A DNA stretch of 64,000 nt from an uncultured Bacteroidaceae bacterium. GTDB lineage: Bacteria > Bacteroidota > Bacteroidia > Bacteroidales > SM23-62. Shown here piece by piece: positions 1 through 64,000 of this stretch; position 1 is the stretch's first letter, and the number at the start of each line of letters is the position of its first letter. The stretch lies in the NCBI GenBank assembly GCA_964420035.1, contig CAYQQR010000021.1, positions 430-64,429 on the forward strand. The letters run 5' to 3'. The notes under the pieces are model-generated. The model had not been told where the DNA came from. It saw nothing but the letters and a program-made list of their open reading frames with translations, and made no database searches. Both the position numbers and the translations under genes were made by a program.

Positions 1-85
1 AACCGCTGAGTTAATTGCCCGGCTGGGTGCAAATTTAATAAATGATTCTGAATGAAGCTCCTATACCGAAAAATAGCAAAGCAAA

Positions 86-892
86 CTATTTCCTTCTTAA
101 CACACGGATAAGTTCTTCATCCTTATCCTGAACCGCAATATAGTTAGGACCCAGGAAATCTTCATATTTCACTTTATATTCCCTGAACTCTACAGTCTTG
201 GGAAACACTTTTCCTATAATGTAACCAAGGGGTTCGAAGAAATTGTAAAAATCATATAATAATCTATGGGATGATATATTCAAATAACCGTACTCAAATT
301 GCACAGCTCTTATATTTCCTGATTTCAGGCTATTTTCGAATCCTAAAAGTGCATCATATTCTGCTCCCTCTATATCCAATTTTAAAAAATCGACATGATC
401 AATTCCTTGTTCTCTCAGGAAATCATCACCTCGTATCAACTCAACCTTTTCTTTAGCATATCCCCCATGAGATAATCTCCTGGTTTCATAAAGACTTGAA
501 AGGGAAGTATGCTGTAGTGAGCCTGAACCAAGGATATTGATCGATTTAACTGTATTTTCCCTAAACAAGCCTTTATTAAACACCTTTATATCATCTCCCC
601 CTGTATTTTGTGTTAAGGCTTCGAAAGCCTTTTTCACCGGTTCTAAGCTATAAATAGTGCAATTACTGACTAATTCTTTACAAAGGAGCGTGTACCTGCC
701 AACATTAGCACCACCATCAATGATTACCGATGGATTGAGAATTGCAAGTTTCCGGAGAATAGTTCTTTCCCCGTTACTGTAAATGTCATGGTTCCGGTTT
801 TCATATAGGCGATTTATGCTTCTTCCTAATCCTGCTATATGCTTGAAAAACAAATTATGAGTATTTCTTTTAAAAACTCTTTTTAAAGTCAT
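86..892 (-). CDS. FkbM-family SAM-dependent methyltransferase
   Basis: 268-aa ORF with IDGGANVGRYT and FLKLDIEGAEYDAL motifs typical of FkbM-type methyltransferases. Confidence 0.75.
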   Translation of the reverse strand: MTLKRVFKRNTHNLFFKHIAGLGRSINRLYENRNHDIYSNGERTILRKLAILNPSVIIDGGANVGRYTLLCKELVSNCTIYSLEPVKKAFEALTQNTGGDDIKVFNKGLFRENTVKSINILGSGSLQHTSLSSLYETRRLSHGGYAKEKVELIRGDDFLREQGIDHVDFLKLDIEGAEYDALLGFENSLKSGNIRAVQFEYGYLNISSHRLLYDFYNFFEPLGYIIGKVFPKTVEFREYKVKYEDFLGPNYIAVQDKDEELIRVLRRK

Positions 893-910
893 AAGGGATA
901 GTATTTACAC

Positions 911-940
911 ACAAAGATGCACAAAGAAGAATAAAGAAAC
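911..940. repeat. tandem decamer x3 (acaaagatgc acaaagaaga ataaagaaac)
   Basis: Read directly. Spacer between the FkbM gene start and the permease stop. ccaccag x2 follows at 994-1007. Confidence 0.6.
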
Positions 941-1008
941 ACGCTTAAGCTTATGGATATTATTTAAGCGCGAAGCTGCTAAAATTATCGGGACCACCAG
1001 CCACCAGC

Positions 1009-2118
1009 CTAATACCACTTATAAACCCTTAGCCCTATAAGAAAACACACCAACCCCATTCCCGACAAGATCCCTGCTTCGGGGAGGACCCCGAAGAGAC
1101 CGGTGCCTTCGATGAAGATGCCCCGGATGCTGTCGGCCAGCATGGTCAGGGGCAGGACCTTGATGATGGGGATCACCGCCTCGGGGAAGTTGCTGTAGGA
1201 GAAAAAGATCCCCGACAGCACGGTCATGGGCAGGATGAACAGGTTGATCAGCCCGGTGCCCACCCGGGAATTGGCCGTCCTCGAGGAGATCAGTATGGCA
1301 AAACCCGCGAAGGCGATGTTTCCCGCCAGAAACATCAGGCCCAGGGCCGGCAGGCTTCCCTGCATTTCAATATCGAACAGGGACCTGGCAAAATAGAACA
1401 GTATCAGGGCCTCCAGGATGGTCAGGGTGAGTCTGCCGAAGAAATGGGAGATCAAAAAGTGGGATTTTCGCATGGGGGTGGCGACCATCCTTCTCAGCAG
1501 TTTCCTGGAACGCATGTCGATCAGGGCATAGCTGATCCCCCAGAGGATGGAATTCATGATCCCCAGGGCAATCAGTCCGGGGATCAGAAAATCGATATAC
1601 CGGGTGCCGGTTTGCCTCAAGACCTGTATACCCTCGGTCTGGTATACCAGCTCCTCGTTTTCAATTGCCGAGACCAGCAGGATGTAGCTCAGCTTGGATT
1701 CCGGGTTCTGGGGATCGAAATGATAGGCCATGCTGTCGGGATACTCTTCCAGGATCATGTAGGCCTGCCCGCGTTTGAGTTTCAAAATACCTTCCTCCCA
1801 GCCGGAAAGGAGGAAACGAAAACTCGTCCGGCCCAGCTTCTCGTTGACAATGCTTTTGTTCCAGCCCACCACATCGGTTTGGTCTTCATTGAGGATGGGC
1901 CGGGCATCGGCCATGAAATCCCGGAACTCCGGGTTGGGCTCTTCGAGATTTTGCACCAGGGCGATGTTCTGGACCAGCTCCTGCTGCCTGCCGAAAGCCA
2001 CCCCCAGCACCCAGGCCATCAGTATGGGGAAGATGATGGCCCAGAAAACGATACCGGGTTCCCGGAAAAATTCCTTGTAACGGATCAGGACCAGCTGTAT
2101 GAGGGGATGCCGCAACAT
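1009..2118 (-). CDS. ABC-2 type transporter permease
   Basis: ORF 1009..2181 trimmed to the ATG at 2116-2118, which overlaps the TGA of the upstream ATPase by 1 nt (TGATG). Multiple hydrophobic helices in the C-terminal half, ABC-2 permease-like. Confidence 0.75.
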   Translation of the reverse strand: MLRHPLIQLVLIRYKEFFREPGIVFWAIIFPILMAWVLGVAFGRQQELVQNIALVQNLEEPNPEFRDFMADARPILNEDQTDVVGWNKSIVNEKLGRTSFRFLLSGWEEGILKLKRGQAYMILEEYPDSMAYHFDPQNPESKLSYILLVSAIENEELVYQTEGIQVLRQTGTRYIDFLIPGLIALGIMNSILWGISYALIDMRSRKLLRRMVATPMRKSHFLISHFFGRLTLTILEALILFYFARSLFDIEMQGSLPALGLMFLAGNIAFAGFAILISSRTANSRVGTGLINLFILPMTVLSGIFFSYSNFPEAVIPIIKVLPLTMLADSIRGIFIEGTGLFGVLPEAGILSGMGLVCFLIGLRVYKWY

Positions 2119-3059
2119 CAGTCGCTCAACCTCCTTCCCGTCAGTTTGATGAAGAGGTCGTCGAGGGTCATGCGCCGGCATTCAAGCGATTCCAGGCGGA
2201 TATTTTCCTGTTCGGCCTTTTTGATCAAGAGGGGTAAACTTTCAGCGATCTGCTCGACCACCAGATGGGTCCTGCCCCGGTCGTCGGTGCGGGGTTTTTC
2301 CTTCAGACCGGGCAGCAGATCTATTTTCAGAACGGGTAGTTTTTCCCCGGCATAGAATTCAATGATCTCACCGCTGTTTTGTTCTTTCAACAGCTCTTCC
2401 AGGGTCCCACGGGCCAGCACCTTGCCCCGGTCCAGGATGACGATCCTGTCGCACAGGTAGGATGCTTCCTCCATATAATGGGTGGTCAGGATCATGGTGG
2501 TCCCCTTCTTTTTCTTCAGATCCATCAAAATATCCCAAATCTCCCGCCGGGAATTGGGATCCAGGCCCGTTGTGGGCTCATCCAGCAGCAGCACACGGGG
2601 GTGGTTCAGCAGACTGATCCCCAGGGCCAGTCTCTGGCGCTGGCCGCCCGAGAGGTTCACCACGAAGGACCTTCTTTTTTCTTCCAGGCGGATCACGGAA
2701 AGCACATAATCGATCCGCTCCTGCTGCTGCCCGTAAAAGGAAGCAAACAGGCGCATGGTCTCGTTTACGGTAAGCTTATCGATAAAACGGGTTTCCTGAA
2801 GCGAGATGCCTATAGACGCGTGCAGCTCGTCGCGGTTGTGGGACCAGGTTTTTTTCAGCAAGCGGATCTCCCCGCTATCGGGCTGCTGCAAGCCCTCGAT
2901 CATCTCCACCAGGGTGGTCTTGCCTGCTCCGTTCGGGCCGAGCAGGGCAACGAATTCCCCCCGGTGAATGGACAGGCTGATGCCATCCACCGCCTTGACG
3001 TCCTTGAAGTATTTCTTTACTTCCCTGACTTCAATTACCTCTTCGGGTATTCCGGTCAT
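2118..3059 (-). CDS. ABC transporter ATP-binding protein
   Basis: Walker A GPNGAGKTT, signature LSGGQRQRL, Walker B LLLDEPTTGLD. Confidence 0.9.
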   Translation of the reverse strand: MTGIPEEVIEVREVKKYFKDVKAVDGISLSIHRGEFVALLGPNGAGKTTLVEMIEGLQQPDSGEIRLLKKTWSHNRDELHASIGISLQETRFIDKLTVNETMRLFASFYGQQQERIDYVLSVIRLEEKRRSFVVNLSGGQRQRLALGISLLNHPRVLLLDEPTTGLDPNSRREIWDILMDLKKKKGTTMILTTHYMEEASYLCDRIVILDRGKVLARGTLEELLKEQNSGEIIEFYAGEKLPVLKIDLLPGLKEKPRTDDRGRTHLVVEQIAESLPLLIKKAEQENIRLESLECRRMTLDDLFIKLTGRRLSD

Positions 3060-3119
3060 AGATCAGGTGATCGGTACAGGCATGTAAACACGGCCGGGAT
3101 ATTTTGGTTCAACCGGGGA

Positions 3120-3839
3120 TCAATCCAGGCTGGCCTGTACCCCGTTGGTCTTTACCACATCCTTGAGCTTGGATGCTTTGATGTTAAAGGACAGCGAGAT
3201 ATAGAAGACCTGGGTTTGTTCGTAATCGGCATAATCGACCGGGTTACCGAAATCTTCACCCGAAAAATCCTTGTTCAGAAAATCATCCAGGTAATACTTG
3301 AACCGCAGGTCGATCCCTCCAGGGAACTGGATGCCGGCAAAGACCGAGGGGACGAACAGGTTGGTCCGGTCGCTGAACCACTCGGTATACTTGGTTTTGT
3401 CGTTACCCACAAACAATTTCTGCTTGTAATGGAACAGGAGTTCGTATTCCCCGCCGGCATAGAACCAGTAATGCTTGTCGAAATTACCCACTTTTACGGC
3501 CAGGGGTACCCCCAGGGTGTAAGCACGGCGCTTGATCTTTTCGTTCGATGCAACGGTCAGGTGCCCCTCGTCCTCGGTGATGAATCCAACATTCCGGATG
3601 GCCCCGCCGCTGTACAGACCGATATAGTTGTTGAAATCGTAGTTTACATAGTTCCCGTAATGGAAGAACATGGTGAAACGCAGATTGGTACTGATGTTCC
3701 TGTTGTTATAAGTCACATCCGAGAACTGGAACAGGAGTTCCCCGCTGTTCCGGGTATACCGTTTGTCTCTTTCTTCTTTTTGTCCGGACACCTGGATGCC
3801 CAGCAATAAAAGCAACAGCAATGCAATATTTTTCTGCAT
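3120..3839 (-). CDS. putative outer-membrane beta-barrel protein (hypothetical)
   Basis: Start taken at MQKNIALLLLLLLGIQVSGQ (signal peptide). Alternating aromatic/Gly-rich beta-strand pattern. No specific family recognised. Confidence 0.45.
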   Translation of the reverse strand: MQKNIALLLLLLLGIQVSGQKEERDKRYTRNSGELLFQFSDVTYNNRNISTNLRFTMFFHYGNYVNYDFNNYIGLYSGGAIRNVGFITEDEGHLTVASNEKIKRRAYTLGVPLAVKVGNFDKHYWFYAGGEYELLFHYKQKLFVGNDKTKYTEWFSDRTNLFVPSVFAGIQFPGGIDLRFKYYLDDFLNKDFSGEDFGNPVDYADYEQTQVFYISLSFNIKASKLKDVVKTNGVQASLD

Positions 3840-3914
3840 GATCATAATCCTGATTACGGTGTCCAAAACTAATCAATATTTTCTACAGCATCCAGACATG
3901 CAGGAAAATAAGGT

Positions 3915-5120
3915 TTATTTCAATTGACCCAGGATGCGCCGGCTCAGGGTTTCACCGATCGACAGGGCCGAGGTTGCAGCAGGGGACGGGGCATTCAACA
4001 CATGAACGGCTCCTTTATCTTCCAGGATCAAAAAATCATCGATCTGTCTGCCGAAGCGGTCACAAGCCTGCGCCCGCACACCGGCCCCGCCTTTTTCGAG
4101 CTGATCCTTTTTGATGGCAGGTACCAGTCGTTGCAGGGCCCTTGTAAATGCAGTCTTATTATAAGATCGCCGGTATTCTCCCAAACCGGTTTTCCAGTAT
4201 TGTTTCATGATCTTGCGAAACCCGGGCCAGGCAAGGGAACGGCTGATATCCCTGAAAGAAAAGTCTGACTTTCGGTAACCTTCCTTTTTGAATGCAAAGA
4301 CCGCGTTGGGACCGGCTTCGATCCCCCCGTTGATCATGCGGGTAAGGTGTACTCCCAAAAAGGGGAAATCCGGGTCGGGCACCGGGTAGATCAGGTTCCG
4401 GACCAGACCCCGGTATTTTGCTTTCAACCCGTAATATTCACCCCGGAAGGGAATGATGCGCACATCCAGCCGGCCCCGGTCCAGCAGGGCCACTTCATCC
4501 GACAGCAGGCCGGCGGTGTTCACCACCATCCGGGTGTTCAACTCCCTGTTTGTACTTATAACCACCCGGCCACCCGGGATTTCCTTGATCTGCCGCACCC
4601 TTTCTCCCGGGAAGATATGTCCCCCGTATTTTTTTTGGGCTATGGATGCGATCGCACCGGAAACTTTCTCGAAGTCGATGATCCCGGTATACGGCACGTG
4701 TATGGCTTCCAGCCCGGCGGCATGCGGTTCGATCTCCCGGAAGGCCTCCGGTTTTAAAAGCCGGATCCGGTCCAGTCCGTTTTCCTTTCCTCTCTCATAA
4801 AGCCTGTGCAGCTCCGGGATCTCTTCCGGGCGGGTGGCCAGGATCAGTTTGCCGCAAATGTCATGGGGGATGTTCTCCTGCCGGGCAAATTCTATAAGCA
4901 TCCGGTAACCTCGCAGGCAGTTTTGGGCCTTCAGGCTCCCGGGTGAATAATAGATCCCCGAGTGGATCACACCGCTGTTGTTACCGGACTGGTGCGCTGC
5001 CAGCCGGTTCTCTTTTTCAAGCAGGCCCACCTTCAGATCCGGCCTGTCCTCCAGCAGCTTCAGCTGGGTGGAAAGTCCGACGATGCCGCCTCCGATGATG
5101 AGTACATCAAAGTGTTCCAT
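3915..5120 (-). CDS. lhgO: L-2-hydroxyglutarate oxidase-like FAD-dependent oxidoreductase
   Basis: N-terminal DVLIIGGGIVG FAD fold and HQSGNNSGVIHSGIYY motif typical of LhgO. Confidence 0.75.
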   Translation of the reverse strand: MEHFDVLIIGGGIVGLSTQLKLLEDRPDLKVGLLEKENRLAAHQSGNNSGVIHSGIYYSPGSLKAQNCLRGYRMLIEFARQENIPHDICGKLILATRPEEIPELHRLYERGKENGLDRIRLLKPEAFREIEPHAAGLEAIHVPYTGIIDFEKVSGAIASIAQKKYGGHIFPGERVRQIKEIPGGRVVISTNRELNTRMVVNTAGLLSDEVALLDRGRLDVRIIPFRGEYYGLKAKYRGLVRNLIYPVPDPDFPFLGVHLTRMINGGIEAGPNAVFAFKKEGYRKSDFSFRDISRSLAWPGFRKIMKQYWKTGLGEYRRSYNKTAFTRALQRLVPAIKKDQLEKGGAGVRAQACDRFGRQIDDFLILEDKGAVHVLNAPSPAATSALSIGETLSRRILGQLK

Positions 5121-5127
5121 GCTTCGT

Positions 5128-5937
5128 TCATCTCAGGTTTTTCATCATGATTTCCCGGTAGCTTCCACCGATCTCGCGGATCACCGGCTGACCGGGGTCA
5201 AAACTTTGCTTTACCAGCTGCCTTACCGGAAGGATGGCCGGGGAGGTTCCGGAAATAAAACAGCCTTCGAAACCGTCAATTTCCTGAAGGCAGATGTGTT
5301 CTTCCTTACAGCCAATTTGCCGTTCCCTGCAGATCTGCTGCACGTGTTTCCGGGTGATCCCCTCGAGGATCCGGTCCGGGGGAGGGGTGTAAACGGTCCT
5401 GCCCCTGGTGAAATAAACGTTGGACCGGGAACCTTCCAGGATGATATCCTGATCATCTGCCAAAATGGCTTCGTAGATGCCTTTTTGTTTAATGAATTCT
5501 TGTACCGACCTGCGGAATTCCCCCGACCATTGCTTGATGTTCGGGTGGATCCTTTCCCAGTGAAAAATATCCGTCCGGACCCCCTCCCGGTATTCTTCCT
5601 TTGTGGGATAGCGATGCGGGATAAAATAGGCCCAGAAGGTCATGCCGCCGGCACCCTGATGGACCAGGTATTTGATGTTGCCCGTTTTTTCCCTGTTCGA
5701 AAGGATCAGGTCGTGCAGGCAGATCAGGATCTCCTGGTCCTTCCAGGGGATGTTCCAGTCTTTAGCCCGGAGGGCATGATGGAGACGGTCCATGTGATCC
5801 CCGAAGAAGAGCAGCTTGCCTTCCATGACCCGTATGACCTCATAGATGATCGCTCCTTCCAGTTCCTCCGGGGGAACAAAATCCCGGTTCGGTCTCAGGC
5901 GGCAATCCCGGATATGATATTTATGCAAGGCATGCAT
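5128..5937 (-). CDS. aminotransferase class IV family protein (IlvE/PabC-like)
   Basis: 269 aa. HPNIKQ Lys motif and EGSRSNVYF ... EGITRK motifs of fold-type IV PLP enzymes. Confidence 0.65.
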   Translation of the reverse strand: MHALHKYHIRDCRLRPNRDFVPPEELEGAIIYEVIRVMEGKLLFFGDHMDRLHHALRAKDWNIPWKDQEILICLHDLILSNREKTGNIKYLVHQGAGGMTFWAYFIPHRYPTKEEYREGVRTDIFHWERIHPNIKQWSGEFRRSVQEFIKQKGIYEAILADDQDIILEGSRSNVYFTRGRTVYTPPPDRILEGITRKHVQQICRERQIGCKEEHICLQEIDGFEGCFISGTSPAILPVRQLVKQSFDPGQPVIREIGGSYREIMMKNLR

Positions 5938-5999
5938 AAGAATTTGACAAAGATAATGGCTGTAATTGATTAACTTAGCTGTTTGAAAACACCGGCAGG

Positions 6000-8339
6000 A
6001 TGAAACGCCTATTACTTCCAGGCCTCTTTTTCCTCTATATAGCAGGGACCGGGGCCCAGGTTGCCGAGCTAAAGCTCACCGAATTCAAAGAACTCAGCGG
6101 TTATGAAGAATACGTCATGGACGCCGGGTTTTCCCCCTTCGGCAAGTATTTCGCCCTGACCGTGGGCAACAACCGCGTTGAGGTCTATAACGATTTATGG
6201 GAAAAGATATGGGAACACCAGGGCAACCCGAAGTCCGTGGGCGGAAAACTGGTCTTTTCACCCGACGAACGATTTCTTTTCTTTTCCAAATACCGAACCA
6301 ACAATGATGTGGCCGTTCTCGACCTGGCCCGGCTGGAAGTGATCCAGGTACTCACGGGCCACAGCGATCATATCCAGGCCCTGGCGCTTTCGAAGGATGG
6401 TAGATATCTGGCAACGGCCTGCCAGGACCGCCTGGTGAGGGTCTGGGAATGGGACGGGGAGCAGTTCCGCTTCCTCCAGGAGATCGGCGACCACGGGCAG
6501 CCGGTCAGGGACGTGGTCTTCAGCAATGATCATGTCTTCCTGATATCCGTTGGCGATTCCAGGAAGGTGGTGATCAAACAACTTAAGGGTGGAATCTACA
6601 AAGATTTCCAGGTGATCATTCCGGGCCGGACCTACATCGATGAAATTGCCTACCACCCGCTCAGGGATGAATTCGTGGTCACCTCGGACGATAAATTCAA
6701 GATCTTCAGCTTTCAAAAGGGTGAATTCTCGGTAACCGACAGCATCGAGGACCGCGAAGCCGCTTACCGCGGGTATTTCCTGTCCTTCAGTCCCATGGGG
6801 GAATACCTGGCTGCCGGCTATTCGTCAGAGATCCATTTCTGGAAATACGACGGGAAGGATTATCCCCTGGAAACATCCCTTTACAGGCATTTTGCCGTGG
6901 TCTTCGATGTAACTTTCAGCCAGGACGGGCAATATGTGGTCTCTTCCAGCAAGGACCAGTCGGCGGTGATTTGGAAGGCGGAAGGATTGACACCGACTCC
7001 TTCTTCTTTAATAGCCAGATACCTGGGCAGGCCCCTGAACAGCGTTCAGAAAAACATACTCAAGCCTGAATTGCAGCAGAAATTATTGAAGTCCATCGAT
7101 GCTTCCCTCACCGCACCCAGGGATGAATTTGAGACCGCGGAAGACCACGGGAAAAGGAAACAGCGGCTGTCCGCCGAGACCTTGAAGCAGTTGCAGCTCC
7201 TCACCGAAGAAGCCCTGGATATCGGGTATTCCCCCAGGACCGGGATGATCTCTGCAGGGGTGGATGAACCTGTAACCTATAACGCGGACCGAGAGGTCTA
7301 TACCATCCGGGCCATGATGGCCGGGGCCCGGGTGAAGATCCCCCTGGCGGAAGCCAGGGAATTCAGGGACAACTACCATAAATACAATATTGTTGCCAAA
7401 AGAAAGATCAGTGATGACGGGGTCAGCTTTGATTACAGGGATTTCACCCTGGTATCCCCGGACGGCAAGCTGAAATATGAAGTTGAATTTGAGGAAAATC
7501 CCCTCCGGCCCGAAGTAGAAAAGTCCCCTCCCGGATTGCTGGTCAAGGGCAGTCAGGGCGACAGCGAGGTGATCGAGTTCCGTGGCGAAGCCGGGGCTGG
7601 TATGGAGGAAGGACGAACCATCGCTTTGCTTTTTGCAACGAACCTCTATGACGGGGGATTCAACCGGCTGGTCAATCCCATACAGGATGCACAGACTTTG
7701 GCTGCAGAACTGTCGGAGCATTACGGGGCAAGAACCGAGGTGGTCAAGAATGCCACCTTGGAAGAAAGCATCGCGAAGATCCGGGAATACGCGGCCAGGG
7801 AATATCAGCCCAACGACAGGCTGCTGATCTTTTTTGCCGGTCATGGCATGTTCGACGATATTTTCAAGGAAGGCTATGTCATCCTTCGCGACTCCAAGGT
7901 CTTTGATGAGACCAAGACCACCTACCTTTCCCATTCCAACCTGCGCACCATGGTCAATAACATTCCCTGCGAACACATCATGCTGATCATGGACGTGTGC
8001 TTCGGGGGCACCTTTGATCCCCTGATCGCTTCCACCGACCGGGGCAGTAATATTTACGGAGACATTACCCAATCGGAGTTCATTGCCCGGAAGATGAAAT
8101 TCAAAACCCGGCTGTATTTGACCTCCGGCGGGAAGGAATATGTACCCGACGGCCGGCCGGGCATGCATTCCCCCTTTACGCGGAAGATCCTGGAGGCCCT
8201 TCGGGGCTACGGGGGAAAGGACGGGATCCTCACCGTCAACGAGATCATCACTGCAGTCGAAAAGGTCGAGCCCCAGCCGCGTTTCGGAGAGTTCGGGGAT
8301 AATGAGCCGGGGTCGGATTTTATTCTTATCGCTAAATAG
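6000..8339 (+). CDS. secreted WD40-repeat / caspase-like (peptidase C14) fusion protein
   Basis: Signal peptide MKRLLLPGLFFLYIAGTGAQ. WD40-type repeats at about aa 30-330 (LTGHSDHIQALALSKDGRYLATACQDRLVRVWEW). C-terminal caspase fold with FFAGHG (His615, nt 7842-7844) and MDVCFGG (Cys667, nt 7998-8000). Confidence 0.8.
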   Translation: MKRLLLPGLFFLYIAGTGAQVAELKLTEFKELSGYEEYVMDAGFSPFGKYFALTVGNNRVEVYNDLWEKIWEHQGNPKSVGGKLVFSPDERFLFFSKYRTNNDVAVLDLARLEVIQVLTGHSDHIQALALSKDGRYLATACQDRLVRVWEWDGEQFRFLQEIGDHGQPVRDVVFSNDHVFLISVGDSRKVVIKQLKGGIYKDFQVIIPGRTYIDEIAYHPLRDEFVVTSDDKFKIFSFQKGEFSVTDSIEDREAAYRGYFLSFSPMGEYLAAGYSSEIHFWKYDGKDYPLETSLYRHFAVVFDVTFSQDGQYVVSSSKDQSAVIWKAEGLTPTPSSLIARYLGRPLNSVQKNILKPELQQKLLKSIDASLTAPRDEFETAEDHGKRKQRLSAETLKQLQLLTEEALDIGYSPRTGMISAGVDEPVTYNADREVYTIRAMMAGARVKIPLAEAREFRDNYHKYNIVAKRKISDDGVSFDYRDFTLVSPDGKLKYEVEFEENPLRPEVEKSPPGLLVKGSQGDSEVIEFRGEAGAGMEEGRTIALLFATNLYDGGFNRLVNPIQDAQTLAAELSEHYGARTEVVKNATLEESIAKIREYAAREYQPNDRLLIFFAGHGMFDDIFKEGYVILRDSKVFDETKTTYLSHSNLRTMVNNIPCEHIMLIMDVCFGGTFDPLIASTDRGSNIYGDITQSEFIARKMKFKTRLYLTSGGKEYVPDGRPGMHSPFTRKILEALRGYGGKDGILTVNEIITAVEKVEPQPRFGEFGDNEPGSDFILIAK

Positions 8340-8362
8340 TTCCTGAGTTCCTGTGTTCCTGA
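8339..8362. repeat. tandem octamer x3 (gttcctga gttcctgt gttcctga)
   Basis: Read directly. Begins in the stop codon of the WD40-caspase gene. The complementary caggaac at 8396-8402 could pair with it. Confidence 0.7.
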
Positions 8363-8411
8363 ATTTCTAAGTTCGGATATGAGTTGAAGTGAACCCAGGA
8401 ACCAAGAAGAT

Positions 8412-9095
8412 TCAGAGAATCTTCTTAATATTTTCCGTGACGATATGCCCGTCGAAGAGTTGAATGATACGGTGGGCTTTTTCGGCGTCGGTAGGAGAGT
8501 GGGTCACCATCACGATGGTGGTGCCGTCCTTGTTCAGCTCGGTGAGCAGGTTCATCACTTCTTCCCCGTTGGCAGAGTCGAGGTTACCCGTGGGCTCGTC
8601 TGCCAGGATCAGACTGGGCTTGATGACCACGGCCCGGGCGATGGCCACCCTTTGTTGCTGACCGCCCGATAGCTGCTGGGGAAAATGTTTCCTGCGGTGG
8701 GCGATCTTCATTCTTCCCAGTACCTCGTTGACCTTTCGCTTTCTATCGGAACCTGACATGTTGAGATAAAGAAGAGGCAGTTCCACATTCTCAAATACGG
8801 TGAGTTCATCGATGAGGTTGAAACTTTGGAAAACGAAGCCGATGTTCCCTTTTCTCATGTTGGTCCGCTGCCTTTCTTTCAGGTGCCCGACTTCCTGGTC
8901 GTCGAAATACAACTCCCCTGAGGTGGGATTATCCAACAAACCCAGTATGTTCAGCAAGGTTGATTTACCGCAACCCGAAGGTCCCATGACGGTGACGAAT
9001 TCTCCTTCCCGGACCTTCATGTTCACCTTGTTCAGGGCCGTGGTTTCGACCTCATCGGTACGGAATATCTTAACAAGCTCTTTGGTTTCAATCAT
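8412..9095 (-). CDS. ABC transporter ATP-binding protein (MacB/LolD/FtsE-like), no adjacent permease
   Basis: Walker A GPSGCGKST, LSGGQQQRV, ILADEPTGNLD. Start moved to the MIETKELVKIF ATG at 9095. Confidence 0.85.
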   Translation of the reverse strand: MIETKELVKIFRTDEVETTALNKVNMKVREGEFVTVMGPSGCGKSTLLNILGLLDNPTSGELYFDDQEVGHLKERQRTNMRKGNIGFVFQSFNLIDELTVFENVELPLLYLNMSGSDRKRKVNEVLGRMKIAHRRKHFPQQLSGGQQQRVAIARAVVIKPSLILADEPTGNLDSANGEEVMNLLTELNKDGTTIVMVTHSPTDAEKAHRIIQLFDGHIVTENIKKIL

Positions 9096-9284
9096 GGTCA
9101 AAGGCATTAAGTGTGACTTAAACAGCAAAGGTAAAGGATAATTTCATACCTTGAAGCAACAAAGGCACCCGGGGATTGGTCTGTATACCTAATTTGATTG
9201 CGTAAATCCGTGATTTTATTTATATTGGTGTCATCAATGGGTCATGAACCATGGGTTTAACATGACCCTGAAAAAGCTTCCGCC

Positions 9285-9659
9285 ATGGGTAAAATGGTTT
9301 TTTTTGTCGATGACGACCCGATGATCCTGAACTTACTGGAATATACCTTTAAAAGCAGATCCGGTATTGATGTACGAACCTTTTTAAGTGGAGAAGAGTG
9401 CCTGAAGAGTTTGCACGAGAAGCCCGATGTGATCGTTCTGGATCATATGTTTCCACAAAAAGGCGCTGAGGACGGACTGAACCTGTTGGAAAAGATCCGT
9501 AAGCACAATAACAACATTTCTGTCATCGTCCTTTCCAGTCAGCAGGACCAGTCGCTGATCCCCAAATTCATAGAAAAAGGTGCCAGTAGATATATTGCCA
9601 AAGACGATTATTTCATTGATTCCCTGATCGAAGCCATTGAGAAAGAAGTACACCCCTGA
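9285..9659 (+). CDS. stand-alone response regulator receiver protein (CheY-like)
   Basis: 124 aa. VDDD acidic pocket, phospho-acceptor-like D in VIVLDHMFP, conserved K in YIAKD. No output domain. Confidence 0.85.
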   Translation: MGKMVFFVDDDPMILNLLEYTFKSRSGIDVRTFLSGEECLKSLHEKPDVIVLDHMFPQKGAEDGLNLLEKIRKHNNNISVIVLSSQQDQSLIPKFIEKGASRYIAKDDYFIDSLIEAIEKEVHP

Positions 9660-9744
9660 ACGGACAGGTACAGGTTTTTGCTTTCAATGTTTCTTCCAGG
9701 CGGGGGTTCCCGGTTGTTTTCTTTTTGATATTTAATTTTATTTA

Positions 9745-9752
9745 TACTTTTG
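9745..9752 (+). promoter_or_regulatory. Bacteroidota -7 promoter box TAnnTTTG (TACTTTTG) upstream of yceD-rpmF-plsX-fabH
   Basis: Perfect match to the consensus, 18 nt upstream of the GTG at 9770. Confidence 0.5.
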
Positions 9753-9769
9753 CACCACTAAATTTGTGT

Positions 9770-10291
9770 GTGGTGAAGTATTTGAGAGCGTATTCCATTC
9801 CCTTCAGGGGATTGAAAGACGATTGGCACGAGTTTGATTTTGAGGTCACCAACAAGTTCTTTGAGTCTTTTGAAGGGTCTGAAGTGAAGAAAGGTCAGTT
9901 GGATTGCCTGGTCCGGATGAATAAGACCCCCCGTTTCCTGGAATTGTTCTTTAGCATCCGGGGACAGGTCGAGTTGGTATGCGACCGATGTCTCGAACTT
10001 TACCGGCAGGAGGTCTCCCTGGATGAAGATATCCTGATGAAGTTCGGTGAAGGGGAGGATGAAGATGAGCATATCATGTATATCCCGGATCATCAGGCTG
10101 AGGTGCAGCTTGCGCAACTGATCTATGAATTCATCGTCACCCATTTACCGCTGAAAAGGGTTCATACCCACGGAGAAGATTGCAATCAGGATATGCTGGA
10201 ACGGATTGATCATCTCCGGGAAGAACATGCCAGCATTGAGAAACGTGGAAATCCATTTGACCAGTTGAAAGAACTCAGGAAAAAACTTTAG
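9770..10291 (+). CDS. yceD: DUF177/YceD family protein
   Basis: Sits in the conserved yceD-rpmF-plsX-fabH arrangement and has a VCDRCLE motif. Start placed at GTG 9770, since the TTG-started extension covers the promoter box. Confidence 0.7.
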   Translation: MVKYLRAYSIPFRGLKDDWHEFDFEVTNKFFESFEGSEVKKGQLDCLVRMNKTPRFLELFFSIRGQVELVCDRCLELYRQEVSLDEDILMKFGEGEDEDEHIMYIPDHQAEVQLAQLIYEFIVTHLPLKRVHTHGEDCNQDMLERIDHLREEHASIEKRGNPFDQLKELRKKL

Positions 10292-10322
10292 GTTCAGGAA
10301 TTAGGAAAACAGCAATAAAATC

Positions 10323-10514
10323 ATGGCACATCCGAAGAGAAAAACATCAAAACAAAGAAGAGATAAACGGCGTACCCATTACAAAGCAAAAAAACCCACC
10401 CTGGCTACCTGCCAGACTACCGGTACCGTACATGAGTATCACAGGGCCTATTACGTGGACGGGAATCTCTACTACAAGGGCAAAATGATTATGGAAAGTG
10501 AATCATCTCTCTGA
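10323..10514 (+). CDS. rpmF: 50S ribosomal protein L32
   Basis: [22 protein letters not shown]-terminus typical of bL32. Confidence 0.95.
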
Positions 10515-11455
10515 TGCGTATTGGGGTTGACAGTATGGGGGGCGACTTTGCACCTGCGGCCAATATTCGCGGAGCCATTTTGGCCCGGGAAATGTTGCCT
10601 GACGATGTCGAACTGGTACTTGTTGGTGACGAAGATCGCATAAAACCTCTTTTAACCCTTGACCAGGGTAAAGGTCGCGGGTTTACTGTTGTACATACCC
10701 CGGAAGTGATCGGGATGGGAGAACATCCCGGTAAGGCCTTCGCCCAAAAGAAAAATTCCAGTATTGCCGCAGGACTGAAATTGCTCAAAAGCGGTGAACT
10801 CGATTCCTTTTCATCTGCCGGAAACACCGGGGCGATGCTGGTTGGTGCATTACAGATCATTAACTTCATTCCCGGCGTAATCCGGCCCGGCATTGCCGCA
10901 CCTATTCCCACATTAAACAATTCCATGGCCATCATCATGGATGTCGGCATCAATCCCGACTGCAAACCCGATGTATTGTATCAGTACGGTATTTTGGCCA
11001 GCCTGTATTCCCATTATGTTTACGCGATCAAGGAACCCAGGGTCGGACTTGTAAATGTCGGGAAGGAGGAAGAAAAGGGAAATTTACTGACCCGTGCCAC
11101 CTATCAATTTATGAAAGACAGCCGGGATTTCAATTTCGTGGGCAATGTCGAGGGCAATGATTTCTTCAGTGGGGATGTTGCAGATGTGTTGATATGTGAC
11201 GGTTTCACAGGAAACGTGGTACTGAAGCTGATGGAGTCCATCTACCAGGTTTCCCGGAATAGAAATATTGCAGATCCGTTTTTTGATCAATTCAATTACG
11301 AACACTACGGGGGTATGCCGGTTTTGGGCATACAAAAGCCCGTGCTCATCGGTCATGGTATATCCAATGAATCGGCCATACGTCAGATGGTCCTTCATGC
11401 AAAGGAAGTAGTAGAATCTGGATTGTATGATAAAATTAAATTTGCATTCAATTAA
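10514..11455 (+). CDS. plsX: phosphate acyltransferase PlsX
   Basis: [15 protein letters not shown]-terminus. Its start overlaps the rpmF stop by 1 nt. Confidence 0.95.
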   Translation: MRIGVDSMGGDFAPAANIRGAILAREMLPDDVELVLVGDEDRIKPLLTLDQGKGRGFTVVHTPEVIGMGEHPGKAFAQKKNSSIAAGLKLLKSGELDSFSSAGNTGAMLVGALQIINFIPGVIRPGIAAPIPTLNNSMAIIMDVGINPDCKPDVLYQYGILASLYSHYVYAIKEPRVGLVNVGKEEEKGNLLTRATYQFMKDSRDFNFVGNVEGNDFFSGDVADVLICDGFTGNVVLKLMESIYQVSRNRNIADPFFDQFNYEHYGGMPVLGIQKPVLIGHGISNESAIRQMVLHAKEVVESGLYDKIKFAFN

Positions 11456-12453
11456 TGGAAAAAATCAGAGCAGCAATTACCGGTGTCAGTGCTTTTCTTC
11501 CTGATTACAGGCTGACCAATGAAAAGCTGAGTACCATGGTGGATACCTCAGATGAGTGGATCATGCAGCGAATCGGTATCAAGGAAAGAAGGATTCTGAA
11601 GGATCCCGAACAAGCCACCTCAGATATGGGCACCAAGGCGATTAAAAGCCTCTTGAAAAAGACAGGTACGGATGCCAAAGACATCCAGCTTTTAATTGTG
11701 GCAACCGTTACACCGGACATGATGTTTCCCAACACATCCAATCTTATATGCGAAAAAGCGGGTCTGGTTAATGCCTGGGGCTATGATATACTGTCTGCCT
11801 GTTCAGGGTTTTTATTCACTCTCCAAACCGCTTCACAGTTTATTGAATCGGGTCAATACCGGAAGGTCATCGTGGTGGGTGCGGACACCATGTCCAGGAT
11901 TACAGATTACAGTGACAGAACGACCTGTCCGCTTTTCGGAGATGCAGCCACAGCCATTCTTCTTGAGCCCACAAACGAAGAGCTTGGGGTCATGGATCAT
12001 ATCCTGAGGGTGGATGGAAAAGGAAGCAAGCATCTTTACCAGAAAGCAGGCGGTTCTCTTAATCCCACGACCCATGAAACGGTTGACAGACGGGAGCACT
12101 TTGTCTTCCAGGAGGGACAAACGGTATTTAAATTTGCAGTCTCCAATATGGCCGATGTAGCTGTTGAGATGATGAGACGTCATGATCTGACCCCCGAAAC
12201 CCTTCACTGGCTTGTGCCCCATCAGGCCAACATGCGGATCATTGAAGCCACTGCCAGGCGTATGGGATTGGCGAAGGAAAAGGTTATGATCAATATCCAG
12301 AACTATGGCAATACCACTGCAGCGACCATTCCGCTGTGTCTATGGGAATGGGAAACCAAATTGAACAAGGGCGACCATCTTATTTTGGCTGCTTTCGGGG
12401 GCGGATTTACCTGGGGCTCGATATACCTGAAATGGAGCTATGATCCTCAATAA
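11455..12453 (+). CDS. fabH: beta-ketoacyl-ACP synthase III
   Basis: Active-site context SACSGF, HQAN and GNTTAATIP motifs. Start overlaps the plsX stop by 1 nt. Confidence 0.95.
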   Translation: MEKIRAAITGVSAFLPDYRLTNEKLSTMVDTSDEWIMQRIGIKERRILKDPEQATSDMGTKAIKSLLKKTGTDAKDIQLLIVATVTPDMMFPNTSNLICEKAGLVNAWGYDILSACSGFLFTLQTASQFIESGQYRKVIVVGADTMSRITDYSDRTTCPLFGDAATAILLEPTNEELGVMDHILRVDGKGSKHLYQKAGGSLNPTTHETVDRREHFVFQEGQTVFKFAVSNMADVAVEMMRRHDLTPETLHWLVPHQANMRIIEATARRMGLAKEKVMINIQNYGNTTAATIPLCLWEWETKLNKGDHLILAAFGGGFTWGSIYLKWSYDPQ

Positions 12454-12503
12454 GCTGCTTGCTTATTAAGCTGAAAATCAATTTATTTTTTAAAATTTTA
12501 ATT

Positions 12504-12511
12504 TATATTTG
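12504..12511 (+). promoter_or_regulatory. -7 box TATATTTG upstream of the bactofilin/atp operon
   Basis: Perfect TAnnTTTG in an AT-rich spacer, 55 nt upstream of the ATG at 12566. Confidence 0.5.
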
Positions 12512-12565
12512 TGCCTGTAGAAACGGATGCAGGTGATTCATCAAACAATGAAAAAGTAATTCATA

Positions 12566-12982
12566 ATGGCGAAGCTAAATAATGAAAACGAAACCAATGG
12601 TCACAACATGATTGGTGCGGGAACAATGATCAACGGGGATATCAATTCCAATGGAGATATACGAATCGATGGCAGTCTGACCGGTAAATTATCCACCAAG
12701 GGTAAGGTTATCATTGGACAAACCGGAAGGATCAACGGGGAGATCAAATGTAAAAATTCGGTCATTGAAGGCTATATAGAAGGAAAGATACAGGTCTCCA
12801 GCCTGTTGGAACTGAAATCCACTTCACAGGTTCACGGGGACATCAGTGCGGCTCGTCTGGCCATCGAACCCGGTTCAAGATTTACAGGCAAATGTGAAAT
12901 GAATGGAACATCCTTCGAATATGGAGAAAAAACAAAATCAGACAAACCAGAAGAAAAAGAAGAATCAGTCAAAGTCAAATAG
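12566..12982 (+). CDS. bactofilin family (polymer-forming cytoskeletal) protein
   Basis: Repetitive beta-helix pattern INGDINSNGDIRIDGSLTGKLSTKGKVIIGQTGRINGEIKC. Confidence 0.8.
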   Translation: MAKLNNENETNGHNMIGAGTMINGDINSNGDIRIDGSLTGKLSTKGKVIIGQTGRINGEIKCKNSVIEGYIEGKIQVSSLLELKSTSQVHGDISAARLAIEPGSRFTGKCEMNGTSFEYGEKTKSDKPEEKEESVKVK

Positions 12983-13166
12983 TCCGGGTGCCTATATCAC
13001 CATAGCCGCCCAGATGTTCATCATTATCTTCATTGGGGTCTTTGGAGGAACCCAGCTGGATAGCCTCATCAAAATGGAGTTTCCCGTTTTCACTGTTTTG
13101 TTATCCATCGTTTCGGTTGCCCTGGCCATTTATATCGCTATTAAAAACCTTTTGAAAATACATTGA
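12921..13166 (+). CDS. AtpZ/AtpI-like small membrane protein
   Basis: Lys-rich N-terminus followed by two hydrophobic helices, located upstream of atpB. Start uncertain; the ATG at 12921 overlaps the bactofilin 3' end. Confidence 0.5.
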   Translation: MEKKQNQTNQKKKKNQSKSNSPGAYITIAAQMFIIIFIGVFGGTQLDSLIKMEFPVFTVLLSIVSVALAIYIAIKNLLKIH

Positions 13167-13173
13167 CCCTGAC

Positions 13174-13560
13174 ATGAATTATTCACTGGCAGGCTTTGCC
13201 CTCCGCCTACTGATATATACACTGATCATCAGTCTTCTGGGCGCCATAGTTTTTTATTTTTTCCTTCCCGGGTATTATCAACCGGTCTTTCCTTTCCTTG
13301 TCATTTTCTATTATGCCCTGACCCTGCTCTTTCACTATTTTATTTTCAGGGGTCATCCCCGGAAGTCCCACGGGTTCTTTAAAAGGTTCATGCTGGCCAC
13401 CGTTCTCAAACTGTTTATTTTACTGGTTTTCCTGATAACCTACCTGTTGCTTGCCAGGATACAAATACTCAGCTTTGCCGTCGTCTTTTTCATTTTATAT
13501 GTTTTTTATTCTGCCTGGGAAGTGAGCAGCGTACTCGGGATTGTTAAAAACAAAAGTTGA
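13174..13560 (+). CDS. hypothetical integral membrane protein (atp operon leader gene)
   Basis: 128 aa with about four hydrophobic helices. Lies between the atpZ-like gene and atpB. Confidence 0.5.
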   Translation: MNYSLAGFALRLLIYTLIISLLGAIVFYFFLPGYYQPVFPFLVIFYYALTLLFHYFIFRGHPRKSHGFFKRFMLATVLKLFILLVFLITYLLLARIQILSFAVVFFILYVFYSAWEVSSVLGIVKNKS

Positions 13561-13605
13561 AGACATTAAAGGCTGGGTATAAATTGTTATTTTTACGAGG
13601 CTTAA

Positions 13606-14799
13606 ATGCAGTGGTTCATGAACAAGAAGACAAAATCGATCATCGCGTTATCCGGTGTGACCATTGCTTTGTGCATACTTTTTTTCTATCCCGTATTTGC
13701 CGCACATCCAAGCCATCAGGATGAGACGGTTACAACTGAAGAAGCACATTCACAGGTCTACGATACAGAGCATTCTGCAGAGCAGCGGGAGGAAGCAATG
13801 CATGATGGGGAACATCATGATGAGGGATTTGATCCCGGGCATTTCATCATTCACCATATCATGGATGCCTACGAATGGCATATCTTCACCTACAAAGACC
13901 TGCACGTTGCCATTCCCCTGCCGGTGATCGTGTATTCCATAGAGAAAGGCTGGCATATATTCCTGTCCAGTAAGTTTCATAAAGCAGATAACATCTATAA
14001 GGGATTTACGCTGGCCCATGAAGGGGAGTTTTCCGGCAAGGTGATCGAGATCATGGAAGACGGATCGGTGCAAAGGCCTTTCCTGGACCTGTCATTCACC
14101 CGAAATGCATTTGGCATACTGATTTCAGTAGTGATTCTCCTGCTGATCTTTATTTCCGCAGCCAAAGCCTATAAAAAAAGAAAGGGGGCAGCACCCACCG
14201 GATTGCAGAACCTGGTGGAGCCTTTTGTAATTTTCATACGGGATGAAATAGCCATTCCTTCCATCGGGGCGGATAAATACCATCGTTTCCTGCCTTTCCT
14301 GCTGAGCCTCTTTTTCTTTATTTTCATCAATAATCTTTTGGGATTGATACCGGTGATAGGAGGGGCCAATGTGACCGGAAACATTACCGTGACCATGGTG
14401 CTGGCATTATTTACTTTCTTCATAACCAATATAAGCGGCGGGAGAAAATATTTGAAACATGTATTTAATACCCCCGGAATACCCTGGTGGATGAAGATCC
14501 CCATTCCATTGTTACCTGTCATCGAGATCATAGGTATGCTCACCAAGCCTTTCGTATTGATGGTTCGTTTGTTTGCGAACATTACGGCCGGGCATATCAT
14601 TGTACTTGGTTTTTACAGCCTTATTTTCATTTTTGGCAACATGGAGGCCTGGATCGGACTGGCGGTTTCTCCCCTGTCGGTCTTGTTTGCTATATTTATG
14701 TTCATGCTGGAGCTTTTGGTGGCCCTTATTCAGGCCTATGTATTTACCCTGCTGTCGGCCCTGTATTTCGGCATGGCCATTGAAGAAGCCCATCATTAA
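13606..14799 (+). CDS. atpB: F0F1 ATP synthase subunit a
   Basis: C-terminal LFANITAGH (essential Arg in VRLFAN) and LIQAYVFTLL motifs. His/Glu-rich N-terminal extension. The alternative start at 13618 is possible. Confidence 0.9.
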   Translation: MQWFMNKKTKSIIALSGVTIALCILFFYPVFAAHPSHQDETVTTEEAHSQVYDTEHSAEQREEAMHDGEHHDEGFDPGHFIIHHIMDAYEWHIFTYKDLHVAIPLPVIVYSIEKGWHIFLSSKFHKADNIYKGFTLAHEGEFSGKVIEIMEDGSVQRPFLDLSFTRNAFGILISVVILLLIFISAAKAYKKRKGAAPTGLQNLVEPFVIFIRDEIAIPSIGADKYHRFLPFLLSLFFFIFINNLLGLIPVIGGANVTGNITVTMVLALFTFFITNISGGRKYLKHVFNTPGIPWWMKIPIPLLPVIEIIGMLTKPFVLMVRLFANITAGHIIVLGFYSLIFIFGNMEAWIGLAVSPLSVLFAIFMFMLELLVALIQAYVFTLLSALYFGMAIEEAHH

Positions 14800-14816
14800 A
14801 AATGATAATATTTGAC

Positions 14817-14871
14817 CACACTCCACGCCCCACACTCACACCGCTTAAAACTTAAAACTTAATACTTAAAT
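14817..14871. repeat. two adjacent heptamer arrays (cacactc cacgccc cacactc; cttaaaa cttaaaa cttaata cttaaat)
   Basis: Read directly. Fills most of the atpB-atpE spacer. Confidence 0.75.
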
Positions 14872-14880
14872 CCTTCATTT

Positions 14881-15126
14881 ATGGAAGCATTCATCATTTT
14901 GCAAGCAGTATGGGGTAACGTTGCTGCAGCATTGGGAGCCGGAATTGCAACTATAGCCGCGGCATTTGGCATTGGCCGTATCGGTGCTACCGCCATAGAA
15001 GCCATTGCAAGACAGCCTGAAGCTGCCGGGGATATACGGTCGAACATGATTGTCTCGGCAGCCCTCATCGAAGGGGTGGCATTTTTCGCCGTCGTAGTTT
15101 GTCTGCTGGTCCTATTCCTTGGCTAA
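14881..15126 (+). CDS. atpE: F0F1 ATP synthase subunit c
   Basis: 81-aa hairpin protein with ARQPE loop and carboxylate in AALIEGVAFF. Confidence 0.95.
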   Translation: MEAFIILQAVWGNVAAALGAGIATIAAAFGIGRIGATAIEAIARQPEAAGDIRSNMIVSAALIEGVAFFAVVVCLLVLFLG

Positions 15127-15139
15127 AGCTTTGCGAGAG

Positions 15140-15177
15140 CCCGGAGACAGGCGGTTGGCCTGCCCCCGGGTTTTATT
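15140..15177 (+). terminator. intrinsic terminator/attenuator-like hairpin after atpE
   Basis: cccgg-aga-caggc-ggttg-gcctg-ccc-ccggg followed by ttttatt. Nested 5+5 bp GC stem plus a T-run, between atpE and atpF. Confidence 0.5.
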
Positions 15178-15204
15178 AATTAACTCCTAATCAGAACCTA
15201 AAAA

Positions 15205-15699
15205 ATGGAACTTGTTAAGCCGGATATTGGATTGATGTTCTGGATGCTGATCATGTTCAGCATCGTACTGTTCATCCTTGGCAAATATGCCTGGCCGGCC
15301 ATCATCAAATCTCTTAAGGACCGGGAAGAATCCATTCAAAACGCCCTTAAGTCTGCCGACACGGTCCGGCGGGAAATGGAACAAATGAAAGCCGATAATG
15401 AGGTGATTGTGAAAGAAGCAAGAAGGGAACGGGACAACATCATCCAGGAAGCCCGCCAGAGCAGGGACCAAATGCTTGAGGAAGCCAAAAAACGCTCTGA
15501 AGAAGATACCAAGAAAATGATCGAGCAGGCCCACAAGGCCATTGATAATGAGAAAGAAGCCGCTCTGCAGGAGATCAAAGACCTGGTTGCAGGTCTTTCT
15601 GTGGATATTGCGGAAAAAGTACTGCGTGAAAAACTAAAGGATGATAAGGAACAAAAAAAACTGATTGAAAAACTGCTCAACGAGATACGGGTAAATTGA
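15205..15699 (+). CDS. atpF: F0F1 ATP synthase subunit b
   Basis: One N-terminal TM helix followed by a long charged coiled coil. Operon position. Confidence 0.85.
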   Translation: MELVKPDIGLMFWMLIMFSIVLFILGKYAWPAIIKSLKDREESIQNALKSADTVRREMEQMKADNEVIVKEARRERDNIIQEARQSRDQMLEEAKKRSEEDTKKMIEQAHKAIDNEKEAALQEIKDLVAGLSVDIAEKVLREKLKDDKEQKKLIEKLLNEIRVN

Positions 15700-15708
15700 C
15701 AGACTCCT

Positions 15709-16263
15709 ATGAATTACAGCAAAATATCGGTCCGCTACGCCAAAGCGCTTTTCACCGCCGCTTTGGAAGAGAACAAGCTTGAACTTGTCAGGAAGGATAG
15801 CGAACTGATTAACGAAACCATGAAGCAAACACCGGAGATTAGCGAGTTCCTGGAAAGCCTGGTTCTGGATCCCTCAACCAAGATCAAAGGGCTGGAGATC
15901 GTTTTCAAGGCTAAGGTCCAGGAATTGACCATGAATTTTCTTCGTCTTGTAGTGGCCAATCGCCGGGAAGATCACTTGGACGCTATTTTTCGGCAGTACG
16001 ATAAACAATATAAGGAACACAAAAACATTAGACTGGTGAAAATCCGCTCGGCACACTCCATATCCAAAGAAGAACAGGATGGAATACTCGCACTGGTCAG
16101 GGAACTGTATCCCTCGGAACTGGAAGTTAAAAACGAGATACAGGAAGACCTGATCGGGGGTTTTGTCATGCAGATCGAGGACCAGCAGATCGACGCCAGT
16201 GTTTCCAGGCAGTTGAACAGTGTACGGAAAAAACTTAGCGTTAACCATAGTTTGAACCATTAA
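15709..16263 (+). CDS. atpH: F0F1 ATP synthase subunit delta
   Basis: 184 aa, OSCP-like ([10 protein letters not shown]-terminus). Operon position. Confidence 0.85.
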
Positions 16264-16274
16264 AATTTCAGTGT

Positions 16275-17864
16275 ATGGCAGAAATTAATCCTGCAGAAGT
16301 ATCGGATATACTGAGAAATCAGTTAAAAGGACTTCAGACCAGGCTGGAGATTGAAGAAGTCGGAACGGTACTTCAGGTGGGCGATGGTATCGTCAGGATC
16401 TACGGATTGACCCGTGTCCGGGCCAATGAACTCATCGAATTTGAAAATGGCATGAAAGGCATTGTCCTGAACCTGGAAGAAGATAACGTAGGTGCCGTTT
16501 TACTGGGTTCCTCCGAACTGATCAAGGAAGGAGACACCGTGAAACGCACCAGGCAGATCGCTTCCATCCATGTAGGAGAAGGATTACTGGGCCGGGTCAT
16601 CGATACCCTGGGGGAACCCCTGGACGGAAAGGGCCCCATCCGGGGCGAACTGTTCGAAATGCCGCTGGAACGAAAAGCACCCGGCGTGATCTACCGGCAG
16701 CCGGTGAGTGAACCCCTGCAGACCGGCATCAAGGCCATCGATGCCATGATCCCCATCGGACGCGGACAAAGGGAGTTGATCATCGGGGACCGCCAGACCG
16801 GGAAGACGGCTATCGCCCTGGATACCATCATCAACCAAAAGGAATTTTATGACCGGGGAGAACCGGTATATTGTATTTATGTGGCAATTGGCCAGAAGGG
16901 TTCTACAGTGGCCAATATTGCCAAGACCCTTGCAGATAAAGGCGCCATGGACTATTCCATAATCGTGTCTGCAACGGCTTCTGACCCTGCCGCAATGCAG
17001 TTCTACGCGCCCTTCGCCGGAGCATCCATCGGGGAGTATTTCAGGGATACCGGAAGGCCGGCTCTTATCATTTTTGACGACCTTTCCAAGCAGGCCGTAT
17101 CCTACAGGGAAGTCTCGCTGCTGCTGCGCAGGCCCCCGGGCCGGGAGGCTTATCCCGGTGATGTGTTCTACCTGCATTCCAGGTTGCTGGAAAGAGCTGC
17201 CAAGATCATCAAATCGGACAAAATGGCCAAAGAAATGAACGATTTGCCCGAGAGCATCAAAGCTAAAGTCAAGGGAGGAGGATCACTGACTGCCCTTCCC
17301 ATCATTGAAACCCAGGCAGGCGATGTTTCCGCTTATATTCCCACCAATGTGATCTCCATCACCGATGGACAGATCTTCTTGGAGTCCAACCTGTTCAATG
17401 CAGGAATCCGCCCGGCAATCAATGTGGGGATCTCAGTCTCCAGGGTCGGCGGCAAGGCCCAGGTCAAGGCCATGAAAAAGGTGGCAGGAACCCTCAAGCT
17501 CGACCAGGCACAATACAGGGAACTGGAAGCTTTTGCAAAGTTTGGTTCCGACCTTGACAAGGCAACCAAGGCGGTGCTGGATAAAGGCGCCAAGAATGTG
17601 GAGATCCTGAAGCAGGGACAATATGCACCCATGACCGTAGGAAAGCAGATTGCCATCATCTTCAGCGGAACACGGGGCCTGTTGGCAAAAGTGCCTGTGG
17701 AAAAAGTAAAAGCCTTTGAGAAAGATTTCCTGGGCATTATTGAAACAGGACATAAGGGTCTCCTTAAAAGCTTGCAAAAAGGCGAAATCAGCGATGAAAT
17801 TGAATCAAAACTGGAAAACCTTGCCAGGGAAGTGGCAGAGAAATACGAAGAGGAATATCCCTAA
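16275..17864 (+). CDS. atpA: F0F1 ATP synthase subunit alpha
   Basis: Walker A GDRQTGKT and the typical alpha-subunit sequence throughout. Confidence 0.97.
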
Positions 17865-17876
17865 TCGCTTATTAGC

Positions 17877-18773
17877 ATGATCAGCCTGAAAGAAATAAGG
17901 ACCAGGATCAAGTCGGTTAATTCCACCCGGCATATAACCTCGGCCATGAAAATGGTGTCGGCTGCCCGGTTGAGGAAAGCCCAGGATGCCATACTTAAGC
18001 TAAGGCCCTACGCGGATAAATTACAGGAGATACTTAAGAATATCAGCAGCAGTTTACAGCAGGATGAGGCTAATATTTACGGCCGGCAATCGCGGCTTCA
18101 GCGGGTACTCCTGATCATGATCACTTCGAACCGCGGACTATGCGGGTCTTTCAATTCATCGGTTATCCGCAAAACCTTGATGGTGATGCATGAAGATTAT
18201 ATATGGCAACTGAAGCGCGGCGACCTGGATGTTATTTGCATCGGTAAATCGGGCTATGAATATCTGAAAAAAAGAGATTACCCGGTTGCCGGTCATAAGA
18301 ACGAACTTTTAGAAGATCTCCGCTTCGATAAGGTGATTGAATTTTCCCGGGAGCTTATGGATCAATTTGTTCAGAAGAAATATGACCGTATTGATTTAAT
18401 ATACAATAAGTTCCAGAATGCCGCTGTACAGATCCTTACCCGCGAACAATTCCTTCCAATTGAAATAGTTGAAGAAGAGGAAGAAGAAGTAAAAGATATT
18501 CACAGGATATATGTTGACTATATCTATGAACCTTCCCGCGAGAAGATCATGACAGAACTGGTCCCCCGCTCCCTGGAAATACAAGTCTATAAAGCCCTGA
18601 TGGACTCTCGGGCCGCCGAGCACGGTGCACGCATGACCGCCATGCATAAGGCCTCGGATAATGCCACGGAACTGCTCGGGGAGTTGCGGCTGCAGTACAA
18701 CAAGGCCCGCCAGGCCGACATCACCAACGAGATCCTCGAGATCATGAGCGGGGCAAATGCCCTCGATAAATGA
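17877..18773 (+). CDS. atpG: F0F1 ATP synthase subunit gamma
   Basis: IRTRIKSVNSTRHITSAMKMVSAARL N-terminus and ITNEILEI C-terminus. Confidence 0.95.
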   Translation: MISLKEIRTRIKSVNSTRHITSAMKMVSAARLRKAQDAILKLRPYADKLQEILKNISSSLQQDEANIYGRQSRLQRVLLIMITSNRGLCGSFNSSVIRKTLMVMHEDYIWQLKRGDLDVICIGKSGYEYLKKRDYPVAGHKNELLEDLRFDKVIEFSRELMDQFVQKKYDRIDLIYNKFQNAAVQILTREQFLPIEIVEEEEEEVKDIHRIYVDYIYEPSREKIMTELVPRSLEIQVYKALMDSRAAEHGARMTAMHKASDNATELLGELRLQYNKARQADITNEILEIMSGANALDK

Positions 18774-18881
18774 TTCAGGATTCAGCCTGCCTGCCGGCAG
18801 GCAGGGATTCAGGATTCAGGATTAGGGTGTGGGTGTGTAAACCATAAACTAAGAACTTAGAACTTAGAACGGGGAACCGGG
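18774..18881. repeat. patchwork of 7-nt tandem units filling the whole atpG / disrupted-gene spacer
   Basis: attcagg attcagc; gattcag gattcag gattagg; tgtaaac cataaac taagaac ttagaac ttagaac ggggaac (six heptamers ending in AAC). Confidence 0.75.
18786..18805. terminator. perfect 20-nt GC-rich palindrome between convergent genes
   Basis: cctgcctgcc|ggcaggcagg. Possible bidirectional terminator, but there is no T-run on either side. Confidence 0.4.
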
Positions 18882-18883
18882 AT

Positions 18884-20202
18884 TTATCGAAGGATATAAT
18901 TATAATTCTCCCAAAACTCCCTGTCGGGGATGCCGAGCTGGTCGGATAGGGATTTGCGGCGTTTGACATAATCCCGTGCTTTGATGTCGAAAGTGTTTTT
19001 CCCCAGATAATCGGTTATCACCATCAGGATATCATCATTAATTTCAGCAAGGTACAGATCGTTCAGCCACAGAAGACGGAACCCATAGTTGATCCGGACC
19101 TTGGCCAGGTACCAGAGCCCCTCTTGCCGGGTAAAATGTACGCTGCAGGTATAAGCGGTGGTTTCCGTGTAGATATCGAGTCTGCTCAGGATCTCCCGGG
19201 TAAAATACTCCAGGACCAGGGTGTTTTTGATATGGTAGGGACTGATCTCGTATTCCAGTGCGGTGAAAGCCAGGCTCCGGGCATCGATCTTCAGGCTTCC
19301 CCTGAAAACACCCCGTTTCTGGCCCGGGAGGGGCTGGAAATGGATATGGTAGTATGCGCCGCCCTGGGGATCGTTTTTTCTCTCCAGGGAGTATTGATAG
19401 TACTTGAAATACCTGGGTTCAAGAAAGTTGTATCTTGTCCTGGGGATGGTTATGAAATCGGCATATTTACAAAAATCCGACCGGATGGCTTCATAAGGAC
19501 CGTCCACAAAATCAATGTAGAGCCATACACGGGTTCTCCGGGTTTCCTTCTGTTCCCTGCCCTTGATGATGCTGATGCGGTCTTCTTCCCCATCCCGGGC
19601 ATAGGCTCCTTTGTTTAAAGACAGCACTGCTTCCAGCTCCTGGATTTTCTTCCCGTTTTCCAGGATGGTTTCCCTGTAGAAAGCAAAGGCCCCGGTGGTG
19701 TAATCCGGGTAATTTTGAGGAATTTTTTCCAGGGCCCTCCGGATTACATCTTCTGCTTTACCCGACCTGAAAGTCACTGCTTCGATTTCATGTTGCAAGG
19801 GAAGCAGGAAAATTTCCAGGCTGTCCTGTGATTGCCTGGAAATCATCAATCTCCGAGTTGTATAGGCTATGTGACGGATGATCAGGCTGTCGGTATGACG
19901 GTCTGGGGACCAGCGGAGTTCAAAACAGCCCTGCCGGTTGCTGAGTGTTCCCCGTCCGTCGCTTTTTCTAATCTCTATGGGGTTAGTTCCCCGAAGCTCT
20001 GCTTCGAGAAGAAGTATTAATTTTGTTAATACCTCGTGGCTCTGCCGCGAGGTAGTTTATTGATATGTGCAAAGGGAATGGCCTGCAGGGTGCGTCCATC
20101 CAGGATCCTGCCCGTGAAAAAATCATGATCCCGCGGCCGGGCCGGCAAACGGACCATGAGCAGAAAGAATAATACAAACCAGCATGCTTTGCCGTATATC
20201 AT
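18884..20202 (-). pseudogene. CarboxypepD_reg-like domain protein, interrupted by a 71-bp element
   Basis: The N-terminal fragment 20026..20202 (MIYGKACWFVLFFLLMVRLPA...FFTGRILDGRTLQAIPFAHIN) stops at a TAA inside the insert. The remaining ORF is open from 20056 to 18884 in another frame with no start codon before 19849. Deleting 19983..20056 (74 nt) fuses the two frames. Confidence 0.65.
19986..20056. mobile_element. MITE/REP-like double-hairpin element (71 bp) flanked by a TTA direct repeat
   Basis: Hairpins CGAAGC-tct-GCTTCG (19992-20006) and ACCTCGTGGC-tct-GCCGCGAGGT (20031-20053) flank an AT-rich core. TTA at 19983-19985 and at 20057-20059. Lies inside a disrupted CDS. Confidence 0.55.
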
Positions 20203-20250
20203 GAAGATAGTTGTTTCAGGAGATCAATATGCTGATTTTCATGAAAAGAT

Positions 20251-23200
20251 TCAAGAAACATATTCATCCCAGCTCTTGACGGCCATATCTTCCGGATTGA
20301 TCTGGCAGAAGGCAATGATGAAGGCGCTGGCCAGGCGGGCGTTTGTGATCAGGGGTATGTTGAAGTCAACGGCAGACCGGCGGATCAGATAATCGTTGCT
20401 GAGCTCTGTCTTGGACAGGTCCTTGGGAATATTGATCACCAGGTCGATCATCTTGCTCCTGAGATAATCCAGGGTGTTGGGTTTCTTATCCTCGTCGGGC
20501 CAGGCCAGCACGGTGGCTTCAATACCGTTTAACCTCAGAAAATCTGCTGTTCCACGGGTGGCAAAAAGGTTATAACCCTTTTCGGCAAGCAAGCGGCAAC
20601 TATTAACGAGTTCGACTTTCGAACGCATGGGTCCGGTGGAGAGCAGGATATTTTTCTCCGGTATCCGGTAACCTACGGAAAGCATGGCTTTCAGAACGGC
20701 CTCGTAGTAATCGTCGCCGATACACCCAACTTCCCCGGTGGAGGCCATTTCGACCCCCAGGATGGGATCGGCCTTGTGCAGGCGGGAGAAAGAGAACTGG
20801 GGTGCCTTGCAACCGATATGGTCCAGGTCGAATATGGATTTATGGGGTTTTTCCACGGGGAGTTCCAGCATGATCCGGGTGGCCAGATCGATAAAATTGG
20901 TTTTAAGCACCTTGGAGACAAAGGGCATGCTTCGTGAGGCACGCAGGTTGCATTCGATGACTTTAATCTGGTTGTCCTTGGCCAGGAACTGCATATTGAA
21001 GGGGCCGCTGATGTTCAGCTCACGTGCAATGTCGCGCGTGATCTTCTTGATCCTGCGTACGGTTTCAAAATAGATCTTCTGGGGCGGAAAGACCATGGTG
21101 GCATCCCCGGAATGTACCCCGGCGAATTCGACATGTTCGGAAATGGCATAAGCAATCAGTTCTCCCTCACGGGCAACGGCATCGATCTCGATTTCCTTGG
21201 CCTGCTGGATGAATTCAGAGACCACCACCGGGTACTGTTTGGAAATCTTTACGGCCAGGTTCAAAAAGTGTTCCAGCTCATCGGCGTTGGAGACCACGTT
21301 CATGGCTGCTCCGGAAAGCACGTAGGAAGGTCTGATCAGGACCGGGTAACCGACGTCATCGACGAATTTATGTATGTCGCCGATGTTGGTGAGCTCTCTC
21401 CAGCGGGGCTGGTCGATCTGCAAACGGTCCAGCAGCATGGAAAATTTGTGCCGGTTCTCCGCACGGTCGATCGACTCGGGGGAGGTCCCCAGGATCCTGA
21501 CCTCCTGATCGTGTAAACGCATGGCCAGGTTATTGGGAATCTGTCCGCCCATCGAGACGATCACGCCCAGGGGCTTTTCCAGATCTATTACATCCAGGAC
21601 CCTTTCCAGGGAGAGTTCGTCGAAATACAGGCGGTCGCAGACATCATAATCCGTGCTTACCGTCTCCGGGTTGTAATTAATGATCACCGAGCGGTAATTT
21701 TCTTTGTTGATGGTGTCCAGTGCATTGACGCTGCACCAGTCGAATTCAACACTGCTTCCAATCCGGTAGGCACCCGAGCCCAGCACGATCACCGATTTTT
21801 TGTCATCATAGAATTCCAGGTCGTGTTCCTGTCCGCTGTAGGTCAGGTAAAGATAGTTGGTCTGGGCCGGGTATTCTGCTGCCAGGGTATCGATCTGCTT
21901 GACGCTTGGAAGAATGCCCCGCTTTTTCCTTTCCTCCCGTACTTTCAGCATATCGGCCGGTATCCGGTCGGTGGGCGATTTGAGGCAGAGGCGGGCAATT
22001 TGGAAATCGCTGAATCCTAAAACTTTTGCTCTTTTCAGTACCGCGCCCGGGAGCTTTTCCAGGGTATGATGTAATCCCAATTCCTTCCCCATCCGGTACA
22101 GGTTCATCAGTTTTTCCAGGAACCAGCGGTCGATTTTGGTGTGCTTGTGGATGTCGTCGATGCTGTAACCCTTTTTAAAGGCTTCGGCAATTACGAAGAT
22201 ACGCATGTCGGTGGGCTCCTTCAGTTCTTTGTCAATGTCCTCGAATTTCAGGTCGCGGTTTCCCAGGAAGCCGTGCATACCCTGGCCGATCATGCGCAGA
22301 CCTTTTTGTATGACTTCTTCGAAGGTGCGGCCGATGGCCATCACTTCACCCACGGATTTCATGGAACTGCCGATCTGCTTGGATACTCCGATGAACTTAT
22401 TCAGGTCCCAACGCGGGATTTTACAAACGATGTAATCCAGGGCGGGCTCGAAAAAGGCCGGGGTGGTCCGGGTAACCGAATTCTTCAGTTCATGAAGGCC
22501 ATAGCCCAGTGCGAGCTTGGCGGCTACAAAAGCCAGGGGATAGCCCGTGGCTTTGGAGGCCAGGGCCGAGGAACGCGAAAGCCGGGCATTCACCTCGATC
22601 ACCCGGTAATCCTCCGATTCCGGATCCAGTGCAAACTGGATGTTGCATTCCCCCACCACGCCAATGTGCCGGATGATCTTGATGGCCAGCCGGCGAAGCA
22701 TATGATATTCCGAATTACTCAAAGTTTGGGACGGAGCTACAACAATGCTTTCTCCGGTATGGATGCCCAGAGGGTCAAAATTCTCCATGTTACAAACGGT
22801 GATACAATTGTCATATTGATCCCGAACTACCTCATATTCAATCTCTTTCCATCCTTTCAGCGATTCTTCCACCAGGATTTGCGTGGAATAGGAAAAGGCC
22901 GTGGAAGCCAGACGAATCAATTCTCCCTTGCTGGTGCAAAAACCACTGCCCTGACCGCCCAGGGTAAAGGCGGCCCGGATGATGATGGGATAACCCAGCT
23001 CTTCAGCTGCCTGAACGGCCTGGTCTGCCGAGGTTACGGCAATGCTTTTGGGGGTGTCGACCTGAATTTCCCTGAGCTTTCTTACAAAAAGGTCGCGATC
23101 CTCTGTATCCTGGATGGCCCGCACCGGGGTACCCAGGACTTTCACATTGTATTTTTCAAGAATACCCTCCTGGTGCAGCCTGATCCCGCAATTGAGGGCC

Positions 23201-23475
23201 GTTTGACCCCCAAAAGCCAGCAGAATACCCTGGGGCTTTTCTTTTTCTATGACCCGTGTAACGAATTCAGGGGTTATGGGAAGGAAATAGACCTTGTCGG
23301 CGATGTGCTCGGAAGTTTGGACCGTAGCAATGTTGGGATTGATCAGGATGGTCTGGATCCCTTCTTCACGCAAGGCTTTCAGTGCCTGGGAACCTGAATA
23401 ATCAAATTCCCCGGCCTCTCCGATCTTTAAGGCACCCGATCCCAGTACAACAGCCTTCTTTATTTCTGACTTCAT
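20251..23475 (-). CDS. carB: carbamoyl-phosphate synthase large subunit
   Basis: 1074 aa with duplicated ATP-grasp halves and a typical CarB N-terminus KAVVLGSGALKIGEAGEFDYSGSQA. Confidence 0.97.
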   Translation of the reverse strand: MKSEIKKAVVLGSGALKIGEAGEFDYSGSQALKALREEGIQTILINPNIATVQTSEHIADKVYFLPITPEFVTRVIEKEKPQGILLAFGGQTALNCGIRLHQEGILEKYNVKVLGTPVRAIQDTEDRDLFVRKLREIQVDTPKSIAVTSADQAVQAAEELGYPIIIRAAFTLGGQGSGFCTSKGELIRLASTAFSYSTQILVEESLKGWKEIEYEVVRDQYDNCITVCNMENFDPLGIHTGESIVVAPSQTLSNSEYHMLRRLAIKIIRHIGVVGECNIQFALDPESEDYRVIEVNARLSRSSALASKATGYPLAFVAAKLALGYGLHELKNSVTRTTPAFFEPALDYIVCKIPRWDLNKFIGVSKQIGSSMKSVGEVMAIGRTFEEVIQKGLRMIGQGMHGFLGNRDLKFEDIDKELKEPTDMRIFVIAEAFKKGYSIDDIHKHTKIDRWFLEKLMNLYRMGKELGLHHTLEKLPGAVLKRAKVLGFSDFQIARLCLKSPTDRIPADMLKVREERKKRGILPSVKQIDTLAAEYPAQTNYLYLTYSGQEHDLEFYDDKKSVIVLGSGAYRIGSSVEFDWCSVNALDTINKENYRSVIINYNPETVSTDYDVCDRLYFDELSLERVLDVIDLEKPLGVIVSMGGQIPNNLAMRLHDQEVRILGTSPESIDRAENRHKFSMLLDRLQIDQPRWRELTNIGDIHKFVDDVGYPVLIRPSYVLSGAAMNVVSNADELEHFLNLAVKISKQYPVVVSEFIQQAKEIEIDAVAREGELIAYAISEHVEFAGVHSGDATMVFPPQKIYFETVRRIKKITRDIARELNISGPFNMQFLAKDNQIKVIECNLRASRSMPFVSKVLKTNFIDLATRIMLELPVEKPHKSIFDLDHIGCKAPQFSFSRLHKADPILGVEMASTGEVGCIGDDYYEAVLKAMLSVGYRIPEKNILLSTGPMRSKVELVNSCRLLAEKGYNLFATRGTADFLRLNGIEATVLAWPDEDKKPNTLDYLRSKMIDLVINIPKDLSKTELSNDYLIRRSAVDFNIPLITNARLASAFIIAFCQINPEDMAVKSWDEYVS

Positions 23476-23511
23476 AAACGCTCAATTTTTTTGGGCCTGC
23501 TGACCGGGATT

Positions 23512-23519
23512 CAAAAATA
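23512..23519 (-). promoter_or_regulatory. -7 box TATTTTTG for carB
   Basis: Perfect TAnnTTTG on the minus strand, 37 nt upstream of the carB ATG. Confidence 0.5.
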
Positions 23520-23532
23520 AGAATAATTCTTA
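23518..23532. promoter_or_regulatory. perfect 15-bp palindrome TAAGAATAATTCTTA abutting the carB -7 box
   Basis: Read directly. Candidate operator with unknown binder. Confidence 0.35.
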
Positions 23533-23555
23533 TAAATATGTTGTAAAATACAAAA

Positions 23556-23594
23556 AATGTATATTTTTGCACATTATATGAATATTTATACAAA
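23556..23594 (+). promoter_or_regulatory. tandem ARG-box-like operators
   Basis: Box 2 (23577-23594), taTGAATatttATaCAaa, has one core mismatch to wnTGAATwwwwATTCAnw. Box 1 (23556-23573), aaTGtATatttttGCAca, is weaker. The 3-bp spacing matches enterobacterial ARG box pairs. The pair overlaps the -7 box. Confidence 0.5.
23562..23569 (+). promoter_or_regulatory. -7 box TATTTTTG for the argR operon
   Basis: Perfect TAnnTTTG, 25 nt upstream of the argR ATG. Confidence 0.5.
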
Positions 23595-24070
23595 TGAAAT
23601 CCAAGACAAAACGCTTACTGGCCATCAAGAAGCTTATCCGTGAGAATAAGGTCAGGAACCAGGAAGAGCTTCTGGGAAAATTGAATGCAGAAGGCTTTAC
23701 AGCCACCCAGGCCACCTTATCGCGGGATTTGAAATTTTTACGGGTAGCGCGGATCCCGGACCATGAGGCCGGGTATGTTTATATTTTACCCGAACAGGAT
23801 ATACGGGAAGGTCCGGGCGACTATATGGATGCCGACATCCCGGTAAGTGGCTACCGCTCGATGATATTTGCCCGGAACATGTGCCTGATCAAAACACTGC
23901 CCGGCTATGCAAGCAGCATTGCAGCGGCCATTGACCGGCTGAATACCTACGAGATCGTCGGCACGGTTGCAGGAGATGACACCATCCTGCTGATTCCCAG
24001 GGATGGCGTGAATAAAAGCGACATTATCAATGCCCTCACTTTATTGATTCCGCAAATGCAAAATATTTGA
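23594..24070 (+). CDS. argR: arginine repressor
   Basis: Winged-helix N-terminus (QEELLGKLNAEGFTATQATLSRDLKFL) and C-terminal GTVAGDDTILLI oligomerisation/arginine-binding motif. Confidence 0.9.
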   Translation: MKSKTKRLLAIKKLIRENKVRNQEELLGKLNAEGFTATQATLSRDLKFLRVARIPDHEAGYVYILPEQDIREGPGDYMDADIPVSGYRSMIFARNMCLIKTLPGYASSIAAAIDRLNTYEIVGTVAGDDTILLIPRDGVNKSDIINALTLLIPQMQNI

Positions 24071-24072
24071 TC

Positions 24073-24705
24073 ATGACAAAAGATATTTTCATCATCCGTA
24101 TCGCGAAAGAACAGGATGTCAAACATACCGGCGAGATATGCCATGCACTGGAAGCCACTTCAAAAGTTAAAGGCACCGGTATTGCCCGCAGGTCGGAAGA
24201 ATACATCAATTCAAAGATACTGGAAGGCAAAGCGGTGATCGCGCTTACCGGGGAGGGCTCATTTGCAGGATTTTGCTACATAGAAAGCTGGGGGCACAAC
24301 AAGTACGTTGCCAACTCCGGCTTGATCGTCACCGAGAAGCACCGCGGGATGGGTCTGGCCGGAAAGATCAAAAAAATGGCCCTGGAGCTTTCCGGAAAGA
24401 AATTTCCCGGTGCCAAGCTCTTCGGCCTGACTACCAGTCTTGCCGTAATGCGTATCAACTCTGCGCTGGGATATGTGCCGGTGACATTTTCTGAACTGAC
24501 AGACGATGAGACCTTCTGGGACGGTTGTAAAACCTGCGCCTATTATGACATTCTTCAACGCACCCAGAAAATGCAATGCCTGTGCACCGGCATGATCTAT
24601 GATCCGGAAAGGCAGTACAACGGGAAGGCAAAAAAAACAAAGAAAAAGCGCAACGGTAAAAAAGCTTTTCAACTGCTCAAACCCAAAAAGACCAGCTCGT
24701 CATGA
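24073..24705 (+). CDS. GNAT family N-acyltransferase (arg-cluster associated)
   Basis: Acyl-CoA binding motif HRGMGLAGKIKK. ATG at 24073 follows the argR stop. Lys-rich C-terminal tail GKAKKTKKKRNGKK. Confidence 0.75.
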   Translation: MTKDIFIIRIAKEQDVKHTGEICHALEATSKVKGTGIARRSEEYINSKILEGKAVIALTGEGSFAGFCYIESWGHNKYVANSGLIVTEKHRGMGLAGKIKKMALELSGKKFPGAKLFGLTTSLAVMRINSALGYVPVTFSELTDDETFWDGCKTCAYYDILQRTQKMQCLCTGMIYDPERQYNGKAKKTKKKRNGKKAFQLLKPKKTSSS

Positions 24706-25874
24706 AGAAAGTGCTGTTGGCCTTTAGCGGAGGACTGGACACCAGTTTTTGCGTTAAATATCTGAAAGAAGACCAAGGATACCAGGTTTATACGGGCCTG
24801 GTCGATACCGGCGGTTTCAGCTCCGGGGAACAGGAAAGGATCGCGCAGAAGGCACTCGACCTCGGCTCCTCCGGTCATGAAACCCTGGATGCCCGCCAGG
24901 AATATTACCGGGACTGTATCCGTTACCTGATCTTTGGCAATGTTTTGCGAAACCGGAATTACCCGCTTTCGGTGAGTTCCGAAAGGAGCTTCCAGGCCGA
25001 AGCCTTGATTCGCCATGCCAAAAAACTGGGGGTGGATGCCATTGCACACGGCAGCACGGCTGCCGGCAACGACCAGGTGCGTTTTGATTTGGCCATCCGG
25101 GTTTTTGCCCCGGAGCTGGAGATCATCACCCCCATCCGGGACCTGAGTATATCGCGGCAGGAAGAAAGGGAATACCTGGAAAAATATGGGGTCGAGACCG
25201 GGAAGGAAGAGGTTGACTACAGCCTTAACCAGGGACTGTGGGGAACCTCGGTGGGCGGTAAGGAAACCCTGACCTCCGGTCAGGCCCTCCCGGGAAAGGC
25301 TTATCCCTCAAAAATCGTGGAGGAAAAACCTTCTGAGCTGGAAATAGAATTTCAACAAGGCGAATTGGCAGGCGGAGTCCGGACCATACAAAAGATAACA
25401 GAAAGAGCCGGGAAATATGGGATCGGTCGGGATATACATACCGGCGACACGGTACTGGGCATCAAGGGCCGGGTGGGCTTTGAGGCCCCGGCCGCGCGAA
25501 TCATCATCGATGCCCATTACGCACTGGAGAAACATACCCTGACCCACTGGCAGATATACTGGAAGGAACAGCTGGGGCAATGGTACGGAATGATGCTGCA
25601 TGAGGGTAAAATTATGGACCCGGTGATGCGCAACATTGAGGCCTTCCTGGAAGACAGCCAGGATAAGGTAAACGGAAAAGTTTTTGTCCGGCTGATGCCC
25701 CGGCATTTCGAGATTCTGGGAATCGACTCCCCCAATGACCTGATGCAGGCCAGGTATGGCAGTTACGGGGAAATGAACCGCTCCTGGTCCGGAGAGGAAG
25801 TCAGGGCTTTTACGAAGATAACGGCCCTACCCTATCAAATATACCATCAACTTCATTCTTCAGAGCAATGCTAA
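24702..25874 (+). CDS. argG: argininosuccinate synthase
   Basis: AFSGGLDTS ATP-binding motif. ATGA overlap with the upstream stop. Confidence 0.95.
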   Translation: MKKVLLAFSGGLDTSFCVKYLKEDQGYQVYTGLVDTGGFSSGEQERIAQKALDLGSSGHETLDARQEYYRDCIRYLIFGNVLRNRNYPLSVSSERSFQAEALIRHAKKLGVDAIAHGSTAAGNDQVRFDLAIRVFAPELEIITPIRDLSISRQEEREYLEKYGVETGKEEVDYSLNQGLWGTSVGGKETLTSGQALPGKAYPSKIVEEKPSELEIEFQQGELAGGVRTIQKITERAGKYGIGRDIHTGDTVLGIKGRVGFEAPAARIIIDAHYALEKHTLTHWQIYWKEQLGQWYGMMLHEGKIMDPVMRNIEAFLEDSQDKVNGKVFVRLMPRHFEILGIDSPNDLMQARYGSYGEMNRSWSGEEVRAFTKITALPYQIYHQLHSSEQC

Positions 25875-25890
25875 AGAATATCCAAAAATC

Positions 25891-26703
25891 ATGAACATGA
25901 AACAAAACGATTCCATTGCCATTCTGGGAGGCGGCAATATAGGCAAGGCCATGCTGAACGGGTTCCTGAGATCCGGTAAATACTCCCCGGGTCAATTGAT
26001 CATCACCCGGCGTAACAAAAATATGCTGGATGATCTAAAAAAGAAAGGGACCAGGACCGGCATGTCCAACGCAGAAGCTGTCAGGGAAGCCCGGATGGTC
26101 ATTCTGGCCGTCCAGCCCCGCCAAATGAAAGGCCTCCTGGAAGAAATCCACCCCCACCTGGATATAAAAGGACATTTACTGATCTCGGTGGTAACCGGAT
26201 TCTCTATTCAAGAAATGATTGATGTATTGGGCGATAATTATAATATAGTCAGGGCTATGCCAAACACAGGAGCTGCCATCAATGAATCCATGACCTGCCT
26301 GGCGGCACGCGACCGGAACGTTTCCTTTCTCCCACTGGCCGGTGACCTGTTCGATCTGCTGGGAACCACCCTGGTGATCAACGAAAGACTGATGTCGGCA
26401 GCAACCATTCTGGGGGCCTGTGGCATTGCTTATTTCCTGAGGTACATCCGGGCGGCTTCCCAGGGAGGTATACAGGTGGGGTTTCATGCCGATGAGGCTC
26501 AGATCATTGCTGCCCAAACCGCGCGGGCGGCGGCATCCCTGTTGCTGCAATCGGGCCATCACCCCGAACAGGAGATAGACAAGGTTACCACCCCCCGCGG
26601 CTGCACCATCACGGGACTGAATGAAATGGAACACCATGGTCTGAGCTCGGCGATCATTAAGGGGATTGTAACATCATTTAAAGAAATAGAAGAGCTGAGA
26701 TAA
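25891..26703 (+). CDS. proC: pyrroline-5-carboxylate reductase
   Basis: ILGGGNIG Rossmann motif and C-terminal VTTPRGCTI motif. Confidence 0.9.
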   Translation: MNMKQNDSIAILGGGNIGKAMLNGFLRSGKYSPGQLIITRRNKNMLDDLKKKGTRTGMSNAEAVREARMVILAVQPRQMKGLLEEIHPHLDIKGHLLISVVTGFSIQEMIDVLGDNYNIVRAMPNTGAAINESMTCLAARDRNVSFLPLAGDLFDLLGTTLVINERLMSAATILGACGIAYFLRYIRAASQGGIQVGFHADEAQIIAAQTARAAASLLLQSGHHPEQEIDKVTTPRGCTITGLNEMEHHGLSSAIIKGIVTSFKEIEELR

Positions 26704-26709
26704 ATTAAA

Positions 26710-27783
26710 GTGAATATAAACAGCAATATATATGAGGAAATAATACAGGTGCTTTTGAACCTGGTGAAAATTCCGTCCTTTAGCGGGGAAGAAGCACTGG
26801 CTGCGGATTACCTGGAAGACTATCTTAAGGTTAAGGGTTTAGCGGTAGACCGGATACACAACAATCTTATGGCCCGCGCGCGAAAGGAACATGGGGGCAA
26901 GCCGGTCCTCCTGTTGAACTCTCACCTGGATACCGTTAAAGTCGCGGATGGATGGAGCCTGGAGCCTTTTGCAGCATCCCGGAAAGAGGGAAAAATATAC
27001 GGTTTGGGCAGCAATGATGCCACCGGTCCGCTGGTGGCCCTGCTGGGATGTTTCCTGATGCTGCTGGAGGAGGAACAATTGACCTATGAACCGGTATTTC
27101 TTGCTTCGGCAGAGGAGGAGATCTCGGGAAAAAAGGGTATTTGCGCTGTACTGCCGTCCCTTGGTCCTGTTGCACTGGGCATTGTGGGTGAACCCACGGG
27201 CATGAAGATGGCGGTGGCAGAAAAAGGATTGATGGTTGTGGATGCATACTGCAGGGGCAAAGCAGCACATGCAGCATCAGGTGCAGGGATCAATGCTATC
27301 TACCGGGCTATGGAGATCACCGGAACAATCCGAGGTATGACATGGGACCGTCATTCCGAATGGCTGGGAGAAACCTTTTGCCAGGTGACCATGATCCGGG
27401 GCGGGACACAGCACAACGTGGTACCGGACAGCTGCCACCTGGTGGTGGATGTGCGCGTGAACGAACAATATTCCAACAAGGAAGTACTGGATATACTCCT
27501 GGAAACAACCGGCATAGAAATGAAGGCCCGCTCGATGCACCTGGAACCATCCTTTATTTCCCTGGAGCACCCGGTGGTCAAAAAGGGAAAATCCATGGGA
27601 CTGGATCTTTATGGTTCCGGGACGCTCTCGGACCAGGTCCTGATGCCTTTTGACAGTTTAAAGATAGGTCCCGGGAATCCGGAACGTTCCCACCGGGCCG
27701 ATGAATTCATTTATGAAGAGGAGGTCGCCAAGGCTATAACAAGCTATTATGAACTACTGAAAGATATCAAATTACCGGCATGA
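26710..27783 (+). CDS. argE: M20 family deacylase (acetyl/succinyl-ornithine deacylase, ArgE-like)
   Basis: GTG start. LNSHLDTV and SAEEE metal-ligand motifs of M20 peptidases. Position in the arg operon. Confidence 0.75.
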   Translation: MNINSNIYEEIIQVLLNLVKIPSFSGEEALAADYLEDYLKVKGLAVDRIHNNLMARARKEHGGKPVLLLNSHLDTVKVADGWSLEPFAASRKEGKIYGLGSNDATGPLVALLGCFLMLLEEEQLTYEPVFLASAEEEISGKKGICAVLPSLGPVALGIVGEPTGMKMAVAEKGLMVVDAYCRGKAAHAASGAGINAIYRAMEITGTIRGMTWDRHSEWLGETFCQVTMIRGGTQHNVVPDSCHLVVDVRVNEQYSNKEVLDILLETTGIEMKARSMHLEPSFISLEHPVVKKGKSMGLDLYGSGTLSDQVLMPFDSLKIGPGNPERSHRADEFIYEEEVAKAITSYYELLKDIKLPA

Positions 27784-29132
27784 AACTCTGGAGCAAAGAA
27801 CAAGAAAGTCATCAATGGATACAAGCTTTTACTGCAGGCTCCGACCGGGAGCTGGATGTGAAGCTGGCCCCTTATGATGTTTTCGGAAGCATGGCCCATG
27901 TCATTATGCTTGGAGAAAGCGGGCTCATTACCAGCGAGGAAGCCCAAAAGATCCATGAGGTGCTGAAAAAGGTATACGCGGAGATCAGGGAGAATCGTTT
28001 TGAGATTGATCCGCGGGTGGAGGATGTGCATAGCCAGCTTGAAAAGATCCTTATTCAGGAATTGGGAGAGACCGGTAAAAAAGTACATACCGGCCGGTCC
28101 CGCAACGACCAGGTCATGACCGCTTTGAACCTCTTCGGCCGGGACCGGATTAGCAGGATCATAATACTGATGGAAGAAACGGTCCGGATGCTGACCGGCC
28201 TGAGTGAAAAATATAAAGATATTGGCATGCCCGGCTATACCCATATGCAGGTGGCCATGCCGTCTTCTTTCGGCCTGTGGTTCGCCGCCTGCGCCGAATC
28301 CCTGGTGGACGATATGGCTTCCCTGAAAGAGGCCTATGAATTTTGCAACCGCTCACCCCTGGGTTCCGCGGCAGGTTATGGAAGTTCTTTTCCAATTAAT
28401 CGTGAATTAAGTGCTGATTTACTGTTTTTTAAAGAGCTGTTCGTTAATGTGGCTTATGTACAGGTGGCCCGGGGTAAAATGGAGAAAAAGGTGGTCCGGG
28501 CCCTGTCTGACGGGGCCGCAACCCTGGCAAGATTTGCCGGGGAGATATGCCTGTTTATGGGTGAGAATTTCAGATTTCTCTCCTTTCCCGGGGAGATCAC
28601 CACCGGGTCAAGCATTATGCCTCATAAGAAAAACCCGGATGTCTTTGAACTGATCCGGGCAAGATGCAACATGCTGCAGGCCCTGCCCAACAATTTCACC
28701 ATGCTCACCGTAAATCTGCCTTCCGGCTATCACCGGGATTACCAGGAGCTCAAAGCATACTTTATGACCTCTTTCGAGCAAATGGAAGAATGTCTGCAGA
28801 TAGTGAACCAGGTCACGCCACTGGTGAACATACGGGAAAACATTCTTGAAGACGAATCCAATAAACATATTTATTCTGTCGACAGGGTCCACGAGCTGGT
28901 CAGGGAAGGATGGAGCTTCCGGGACGCCTACCACCGGGTGGTCGGGGAGATCAAAGAAGGCAAAATACCCGGTAAAAGTACAGGTAAACAGTCCTTGACC
29001 GGCAGTAAAGATAATTTGTCTAATAAGCTTATAATAAACAGAATGGAAAAGATCATTGAATGTATAGAATTAAACCTTATCGAACGGATGCGTTTGGCGT
29101 TATTTCATTATTACGAAGAACAGAAAAAATGA
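27780..29132 (+). CDS. argH: argininosuccinate lyase
   Basis: TGRSRNDQ and GSSIMPHKKNPD fumarate-lyase signature. ATGA overlap with argE. Confidence 0.95.
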   Translation: MKLWSKEQESHQWIQAFTAGSDRELDVKLAPYDVFGSMAHVIMLGESGLITSEEAQKIHEVLKKVYAEIRENRFEIDPRVEDVHSQLEKILIQELGETGKKVHTGRSRNDQVMTALNLFGRDRISRIIILMEETVRMLTGLSEKYKDIGMPGYTHMQVAMPSSFGLWFAACAESLVDDMASLKEAYEFCNRSPLGSAAGYGSSFPINRELSADLLFFKELFVNVAYVQVARGKMEKKVVRALSDGAATLARFAGEICLFMGENFRFLSFPGEITTGSSIMPHKKNPDVFELIRARCNMLQALPNNFTMLTVNLPSGYHRDYQELKAYFMTSFEQMEECLQIVNQVTPLVNIRENILEDESNKHIYSVDRVHELVREGWSFRDAYHRVVGEIKEGKIPGKSTGKQSLTGSKDNLSNKLIINRMEKIIECIELNLIERMRLALFHYYEEQKK

Positions 29133-29938
29133 CACACAGGGAAAAACTCAAAGCAGCAAAGCGGATCGTGATCAAAGTAGGGAGCTCGAGTCTGTCATTT
29201 CCGAACGGAAGAATGAATTTTTTCCGGATGGAAAAGATAACGCGGGTATTGGCGCACATCACCAATTCCGGTAAGGAGGTATTGCTGGTATCATCAGGAG
29301 CTCTGGCAGTGGGTGCCGGAAGAATGGGCTACGAAAAGAGGCCCGATGCACTGGCCAAGGAGCAGGCTCTTGCTGCCATAGGGCAGGCTGAACTGATGCG
29401 GCTGTATCAGAAGTTTTTTGATGAGTATGATTATATCGTGGCCCAGATCCTGCTGACGCGTGACGGGATCGATCATCCCCAGCGGCGGAAAAATGCCATC
29501 AATACCCTGAATGCATTGCTGGAGGACCGGGTAATACCCATCATCAACGAAAACGATACGGTTTCAACAGAAGAGATTGAATTTGGAGACAACGATACCC
29601 TGTCGGCCAAGGTGGCTACCATGATGGATGCCGACCTGCTAATTATGCTTTCGAATATTGACGGGCTCTATGACGGGGATCCGTCTGAAAATGAAGGCAG
29701 TAAGATAATCAGTGAGGTAACCGACATCGACAAGATTTCGAATTGTGCAGGGACTTCGAATTCCTCTTTCGGAACCGGTGGAATGATCACCAAGATCCAA
29801 GCGGCCCGCTGGTGCTGCTCCCATGGAATAGATACGGCCATTGTCAACGGGAATGAACCCGAAGCGGTATTGAAATTATTGGATGGAAAACAGGTAGGGA
29901 CCCTTTTTGTTTCCTCGGAAGTAGAATTTTCAAGTTAA
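29129..29938 (+). CDS. proB: glutamate 5-kinase (short form, no PUA domain)
   Basis: Start at MTHREKLKAAKRIVIKVGSSSL, with ATGA overlap on the argH stop. 269 aa, amino-acid kinase fold only. Confidence 0.9.
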   Translation: MTHREKLKAAKRIVIKVGSSSLSFPNGRMNFFRMEKITRVLAHITNSGKEVLLVSSGALAVGAGRMGYEKRPDALAKEQALAAIGQAELMRLYQKFFDEYDYIVAQILLTRDGIDHPQRRKNAINTLNALLEDRVIPIINENDTVSTEEIEFGDNDTLSAKVATMMDADLLIMLSNIDGLYDGDPSENEGSKIISEVTDIDKISNCAGTSNSSFGTGGMITKIQAARWCCSHGIDTAIVNGNEPEAVLKLLDGKQVGTLFVSSEVEFSS

Positions 29939-29946
29939 GCTATCAA

Positions 29947-31200
29947 ATGGAACATAAAGAACTGAATAATAAAGGCCGGCTTGCCAGGGAGGTCTCCAAA
30001 GTCATTATGCTGGCAGGAACCGATGTAAAAAATAAAGTGCTCGAAGATGCTGCCGCGGGACTTGAAGCGGCAAAGGACGAGCTGATAAGGACCAACAGGA
30101 AGGATCTGGATTTTGCAAAAGATAAAGGAATTTCCGGGGCTTTTTACGACCGCCTGATGCTCGATGAAAAAAGGATCGACAGCATGAGCGGGGGTTTGAG
30201 AGAAATTGCAGCCCTGGATGATCCTGTCGGCGAGGTGGTGGAAATGTCCCGCAGGCCCAATGGACTGGAGATTGGTAAAAAACGTGTGCCCATGGGGGTT
30301 ATCGGTATCATCTATGAATCCAGGCCCAACGTAACCGCGGATGCTTTCGGTTTGTGTCTGAAAACCGGTAACACGACCTTATTAAGGGGGGGGAAAGAAG
30401 CTATACATTCAAACCTGGGCATAACAGCCATTCTTCAACAAGCCCTTATACAGAATGATCTTCCGGCCGAAGGGGTGCAACTGGTGGAAGATACCAGCCG
30501 GGACTCTTCGGTGGCCATGATGAAGCTGGACCAATACCTGGACATCCTTATTCCACGGGGTGGTGCCGGATTGATCCGGGCGGTGGTCGAAAACAGCCGG
30601 GTGCCGGTCATTGAAACCGGGGTAGGGAACTGTCATGTTTATATCGACAAGGATGCTGACGCGGAAAAGGCATTACAGATCGCCGTGAACTCAAAGGTGC
30701 AAAGACCTGGGGTATGCAATGCCGCCGAGAGTTTGCTGATCCATAAAGATATTTTTGAAAAAATGGCGGAAAGGCTTGCCGAAGCTTTTCAGGAGCATAA
30801 AGTTGAAATCCGGGGCGATGACCTGGTGGTGAAGCACTTTCCCGGGGCCAGGGCAGCCACGGAAGAGGATTGGGCTACGGAATACCTCGACCTGGTGCTG
30901 GCCGTCAGGGTGGTTGATTCCCCCGAAGAAGCCATCCGGCATATAAGCCGCTACGGTACCCGGCACACCGAAGCCATCGTAACTGAAAATTACACCACGG
31001 CCCGCCGTTTTGTCGATGAGATCGATGCAGCTGCCGTGAATGTCAATGCTTCCACCCGTTTTACCGACGGTTTTGAATATGGCTACGGGGCCGAGATCGG
31101 GATCAGTACCCAGAAGCTGCATGCACGCGGCCCCATGGGATTGCGGGAATTAACCACTACGAAATACGTGGTTTACGGGGATGGACAGGTCCGGGAGTGA
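29947..31200 (+). CDS. proA: glutamate-5-semialdehyde dehydrogenase
   Basis: 417 aa with catalytic-Cys context VCNAAESLLIH and a typical ProA C-terminus. Confidence 0.95.
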   Translation: MEHKELNNKGRLAREVSKVIMLAGTDVKNKVLEDAAAGLEAAKDELIRTNRKDLDFAKDKGISGAFYDRLMLDEKRIDSMSGGLREIAALDDPVGEVVEMSRRPNGLEIGKKRVPMGVIGIIYESRPNVTADAFGLCLKTGNTTLLRGGKEAIHSNLGITAILQQALIQNDLPAEGVQLVEDTSRDSSVAMMKLDQYLDILIPRGGAGLIRAVVENSRVPVIETGVGNCHVYIDKDADAEKALQIAVNSKVQRPGVCNAAESLLIHKDIFEKMAERLAEAFQEHKVEIRGDDLVVKHFPGARAATEEDWATEYLDLVLAVRVVDSPEEAIRHISRYGTRHTEAIVTENYTTARRFVDEIDAAAVNVNASTRFTDGFEYGYGAEIGISTQKLHARGPMGLRELTTTKYVVYGDGQVRE

Positions 31201-31230
31201 TTATTGGTTTTATATGAATTACCCGAGCGC

Positions 31231-31339
31231 GTTCCCCGTAGCTCTGCCGCGGGGTAAGCGAGCACCATTAAAATAAACAATGAATCGATGATTGGCTCCG
31301 CCGGGTTAAAGGTTCCTCGCGGCTTGCCGCGAGGAGAGT
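31231..31339. mobile_element. related double-hairpin REP/MITE-like element (109 bp), intergenic
   Basis: Starts gttccccgtagctctgcc and ends ccgcgaggagagt, matching the termini of the 19986..20056 element. Hairpins at 31234-31254 and 31314-31335 with an AT-rich core. Confidence 0.45.
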
Positions 31340-31343
31340 CAAT

Positions 31344-32429
31344 CTAGTTTCCTTTAGTATTTTTGATAAGTTCAACAAACTCATCGAACAGAAACTCCGT
31401 ATCTGTGGGGCCGGAGGAGGCTTCCGGGTGGAACTGGGTGGAGAAGAAGGGTTTTGACTTATGGATCATCCCCTCATTGGTCTGGTCGTTCAGATTGATG
31501 AAATAGGGTTCCCATCCCGCTTGAAGGGAATCGTTGTCAATGGCATAACCATGGTTCTGGGAGGTGATGTATGCCTGTTTGCTGTTCAGTCGTAAGACGG
31601 GCTGATTATGGCTCCTGTGACCGTATTTCAGCTTATAGGTATCCGCACCGCTGGCCAGGGCCATCAATTGGTTGCCCAGGCAGATCCCCATGATGGGTGT
31701 GTCCTTTTGAAAAGCATTTTTCAATTGTTCCACCGTGGCGGTACAGCTCTTGGGGTCCCCGGGTCCGTTACTGATGAACAAACCATCATATACCTCCCGG
31801 GAAATGTCGTGGTTCCAGGGTACCCGGATGATGGTGGTATCGCGTTGCAGCAGGTTGCGTATGATGTTGTATTTCACGCCACAGTCGATAAGGCAAATAC
31901 GGAATTTACCCTCACCATAGGTTTCTTTCGCGGGTATGCTGACTTGTTCTACCAGATTCTCCAGGTTCGGATCGTAAAAATCCAGGTCCTCATCCTCCAC
32001 CACGATCTTGCCCGGCATCGATCCCTTTTCCCGCAGCAGTTTAGTAAGTGCCCGGGTATCGACACCGGTGATACCGCTTACTTTTTCTTCCTTGAGCCAG
32101 TCGGCCAGACTTTTTTCGGCGTTCCAATGACTGAATTCCACGGAATAGTCCGAGACGATCAGACCCGAAATATGCAGGTGGTCCGATTCAAAATATTTCA
32201 GGATATCGTTTTCCCGTGATCTTTCCGGTACCCCGTAATTACCGATCAGGGGATAGGTGAGAACCAGGATCTGTCCTTTGTATGAAGGGTCGGTGAGACT
32301 TTCGGGATAACCGGTCATGGCCGTGTTGAAAACCACCTCACCGGCAACCGATCCCGGGTATCCGAAAGATTGTCCTTCAAATACGGATCCGTCTTCCAGG
32401 ATCAAACGAATACGGGGAGCATTTTGCAT
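31344..32429 (-). CDS. carA: carbamoyl-phosphate synthase small subunit
   Basis: Class I glutamine amidotransferase triad context GICLGNQL and FHPE. Typical CarA N-terminus. Confidence 0.95.
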   Translation of the reverse strand: MQNAPRIRLILEDGSVFEGQSFGYPGSVAGEVVFNTAMTGYPESLTDPSYKGQILVLTYPLIGNYGVPERSRENDILKYFESDHLHISGLIVSDYSVEFSHWNAEKSLADWLKEEKVSGITGVDTRALTKLLREKGSMPGKIVVEDEDLDFYDPNLENLVEQVSIPAKETYGEGKFRICLIDCGVKYNIIRNLLQRDTTIIRVPWNHDISREVYDGLFISNGPGDPKSCTATVEQLKNAFQKDTPIMGICLGNQLMALASGADTYKLKYGHRSHNQPVLRLNSKQAYITSQNHGYAIDNDSLQAGWEPYFINLNDQTNEGMIHKSKPFFSTQFHPEASSGPTDTEFLFDEFVELIKNTKGN

Positions 32430-32436
32430 GGGTCAA

Positions 32437-33900
32437 TCAGGATTTTTTTTTGATAAATGCATCAATGATCTTTTCAGCCTGTTCGGGATCGATGCGTTTG
32501 GCAACGATCTCTTTGTTTTCATCCAGGATGAACAAGGTGGGGGTGCTGATGATGTCGTACCGGATCTTGTATGTAAAATCGTAAGGGTTCCAGCAATTGA
32601 TCCAGCCGTAGAGCTTGTGCTCATTCACAAAGTCCACCCATTTCACCTTGCCTTCTTCTCCGCCAAGCATATGGACCGCCACGATTTTTAATCCTTTATC
32701 CCTTAGGCGTTCATAGATTTCATGAAGCTTGGGCGTATAGGTTTTGCAATGGCCGCAGTCGGTTTCCCAGAAATACAGGATAATATAATCGGCGTTTACT
32801 TCATGCAGGTTAAAGAAATTTCCGACATAGGGATTCTTTTTCAATTCCGGATCATCCGCGGCAGCAATAAAATGCTCGTCGGGGACCTGTACCAGTTCGA
32901 TGTCCTGTGCCTTTTTCCCGATCAGGATGGGCTTTGTTTTTTCCACCCTTTCCTTCAGTTTTTCTATGAAATCGGGACTGCTCCAGGTGGCCTCGGGGAT
33001 ATAATAGTTTTCGGCTATATGTACATAAACCTTATCCATGCCCATGATCTGGCTCCGGGCATAATGATTGAACAGGGTGATCAGCATGTATCGGAAAAGC
33101 TGCGGATCGTTCCTGGATTTCCCGATGAGCCAGTCTACCTCCTGAATAATGGAGTCGGGAACCTGGGGAATAACCATGTCGAGATATTCCATCAGTTTGC
33201 TTTCGTAGAAAGGCGTTCTCAGGAGTCGCGGATCGCCCGGATCGAAATTATCGAAATAATGTTTGCGGTAATACCGGTACTGAAAAGCAGAATCCGTAAT
33301 GTTTCCCTCCTCGTCCCTGGGGGGTTCCGGAACCTCTATGTCCTGCAAGGCCCGTAAGAAAGTACCGAAAAAATCACCCCGGTGGGCATCGATCATGGAA
33401 AGGGTATGGGACTTGACCTCCTCATTGATCGTTTTGATCTCATCGGTGATCTTCATGCTGTCCCTTTTGTCTGTACTTTCTTCCAGTTTATTTCTCAGAT
33501 CTTCTATGGACTGGCGACGGAATTTCAGGTATTTCTGGTATTCATAGAAGGCCTCATTGATCTTGGAACCGCTGACCTTCATGCTTCCCGCGAAATCTGC
33601 GGTATCCACTTCCAAACCAAACTCCTGGTCCTTATCGATCAGGATGTCAAAATATTTCCTGTTCGGGAGAAAGACCAGGTACATACCGCCCGGGAGGGGC
33701 TCTTTCCCCTCAAAAACACCTTTGCCCCGGTGATCCAGGATGACGGTATCGCGGGGGTACATATTCTGGTTCATATGGTTCCCGAGCAGGATACTGTCCC
33801 CTGCAAGCTCAGGGATGGTCACTTCAATCGAATAGGCCTGGGAAAACAAACCGGCACTGGAGTTAAAAACCAGGATAAATATGATCAACAACTTCCTCAT
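32437..33900 (-). CDS. TlpA/thioredoxin-fold domain protein with N-terminal helical domain
   Basis: Signal peptide. C-terminal thioredoxin fold with FWETDCGHCK (CxxC). Confidence 0.7.
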   Translation of the reverse strand: MRKLLIIFILVFNSSAGLFSQAYSIEVTIPELAGDSILLGNHMNQNMYPRDTVILDHRGKGVFEGKEPLPGGMYLVFLPNRKYFDILIDKDQEFGLEVDTADFAGSMKVSGSKINEAFYEYQKYLKFRRQSIEDLRNKLEESTDKRDSMKITDEIKTINEEVKSHTLSMIDAHRGDFFGTFLRALQDIEVPEPPRDEEGNITDSAFQYRYYRKHYFDNFDPGDPRLLRTPFYESKLMEYLDMVIPQVPDSIIQEVDWLIGKSRNDPQLFRYMLITLFNHYARSQIMGMDKVYVHIAENYYIPEATWSSPDFIEKLKERVEKTKPILIGKKAQDIELVQVPDEHFIAAADDPELKKNPYVGNFFNLHEVNADYIILYFWETDCGHCKTYTPKLHEIYERLRDKGLKIVAVHMLGGEEGKVKWVDFVNEHKLYGWINCWNPYDFTYKIRYDIISTPTLFILDENKEIVAKRIDPEQAEKIIDAFIKKKS

Positions 33901-33927
33901 GATGCATCTCTTCTATTTCCGGAAACC

Positions 33928-33962
33928 TAACGCGTAATTCGTAACCCGAAACGCGAAACACG
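33928..33962. repeat. heptamer array (taacgcg taattcg taacccg aaacgcg aaacacg)
   Basis: Read directly. Spacer between the Na/Pi transporter stop and the TlpA-like gene start. Confidence 0.7.
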
Positions 33963-34015
33963 TAAATGAAAGGGTAAAAATAAAGAAATTTTAATACTGG
34001 TCCGGTAGCAGAGGG

Positions 34016-35704
34016 TCAGTTATTCGATTCCACAACGGCCTTGGTTACATTTTGCAGATAATCGCCCAGTTGTTCACATTCTGTAAGAATATCATTGTAC
34101 ACCACTCCGGCCTGGTACTTATAATTTTTGTTTTCAATATTTTTCAAATGTTCCTGCTTCAGCCGGTTCCTCAACTGGTTAATCTTTCTTTCAATATTAA
34201 ACGCTTTTTCAGGAGCGATATTCTTATAGTCCGTATCAACATTTACAATCATGGCCTCAAAGGCCTGGTTGAGCAGGTTGAACATTTCATTGAGATTATT
34301 CCTGAGATCCTGGGAGAACCAGATCTTTTGCTGCTTTTTTCTCCGGATGCCTTTGGCAATATTGTAGGATGCATCGGCCACACTTTCGATCTCGTCCACG
34401 ATCTTGAGCATGATACGAACTTTACGGACACCGGCCTGGCTGATCTCCCCCTCCGAGAGTTTGGTGAGGTACGTGGCTATTTCCAGTTCCATGCGGTCGG
34501 AGATCTCCTCATAGTTGGCAATGCGGTTGTAGGTAAGTTCAAAACGTTCCGTATTGACCTCGTTAAAAAGAGTCCTTACCAGGCCAAACATTTTTTTTGC
34601 CCTGCGGGCATAAATGGTCAGTTCCTTCCTGGCTTGCAGCAGGGAAAGTTCCGAAGTCGAAAGGATGCCTGTTTTCAGATGTTTGAGCCTGAAGATCTCC
34701 GGTTCCGGTTGTTTATAGGGTATGATGCGGTTCATGAGCCATTCTACCCGGGGAATGAAGCCTATCAAAAGGACGGTGTTGATCAGGTTAAATGAAGTGT
34801 GGAATATGGACAGGGCCAGGGGGATGGACCGGACCTCTTCGTAGGGCGAAGAAAATCCTGCCCCGGTTACGGCGAGATCGACAAGATTCAGGAATACTTT
34901 ATAGATGATCAGCATCCAGACCACGCCTGCCAGGTTGAAAAAGAAGTGGGATAAGGCGGCTCTCTTTCCGGCATTATTGGTAATGAGAGCTGCAAAATTG
35001 GCGGTGATGGTGGTTCCAATATTCTCACCCAGGATCATAGCTGCGGCCAGATCAAAATGGATCCAGCCTTTATAACACATCACCAGGGTGAGGGCTATGG
35101 CGGCGGTGGAAGATTGGATCAGAATCGTGATGATGGCTCCGACCAGCAGAAACAGGAGGATGGACAAAAATCCCCGGCCGGTATAGTTGAATACAAATTC
35201 GAGTATATCCGGATTGGTGTTGATATCCGGGATTGTAGACTTCATGAATTCCAGTCCGAGTATGATCAGTGCAAAACCAATGATGAATTCACCGATGCTC
35301 CCGCGGGTGTTATTTTTCGCGAATATCAGCGGGAAACTCAGACCAACCAAGGGCAGTACGATGATGCTGATGGCCAGGTTGAATCCCACGAAAGTGATGA
35401 GCCAGGCGGTGACCGTGGTACCGATGTTGGCACCCATGATCAGGCCGATGGATTCGAACAGAGAGAGCAGACCGGCATTGACAAAGCTAACGGTCATGAC
35501 CGTTGTGGCCGAGGAAGACTGTATCAGTCCGGTGATCAGAAAACCCGTGAGAACACTTTTATAGCGGTTGCTGGTCATCCGGGCCATGGTGTTTCTGAGC
35601 CCGGTCCCGGAGACCTTCTGAAGGGCCTCGCTCATGGTCTTCATGCCGTACAGGAAAATACCCAGGGATCCGACCAGGGTCAATATGTTGATTAAAGTAT
35701 CCAT
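34016..35704 (-). CDS. Na/Pi cotransporter family protein with PhoU-like C-terminal domain
   Basis: Duplicated QSSSATT / QSSTAAI motifs in the TM region and a helical C-terminal half. Confidence 0.85.
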   Translation of the reverse strand: MDTLINILTLVGSLGIFLYGMKTMSEALQKVSGTGLRNTMARMTSNRYKSVLTGFLITGLIQSSSATTVMTVSFVNAGLLSLFESIGLIMGANIGTTVTAWLITFVGFNLAISIIVLPLVGLSFPLIFAKNNTRGSIGEFIIGFALIILGLEFMKSTIPDINTNPDILEFVFNYTGRGFLSILLFLLVGAIITILIQSSTAAIALTLVMCYKGWIHFDLAAAMILGENIGTTITANFAALITNNAGKRAALSHFFFNLAGVVWMLIIYKVFLNLVDLAVTGAGFSSPYEEVRSIPLALSIFHTSFNLINTVLLIGFIPRVEWLMNRIIPYKQPEPEIFRLKHLKTGILSTSELSLLQARKELTIYARRAKKMFGLVRTLFNEVNTERFELTYNRIANYEEISDRMELEIATYLTKLSEGEISQAGVRKVRIMLKIVDEIESVADASYNIAKGIRRKKQQKIWFSQDLRNNLNEMFNLLNQAFEAMIVNVDTDYKNIAPEKAFNIERKINQLRNRLKQEHLKNIENKNYKYQAGVVYNDILTECEQLGDYLQNVTKAVVESNN

Positions 35705-35892
35705 AAAGGTTTTATTGGATCATCTTGCCGGGATGGCCCATGAATAAACTATAAACAGTGCAGTTTCAGGCAAGTACCTTGCACAACCAGCATGCTCAGA
35801 AAGCGGCAGACAAAGAAAATACATGCTTATGATTAAGTATCCCCGGAAAGATTAATTTTACATTAAATATTTCCGTACAAAAATACTGCTTT

Positions 35893-36867
35893 ATGTTTAG
35901 TCTTCAGGAGAGTATAGACATTATTCAGCAAAGAATCAAAGCCGTTGAGCTTCCCGGCGAGCCCGCCGAACTCTATGAACCCATAGAATACATTCTTTCC
36001 ATTGGAGGTAAAAGACTCAGGCCCGCCCTGGTCCTTCTCGGGGCCAATCTTTTTTCAGAAGAGATCGAACCTGCCCTTCCCGCTGCCCTGGCAGTTGAGG
36101 TATTTCACAATTTCACCCTCCTGCATGACGACATTATGGACCATGCTGAACGCAGAAGGGGAAAACCGACCGTTCACATGAAATGGAACGAGAATACTGC
36201 CATATTGTCGGGTGATGCCATGTGCATTTATGCCTATATCTTTATATCCCGGCTCAATGCAGATCACCTGCCGGCTGTCCTGAAAGTATTCAATGAAACA
36301 GCTCTACAGATATGCGAAGGACAACAGATGGACATGAATTTTGAGCAGATAGAAGAAGTGTCCATCCGCGAATACATGAAAATGATCGAGTTAAAAACAG
36401 CCGTTTTATTGGCAGCCGGATTAAAAATGGGTGCTTTGAGTGTGGATGCACCCCCCGGAGAGGCTGATAAGCTTTATGATTTTGGCAAGAACCTGGGGCT
36501 TGCTTTTCAGCTGCAGGACGATCTGCTGGATAGCTTTGGTGACCCCGAACGCTTTGGTAAAAAAATCGGCGGGGATATCCTGGCCGGGAAAAAAACCTAT
36601 CTCATCCTGTCTGCATTCCGTGAAGGCGGAGCAGCGGTAAAAAATGAAATCCTGGAACTTTTCAATGCAAAGGGCATGAAGGAACAGAAAAAGATCGCCC
36701 GGGTCAGATCCTTGCTGAAAAGCTGGGGCGTCCGGGAAAACACAGAAACCAGGATAAAGAAATACTATGAAGCAGCGCTGAAATTCCTATCCGATATTAA
36801 AGTTGATCAGGAACGCAAAAAGATACTGGAAAATTTTGCGGCCCGGATGATGTCGCGTGATAAATAA
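35893..36867 (+). CDS. polyprenyl diphosphate synthase
   Basis: FARM LLHDDIMDHAERRRG and SARM FQLQDDLLD motifs. Confidence 0.85.
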   Translation: MFSLQESIDIIQQRIKAVELPGEPAELYEPIEYILSIGGKRLRPALVLLGANLFSEEIEPALPAALAVEVFHNFTLLHDDIMDHAERRRGKPTVHMKWNENTAILSGDAMCIYAYIFISRLNADHLPAVLKVFNETALQICEGQQMDMNFEQIEEVSIREYMKMIELKTAVLLAAGLKMGALSVDAPPGEADKLYDFGKNLGLAFQLQDDLLDSFGDPERFGKKIGGDILAGKKTYLILSAFREGGAAVKNEILELFNAKGMKEQKKIARVRSLLKSWGVRENTETRIKKYYEAALKFLSDIKVDQERKKILENFAARMMSRDK

Positions 36868-36873
36868 TCCTGC

Positions 36874-39800
36874 CTATTCTGAACCCTCTCCGGGAGGTGG
36901 CATGGGTATTCCCTGCCCGGAATAGCTTTGCAGAAACTGCATGAAGATTTCCGAGATATAATTATTCAGGTTCGGATCGGATGATTCCGCGGTAATTTGC
37001 CTGAGATTCTGTAAAATCTGGAGATTCAGCCTGATCTCATAATCTATGGTATTTTTGAATTTCGGCTTAAGACTCAGGTAACAGGCCAGTTCATTCTCAA
37101 GAATGCCTGCAAATTCATAAGCAATGCTATCGGCCCGCCCCGCTTCTCCCGCGGCATAATAAGCTTCAATGACGGGCGGTACGAAGATGTCATAGGGAAT
37201 TCTTTCATGGGGGGTGAGCTCCATGATACGGTCAAGAACAACCACTGCAGAATCCTTTTTACCTTCAGCAATAAGTTCCTCGGCAAGCCGGCTGTGGATG
37301 TTTCGAATCTTTATAACCGACAGGGTGTGCATGGTGGTGTGATCCAGGTAGACATCGGGTTCGTTTATCCGGCCCCAGCGGAAGGTATTCATCACGCGAT
37401 CATAGAGTATGTCCGTGTTGATACTCCCGTAATTCAGAAAACTGCTCCCGGTGCTTTCGATAGGAACCAGCCTGTAGGACAGGCCATCCATGCGGAAATA
37501 TTTTTCCAGGCTGAGCGCTCCTTCATTCCCGGCAGCTACGAAATTAACGGGACGGTTCCAGTTGTTATTGGCAATGATATCCAACTGGATCATGCTGGAT
37601 TTCATGATAGAATTCCGGTTGATCTGCCAGCGAATTTCGGGTACGATCTTATCAGCATCTTCAGGAGGTACGGTTCCATTCAGAATGACCTTAATGCTGT
37701 CAACAGGAAGCCTGAAATTCTTCGTGGGGATATAATCCACCGAAAGGCCCTGCCGTAGCTGGAGTTGTGAGTTCCTACTGTCATCCTGGATGAAATCGAT
37801 CACCTGGCCCAGGTCGACATGATCCTCGATCTTTTCCAGCATGTAGACCCTCCCGTTGGTTCCTTCCTCATACTTATCATGGGTGAGGGTGATGGGCAGG
37901 GGTTCGGATTCATAGGCCTTATATTTCATCTGATCGATGTTCCAACTCATATTCAGGAGCATCAGGTTGGCAACCCGTACATCGGTACGGATCCCTTCCA
38001 CGTCCTGGGCATACCACAAGGGGTAGGTGTCGTTGTCTCCATTGGTAAATAAAACCGCATTTTCATCACAGGAATTCAGGTAATTAAAAGCAATATCCCT
38101 GGCTGCATATCTTCCTGAACGGTCGTGATCATCCCGGTTTTCGCGGGCCATGATACCGGGTACCAGCACCAGGGCTGTGAGGGTTGCCGCGATAGCGCTT
38201 ATCGCGCGCGGTATCTTACCCGAAAGGGCATCATAAACAGCCAGTACGCCCAGTCCGATCCAGATGGCAAAGGCATAGAAGGAACCGGCATAGGCATAAT
38301 CCCGTTCCCTGGGCTCATAGGGTTTCTGGTTAAGGTACACCACGATAGCCAGACCGGTAAAGATGAACAGAAGGCCGACCACCCAGGCATCCCGCTTATT
38401 CTTGTTGATTTGTGTAAGAAGTCCCAGGAGACCCAGCAATAGGGGAAGAAAGTAATACTCATTCCTGGCTTCATGGTTTTTCCATTTACCGGGCAGGTCT
38501 TCCTGTGAGCCCAGGCGGGCTTCATCAATGAATTTGATGCCACTGAGCCAGTTGCCTTTGAGGACAGAACCATCCGCCTGTATGTCATTTTGTTTTCCCA
38601 CAAAGTTCCACATGAAATAGCGGATGTACATATGATTGATCTGATAGCTGAAGAAGAATTTCAGGTTCTCGCCAAATGTGGGCTTCTTGACCACCTTCGA
38701 TTCTCCCTGGTTATCGGTGATACGAATAGATTCTCCCTCGACAAATTGTTTGTAGTAATCGACATGCCTGGGATCGGCACTGTGCATCCTCGGGAAGAAA
38801 GTCAGAAATCGCTCATCGTATTCATATTCCACCTTCCGGTTGATGATCACATATTTACCATCCCGCTGAGCATAAGTCGGACGGCCATCTTTGGTTCCTT
38901 CGATGGGGGCATTATAGTATGGTCCGCGGAATAAAGGTGTTTCCCCGTACTGCTCCCGGTTCAGGTAAGACATCAAGGAAAAGATATCGTCCGGATTATT
39001 CATATCCATGGGTGGATTGGCCAGGGATCGGATCACAATGGTCGCGTAGGAAGAATATCCCAGCATCACAGCCATAAATCCAACGATCAGGGTGTTCAGG
39101 ACCACCATTCTCTTTCTTACCGTGTAACGGATTCCGATCACAAACAGGGCAATCACCAGGGCCAGGTAGAAAAATACGCCTGTATGGTAGGGCAGACCGA
39201 AACCGTTGACAAACAAGAGTTCAAACCAGGAAGCCCTCTTGGCAAAACCTTTGAGAACCACCACCAGCATGAAGCCCAGGATCAGGACACTGACCAGGAA
39301 AGCATAAAATATCCCCCTGTTGGTCACAGGATATTTCCTGTAATAATAAACGAATACAATAGCCGGTATGGCCAGCAGGTTCAGCAGGTGAATTCCGATA
39401 GAGAGGCCCATCAGGTAGGCGATAAGGATGAGCCAGCGGTTGGCATAGGGTTCGTCGGCTGTGTTTTCCCATTTCAGGATGGCCCAGAAAACAATGGCCG
39501 TGAAAAAGGAGGATAGGGCATATACTTCACCTTCCACCGCGGAAAACCAGAAGGTATCGGAAAAGGTATAGGCCAGGGCTCCAACCAGTCCGGCACCCAA
39601 TACAGCCAGCATTTCACCTGCCTGGAGCTGGTCGGGTTCGTTAAACATCTTTCTGGCCAGGTGGGTAATGGTCCAGAACAAAAACATGATGGTGCCGGCT
39701 GAAGCCATGGCCGACATGCTGTTGACCATTCGGGCTACATTTGCAGGATCGGAAGCAAAGAGGGAAAATACCCGGCCCAGGATCATAAAGAAGGGAGCAC

Positions 39801-39957
39801 CCGGAGAATGGCCCACCTGAAGTTTGTATGCAGAAGCAATGAATTCACCGCAATCCCAGAAACTAACGGTGGGTTCCAGAGTAAGCTGATAGACAATGAA
39901 AGAACCTAAAAATAAGAGCCACCCCAGGGATTTATTGATCAAACCGAAATTTTTCAT
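36874..39957 (-). CDS. DUF2723 domain membrane protein (glycosyltransferase-C-like)
   Basis: 1027 aa. N-terminal SFWDCGEFIASAYKLQVGHSPGAPFF motif and many TM helices, then a large soluble C-terminal part. Confidence 0.7.
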   Translation of the reverse strand: MKNFGLINKSLGWLLFLGSFIVYQLTLEPTVSFWDCGEFIASAYKLQVGHSPGAPFFMILGRVFSLFASDPANVARMVNSMSAMASAGTIMFLFWTITHLARKMFNEPDQLQAGEMLAVLGAGLVGALAYTFSDTFWFSAVEGEVYALSSFFTAIVFWAILKWENTADEPYANRWLILIAYLMGLSIGIHLLNLLAIPAIVFVYYYRKYPVTNRGIFYAFLVSVLILGFMLVVVLKGFAKRASWFELLFVNGFGLPYHTGVFFYLALVIALFVIGIRYTVRKRMVVLNTLIVGFMAVMLGYSSYATIVIRSLANPPMDMNNPDDIFSLMSYLNREQYGETPLFRGPYYNAPIEGTKDGRPTYAQRDGKYVIINRKVEYEYDERFLTFFPRMHSADPRHVDYYKQFVEGESIRITDNQGESKVVKKPTFGENLKFFFSYQINHMYIRYFMWNFVGKQNDIQADGSVLKGNWLSGIKFIDEARLGSQEDLPGKWKNHEARNEYYFLPLLLGLLGLLTQINKNKRDAWVVGLLFIFTGLAIVVYLNQKPYEPRERDYAYAGSFYAFAIWIGLGVLAVYDALSGKIPRAISAIAATLTALVLVPGIMARENRDDHDRSGRYAARDIAFNYLNSCDENAVLFTNGDNDTYPLWYAQDVEGIRTDVRVANLMLLNMSWNIDQMKYKAYESEPLPITLTHDKYEEGTNGRVYMLEKIEDHVDLGQVIDFIQDDSRNSQLQLRQGLSVDYIPTKNFRLPVDSIKVILNGTVPPEDADKIVPEIRWQINRNSIMKSSMIQLDIIANNNWNRPVNFVAAGNEGALSLEKYFRMDGLSYRLVPIESTGSSFLNYGSINTDILYDRVMNTFRWGRINEPDVYLDHTTMHTLSVIKIRNIHSRLAEELIAEGKKDSAVVVLDRIMELTPHERIPYDIFVPPVIEAYYAAGEAGRADSIAYEFAGILENELACYLSLKPKFKNTIDYEIRLNLQILQNLRQITAESSDPNLNNYISEIFMQFLQSYSGQGIPMPPPGEGSE

Positions 39958-40030
39958 GAATACTGAAGATTGTATATGGTATCCAACTACCTTACACGGG
40001 CAAGGGCGAAGATAATAATTTTAGGCTGTA

Positions 40031-40072
40031 GTTCAATGTTATTGGTTCTCTGTTCTCTGTTCTCTGTTATCT
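40031..40072. repeat. heptamer array (gttcaat gttattg gttctct gttctct gttctct gttatct)
   Basis: Read directly. The last unit merges into the TAtcTTTG promoter box upstream of yciH. Confidence 0.75.
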
Positions 40073-40075
40073 TTG
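40068..40075 (+). promoter_or_regulatory. -7 box TATCTTTG upstream of yciH
   Basis: Perfect TAnnTTTG, 17 nt upstream of the ATG at 40092. Confidence 0.45.
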
Positions 40076-40091
40076 CAAGAAATTGGAGGTT

Positions 40092-40439
40092 ATGGGTGAA
40101 AAGAGTCACAGAAGGAGGAAGGGGATCGTTTATTCTACTGATCCGGATTTTGAATATTCTGAAGGATCAGCGGATCAGCAGGAAACCCTGTCCCCGGATC
40201 AACAAGATCTCCTGGTTCGCGTTGAAAGAAAAGGCAGAAAAGGAAAGACCCTTACCATACTCTCGGGATTTACCGGCAGCCGCGAGGATTTGAAAGACCT
40301 GGCAAAAAAGCTCAAAAAAAAGTGTGGTACCGGGGGAAGCGAGGACGGGGCGGATATTTTGATCCAGGGTGATTTCAGGAAAAAGATCAGGGACCTGCTC
40401 AGTGATGAAGGATATAAGGTACGCGTATCGGGAGGGTAA
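40092..40439 (+). CDS. yciH: SUI1/YciH family translation initiation factor-like protein
   Basis: KGRKGKTLTILSGF ... KKLKKKCGTGGS ... ILIQGDFRKKI pattern of the SUI1 fold. ATG at 40092 preferred over the TTG at 40083. Confidence 0.8.
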   Translation: MGEKSHRRRKGIVYSTDPDFEYSEGSADQQETLSPDQQDLLVRVERKGRKGKTLTILSGFTGSREDLKDLAKKLKKKCGTGGSEDGADILIQGDFRKKIRDLLSDEGYKVRVSGG

Positions 40440-40446
40440 AAGCTTC

Positions 40447-43302
40447 GTGAAAAGTCATTTGAATTCCATTATTACCGGGTTCATGATATGGATGCTTCTG
40501 TGCACCCTTGCACCGGTTCACATCCATGCCCAGTTCTATGACCGGGGCAATCCTCCCATCGGCCGGAAATGGATTCGGATTAAGACACGCAATTTCAATG
40601 TCATCGCACCTGATTATTTCATAGACCAGGGCAAGCAATACGCTTCCCGCCTGGAAATGTATTACGATGCCAATTCCGAACTGCTGCAACACAAGCCTGC
40701 CAAGGTACCCGTGGTGATCCATCCCACCTCGGTCGAATCAAACGGTTTCGTAGCCTGGGCCCCCAAAAGAATGGAACTGATCAGCACCCCCAGGGTGGAT
40801 AGCTATGCAGAACCCTGGATGGATCAGCTGGTCAAGCATGAATTCAGACATGTGGTGCAGGTGGATAAGCTGAAGCAGGGCTTCACACGCTACCTCAGTT
40901 GGTTCACGGGAGAACAGGCCGTTGGCATCGCGGCCGCGGCAGTGCCTTTCTGGTTCCTGGAAGGGGATGCCGTAGATGCCGAAACCAGGCTTTCCCATGC
41001 AGGACGGGGCAGGCTTCCTTCTTTTTCCATGGAGCTCAAGGCCATCCGGGATAGTGAATCAGGTGCCTACAGCTATGAGAAAGCCTATTACGGCTCTTAT
41101 AAGGACCATGTTCCCAACCATTACCAATTGGGTTATCAGATGGTACGCTATGGCAGGGAGCAATACGGCGACCGTTTGTGGGACGAAGTGCTCGATTATA
41201 CCGGCCGTTATACATTTACCATGCTGCCTTTTTATTTCGGACTGAAAAAGCAAACGGGTTTATCCAAAAGACAGTTGTACCGGGAGACCATGGATCATCT
41301 GAAGAAACAAACCGCATCGGAACAGGTTCAGTGGAAACCCGGCTCCCTGGTGATCAATCCCCCGAGCAGGGAATATACCGCCTACCGCATGGCCAGCGTA
41401 CTGCCAACAGGAGAGGTTCTTGCTGAAAAAAGGAGCCTGGACGACATACCCCGTTTCGTGCTCATCGACAGTACCGGCAGGGAAAAGATCATCCATACCC
41501 CCGGGTTTTATTATCCGGTTAATATTTCCCTGGTCGGCAACCGTTTGGTATGGGCCGAAACGGTGGGCGATCCCCTGTGGAGCTATCGTTCATACTCGGT
41601 GATCAAGACCCTGGATATGACCAGCGGTAAAGAACGGATGGTCACCCGGCAAAGCCGGTTGTTCACGCCCGTTCTTCATTCAGACGGTTTGAGGATCGCT
41701 GCAGTTCATGTCAGTCCGGGAAATAAATATGCCATACAGATCATTGCCCTGAATTCCGGTGATGTGATCGCTTCCTTTGATGTCCCTCAAAATGAATATC
41801 CCCAATATCTGACCTGGCTGGATGAACATCGCCTGGGCATGACCCTGCTCGGCAATAAAGGGAAATCTTTATATTTACTCGATCTCGGGTCGGGGCGTTT
41901 CGAGCAGATCACCGCATTCGGTTATGAAGACATGGCCGAACTGCAGGCCTGGGGCGAGGGCATTCTCTTCCGGAGTACCCGTTCCGGGACGGACAACATT
42001 CATTATTATGATTTGGAAGAACGAAAGGAGTACCGGCTCACCGATGCATCTTATGGTGCCTTTAACCCGACCTGGTCTGCGCCGGACAGTTCATTGGTCT
42101 ATTCTGATTACTCTTCGCGGGGCTACGATCTTGTCACAGTCCCTGCCCGGGACCTTCTGTGGAAAGATGTTCCTACAGATAGCAAAGTACTCAGGCAACC
42201 TCATCCCTATGCTGAGGAACCCCCTGACCCGGAAGAAATAAAAGTCGAACCCTACAACCGGCTTGCACAGTTTTTCAGGTTGCACAGCTGGTCGCCCTTT
42301 TATTTTGATTACAACGATCCCGATGTGGAAGATCCGAAGGTTGCCCCGGGGGTCACCCTGCTTTCACAAAACCTGCTCAGCACTGCCACAACCGTCCTGG
42401 GCTATGAATACCGTGACGGGGACCATCTGCTGCATACCCGTCTCTTATACGAGGGAATCTGGCCCCATATAAGTCTGGGCTGGGATTACGGCGGCCTTCC
42501 CCTGATCACCCAGGCTCCGGACGGGGTGGACCCACCCGGAAAAGTGAACAGAAGGAACAGTTTCAGCCTGAAAGCTTCTTTTCCGCTTGATCTGACGGCC
42601 AACCGTTTTGTTACCAGGATGGTGCCCTCTGCAGAATGGTCCTACACCAATGCATATTTTTTCTACCGCTCGGATCAGACTTATCGTTCCGGCATAAATT
42701 ACATGGATTTCCGGTTTTATTTCTACAATTTCCTGAAAACTTCAGCCAGGGATATTTTACCCCGATGGGGACAGGTTTATAGTCTTAGGCTTTTCAATGC
42801 ACCCTTTGAAAACGAACAACTCGGATCGATAAGTTCGGGCCGGGCCACCTGGTACCTGCCGGGTATCCTGAAGCATCACAGTCTGAAATTAGGTGCCGCA
42901 TTTCAGAACCAGGATACAAAACGCTTTCTCTTTGGCAATCATATACGATATCCCCGGGGCATGACCGGTTATACCAGTGAGCAATTGAGACTGCTCAGTG
43001 CCGATTATGTTTTACCCCTCTTTTATCCCGATTGGAACATTGGGTCGGTAGCTTATATCAAGCGATTCCGGGCAAGCTTGTATGCCGACTATGTCATGGG
43101 GAAGAACGTCTATTTCCCGGGGGCCGACGGTACCGAAGTCATTGACCTGGACCGGTCCTCCTTTGGTTTCACGCTTACTGCAGACTTTCATCCTTTTCAT
43201 TCCTTCTTTCCGGTGAACAGCGGCATACAACTCACTTATCTTCCCCACAGCGGAGAATGGGTTCCCGGGTTCATTCTGGGAATCGACCTGAATAGCTTCT
43301 AA
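40447..43302 (+). CDS. secreted protein: HExxH (MA-clan-like) domain + PD40/TolB-like propeller repeats + C-terminal beta-barrel-like region
   Basis: GTG start 8 nt after the yciH stop. Signal-like MIWMLLCTLAPVHIHAQ. HEFRH at nt 40837-40851 with FLEGDAVDAE 36 aa downstream. Terminal residue is Phe (LGIDLNSF). Confidence 0.55.
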   Translation: MKSHLNSIITGFMIWMLLCTLAPVHIHAQFYDRGNPPIGRKWIRIKTRNFNVIAPDYFIDQGKQYASRLEMYYDANSELLQHKPAKVPVVIHPTSVESNGFVAWAPKRMELISTPRVDSYAEPWMDQLVKHEFRHVVQVDKLKQGFTRYLSWFTGEQAVGIAAAAVPFWFLEGDAVDAETRLSHAGRGRLPSFSMELKAIRDSESGAYSYEKAYYGSYKDHVPNHYQLGYQMVRYGREQYGDRLWDEVLDYTGRYTFTMLPFYFGLKKQTGLSKRQLYRETMDHLKKQTASEQVQWKPGSLVINPPSREYTAYRMASVLPTGEVLAEKRSLDDIPRFVLIDSTGREKIIHTPGFYYPVNISLVGNRLVWAETVGDPLWSYRSYSVIKTLDMTSGKERMVTRQSRLFTPVLHSDGLRIAAVHVSPGNKYAIQIIALNSGDVIASFDVPQNEYPQYLTWLDEHRLGMTLLGNKGKSLYLLDLGSGRFEQITAFGYEDMAELQAWGEGILFRSTRSGTDNIHYYDLEERKEYRLTDASYGAFNPTWSAPDSSLVYSDYSSRGYDLVTVPARDLLWKDVPTDSKVLRQPHPYAEEPPDPEEIKVEPYNRLAQFFRLHSWSPFYFDYNDPDVEDPKVAPGVTLLSQNLLSTATTVLGYEYRDGDHLLHTRLLYEGIWPHISLGWDYGGLPLITQAPDGVDPPGKVNRRNSFSLKASFPLDLTANRFVTRMVPSAEWSYTNAYFFYRSDQTYRSGINYMDFRFYFYNFLKTSARDILPRWGQVYSLRLFNAPFENEQLGSISSGRATWYLPGILKHHSLKLGAAFQNQDTKRFLFGNHIRYPRGMTGYTSEQLRLLSADYVLPLFYPDWNIGSVAYIKRFRASLYADYVMGKNVYFPGADGTEVIDLDRSSFGFTLTADFHPFHSFFPVNSGIQLTYLPHSGEWVPGFILGIDLNSF

Positions 43303-43886
43303 TCTCCTGCCTGAGCACCCAACTCCTGTGAAATCTTAATATAGCCCGGATAATACACGGGCCTTTTCCCGATCAGAATAGAGGGCCTGACTTTTACGGT
43401 GAGCCGTGAACTGTAGCCGGGTCTTTCCGACAGTGAAAGCACCAGGTTCGTGATGGATTGAAGGCTGGACAGCTTAAACACCTCCAGAAAGTTTAGTTTT
43501 GTGCTTACCGGTATGGAAACGGTTTCTCCCGGGGGGATAACAATCTTTCTATCGATTTTGTCCCGGGTCATTTCAACATCATCGAGGTATAAAATGTATT
43601 CCAATTCATTCATGGCGGCCGGAAGGCTGTTTGGATTCCTGGCTTGCAGGATCAGGGTCATTTGCAAGGGGAGATCCCCGGAAAGAAGGGCATTGGACAG
43701 GCTTGCCATCTGCAGCATATTCAGGTCTTTGTAACTATGGATATCATCAAGGACAATCCCGGCCATCTGAAGATCGCTGATCCGGTCGTACCGAAATTCA
43801 CAGCGTGTCAGGGTCCTGGTTTCCCGGATGGTACTGCAGGAAACAAGAAGAAAAAAGAAAAGCAAAAAAAGCGGTAGGTTTTTCAT
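43299..43886 (-). CDS. putative LEA_2/WHy-like lipoprotein
   Basis: Lipoprotein signal LLFFFLLVSCS. Family call is tentative. Confidence 0.4.
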   Translation of the reverse strand: MKNLPLFLLFFFLLVSCSTIRETRTLTRCEFRYDRISDLQMAGIVLDDIHSYKDLNMLQMASLSNALLSGDLPLQMTLILQARNPNSLPAAMNELEYILYLDDVEMTRDKIDRKIVIPPGETVSIPVSTKLNFLEVFKLSSLQSITNLVLSLSERPGYSSRLTVKVRPSILIGKRPVYYPGYIKISQELGAQAGD

Positions 43887-43898
43887 CGAGAATATGGG

Positions 43899-43906
43899 TA
43901 TTTTTG
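43899..43906 (+). promoter_or_regulatory. -7 box TATTTTTG upstream of the TonB-like gene
   Basis: Perfect TAnnTTTG, 47 nt upstream of the ATG at 43953. Confidence 0.4.
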
Positions 43907-43952
43907 CATCCGAAACGTTAATATTTGACGGGATATTGCAAATTAAACAAAT

Positions 43953-44684
43953 ATGTTTCCCGCTGAAATGAGATCATTCTTGAAAAACCATATGAACGGT
44001 ATTCTGGGAACCATCATATTTCATATGTTGCTGGTGGTGATGTTTCTTATATTACAGATCCGTTCGGAACGAAGGGAACGGATGAGGGAAATGGTGGTGG
44101 AATTCATGGAGTCAGAAATGCCGGAGTTAAGCCGGGAAGAAGAAGCGGATGGGGAAGAGGTCAACTTGCCGGTCCGGCAAGCCCTGATGGAAAGAACGCG
44201 TAACATTCCCGTGAACATTTCGCGAAAGCTCGAGGAGGAACTCAGTACAAAGGAATATGAAGAGCGAATGCTGAGGGAGCTGGAAGAGAACCGGCCCGAA
44301 GAATATAAAAAGCTGCAGGAAAGATTGAGCAACCTGGAGGCAGAGTACCGGGAAGTGCTCGAGGAACCGGAACCTGTTGAGGAAGAGCCTCCCGCCTATG
44401 AGGGTCCCACCCGTATCTATTATGATCTGAAGGACCGGCATCACCTGTACCTGCATCTGCCGGTCTATTTGTGTGAAGGCAGTGGGGTAGTTGAGGTGGT
44501 TCTTAACGTAAACCAGAAGGGTTATGTAACCCGGGTATCGGTCCCGGATCTCGGGGATGACATGAATGCCCTCTGCCTGGCGGAAGCTGCCAGGGAAGCA
44601 GCGGCCCAATCACGCTTCAATCCCGACCCCTCTGCACCGCCCAGTCAGGAAGGGAGCATTACCTATCATTTTGTTGCCCAGTGA
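43953..44684 (+). CDS. TonB-like energy transducer family protein
   Basis: N-terminal TM anchor, Glu/Pro-rich linker, C-terminal GSGVVEVVLNVNQKGYV ... ITYHF TonB-C-like fold. Confidence 0.45.
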   Translation: MFPAEMRSFLKNHMNGILGTIIFHMLLVVMFLILQIRSERRERMREMVVEFMESEMPELSREEEADGEEVNLPVRQALMERTRNIPVNISRKLEEELSTKEYEERMLRELEENRPEEYKKLQERLSNLEAEYREVLEEPEPVEEEPPAYEGPTRIYYDLKDRHHLYLHLPVYLCEGSGVVEVVLNVNQKGYVTRVSVPDLGDDMNALCLAEAAREAAAQSRFNPDPSAPPSQEGSITYHFVAQ

Positions 44685-44689
44685 CCCGC

Positions 44690-45682
44690 TCAGGAAGCGG
44701 CGTCAAATAGTCCGCGCGCTTTTTCAGCCAAGACATGCAAATCCTGCTCCAGCATACACCGGAAATGTTTTTTGGGACATTTTTGAAAACCAATCTTGGA
44801 ACAGGGCCGGCAGCTTAAAGCCTTTACTTCGAAGATCTCCGAATCCGGACCGGGCATATAAGGATACATCCCGAATTTGGGAACCGTATTGCCCCAGACG
44901 GACAGGATGTTTTTTTTGAATGCCGCGGCTATATGCATCATGCCTGTATCGTGGGTAATGACCAGCCTGGATTGCTGCAGCAGTGATGCAGAACCATTGA
45001 GGCTAAAACGTCCGCAGGCATTGAACACCGCAGTTCCTGACCTCTTTGCAATCTCTTCTCCGGATTGCAGGTCCCCGGGCCCCCCAAGCAAAACAACCGG
45101 TTTCTGAAGGAGATCCACCAGTTCCACCTGTTGATCCCGGATGAGTTTTTTTGTATCGTGTTTCGCTCCGATGGCCAGGGCTATAAACCCCTTTTGAAAT
45201 TCACGGGGCAATTGATCCGGCTGGACGGACTCTTCAGCAGGGATGAAATAATCCAGTCCCTTACCGTCGTTTTTAACGTCAAACAAACGGACCGTTTCCA
45301 TATACCGGTCGACAATATGCAGGCCGGGAAGACGATCCCGCTTGAAATTAACAAGCAACCACTTCTGCCAGTTAAGTTTATCGAAGGAAAAACTCATCCT
45401 TTTGAGGCGCGACTTTACCAGGCCGCTCCTGAGGTTATGATGCAGATCGATAATATAGTCAACAGGGGTCTCTTGGATCTCCCGGATCACTGGCAGGAGG
45501 GTTTCCTGGAGTACATGAACCCGGTCGACGTAAGGATTGGACTCTATCAGGGGTGCATAGGCTTTTTTGGTGAGATAGTGTATCCTTGCCGATCCAACCT
45601 GTTCTTTTAGACAACGAATCACGGGGGTGGTAAGTACAATGTCTCCAATGGAGCTGAACCGTATGATCAGGAAGGTGATCAC
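44690..45682 (-). CDS. glycosyltransferase family 9 (heptosyltransferase-like)
   Basis: IIRFSSIGDIVLTTPVIRCLK N-terminus and TGMMHIAAA motif. Confidence 0.8.
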   Translation of the reverse strand: MITFLIIRFSSIGDIVLTTPVIRCLKEQVGSARIHYLTKKAYAPLIESNPYVDRVHVLQETLLPVIREIQETPVDYIIDLHHNLRSGLVKSRLKRMSFSFDKLNWQKWLLVNFKRDRLPGLHIVDRYMETVRLFDVKNDGKGLDYFIPAEESVQPDQLPREFQKGFIALAIGAKHDTKKLIRDQQVELVDLLQKPVVLLGGPGDLQSGEEIAKRSGTAVFNACGRFSLNGSASLLQQSRLVITHDTGMMHIAAAFKKNILSVWGNTVPKFGMYPYMPGPDSEIFEVKALSCRPCSKIGFQKCPKKHFRCMLEQDLHVLAEKARGLFDAAS

Positions 45683-46431
45683 GGCAGTTCGTTTTTATTT
45701 TTTCTCAGGGTGTTAAAGAAGAATATCAGGGACAGCCAGTATTCATCCTGTACCGGGTGGGATTTGGTTAACATTTCCGTTCCCCTGTAATCAACCAGCG
45801 TTTCAGGGGTGAAGATGGTGCGGGACGCGGCTTCCATCTTCTCAAAAAGTGTTTTCAGATATCCGGTTTCCAGGGTGGAGCCGGCGGCAAAAACTGGTTT
45901 GTGAAGGTCTTGTATGCTGTCGCGCACCACTATAAAGGGTTTGAAATATTCCCCCGGGCTGAGGGCAATGACAGCCTGCACACGCGGATCTTTGCAGGCT
46001 ATCAGCAAGGCAAGAGAAGCAGAAGAAGCATTGCCCATAAGGATGACCGGTTTTTCTGATTTCTCCCAAGCATACCGGATGGCGCCCAGTATATCTTTTT
46101 CAGCATCAGCAGGATTGATCAGGCCGGGTTCCTCGCGGGCCGTCTCTGCCGTTTTGTTTTTGACATAACCATATTTTTTGCCCGTACGCAGGTCGACTGC
46201 CAGGCAGTGATAATGAAACTTTACCAGACGGGGGGCGATCCGGCTGAATTCTCCGCGGCTTGACTGTTCTCCATGCAGGAGGATTATGTAAGAAGGAGCC
46301 AGGCTGCCAAGGTATTCATCTGCAGTAACCATCAGACTGTCTGAAGCGGGGAATTGTATGGTCCCGCGGGCTTGTTGCCCGCGGGAAAGGCTCGGCAGGA
46401 CCAAAATAATTAAGGTGGCAAGGAATTTCAT
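45679..46431 (-). CDS. alpha/beta hydrolase fold protein (secreted)
   Basis: Signal peptide. LLHGEQSSRGEF and MGNASSASLAL elbow-like motif. The nucleophile motif is non-canonical. Confidence 0.5.
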   Translation of the reverse strand: MKFLATLIILVLPSLSRGQQARGTIQFPASDSLMVTADEYLGSLAPSYIILLHGEQSSRGEFSRIAPRLVKFHYHCLAVDLRTGKKYGYVKNKTAETAREEPGLINPADAEKDILGAIRYAWEKSEKPVILMGNASSASLALLIACKDPRVQAVIALSPGEYFKPFIVVRDSIQDLHKPVFAAGSTLETGYLKTLFEKMEAASRTIFTPETLVDYRGTEMLTKSHPVQDEYWLSLIFFFNTLRKNKNELP

Positions 46432-46447
46432 AAATCTTCTGAAACGA

Positions 46448-46699
46448 TCAACTCAAAGTCTTTTCAGCCAGAATGATGACATGATTTTTCAGCACTTCAA
46501 TAACCCCTCCGCTGATCTCAAAAAACTTTTCTTTCCGGTTTTGCGTTTCGATGACCTTCACTTTACCCTGATGCAGGGTGGAAATGATAGGGGCGTGCTT
46601 GGTCAGTATTTGAAAGGGACCCTTGGTGCCGGGAACCTGGACCATGTCGATTTCTCCTTCATAGATTTTATGATCCGGGGTGATGATTTCCAAAAACAT
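46448..46699 (-). CDS. atpC: F0F1 ATP synthase subunit epsilon
   Basis: Start at MFLEIITPDHKIYEGEIDMVQVPG. Immediately downstream of atpD. Confidence 0.85.
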   Translation of the reverse strand: MFLEIITPDHKIYEGEIDMVQVPGTKGPFQILTKHAPIISTLHQGKVKVIETQNRKEKFFEISGGVIEVLKNHVIILAEKTLS

Positions 46700-46724
46700 A
46701 ACGTTCAGGCTTAAGCTGTTTCGA

Positions 46725-48248
<1,524 letters not shown>

Positions 48249-48266
48249 TCATGAAGATATCGAGAG

Positions 48267-48274
48267 CAAATGTA
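48267..48274 (-). promoter_or_regulatory. -7 box TACATTTG for atpDC
   Basis: Perfect TAnnTTTG on the minus strand, 37 nt upstream of the atpD ATG. Confidence 0.5.
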
Positions 48275-48336
48275 GTATTTTTCTACTAAATGTCCGGCTC
48301 CTCCCCCGAAAAGCCTTCCTGTACCGATATTATTTT

Positions 48337-48344
48337 TATTTTTG
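48337..48344 (+). promoter_or_regulatory. -7 box TATTTTTG upstream of the small OMP gene
   Basis: Perfect TAnnTTTG, 26 nt upstream of the ATG at 48370. Confidence 0.45.
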
Positions 48345-48369
48345 GGGAACAACTTGAAACAGAGCGACA

Positions 48370-48939
48370 ATGAAGAAGAGAATCACCTTGCTGGGGATCC
48401 TGTTTCTGGCCGGCAGCATTTCGATCTGGGCCCAATTCACCTTTTTGGGTGCGGGAGCCGGCTACGGGTCCAAAATAGAACAGCCCGGCTTCCATGCCTA
48501 CGGGGTTTATTCTGTCAACGATCAGATCGACCTGGTTCCCAATATCACTTATTTTTTACCCAGGGAAATTGAACGGGAGAGCCTTCAACCCGGCGAAAAT
48601 GAGCAGGAATTTGCAACCGAATGGTGGAACATCAATTTTGACGGTCACTGGAACCCTATCGAAGAAGAATGGTACATGTTGTATGGATTGATGGGCTTGA
48701 ATTATTCCAATGTCCGCTGGGAAAAAAAGTATGAGATTAATTCCCGGGAATTCGATGAAGTCCGTACCAATGGCAATCTGGGTTTGAATATCGGGGCCGG
48801 AGCGCAGTTGAAACTCTCTGAAAAGATAGCCCCCTTTATACAAGGGAAATATACCCTGGGAGAACACGGGCAACTGGTTTTGTCCGGGGGCATCCTATTC
48901 CGTATTGCCCCCGACCGGGAACCCATAGTTGAAGAATAA
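48370..48939 (+). CDS. small outer-membrane beta-barrel protein
   Basis: Signal peptide and alternating beta-strand pattern. Paralogous architecture to the next gene. Confidence 0.5.
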   Translation: MKKRITLLGILFLAGSISIWAQFTFLGAGAGYGSKIEQPGFHAYGVYSVNDQIDLVPNITYFLPREIERESLQPGENEQEFATEWWNINFDGHWNPIEEEWYMLYGLMGLNYSNVRWEKKYEINSREFDEVRTNGNLGLNIGAGAQLKLSEKIAPFIQGKYTLGEHGQLVLSGGILFRIAPDREPIVEE

Positions 48940-48969
48940 CCAAGCCATCCTAATATACCCTTTAAACCT

Positions 48970-49572
48970 ATGAACAAGTTTATGATCAGATCCCTGATTT
49001 TTCTTCTTTTATCCTATGGGTTTGTTGCACAGGCTCAGGAATTCACCAGGATCGGAGGGGGGATCTTATTTAATGCCGGCATCGATGAAACCTACAGAGT
49101 TGACATCAATACCCGTGAATTCATTTTAGGGGCCAAACCCGGGAATACCGGTATCTGGGGAAGAGGTGTTCTGGAACTGACAGATGATTTTTATGCTGTT
49201 CCCCGGATTTCATTTTTCTTACCTAAAAAAGTCAATGTTGGAGCCGAAGGAGATCGAACCACTGTTTTAGCAGGTCTGGATCTTGACTTAACCTATGCCA
49301 TTGCCAAGGAAGGGGAGCTCATGTTTTATGCCCTCGCCGGATTGAGCACCGCATACATGCACAATAAATACGAAGGCTCCAATCCCCATCTCGAAAGCAC
49401 TTCTGTTTTTAACTTAGGCGCCAACATAGGAACCGGTGTGGAAATGATCGTCAACCGCGACATCACCGGAACGGCCCAGTTGCACTATACCATAGGCAAG
49501 CTTCAATACCTGGTGATCAGCATCGGGGCCAATTATTATATCTCGGGCAACCGCAGGGGAAGCCGGTGGTAA
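48970..49572 (+). CDS. small outer-membrane beta-barrel protein
   Basis: Signal peptide LLLSYGFVAQAQ and beta-strand pattern. Confidence 0.5.
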   Translation: MNKFMIRSLIFLLLSYGFVAQAQEFTRIGGGILFNAGIDETYRVDINTREFILGAKPGNTGIWGRGVLELTDDFYAVPRISFFLPKKVNVGAEGDRTTVLAGLDLDLTYAIAKEGELMFYALAGLSTAYMHNKYEGSNPHLESTSVFNLGANIGTGVEMIVNRDITGTAQLHYTIGKLQYLVISIGANYYISGNRRGSRW

Positions 49573-49587
49573 GGGGCCCGAAGAAAT

Positions 49588-51057
49588 TTATTCCGCCTTG
49601 GCTTTCGGGGCATATACCCGCAACCAGTCGATCTCCATGCCGGCCGGCAACTGGTGATCGGCAACCCCGTTGCTCACGCCTGCACTGAAGATCACATACA
49701 TGGGTTCCGAGGGGATACCCTGGGTCTGACTGAATACGGGTACATCGTTGATCTTCCATTCCAGCTTTTCCGGGGACCATTCCAGGGAATAGATGAAAAA
49801 ATCCTTGGCGAACCGGTTTGCCGAAGATTTGAAGGTCTTTTTATGTACCCCTTTCTTTTCGTTGATGTTGCCCCAGAAATTGCCCAGGTAGAGTTTATTC
49901 TTTTCCACCTTGAAGACATCCACATGGGGAAGTATCTTTTCAGCAACCATCCAGAAAGCTTGTTTGATGGGGGCCCCGGAGATTCTGACTTTGGCCTTGA
50001 ACAAACCGTATTGCTGGCGGAAACTTTTTCCGGTACTGATCAGATCGGAGGTGTAGTCAAAATCCTGTTCCAGGAAGCCCATGGCCGGGTTCCAGACTTT
50101 TCCGCGGGCCTTTTCCTTCTTGGTTACGATACGGAGCACCGTATCCTTGAACTCAAGGTTTTTACCATCGGTGAAGATGTGCTTGTCGGCAGGCAGGACA
50201 TAGTTATCCTTGAGCAATACATCGCCCCAGAAAAAGCGGGTAATCCACTTTTTAGCATCCAGTCTGTGCTGGTTGAAATTCTCTTCAAAGCTCAGTGTCC
50301 ACTGCTCCAGCTTGTCAAATTCATTCTTGTCCTTGATCTTTTCAAACCACTTGTGCTTATCGGAGTTTTTCAGATCGAGGTACTCCTGCTCCAGCTTATA
50401 TTCTTCAGATTGTTCGTATTTCTTCTGCGGTGAAAGGGCCATGTATTCTTTAACCTTCTTGAACTCATCGGAATCCAGATAAGCTTCCAGTTCGAGATAT
50501 TCTTTCAGGGTGTCCGAACCTTCGATGCTCTTGTATATTTGATAATCTTTCGAATTCTCGAATTTGAAATACTTTTTGATATCGGGTGATTTTTGCAGCT
50601 TCTGAAATTCTGCCTCTTTCTGACCCGCTTCGGTGTTCTTGAATTCCTTGGGGTCTGTATTTTTCTTAGCCTCCTTAAACTCATCTGAATTGACATACTT
50701 TCCCAGTTCGCGGAATTTCTTCAAGGTACCGGATGTGCTGAAATCCTGGAATGTCCGAAGGGCCGGGGAGTCCTTTACTTTCTTCCAGGTTTTGATCTCT
50801 TTGGATTTGCTGAGGGTCCTGTAGCGCTGTTCCTTCCTGTATTCCTTGGTGTCCTTGAACTTCTGCTGTTTGATTTCTTTGACCCTGGCTTTGAAACCGG
50901 ATGTGGTGACTTCCTGTTCCAGTTCACGCAGACGTTTCAGTTCCGGAGAATTACTGTAGGCTTTAAAATCTTCGTAGTCCTGCCTTAATGCAGCTTCTTC
51001 CTGCTCGATCTTGGAAGTGGCCGGGAACATGCCCAGCATAAACTTCAGGCTTGCCAT
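49588..51057 (-). CDS. GH16/ConA-like lectin-glucanase fold protein with charged helical-repeat N-terminal half
   Basis: C-terminal AFWMVAEKILPHVDVFKVE ... IYSLEWSPEKLEWKINDV ... IDWLRVY resembles the GH16 jelly roll. The N-terminal 250 aa are Lys/Glu-rich repeats. No signal peptide. Confidence 0.5.
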   Translation of the reverse strand: MASLKFMLGMFPATSKIEQEEAALRQDYEDFKAYSNSPELKRLRELEQEVTTSGFKARVKEIKQQKFKDTKEYRKEQRYRTLSKSKEIKTWKKVKDSPALRTFQDFSTSGTLKKFRELGKYVNSDEFKEAKKNTDPKEFKNTEAGQKEAEFQKLQKSPDIKKYFKFENSKDYQIYKSIEGSDTLKEYLELEAYLDSDEFKKVKEYMALSPQKKYEQSEEYKLEQEYLDLKNSDKHKWFEKIKDKNEFDKLEQWTLSFEENFNQHRLDAKKWITRFFWGDVLLKDNYVLPADKHIFTDGKNLEFKDTVLRIVTKKEKARGKVWNPAMGFLEQDFDYTSDLISTGKSFRQQYGLFKAKVRISGAPIKQAFWMVAEKILPHVDVFKVEKNKLYLGNFWGNINEKKGVHKKTFKSSANRFAKDFFIYSLEWSPEKLEWKINDVPVFSQTQGIPSEPMYVIFSAGVSNGVADHQLPAGMEIDWLRVYAPKAKAE

Positions 51058-51160
51058 ATTTAAGGTTGCTTGGTTTTGATATAAAAGTACGGTAAATATA
51101 ATGCTTTGTTACAGATGGATACAAGAAATCCATTCAAACCAAGTAAAGTTAAGAAAAATG

Positions 51161-51195
51161 ATTAAAAATTGCGGATTGCGAATTGCGGATTGCGG
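51161..51195. repeat. heptamer array (attaaaa attgcgg attgcga attgcgg attgcgg)
   Basis: Read directly. Spacer between the GH16-like gene start and the C1q-like gene stop. Confidence 0.75.
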
Positions 51196-51309
51196 TGTAT
51201 TAATAGATCCGGTAGGCGGCGAAGGCACCGGTACCACAGAAGTTCGGCTTCGCCTGTTGCTCGCTTTGCCCTCTGAAGCTTCAGCGTGGGAGGGCTGCGC
51301 TGTCACCGT

Positions 51310-51333
51310 GTGTCTCAGCGTCTCATTGTCTCA
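51310..51333. repeat. octamer array (gtgtctca gcgtctca ttgtctca)
   Basis: Read directly. Ends 3 nt from the C1q-like gene stop codon. Confidence 0.65.
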
Positions 51334-51336
51334 ATA

Positions 51337-52623
51337 CTAAAACAATTTATATCCGGAGAAGATACCAGCTTTGCAGAATGTATTTGTCGATGCATTTAAT
51401 TGCACTGCAACTTCATCTCCCGGATTTAATTCCAGCATAGTCTGAAATGTTTGTACACCGCTTAAGGAACCATTCATTCCTTCAAATATTGTTTCATTGA
51501 CATTGTTGTTGACAAGTATCTTCAAAGTATGATTATCAGCAAAAGAATAAATGATATTAAAGACATATGTTCCCCCTCCATTTGATGGGACTTTGAAAAC
51601 GCCGGAAAGAACATCGTAATTATCATTAATATCGATTAATTCATTATTCCAAATTAATGTGACCGAATCACCTGCAGATATGGGAATGGTTCCGCTCTCT
51701 TTTTTTGCCCTGAAGGCGACTTTGGGGGAGGCGATATCGATGGTGTTGCCCTGTGAGATGCTCAGCATGGTGCCGTCCAGGGACAGGGATTGTAATTCAT
51801 TGGTGGTATCGGTATCGGCAACAACCTGGTTACCCCCGCTTATGGAGATGCGGTTTCCATCGGTGTGCAGGGTTTGGGCATCGGTGTTGTCGAGGTAGGG
51901 ACCCAGGTCGATGTAGGTTGGATCTCGGAGGTCTGTGATACGCAGCTTATTTCCCACCAGGCGCAGGTCCTGCAGTTCGTTGGTAGAGTCGGCATCGGCA
52001 TCGGCCACATTCAGGGTCACGGCATTGCCGCCCGAGATCGACAGGACCTTGTCTTCCAGGGAAAGGTTTTGCAATTCATTAAACGGATTGGCATCGGCAT
52101 CTTCGTAACGATCAGGCAGTATCACGGTATTGCCCCCGCTGATGGTAAGTTCATGCCCTTCAATGGAAAGAATCTGGCTGTTGCCACCGCTCCCGCTGCT
52201 GGCAGCGACACCGGAATACAAAGCGTAAGGCACCGAGAAGAACTGGGAAGTTCCCATAGCAATCCAATCCGATCCGTCCTGCATTTCCACTTTCAGGAAA
52301 GTGGGCTGGTTCCAGGCAATCTGTGAAAAATCCTTTACCCGGCCTTCCCTGAAGGAGCCCTCACCGATGACCAGGGTAAACAGACCGAACCGGTTGGTGG
52401 TGACCGCATGCAATTCAGAGTATTCAAGGGTACCGGATGAACTGCCGCTGAGAATGCTGATCTTCAGGGTTATGGAAGCATTGGCCATCTCATTGCCCAT
52501 GCCATCACGGGCCACGGCCTGGTAGGAAATACCCTGCGGTACATCCTGTGCCTGAAGGAAGAAAGCCGGAAATGCCAGCAGCATAAACAGCGCTATGCCT
52601 TTTATGTCATAAAAAAACTTCAT
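51337..52623 (-). CDS. secreted repeat protein with C-terminal C1q/TNF-like domain
   Basis: Signal peptide. Three NELQ-L-L...LSISGGN-V repeats. C-terminal VAFRAKK ... SGVFKVPSNGGGTYVFN ... LELNPGDEVAVQL ... IFSGYKLF matches C1q-domain hallmarks. Confidence 0.55.
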   Translation of the reverse strand: MKFFYDIKGIALFMLLAFPAFFLQAQDVPQGISYQAVARDGMGNEMANASITLKISILSGSSSGTLEYSELHAVTTNRFGLFTLVIGEGSFREGRVKDFSQIAWNQPTFLKVEMQDGSDWIAMGTSQFFSVPYALYSGVAASSGSGGNSQILSIEGHELTISGGNTVILPDRYEDADANPFNELQNLSLEDKVLSISGGNAVTLNVADADADSTNELQDLRLVGNKLRITDLRDPTYIDLGPYLDNTDAQTLHTDGNRISISGGNQVVADTDTTNELQSLSLDGTMLSISQGNTIDIASPKVAFRAKKESGTIPISAGDSVTLIWNNELIDINDNYDVLSGVFKVPSNGGGTYVFNIIYSFADNHTLKILVNNNVNETIFEGMNGSLSGVQTFQTMLELNPGDEVAVQLNASTNTFCKAGIFSGYKLF

Positions 52624-52625
52624 GA

Positions 52626-53108
52626 CTACATTTTTTCAATCTTCAGGGTTCGGCTCATCCTGCCGTATTCCGAGTGTATATGAAGCAGGTAAACGCCCTG
52701 GTTGAACCTGCCGAAATCAATGGACCGGGTTCCGGAAGCGATGCTTTCCAGTCTTTGTTCCAATATTTTCCGCCCCATGATGTCATATAGCACTATCCGG
52801 TAGGAAGTGGTCTCCTTTATGCCAAATTCAAGGATCAGTTGATCCCGAACCGGGTTGGGATATACATTGATGAAATCTTCAGCGGGTGCCGCTACCTTTA
52901 TGGAAGGTTGCTGAAATCCCTGGGTCAAAACAAAGCTTTCTCTTTCCAGGGTCATCACCACCGGTTCCCCAAGGGCATAACTGAAAGAGCCTGAAGGATG
53001 ATCGGAGACCAGGGCATTGGTTGAAATGACCGAACGCGTAATGAACTGCGCGATAAGCATATTATTAACAATAAATAGTGCAAAATATGTTAATAAAATC
53101 CTGGCCAT
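52626..53108 (-). CDS. small T9SS type A sorting-domain protein
   Basis: C-terminal VYPNPVRDQLILEF ... VLYDIMGRKILEQ ... GVYLLHI ... LKIEK pattern of the Por/T9SS C-terminal domain. Confidence 0.7.
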   Translation of the reverse strand: MARILLTYFALFIVNNMLIAQFITRSVISTNALVSDHPSGSFSYALGEPVVMTLERESFVLTQGFQQPSIKVAAPAEDFINVYPNPVRDQLILEFGIKETTSYRIVLYDIMGRKILEQRLESIASGTRSIDFGRFNQGVYLLHIHSEYGRMSRTLKIEKM

Positions 53109-53295
53109 TTATTTGTTTTTAACAAAAACCGCATTCAAATGTAAGTAATTTCTTTAAATAATGTTAATAATAACCACATTTTTAGATGTTTATCGTAAAT
53201 TATGCTCTTGGAGATATTGAATTTTCCTGTTTTCCGGAATTCACAATAAATTCATCAGGAATCTTGATTTTCAGAACCCATAAAATTATTACATC

Positions 53296-54984
53296 ATGCT
53301 GAAGTACTGGATTGCAAGTTTAGGATTGGGCTTTCTGTTGGTTTCTTTGAAGGCCCAGGACCGTATCACGGGCAGAAACTTCGCCTCCCGCGGCGAGGTT
53401 ATCGCGGCGCGTGGAATGGCAGCCACCAGTCAGCCCCTGGCCACCCAGGTTGCACTGGATATATTAAAGGCTGGAGGGAGTGCCGTGGATGCGGCCATTG
53501 CTGCCAATGCCATGCTGGGTTTGGTGGAACCCACCGGTTGCGGGATCGGGGGAGACCTCTTTGCCATCGTATGGGACGCGAAAACCGAAAAGCTTTATGG
53601 CTTGAATGCATCTGGTCGTTCTCCCCGGAATCTGACCCTGGAATATTTCATTCAGCAGGGCTATGAAAAGATCCCGGCTTACGGGCCCCTTCCTGTTTCG
53701 GTTCCCGGCTGCGTGGATGGTTGGTTCGAATTGCACAATAAATTCGGAAAACTGGATATGGAACAGGTACTTGCACCGGCCATACAATATGCGCGTGAGG
53801 GATTTCCGGTTTCGGAGCTGATCGCCTATTACATGCGCCTGAGTTCATACCGGCTGCGAGAATATCCGGGTTTCAGGGAAACTTACATGCCCGGGGGCAA
53901 AACAGCAGAAAAGGGTGAGATCTTTAAAAATCCTTTTCTGGCAGATACTTATGAGCGGCTGGCACAGGAGGGGCGGGACATTTTTTATAAAGGAGTGCTT
54001 GCCCGCGTTATTGCCGGGCACGTGCAGGAACAGGGAGGTTTTCTGAGCTATGAGGACATGGCCGCTCACCACTCGGAGTGGGTCGAGCCGGTTTCCACCA
54101 CCTACCGGGGCTGTGAAGTCTGGGAGTTGCCACCCAACGGTCAGGGTATTGCTGCCCTTCAGATTTTGAATATCCTGGAGGGATACGACATTGCATCCAT
54201 GGGTTTTGGCAGTGCGGAGTACATCCATCATTTTGTGGAGGCCAAGAAGCTGGCTTACGAGGACCGGGCAAAATATTATGCCGACCCGGCATTCAATGAG
54301 CTACCTGTAAAGGAGCTGATCTCAAAGGGATATGCGGATAAAAGAAGAACTTTAATCGGGGACCGTGCTGCCTATTCATATCCGGCAGGAAAATTGGATC
54401 ATGGAGAAACCATTTACCTGACCACTGCCGATAAAGAGGGGAACATGGTTTCTTTGATACAAAGCAATTACAGGGGTATGGGCTCAGGGATAATCCCGGA
54501 TCAACTGGGATTCATTTTGCAGGACCGCGGAGAGTTGTTCAGTCTGGAAGATGGACATTACAATGTCTATGAACCCGGGAAAAGGCCTTTTCATACGATC
54601 ATTCCCTGTTTCGTCACGCGTGATGGCAAGCCGTGGATGAGTTTTGGGGTCATGGGGGGCGGCATGCAGCCCCAGGGACATGTACAGGTCCTGGTGAATA
54701 TGATCGATTTTGGGATGCATTTGCAGGAAGCGGGGGATGCGCCCAGGATACATCACGTAGGTTCTTCGCAACCCACGGGCGGGAAGATGAACGATGGAGG
54801 CTGGGTGCAGCTGGAAAGCGGTATCGACTATGAGGTTATCCGGGAACTCATGAAACGGGGTCACCGGATCAAATTTGACCTGGGTGGATACGGGGGATAC
54901 CAGGCCATTATGTTTGATGCCAAAGAGGGCGTGTACTACGGGGCTTCGGAGTCGAGAAAGGATGGTATGGCCGCGGGGTACTAG
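53296..54984 (+). CDS. ggt: gamma-glutamyltransferase
   Basis: 562 aa. Autoprocessing-site context GETIYLTTADKEGN and GGGMQPQG motif. Confidence 0.9.
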   Translation: MLKYWIASLGLGFLLVSLKAQDRITGRNFASRGEVIAARGMAATSQPLATQVALDILKAGGSAVDAAIAANAMLGLVEPTGCGIGGDLFAIVWDAKTEKLYGLNASGRSPRNLTLEYFIQQGYEKIPAYGPLPVSVPGCVDGWFELHNKFGKLDMEQVLAPAIQYAREGFPVSELIAYYMRLSSYRLREYPGFRETYMPGGKTAEKGEIFKNPFLADTYERLAQEGRDIFYKGVLARVIAGHVQEQGGFLSYEDMAAHHSEWVEPVSTTYRGCEVWELPPNGQGIAALQILNILEGYDIASMGFGSAEYIHHFVEAKKLAYEDRAKYYADPAFNELPVKELISKGYADKRRTLIGDRAAYSYPAGKLDHGETIYLTTADKEGNMVSLIQSNYRGMGSGIIPDQLGFILQDRGELFSLEDGHYNVYEPGKRPFHTIIPCFVTRDGKPWMSFGVMGGGMQPQGHVQVLVNMIDFGMHLQEAGDAPRIHHVGSSQPTGGKMNDGGWVQLESGIDYEVIRELMKRGHRIKFDLGGYGGYQAIMFDAKEGVYYGASESRKDGMAAGY

Positions 54985-55019
54985 CCACTGGTTTCTGGCT
55001 ACTGGTTTCTGGTTTCCTG
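54985..55019. repeat. heptamer array (ccactgg tttctgg ctactgg tttctgg tttcctg)
   Basis: Read directly. Fills the convergent ggt / THX spacer. Confidence 0.75.
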
Positions 55020-55025
55020 ACCAGA

Positions 55026-55649
55026 CTATTCTTCTTTTTTCTTTTCTGAAGATTTCTTGGTGTCCGCCTTGGGTTCTTCCTTTAAAGCTTCGGTTGCTGG
55101 TTTCTCCTTCTTGCCGGAAGTATCTTCTTTCTTTGCTTCCTCTTTCTTTACTTCTGGTTTCTCTTTTTTACTGCCGCTGCCTCCTGCCGCTACCTCCTTG
55201 TCCTCCGTAGACTTGGCGGAGGAGGATTTCTTTGCCTTTTCTTTCTCAGGTTCTTCTTTTTTGGTTTCCTCTTTTTTCGCTTCCTCTTCCTTCACCTCTG
55301 TTTGCTTATCCTCCGCTTTCTCTTTTTTATCTGCTACTTTCTCTTTCTTACTGCCGCTGCCTTTTGCCACTGCCTCCTTGTCCTCCGAAGCCTTGGCGGA
55401 GGAGGGCTTTTCCTTTGCAGCCTTGGAAATAGTTGTTGCTTCTTCTTTCTGTACAGCTGCTTCCTGAGCTTTGGCTTTTTCCTGGGCTTTTTCTTCTTTC
55501 TTGGGTTCCGGTTTCTTATGTTCCTGTTTGGCCTTAGGTTTTTCAGGAGCAGGAACCTGGTGGTCTTTTTTCTTTTTGCGCGGGCGGGTTTTACCATAGG
55601 TCCCGGCAAACAATTTTCCCCGTCTGGTCTTGATATCGCCTTTTCCCAT
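55026..55649 (-). CDS. ribosomal protein bTHX homologue with long Lys/Glu/Ala-rich C-terminal extension
   Basis: N-terminus MGKGDIKTRRGKLFAGTYGKTRPRKKKK matches the THX signature. The following ~175 aa are low-complexity with a 60-aa internal duplication. Confidence 0.65.
   Translation of the reverse strand: MGKGDIKTRRGKLFAGTYGKTRPRKKKKDHQVPAPEKPKAKQEHKKPEPKKEEKAQEKAKAQEAAVQKEEATTISKAAKEKPSSAKASEDKEAVAKGSGSKKEKVADKKEKAEDKQTEVKEEEAKKEETKKEEPEKEKAKKSSSAKSTEDKEVAAGGSGSKKEKPEVKKEEAKKEDTSGKKEKPATEALKEEPKADTKKSSEKKKEE
55161..55215 (-). repeat. copy 2 of a 180-nt-period intragenic duplication in the THX-tail coding region
   Basis: ctcttttttactgccgctgcctcctgccgctacctccttgtcctccgtagacttggcggaggagg versus the copy at 55341. 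Encodes SSAKSTEDKEVAAGGSGSKKEK. Confidence 0.8.
55341..55395 (-). repeat. copy 1 of a 180-nt-period intragenic duplication in the THX-tail coding region
   Basis: ctctttcttactgccgctgccttttgccactgcctccttgtcctccgaagccttggcggaggagg. Encodes SSAKASEDKEAVAKGSGSKKEK. Confidence 0.8.
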
Positions 55650-55697
55650 AATATTTTCTGTTAAGTGATTCTGAAAAGAAGCCTAAAGATAAGAATT

Positions 55698-55759
55698 ATC
55701 ACCCAATCTCAGAATCACTCGATCACCCGATCGTTAAAATAAAAAATCAATAAATCAAT
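55698..55759. repeat. octamer array, 7 of 8 units start with ATC (atcaccca atctcaga atcactcg atcacccg atcgttaa aataaaaa atcaataa atcaattt)
   Basis: Read directly. Spacer between the susD-like stop and the THX-like start. Confidence 0.75.
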
Positions 55760-57358
55760 TTACCACCCCGGATTTTGTTCCAGCTTACCCCCGTTGATAT
55801 CTATTTCAGCACGGGGGATGGGCATAAATTCATGCCGCCCGGAAATAAAATCCTGGATATAATCAGACGGGTTCGCCCAGTCATCCTCACCGGGAACATC
55901 ATCAGAAGGGTCGATGTCGTAGGCTCCCGACCAGCGGATCAGGTCAAAGACCCTCAGGCATTCGAAACAAAATTCAATGGAGCGCTCAACGATGATATCA
56001 TCCTTGGTGATGTTGGTTTTAGCGGGCATTCCGGCTCTTTCCCTGATCATATTGAAATACTGGTCGGCTTCGTTCTGGTTATCCAACTGCAATGCTGCTT
56101 CTGCATACATCATTAAAACATCGGCATAACGGATTATCCGCCAGTTGTTGGGGTCCACATAGGGAGCGGATTCATAGTTATAGACCGGAAAGCAATACTT
56201 CTTCAGTCCGTAGCCTTCCCAGTAATTGGCATTGGAGTGGACCTTCCAGTCATAATAGACAGGATCCGCATCCGTGGGAGCTTTAAAATATTCCAGGCTG
56301 TCCCCGTCCAGGTAAATACTGGCATAGAACCGGGGATCCCTGTTCATTCCCGTAGGATGCGTGGTCGTCGTTTCAAATTGTTCGGCGAAATCGGCCGTGG
56401 GCACCACATTTCTCCATCCCGTGATCCCGAAGTAGGTGCTGTAAACCGATCCATTGCATCCGTAACCGGGAATATATCGGTTCCAATAGGTCTGGTCGTT
56501 GTTGTTCTGAACCTCGAGAACCGATTCCTGGTTGTTTTCTGCAATATAGGTGTTGCCGGCAAAGGTGGCCAGGTTCAGGGCTGTGAAATTACACAGGTAG
56601 GCTTTTATGTAATCGCTGGAATCATTACCCCGAGGCATGCTCAGTGAATACACCCCCAGGTCGATTACTTCTCCCAAATAGTAATAGGCAGAGTCCCATT
56701 TTTGCTGGTAGAGGTAGAATTTTCCCAGTTGTGCCAGGGCGGCTCCGCGGGTTGCCCGGCCCAGATCATCCGGGCCGTAAGTCACCGGTAAGAGACTGGC
56801 TGCTTCCAGCAAATCAGCGGGAATGACATTATAAAATTCTTCCCTCGGGGAATTGGCATACTGGGTTTCCGGGGGATCATTGAGCACGTCTTCCAGGACC
56901 AGCGGAGGTTCCTTAAAGATGATGGTAGCGTAAAAATTATAAAGGCCCCTTAAAAACAAAGCCTCGCCGCGTAAACGGTCCTTAAGATTTTCGTCCATTT
57001 TAATACCGGGCAGTTCGAGCAGTATTTTATTGCAGGCCGCAATGCCCCTGTAGATGTATGTCCACATGGCCTGTACACGGCCGTCGCTGGCATCGAAGGT
57101 CATTCGTTCATAAACGGCATTTTCATGTATGCTATGATCGCTCATGGCGTAATAAAGAAATTGCAGATCGACACCATACAAACCGGCACCTTTAATGCCA
57201 TCATAACAAGAAGTTATCGCTGCTATGGCTTCTTCCTCGCTGTTAAAGGCATTACTTTCCGCAATGGCACTTTTTTGCTCTATGTCCAGAAAATCCTCAG
57301 AGCAGGCAGAAAAAGCAAGCAGCAAAACAAAACTGATTATATAACTGATATTTTTCAT
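55760..57358 (-). CDS. RagB/SusD family nutrient-binding outer-membrane lipoprotein
   Basis: Lipoprotein signal LLLAFSACSE and SusD-like TPR-rich sequence. Immediately downstream of susC-like gene. Confidence 0.85.
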   Translation of the reverse strand: MKNISYIISFVLLLAFSACSEDFLDIEQKSAIAESNAFNSEEEAIAAITSCYDGIKGAGLYGVDLQFLYYAMSDHSIHENAVYERMTFDASDGRVQAMWTYIYRGIAACNKILLELPGIKMDENLKDRLRGEALFLRGLYNFYATIIFKEPPLVLEDVLNDPPETQYANSPREEFYNVIPADLLEAASLLPVTYGPDDLGRATRGAALAQLGKFYLYQQKWDSAYYYLGEVIDLGVYSLSMPRGNDSSDYIKAYLCNFTALNLATFAGNTYIAENNQESVLEVQNNNDQTYWNRYIPGYGCNGSVYSTYFGITGWRNVVPTADFAEQFETTTTHPTGMNRDPRFYASIYLDGDSLEYFKAPTDADPVYYDWKVHSNANYWEGYGLKKYCFPVYNYESAPYVDPNNWRIIRYADVLMMYAEAALQLDNQNEADQYFNMIRERAGMPAKTNITKDDIIVERSIEFCFECLRVFDLIRWSGAYDIDPSDDVPGEDDWANPSDYIQDFISGRHEFMPIPRAEIDINGGKLEQNPGW

Positions 57359-57377
57359 TGTTCCTGTTTTTATGTCA

Positions 57378-60300
57378 TTAGTAGGTCACGCGCAGACCGA
57401 ATACAAAAGTTCCGGGTACGGGATAACCGCCTGTATCGATGTTGGAAGCAAGCGGACTGGCTCCTCCTGCCTCCGGATCCAACCCGGAATAGTTGTTGAA
57501 AACAAATCCAAGGTTGTTGGCAGATAAATAGAGGTTAACACCCGTCATCCTGAATTTCTGAGCGATTCTCCGGGGCACGGAATAGGAAAGTTGTATATCC
57601 TGAATCCTCAAAAATGAGGCATCTTCCAGGAACCATGTGGCATTCCTGGAATTCAGGTTCGGGTCCAGGGTGGCCACCCGTGTGTATTCATTCGTTGGAT
57701 TGCTTGGGAACCAGGCATTTTCGATCACCGAATTCAGCTTGTTGATATCCCGGTTGCTGGCATCGGTTCCAATGGCAATCCGTTCGTTTACCTGGTTGTA
57801 CACATCCATATTCTGCATACCGTTCAGGAAGATATACAGCGACAGGTTCTTCCGGCGGATATTAAAGTTCAGGCCGTATACAAAGTCCGGGATGGGCTTA
57901 CCGATAAGGGTCCGGTCGGCATCATCAATGCGGCCGTCCTTGTTAAGGTCCTTAAAACGGATATCACCCGGGGTAGTTTTGTTGGTCTGGAAGGCATGAC
58001 CCACCAGGGTATAATTACCGTCTCCATCGGTGATCAAATTATCGTTCTCATCCCGGAGGAAATCATCTTCCTGGAAGATACCCTCGGCAACCCATCCGTA
58101 GAAGGCCCCGATGGGATGTCCCACCTCTGTACTGGTAACATCCTGGGTGATGGGCCGGTCCTCGGCCAGCTTCTGGACCTCATTGTTGATGGTTGTCAGG
58201 GTGAGCCCTACGGAATAATCAAAGGGCCCGACCTTATTCTTATGCAACAAACTCAGGTCCAATCCTTTGTTAACCACGTTACCCAGGTTCACCCAGGGTT
58301 GGGCCGCGGTGGCATGGCGGCCGAGAACACGGGAGATGGGCCGGCGAACCAGCATCTTTTGCTGATCCTTAACGTAATACTCGGCACTAAGCTGAATCCT
58401 GTTGTTAAAAGCAAACAAGTCTACCCCGAAATTGGTCATAATGGTTTCCTCCCATTGTATGAAAGGATTGGCAAAACTGGCGTAAATCCGGTTTCCCAGG
58501 TAAGTCTGCTGGTTCGCTCCAAAGACATACTGACTGTTTTTCGGGGGGTCCATGGAGTTGATCCACACATAGTTGTTAAAATTCTCATTCCCTGTGATAC
58601 CCCAACCTAAACGCACTTTGAGCATATTGATCTCTTCAACATTTTGAAGAAAATCCTCATTGAGTTTCCAGCCGATAGAACCGGAGGGGAACCATCCGAA
58701 GCGGTTCTCGGGACCGAAGCGGGTGGACCCGTCATGCCGCAGGTTGGCTGTAAGCAAGTATTTGCCTTTATAATCATAACTCACCCTGAAGAACTGGGAA
58801 AGGATACGGTGATCTCCTTCACCCCCGCTCATGGAATTCAGTATCTGGGCCTGGGAGAGCACCACCACCTCGGGGTCGGAAAAGTCGTTCCCTGTGGCAC
58901 TGAAGCTTTCGCTGTGCCACGACTGGGCCGAATAGCCCGCCATTCCCAGTACGTTGTGGCCATTGAAATCACGGCTGTAAGTCAGATAGGTCTCACCCAG
59001 CCACATCAGCAATTCGTTGGAGCTCTGGGACCGGGTGCTTATCGGGTTGCTCCGGTTACCGATGTTTCCCAATACGTATTGCGGTATGAATGTGGATGTG
59101 GTGGTATGGGCCTTTTCAAAACCCAGGTTGGCTCTGAAAATCAGGCCCCGCGTAATCCTGTAGTTGGCGTTCACATTACCGAAAACAGAAAGGTTGTTCT
59201 GGTAGTAGTCACGCAACTCCGATTCTGCAATGGGGTTTGAACGGTCGTTGTTCCCAGTAATCGAGTCGGTCGGACCTGCATAACCCAGACCTTTTTTGGC
59301 CAGGGGTTCGTAAATCTTCATAAAGGGGGAGGGATCGATGGCAGAATTGAAATTCCCCCCCGAACCTTCCGAACGGCGGTAACGGGTTACAAAACTCTCC
59401 CCGATATTCAGGCGGTCGGTGACTTTAAAGTCGGAGTTTATTCTTAGTACATAGCGGTCGTAACGGCTGTAGTTAATATTACCTTCCCCCGTAAAATAGT
59501 TTCCGGAAATGCTGTAGGTGGCATTGTCGTTTCCTCCGGAGAGGCGCAGATGGTAATTCTGTTCCCAGGCAGGATGTACCATCTCATCCTGCCAGTCGGT
59601 GTTCGTATTGTGGGTGGCGATCACCGAATCAGAATAGGCAATGGGCTTCTCGACCCCGGCGGTATGGGCATAAGCGCTGTCAATCCAGAGCTTGTAATTT
59701 TCTGCATCCATCAGGTCCAGCCTTCCGGGCAGATTAACCCGCCGCGTCTGCATTTCAAAGGTGACCGTAGTTTTCCCGGCCTGTCCTTTCTTGGTCTCGA
59801 CAAGGATCACCCCGTTGGCACCGCGTGCACCGTAAATAGCCGATGCGGAAGCATCTTTCAATACCTGGAAAGACTCGATGTCATCCGGGTCGATGGAATT
59901 CAGATCACCCCCCGGCACCCCATCCACGACGATCAGGGGATCGGGATTGGCATTTATGGAACCGATTCCCCGGATGCGGATGGTTGCATTGGACCCCGGC
60001 TCTCCGCCGGTTTGTTTGACATAAACACCAGAGGCTTTACCCTGAAGGGCCTTACTCAGACTGATGGCATTGGACCGTTCAAGGTCGCCTGCACTGACGA
60101 CAGTGACGGCCCCGGTAAGATCTTCTTTCTTCTGGGTGCCGTAGCCGATGACGACGATCTCATCGAGTTCCGTGACCTCGGGATCCAGTGTTACATCGAC
60201 CACGGACCGGTTGCCCACCTCAATTTCCTGGGTTTCCAATCCTATAAAGGAAAATACCAGAACATCATCCGGGCTGCCGACCTGGATGGAGTATTGTCCA

Positions 60301-60479
60301 TCAACGTCGGTGATGGTCCCCCGTGTGGTCCCTTTGATCTGTACCGTACCCCCTACCAGGGGCTGGCCGTTGGAACCGTCGGTAACCGTCCCGGTGACGG
60401 TTCTTTCCTGGGCCGCTGCTGTGTGGGTAAAACAGATGAGCAGTGTTGCAAGCACCAGGAACCTGACGATAAAATTCAT
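57378..60479 (-). CDS. SusC/RagA family TonB-dependent outer-membrane receptor
   Basis: N-terminal CarboxypepD_reg domain (VTGTVTDGSNGQPLVGGTVQIKGT), TonB box DEIVVIGYG, C-terminal barrel ending in Y. The alternative start at 60494 is possible. Confidence 0.9.
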   Translation of the reverse strand: MNFIVRFLVLATLLICFTHTAAAQERTVTGTVTDGSNGQPLVGGTVQIKGTTRGTITDVDGQYSIQVGSPDDVLVFSFIGLETQEIEVGNRSVVDVTLDPEVTELDEIVVIGYGTQKKEDLTGAVTVVSAGDLERSNAISLSKALQGKASGVYVKQTGGEPGSNATIRIRGIGSINANPDPLIVVDGVPGGDLNSIDPDDIESFQVLKDASASAIYGARGANGVILVETKKGQAGKTTVTFEMQTRRVNLPGRLDLMDAENYKLWIDSAYAHTAGVEKPIAYSDSVIATHNTNTDWQDEMVHPAWEQNYHLRLSGGNDNATYSISGNYFTGEGNINYSRYDRYVLRINSDFKVTDRLNIGESFVTRYRRSEGSGGNFNSAIDPSPFMKIYEPLAKKGLGYAGPTDSITGNNDRSNPIAESELRDYYQNNLSVFGNVNANYRITRGLIFRANLGFEKAHTTTSTFIPQYVLGNIGNRSNPISTRSQSSNELLMWLGETYLTYSRDFNGHNVLGMAGYSAQSWHSESFSATGNDFSDPEVVVLSQAQILNSMSGGEGDHRILSQFFRVSYDYKGKYLLTANLRHDGSTRFGPENRFGWFPSGSIGWKLNEDFLQNVEEINMLKVRLGWGITGNENFNNYVWINSMDPPKNSQYVFGANQQTYLGNRIYASFANPFIQWEETIMTNFGVDLFAFNNRIQLSAEYYVKDQQKMLVRRPISRVLGRHATAAQPWVNLGNVVNKGLDLSLLHKNKVGPFDYSVGLTLTTINNEVQKLAEDRPITQDVTSTEVGHPIGAFYGWVAEGIFQEDDFLRDENDNLITDGDGNYTLVGHAFQTNKTTPGDIRFKDLNKDGRIDDADRTLIGKPIPDFVYGLNFNIRRKNLSLYIFLNGMQNMDVYNQVNERIAIGTDASNRDINKLNSVIENAWFPSNPTNEYTRVATLDPNLNSRNATWFLEDASFLRIQDIQLSYSVPRRIAQKFRMTGVNLYLSANNLGFVFNNYSGLDPEAGGASPLASNIDTGGYPVPGTFVFGLRVTY

Positions 60480-60536
60480 TTGATAGATTCGCATAGGTTA
60501 GCAGTTAGTATGTTAGGAATATGTGACTCGTGAGGT

Positions 60537-60554
60537 AAAACCGGGAAGACCGGT
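60537..60554 (-). terminator. hairpin + T-run downstream of the SGNH pseudogene
   Basis: The minus strand reads ACCGG-tcttc-CCGGT-TTTT. The stem is short (5 bp). Confidence 0.35.
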
Positions 60555-60690
60555 ACAACTGATTAATGTACACCTGCCGGCTGCAGTTCACTTATTAACA
60601 TATGTAAATCAAGTTTATTCAGCCTGAATTTATAATTATTCCAAATAAAAAATTGCCTGAGGGCAGCTTAGAGAACTGTTAAATTTGGAT

Positions 60691-61184
60691 TCAGGGTACC
60701 ACGATCTTCCCTTTTCTGATATATCCGTCTCCGGAATACAAAGTAAAAAGACATAATCCTTTTAGTAAGTAATAGGGATCCAATTTTCATCTCTCTCCCT
60801 GCCGGATCTTTTCCTCAATCAGTAACCGGCCGCTTCCGGATTCATATACCTCAATACTGCCACCCTGGTATTGATTTGTTAACGCCGATCAGCAGGGAGA
60901 CCAGGTTAAAGCCTGTTGGATAGACTGCGTTGAGGTGCAGCTGCAGGTCAAAGGTTCTCCAGCCCGTCGTAGCGATGATCTGAAGGATATCCACCTTGTA
61001 TCCCCATTCTTCAAGCCTGGATGCAAGCTGAACCGGCCAGGGTTCATCAACGCCGGCACTTTCTCCTGTGGTGCAGGAATCTCCCCAGGGCCAGGTACCT
61101 GAAGGGATTTGGGAGCTTCAAAGATTGAGCCTGCAGAACCGGAGCATTGAGCAGCAATAAAATGTACAACCCAATTCTGGTCAT
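60691..61184 (-). pseudogene. SGNH/GDSL hydrolase pseudogene (multiple frameshifts)
   Basis: ATG at 61184 gives MTRIGLYILLLLNAPVLQAQSLKLPNPFRYLALG. The GDSCTTGESAGV...IIATTGW...LLIGVN blocks continue only after a frameshift at the G4 run (61083-61086). The next block NQYQGGSIEVYE needs a second shift near 60875-60880. A stop follows at 60788. The 3' end is uncertain. Confidence 0.6.
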
Positions 61185-61197
61185 GGCGCAAGAATTT

Positions 61198-62046
61198 TTA
61201 GCCAACCGGAGAGGTTCCGACAAAGACCAGATATTGGCGGCGCTTCCGGAACAAATAGCGGATCCAGGCCACGTTGATGGTGTAGAAGACCGTATACAAT
61301 GATTCACGCAGCCAGCCAGAGGATTTGGATTCCCTGATCCACTGCTTGTAATTTTTGAATCCCCGCACCACACGGTCGGTGATATTGATACTGCCCTGAA
61401 GTTTAAGTCTGGAGTTGTTAAAATATTCCATATACCGGTCGAAGGACCAGTGGTGAAGGACCATCTTTCTTTTCCAGAGTTTCCTGATACCGGTCCCTTT
61501 AGTGCGCTTGGTGGTAACCAGGTCGGCAACGAGGAATTTACCCCCGGGCTTTAAAACGCGATAGACCTGTTCCATAAATGCTTCCTTGTCCGGATAGTGG
61601 AATGCGGATTCTATACTCAGGACCACATCTATTGAATCCGATGGTATATGCTCGAGTTTTTGGGCGTCATCCACCATAAACCGCATGTTCTCGATTTTGC
61701 GAATCTTAAGTTGATCGTTGGCGATCTGGATGTTTTCCCGGTTCAGGTCGATACCGTAAGCGAAAGCCGGTTTTGCCTTTTCATGGATGTATTTCAGCTG
61801 CACTCCGTTTCCGCAGCCAATTTCAAGCAAGGTCTTTTGTTCCAGTTCTCCCAGAAGTGAAATGCAGTAATCGGTTAAGTTTGCCTGGGATTTGTAGAAA
61901 GTATCATTTTGTGCTCCTTCCATAGGATAATGGAGCATGGTGTACTCCCCGTTCAGTCTTTTCAGGGTACTGTTCATTGCACTGTAAAAACGACCGGTAG
62001 ATGTACCCGATTCAACAAGTCTGACAAATAGTTTGATAAGATTCAT
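61198..62046 (-). CDS. class I SAM-dependent methyltransferase
   Basis: Motif I LLEIGCGNGVQ and post-I/II motifs (YGIDLN, VLSIESAFH). Confidence 0.8.
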   Translation of the reverse strand: MNLIKLFVRLVESGTSTGRFYSAMNSTLKRLNGEYTMLHYPMEGAQNDTFYKSQANLTDYCISLLGELEQKTLLEIGCGNGVQLKYIHEKAKPAFAYGIDLNRENIQIANDQLKIRKIENMRFMVDDAQKLEHIPSDSIDVVLSIESAFHYPDKEAFMEQVYRVLKPGGKFLVADLVTTKRTKGTGIRKLWKRKMVLHHWSFDRYMEYFNNSRLKLQGSINITDRVVRGFKNYKQWIRESKSSGWLRESLYTVFYTINVAWIRYLFRKRRQYLVFVGTSPVG

Positions 62047-62504
62047 AAAAAAAAGGAATTTTTACTCTTGCAGGTAAGAATGGCTTTTTCAGGATTTTTT
62101 AGGCTTGCAAGGTATTAAATTAAAACGAAATGAAAACATTCAGGTTTGAAAACCAAGCGAGATCTGTTGATTCGCATCTGGCAATAAAGGGATCATAAGA
62201 TATAATCTGTAGAAAGGAAATTGGATTTGTTTATTCCTTTTGAATAATTTTTTCACCCAGCCTGAATTCCGAAGGTATCTTGTCAACTGCGGGGAAAATA
62301 TCCCTGAATCTGTTTGATTCGGTCATAGTTAATTTTTTTGTTGCGAAAAAATAAAAATACAAATAAAAAGATTTCCATTATCTCAATCAGAATCCCCATA
62401 ATGCCGGGTAATATGAAATTTATTGCTAAATTAAATCCGACAAAATCTGCAATGATTCAATAAATGTGGCTATTAACACTCTTTTCCATTAAAATTTAAG
62501 GATT

Positions 62505-63899
62505 ATGGATGTTGAAATTCTCTCGCGTATACAGTTTGCCTTCACGGTCGCGTTCCACTACATCTATCCTCCCATAACCATCGGACTGGGTCTGATAATG
62601 GTGATTATGGAAGGGCGGTATTTAAGGACCGGGAACAAGATCTATGAAACCATGGCCCGGTTCTGGACCCGGATCTTTGCCCTGACCTTTGCCCTCGGGG
62701 TTGCCACGGGGATTGTAATGGAATTTGAATTCGGAACAAACTGGGCCAGATACTCCCGTTACGTGGGGGATGTTTTCGGAAGTGCACTGGCAGCGGAAGG
62801 GATCTTCGCCTTTGCCCTGGAAAGCGGATTCCTGGGGGTCCTGCTTTTCGGCTGGAACCGGGTCGGTCCGAAGGTCCATTTCATCGCCACCCTGGGTGTT
62901 TTTATCGGGTCCATGTTCTCGGCGATATGGATCGTGGTGGCCAACTCCTGGCAACAGACCCCGGCAGGCTATCATATTGTAGGTGAAGGGATGAATGCCC
63001 GGGCCGAGATCACCGATTTCTGGGCCATGGTTTTCAATCCCTCATCGGTCGACAGGATCCTGCACGTCTGGATCGGGGCCTTCCTCGCGGGTGCCTTCCT
63101 GATCATCAGCGTTCATGCGTACTTCCTGTTGAAAGACCGTTATGTGGAACTTTCCCAAAAGGCCCTTAAGATCGCTTTGATGGTTGCCACCGTGGCCGCC
63201 CTGGCCCAGCTGGTGACCGGGCACCAGTCGGCAGACGGGGTGACTGAGAACCAGCCCGCCAAGCTTGCTTCTTTTGAAGGTCATTTTGATAAAGAAGCCC
63301 CGGGTGATCTTTATCTGCTGGGCTGGGTGGATAAAGAACAGCAGGAGGTCAAAGGACTCAAAGTGAAGGGCGGGCTGAGTTTCCTGGTCCACTGGGATTT
63401 CAATGAACCGGTCGCGGGACTGAATGCCTTCCCGGAGGATCAGCGGCCCACGGCCCTGAATGCCATTTTCCAGTTTTACCACATCATGGTGGCCATCGGG
63501 CTGCTCCTGATCCTGATCACCCTGTACGGGACCTTTCAATGGTGGAGAGGAAAGATCTTCAGTAAGCGCTGGTTCCTGTGGGTGCTGGTCTTCGCGGTGA
63601 TCCTGCCTCAAATATCCAACCAGTTCGGCTGGTTCGCTGCAGAGATGGGCCGGCAGCCCTGGGTGGTTTACGGGCACCTGAGAACGGCCGATGCCCTGTC
63701 AGAATCTGTTACCGCCAGCCATGTATGGTTCTCCCTGATCTTTTTCACCTTGATCTATGCCCTGCTCCTGCTGTTGTTTATTTATTTGTTAAACAAGAAG
63801 ATCATAGGAGGGCCCTATGATGAAAGCGAAATTGAGGACCGGCTTCAGCTCAAAGATATTGCCAGGCAATTCGAAAACAGCAAAAAAATAAATTTTTAG
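62505..63899 (+). CDS. cydA: cytochrome bd ubiquinol oxidase subunit I
   Basis: [24 protein letters not shown]-terminus, GRQPWVVYG motif, Q-loop region. Confidence 0.95.
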
Positions 63900-63902
63900 A
63901 CT

Positions 63903-64000
63903 ATGCAGACCTTCTTAGGAATAGATTACCCCACCTGGTGGTTCCTGGTCATAGGAGCCCTGTTTTCAGGCTATGCCATCCTGGATGGATTTGATCTGGG
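63903..64000 (+). CDS. cydB: cytochrome bd ubiquinol oxidase subunit II (5' partial, runs off the window)
   Basis: MQTFLGIDYPTWWFLVIGALFSGYAILDGFDLG, a typical CydB N-terminus directly after cydA. Confidence 0.8.
   Translation, partial: MQTFLGIDYPTWWFLVIGALFSGYAILDGFDL

What the first reader, a model, noticed from the sequence alone, without database searches (positions are those of the whole stretch)
19983..20059. 71-bp double-hairpin element with a TTA duplication splits a secreted CarboxypepD_reg-like gene, and clean excision restores the frame
Downstream of carB, the minus strand encodes a signal peptide plus the start of a carboxypeptidase-regulatory-like beta-sandwich (MIYGKACWFVLFFLLMVRLPA...FFTGRILDGRTLQAIPFAHIN, ATG at 20202). 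This fragment runs into a TAA at 20026-20028. The rest of the fold (NPIEIRKSDGRGTLSNRQGCFELRWSPDRHTDSLIIRHIAYTT...) continues in a different frame. That frame is open from 20056 down to 18884 but has no ATG/GTG/TTG before 19849. Between the two parts lies gttccccgaagctctgcttcgagaagaagtattaattttgttaatacctcgtggctctgccgcgaggtagt (19986-20056). It consists of hairpin CGAAGC-tct-GCTTCG, an AT-rich core, and hairpin ACCTCGTGGC-tct-GCCGCGAGGT. It is bracketed by TTA (19983-19985) and TTA (20057-20059). Removing the element plus one TTA (74 nt, which is 2 mod 3) fuses the two frames into ...PFAHINNPIEIRKSD.... This is the footprint expected from a recent insertion of a small non-autonomous element into a coding sequence. 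REP-type palindromes are normally extragenic, so a datable in-gene insertion is unusual. It would also make this element family easy to study for activity.
Basis: partly seen in the sequence, partly recalled or inferred. Interest (0 to 1): 0.7.

Follow-up and report, generated by a model that had tools for sequence, protein, structure and literature searches.

The report
Tiny IS200-derived element splits a gene

Summary
A two-hairpin block interrupts a minus-strand CarboxypepD_reg-like gene, and removing 74 nt fuses the two frames. The boundaries and the "TTA duplication" are wrong.

Comparison with other copies and with two empty sites shows the mobile unit is 89 nt (window 19972-20060). It sits immediately 3' of TCTAA (19967-19971) and has no target-site duplication.

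It is an internal-deletion derivative of a ~536-bp IS200-group insertion sequence, that is, ends only (a PATE/MITE). The deletion removed the 447-nt tnpA region, whose ORF encodes a 148-aa Y1/HUH transposase (Pfam Y1_Tnp, 1.9e-36).

Identical 89-nt copies with the same deletion junction lie at two other loci in a Bacteroidales MAG. One of them is in a RhuM/Fic gene whose intact homologues show exactly an 89-nt gap.

Removing 89 nt from the window gene gives ...PFAHIIRKSDGRGT... (409 aa).

No tnpA lies in the window, and no empty site of this particular gene was found.

Verdict: a real, probably recent insertion. It is a new member of a known kind and of modest interest.

The parts
19967..19971 (+). 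Target motif TCTAA. This is host DNA, the transposon-adjacent motif immediately 5' of the element.
   Evidence: It is conserved 5' of every copy. Positions -5 to -1 read T 15/17, C 16/17, T 16/17, A 17/17, A 17/17 while further upstream varies; two rows (L044, L101) were put in the wrong register by the regular expression. It is retained in the empty sites L102 and L103.
19972..20060 (+). The 89-nt tnpA-less IS200-group derivative (PATE/MITE): TCTCTATGGGGTTAGTTCCCC...GGTAGTTTAT. Its placement has a 1-nt ambiguity (19973-20061) because T flanks both junctions.
   Evidence: L005 and L011 match 100% over the 94 nt at 19967-20060, in different flanks. An identical copy aligned against two empty sites shows an exactly 89-column gap. 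It aligns to both ends of the ~536-bp full-length copies.
19990..20008 (+). Left-end (LE) imperfect hairpin CCCGAAGC-TCT-GCTTCGAG. The perfect core is 19992-20006.
   Evidence: In the diverged copy L090 the stem changes compensatorily (CGCCGC/GCGGCG).
20026..20029 (+). Internal deletion junction, 20028|20029, with TTA microhomology. The 447 nt that contain tnpA in the parent IS are missing here.
   Evidence: Alignment A4 of the three short copies against the full-length copies L009, L098 and L100. The blastn segments 1-62 and 60-94 overlap by 3 nt.
20030..20054 (+). Right-end (RE) hairpin TACCTCGTGGC-TCT-GCCGCGAGGTA. It lies in direct orientation to the LE hairpin.
   Evidence: (I1 and direct repeat D1).
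20056..20060 (+). Terminal motif TTTAT, the transposon-encoded right cleavage motif. Diverged copies have TTCAT.
   Evidence: Every complete copy ends ...T(T/C)AT and the next base varies.
20061..20202 (-). 5' fragment of the broken gene: signal peptide plus the start of the CarboxypepD_reg-like domain (M1...PFAHI). As it stands it reads on into the element and stops at TAA 20026-28.
18884..19971 (-). 3' fragment of the broken gene (IRKSDGRGT... to the stop codon). It has no start codon of its own before TTG 19849.

Best explanation
**What it is.** Window 19972-20060 is an 89-nt non-autonomous derivative of a very compact (~536-bp) IS200-group insertion sequence of the IS200/IS605 family. It keeps only the two ends. 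The left arm carries the LE hairpin and the RE hairpin is followed by the terminal GTTTAT. A microhomology (TTA) deletion has removed the 447 nt that contain tnpA.

**How it got there (inferred).** Like its parent, it would be moved in trans by a Y1/HUH TnpA through single-strand 'peel-and-paste' transposition. TnpA binds the two hairpins on the top strand (here the window + strand). It cuts 3' of the flanking TCTAA and 3' of the terminal TTTAT, then re-inserts the single-stranded circle 3' of another TCTAA. This makes no target duplication.

**What it did here.** The element landed inside codons 47-49 of a 409-codon gene for a signal-peptide-bearing CarboxypepD_reg-like protein. It is antisense to the gene. 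It introduces a frameshift and a stop, so only a 58-aa product can be made from the real start codon.

**Shown versus inferred.**
- Shown: the element's boundaries, its target motif, the absence of a duplication, its descent from a tnpA-bearing IS, and several identical copies at different loci.
- Inferred: mobilisation in trans, that the insertion is recent, and loss of gene function.
For: 1. **Parent element.** L009 387-927 has the same left arm and hairpin, then a 148-aa ORF, then the same right hairpin and end. The ORF is Pfam Y1_Tnp at 1.9e-36. It matches the solved ISDra2 and ISHp608 TnpA structures at 6e-18 and 3e-16. The HUH motif (H61-V-H63) and Y127/Q131 align with those structures.
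2. **Descent by deletion.** The window element matches L009 at 95% over nt 1-62 and 94% over nt 60-94 of the 94-nt query (window 19967-20060). Alignment A4 shows a clean 447-nt internal deletion.
3. **Transposition after the deletion.** L005 and L011 match 100% over those 94 nt, have the same deletion junction, and lie in unrelated flanks.
4. **Exact ends and no duplication.** The L011 copy interrupts a RhuM/Fic gene. The DNA of 88%-identical intact homologues (L102, L103) aligns with exactly an 89-column gap. The empty site is GTGT^ATTAGACC, which reads TCTAA^T in element orientation.
5. **Target motif.** TCTAA precedes essentially all 17 copies while the sequence further out varies.
6. **Window gene.** Removing 89 nt gives a 409-aa ORF whose junction AHIIRKSDGRGT matches the homologue consensus ASIILxSxxxGT without a gap.
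7. **Hairpins.** The fold has z = -5.3 and the stems change compensatorily in the diverged copy L090.
8. **Published mechanism.** IS200/IS605 elements have hairpin ends, no inverted repeats and no duplication. They insert 3' of a tetra- or pentanucleotide, excise without a scar, and have ends-only PATE derivatives mobilised in trans (PMC7290912; PMC10055086).
Against: - No tnpA lies in the 64-kb window (tblastn).
- No empty site or close intact orthologue of this particular gene was found. The best homologue is 34% identical, and the metagenome scan for any empty-site variant returned nothing. For this locus the 89-nt excision therefore rests on the identical copy in L011, on the reading frame, and on distant homologues.
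- No read data were available, so population heterogeneity or a chimeric assembly at this locus cannot be excluded directly.
- The guide/target base-pairing expected for this family was not demonstrated. TTAG lies 5' of the LE hairpin and is complementary to CTAA, but some copies have TAAG with the same target.
Confidence: 0.9

Rival explanations
1. A 71-bp MITE of the classical cut-and-paste (DDE transposase) type that created a 3-bp TTA target-site duplication. Removing the element plus one TTA (74 nt) would restore the gene.
For: TTA is present on both sides of the 71-nt block, and removing 74 nt does fuse the frames.
Against: - The repeated unit in other copies extends beyond both TTAs.
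- The empty sites show an 89-nt insertion with no duplication.
- The ends TCTCTATG... and ...TAGTTTAT are not inverted repeats, and the two hairpins are in direct orientation (D1).
- The parent encodes a Y1 transposase, not a DDE transposase.
- The 74-nt product keeps five element-encoded residues (NNPIE) that all aligned homologues lack, and its domain score falls below the Pfam cut-off.
Confidence: 0.02
2. A REP/BIME-type domesticated palindrome maintained by a single-copy RAYT (the TnpA-REP system) that happens to lie in a gene.
For: The element has GC-rich hairpins with an AT-rich spacer. JGI labels several homologues of the transposase 'REP element-mobilizing transposase RayT', which is a COG-derived name. 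A second hairpin family sharing the GTTCCCCG.AGCTCTGC motif sits intergenically in the window and is abundant in one MAG.
Against: - The tnpA gene lies inside a discrete ~536-bp unit with the same LE and RE as the short element.
- That unit is found at many unrelated loci with the same TCTAA flank. This is how an insertion sequence behaves, not a single-copy RAYT flanked by inverted REPs.
- NCBI names the homologues IS200/IS605 family transposase.
- All three short copies are intragenic.
Confidence: 0.05
3. An assembly artefact or minority variant. The repeat was stitched into the contig by the assembler, or the insertion is carried by only part of the population, so the gene is intact in most cells.
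For: The window looks like a metagenome-assembled contig. The element is a multi-copy repeat. An independent Logan assembly of SRR7048218 breaks before reaching the element.
Against: The junctions fall exactly at the family's target motif and terminal motif. Exactly one full 89-nt unit is present and its removal restores a well-aligned ORF. A chimeric join would not be expected to reproduce this. Population heterogeneity remains possible, and it is compatible with the main explanation.
Confidence: 0.05

Closest known systems
IS200-group insertion sequences of the IS200/IS605 family (IS200, IS608/ISHp608, ISDra2)
   Same: - Y1/HUH TnpA with HUH and Tyr/Gln aligned to the ISDra2 and ISHp608 structures.
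- Subterminal imperfect hairpins at both ends in direct orientation and no inverted repeats.
- Insertion 3' of a conserved pentanucleotide and no target duplication.
- Mechanism as described in PMC7290912 and PMC10055086.
   Different: - The window copy has no tnpA at all.
- The parent is unusually compact at 535-541 bp: 89 nt of ends plus a 447-nt tnpA region whose stop codon overlaps the RE. From memory, IS200 itself is about 700 bp.
- The target motif TCTAA differs from TTAC (IS608) and TTGAT (ISDra2); those two motifs are also from memory.
PATEs (palindrome-associated transposable elements): ends-only IS200/IS605 derivatives such as the PATE-like ISGst elements of Geobacillus stearothermophilus
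   Same: The element has only the LE and RE with their hairpins and no coding capacity. It is present in several copies that share their ends with a tnpA-bearing element, and it is presumed to be mobilised in trans (PMC10055086 and PMC7290912).
   Different: At 89 nt it is much shorter than the one example for which a length was read here (about 271 nt, PMC7290912). It derives from a tnpA-only (IS200-type) parent, so it carries no TnpB guide RNA (omega RNA). The host lineage is Bacteroidales.
REP/BIME elements and their RAYT transposases
   Same: Short GC-rich hairpins recognised by a Y1 HUH protein of the same superfamily.
   Different: From general knowledge, REPs are extragenic, and RAYTs are single-copy, REP-flanked and not part of a discrete mobile unit. 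Here the transposase sits inside a multi-copy IS and the short copies are intragenic.
Classical MITEs with terminal inverted repeats and target-site duplications (e.g. Correia elements; Tc1/IS630- or IS5-derived MITEs)
   Same: A small, non-coding, multi-copy derivative of an insertion sequence that can interrupt genes.
   Different: It has no terminal inverted repeats and no duplication, and its parent encodes a Y1 rather than a DDE transposase.

Membership tests
IS200/IS605-family non-autonomous derivative (PATE) | Imperfect subterminal hairpins at both ends, in direct orientation, without terminal inverted repeats | tested here: met
   LE hairpin 19990-20008 and RE hairpin 20030-20054. They form a 27-nt direct repeat, D1, at 74% identity. 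The ends TCTCTATG and TAGTTTAT are not inverted repeats.
IS200/IS605-family non-autonomous derivative (PATE) | Insertion immediately 3' of a conserved tetra- or pentanucleotide target | tested here: met
   TCTAA lies 5' of essentially all 17 copies while the outer flanks vary. The empty sites L102 and L103 contain TCTAA at the insertion point.
IS200/IS605-family non-autonomous derivative (PATE) | No target-site duplication; exact removal regenerates the original sequence | tested here: met
   The occupied/empty alignment A3 shows an 89-column gap and nothing duplicated apart from a 1-nt T ambiguity. Removing 89 nt from the window restores a gapless match to the homologues.
IS200/IS605-family non-autonomous derivative (PATE) | Ends shared with an autonomous element that encodes a Y1 HUH TnpA | tested here: met
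   L009, L098, L099 and L100 are 535-536-bp units with the same ends. L043 is a more diverged full-length copy: 541 bp, TnpA 82% identical, a variant left arm and the same RE end. Identity to L009 is 94-95%. Their ORF is Y1_Tnp at 1.9e-36 and matches PDB 2XM3 and 2A6M.
IS200/IS605-family non-autonomous derivative (PATE) | Lacks a transposase gene of its own | tested here: met
   The element is 89 nt with stops in all three minus-strand frames (read directly from the sequence). tblastn with TnpA finds nothing anywhere in the window.
IS200/IS605-family non-autonomous derivative (PATE) | Mobilised in trans by the cognate TnpA (excision and integration activity) | not testable with these tools
   Indirect support only: three identical copies with one shared deletion junction at unrelated loci.
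IS200/IS605-family non-autonomous derivative (PATE) | Top strand oriented on the lagging-strand template | tested here: inconclusive
   The top strand is the window + strand. The + strand GC skew is weakly positive (+0.02 to +0.09) over most of the window, which fits the expected orientation. It is a single locus and no replication origin is known.
   Both TTAs belong to the element. The empty sites show no duplication.
   The true termini are not inverted repeats.
REP/BIME with RAYT | Extragenic location of the repeats | tested here: not met
   All three 89-nt copies lie within coding sequences.
REP/BIME with RAYT | Single-copy transposase gene flanked by inverted REPs, not part of a mobile unit | tested here: not met
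   tnpA lies inside a discrete multi-copy unit with direct-orientation hairpins and a constant TCTAA flank. No complete genome was available for counting copies.

The most novel reading that the evidence does not exclude
IS200/IS605 excision is scarless and the rest of the 409-codon ORF is intact. The 89-nt element could therefore act as a reversible on/off switch for this secreted or surface CarboxypepD_reg-like protein. The gene would be off while occupied and restored exactly when a TnpA elsewhere in the genome peels the element out, giving population-level phase variation. The fact that all three identical copies sit inside coding sequences would then reflect use rather than accident. A separate point: the ~536-bp parent may be smaller than any autonomous insertion sequence so far catalogued, with 89 nt as a natural minimal substrate.
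Probability: 0.08. Interest if true: 0.55.

Novelty: new member of a known kind. Interest (0 to 1): 0.3.

Why it matters
**For annotation.** The two ORF fragments at 18884-20202 should be called one gene interrupted by an IS200-family ends-only element. They are not two genes, and this is not a TTA-duplicating MITE.

**For transposon biology.** The locus provides three things:
- A cleanly delimited, very small (89-nt) natural substrate of a Y1 transposase, with known target motif TCTAA.
- Its compact ~536-bp parent.
- A natural excision reporter, because scarless removal restores an ORF.

All of this fits the established peel-and-paste model, so it extends the catalogue to Bacteroidales rather than changing understanding.

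Tried and rejected
- **Rfam scan of the whole window:** no family reached its gathering score, so this is not a known structured RNA.
- **Translational bypass or hopping across the insert:** considered from the sequence and dropped. There are no matching take-off and landing codons, and the block proved to be a multi-copy transposon derivative.
- **Other excision lengths:** 92-nt and 86-nt excisions also restore the frame, but they score lower (29.6 bits for 92 nt) or disagree with the empty sites.
- **An apparent conflict in L011:** an ORF-spanning test suggested a different length modulo 3 there. The cause was an independent 8-nt deletion upstream in that pseudogene. In the true frame the same 89 nt fit.
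- **Metagenome scan for any empty-site variant of the window gene** (flanks with a 0-30 nt gap): 0 hits.
- **Viral-contig scans** for the deletion junction and for the left end: 0 hits.
- **Logan contig carrying the same 3' fragment (L104):** it stops short of the element and is uninformative.
- **Guide/target base-pairing:** I tried to read it from the LE and RE sequences. The pairing is only partial and not consistent across copies, so I make no claim.

Full report
**1. The observation**

The minus strand downstream of carB (20251-23475) carries an ORF from ATG 20202. It encodes a signal-peptide-like N-terminus and the start of a CarboxypepD_reg-like domain, and it ends at TAA 20026-28. The rest of the protein lies in another frame. 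That frame is open from 20056, but its first possible start codon is TTG 19849.

It is unique in the window. It contains hairpins at 19992-20006 and 20030-20054 and has TTA on each side. Removing 74 nt gives a single 414-aa ORF. As single-stranded DNA the region folds far better than shuffled controls: -18.5 kcal/mol, z = -5.3, with 0 of 200 shuffles as stable.

**2.

The two hairpins are direct, not inverted, copies of one ~27-nt unit (D1). A degenerate pattern for that unit also hit a second place in the window, at 31234.

Many hits are chance matches in GC-rich genomes.
- On the left, TCTAATCTCTATGGGGTTA.
- On the right, GGTAGTTTAT.

Two loci from one MAG (L005 and L011; CAZJYD01, 'uncultured Bacteroidales') are 100% identical to window 19967-20060 over 94 nt, in unrelated flanks.

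**3. What it derives from**

In L009 the same left arm and hairpin are followed by a 148-aa ORF and then the same right hairpin and end.
- The ORF is Pfam Y1_Tnp ('Transposase IS200 like'), E = 1.9e-36.
- It matches the solved TnpA structures of ISDra2 (2XM3, 6e-18) and ISHp608 (2A6M, 3e-16). The HUH motif (H61-V-H63) and Y127/Q131 align with those structures.
- A metagenome scan with the left end found five more loci carrying the left end and tnpA (L097-L101). Three of them are complete units; the other two are truncated.
- Complete units are 535-541 bp.

Alignment A4 shows that the window element and its two identical siblings equal the full-length IS minus the 447 nt that contain tnpA. The deletion is joined at a TTA microhomology, window 20028|20029. 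Identity to L009 is 95% for the left part and 94% for the right part. Three copies share one deletion junction in three different flanks, so the short form spread after the deletion arose.

The transposase family is very common. More than 6,700 proteins scored E <= 1e-50, mostly on short contigs. NCBI names them 'IS200/IS605 family transposase [Bacteroidales bacterium]'. No tnpA lies in the window.

**4. Exact ends, target and absence of a duplication**

A first ORF-spanning test across all copies seemed to give conflicting lengths modulo 3 for the window and for L011.

The L011 copy interrupts a RhuM/Fic-type gene. Intact homologues at 88% identity exist. The protein alignment showed that L011 carries a separate frameshift just upstream of the element.

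I fetched the DNA of two intact homologues (L102, L103) and aligned it with L011. The alignment shows an 8-nt deletion 30 nt upstream and, at the element, a gap of exactly 89 columns. The empty site is ...GTGT^ATTAGACC.... In the element's orientation this reads ...TCTAA^T.... The 89 nt TCTCTATGG...GTTTAT were inserted 3' of TCTAA and nothing was duplicated. There is a 1-nt T ambiguity, which L005, with C after the end, resolves in favour of TCTAA|T.

Across 17 copies the five bases before the element are TCTAA almost without exception, while the bases further out vary. Every complete copy ends in T(T/C)AT followed by a variable base.

This is the signature of IS200/IS605 elements. They have hairpin ends, no inverted repeats and no duplication. 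They insert 3' of a tetra- or pentanucleotide read by a DNA guide at the foot of the hairpin, and they excise without a scar (PMC7290912; PMC10055086).

**5. Consequence for the window gene**

Applying the same 89 nt (19972-20060) to the window gives a 409-aa ORF with the junction ...AIPFAHI|IRKSDGRGTLSN.... The five homologues aligned at the junction (22-34% identical, 396-421 aa) read A-S-I-I-L-x-S-x-x-x-G-T there.

The CarbopepD_reg_2 score by amount removed is (cut-off 32.2 bits):
- 74 nt: 25.7 bits.
- 92 nt: 29.6 bits.
- 89 nt: 36.8 bits.

The gene has no other lesion and the element is identical to its siblings, so the insertion is probably recent; this is an inference. No close intact orthologue was found. 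No empty site of this gene was found either, and a Logan contig with the same 3' fragment ends before the element. The locus-specific empty allele therefore remains unobserved.

**6. Mechanism (inferred from the family)**

TnpA dimers bind the LE and RE hairpins on the top strand, which here is the window + strand. They cut after the flanking TCTAA and after the terminal TTTAT, release a single-stranded circle and seal the donor without a scar. The circle is then pasted 3' of another TCTAA in single-stranded DNA, typically at replication forks.

The weakly positive GC skew of the + strand fits the expected lagging-strand-template orientation, but it is a single case. TTAG lies just 5' of the LE hairpin and is complementary to CTAA of the target. 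Some copies have TAAG with the same target, so I make no claim about the guide. Stem changes in the diverged copy L090 are compensatory, which argues that the hairpins are under selection.

**7. Rivals**

- The TSD-forming MITE model is refuted by the empty sites.
- A REP/RAYT system is unlikely. The transposase sits in a discrete multi-copy unit with a constant target flank, and the short copies are intragenic.
- An assembly chimera is unlikely, given exact motif-to-motif junctions and one complete unit. Population polymorphism cannot be excluded without reads.

**8. Novelty and interest**

Ends-only derivatives of IS200/IS605 elements (PATEs) and their mobilisation in trans are established. 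This is a new member from Bacteroidales. It is notable mainly for its small size: an 89-nt derivative of a ~536-bp parent whose tnpA stop codon overlaps the right end. All three identical copies lie inside genes, antisense to them.

Interest is modest (0.3). The least ordinary reading still open is a reversible, scarless gene switch (about 8%).

Noticed in passing
window 31215-31343 (+): A second, related ends-only element of 124 nt (31220-31343) lies between the convergent proA (stop at 31200) and carA (stop codon 31344-46). It starts right after TGAAT and ends ...GGAGAGTCAAT. It has two hairpins sharing the GTTCCCCG.AGCTCTGC motif (31234-31253 and 31314-31335). The same family occurs at least 12 times among the fetched loci of MAG CAZRZY01, always with TGAAT on the left and TTCAAT at the right end. 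No tnpA-bearing parent was seen.
   Followed up: partly
L011 600-1300: The RhuM/Fic ('death-on-curing'-like) gene that holds the identical 89-nt element also has an 8-nt deletion 30 nt upstream of the insertion and a further frameshift near the Fic motif. It is a decaying pseudogene.
   Followed up: yes
L005 7488-7581: The third identical 89-nt copy replaces the last 8 codons of a membrane-protein ORF...DKFLVRVPADI* becomes ...DKFLDKLPRGRATRY*. All three copies are therefore intragenic and antisense to the gene they sit in.
   Followed up: partly
L053, L090, L094, L079, L033, L052 (positions as): Other short derivatives of the same IS lineage. L053 has a different internal deletion, between two GAATATG repeats. 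L090 (92 nt) and L094 (89 nt) are diverged two-hairpin forms with compensatory stem changes. L079, L033 and L052 are single-hairpin units that keep a related left arm and the TT(C/T)AT end.
   Followed up: no
L009 387-927; L098, L099, L100, L043: The autonomous parent is only 535-541 bp: 89 nt of ends plus a 447-nt tnpA region. The ORF starts at GTG, 1 nt past the deletion breakpoint (2 nt after the TTA microhomology). Its TAA stop is part of the right end. From memory this is smaller than IS200 (~700 bp), but it could not be checked against ISfinder.
   Followed up: partly
L009 1149-2284 (-): Next to the IS200-like copy lie two minus-strand ORFs that look like a split DDE transposase with an N-terminal helix-turn-helix (IS630/Tc1-like by eye). 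They were not analysed.
   Followed up: no
window 18800-18880: Just downstream of the broken gene there are short tandem motifs, reading on the minus strand GTTCTAAGTTCTAAGTTCTTAG and CCTAATCCTGAATCCTGAATCC. The first contains unoccupied TCTAA motifs on the minus strand.
   Followed up: no
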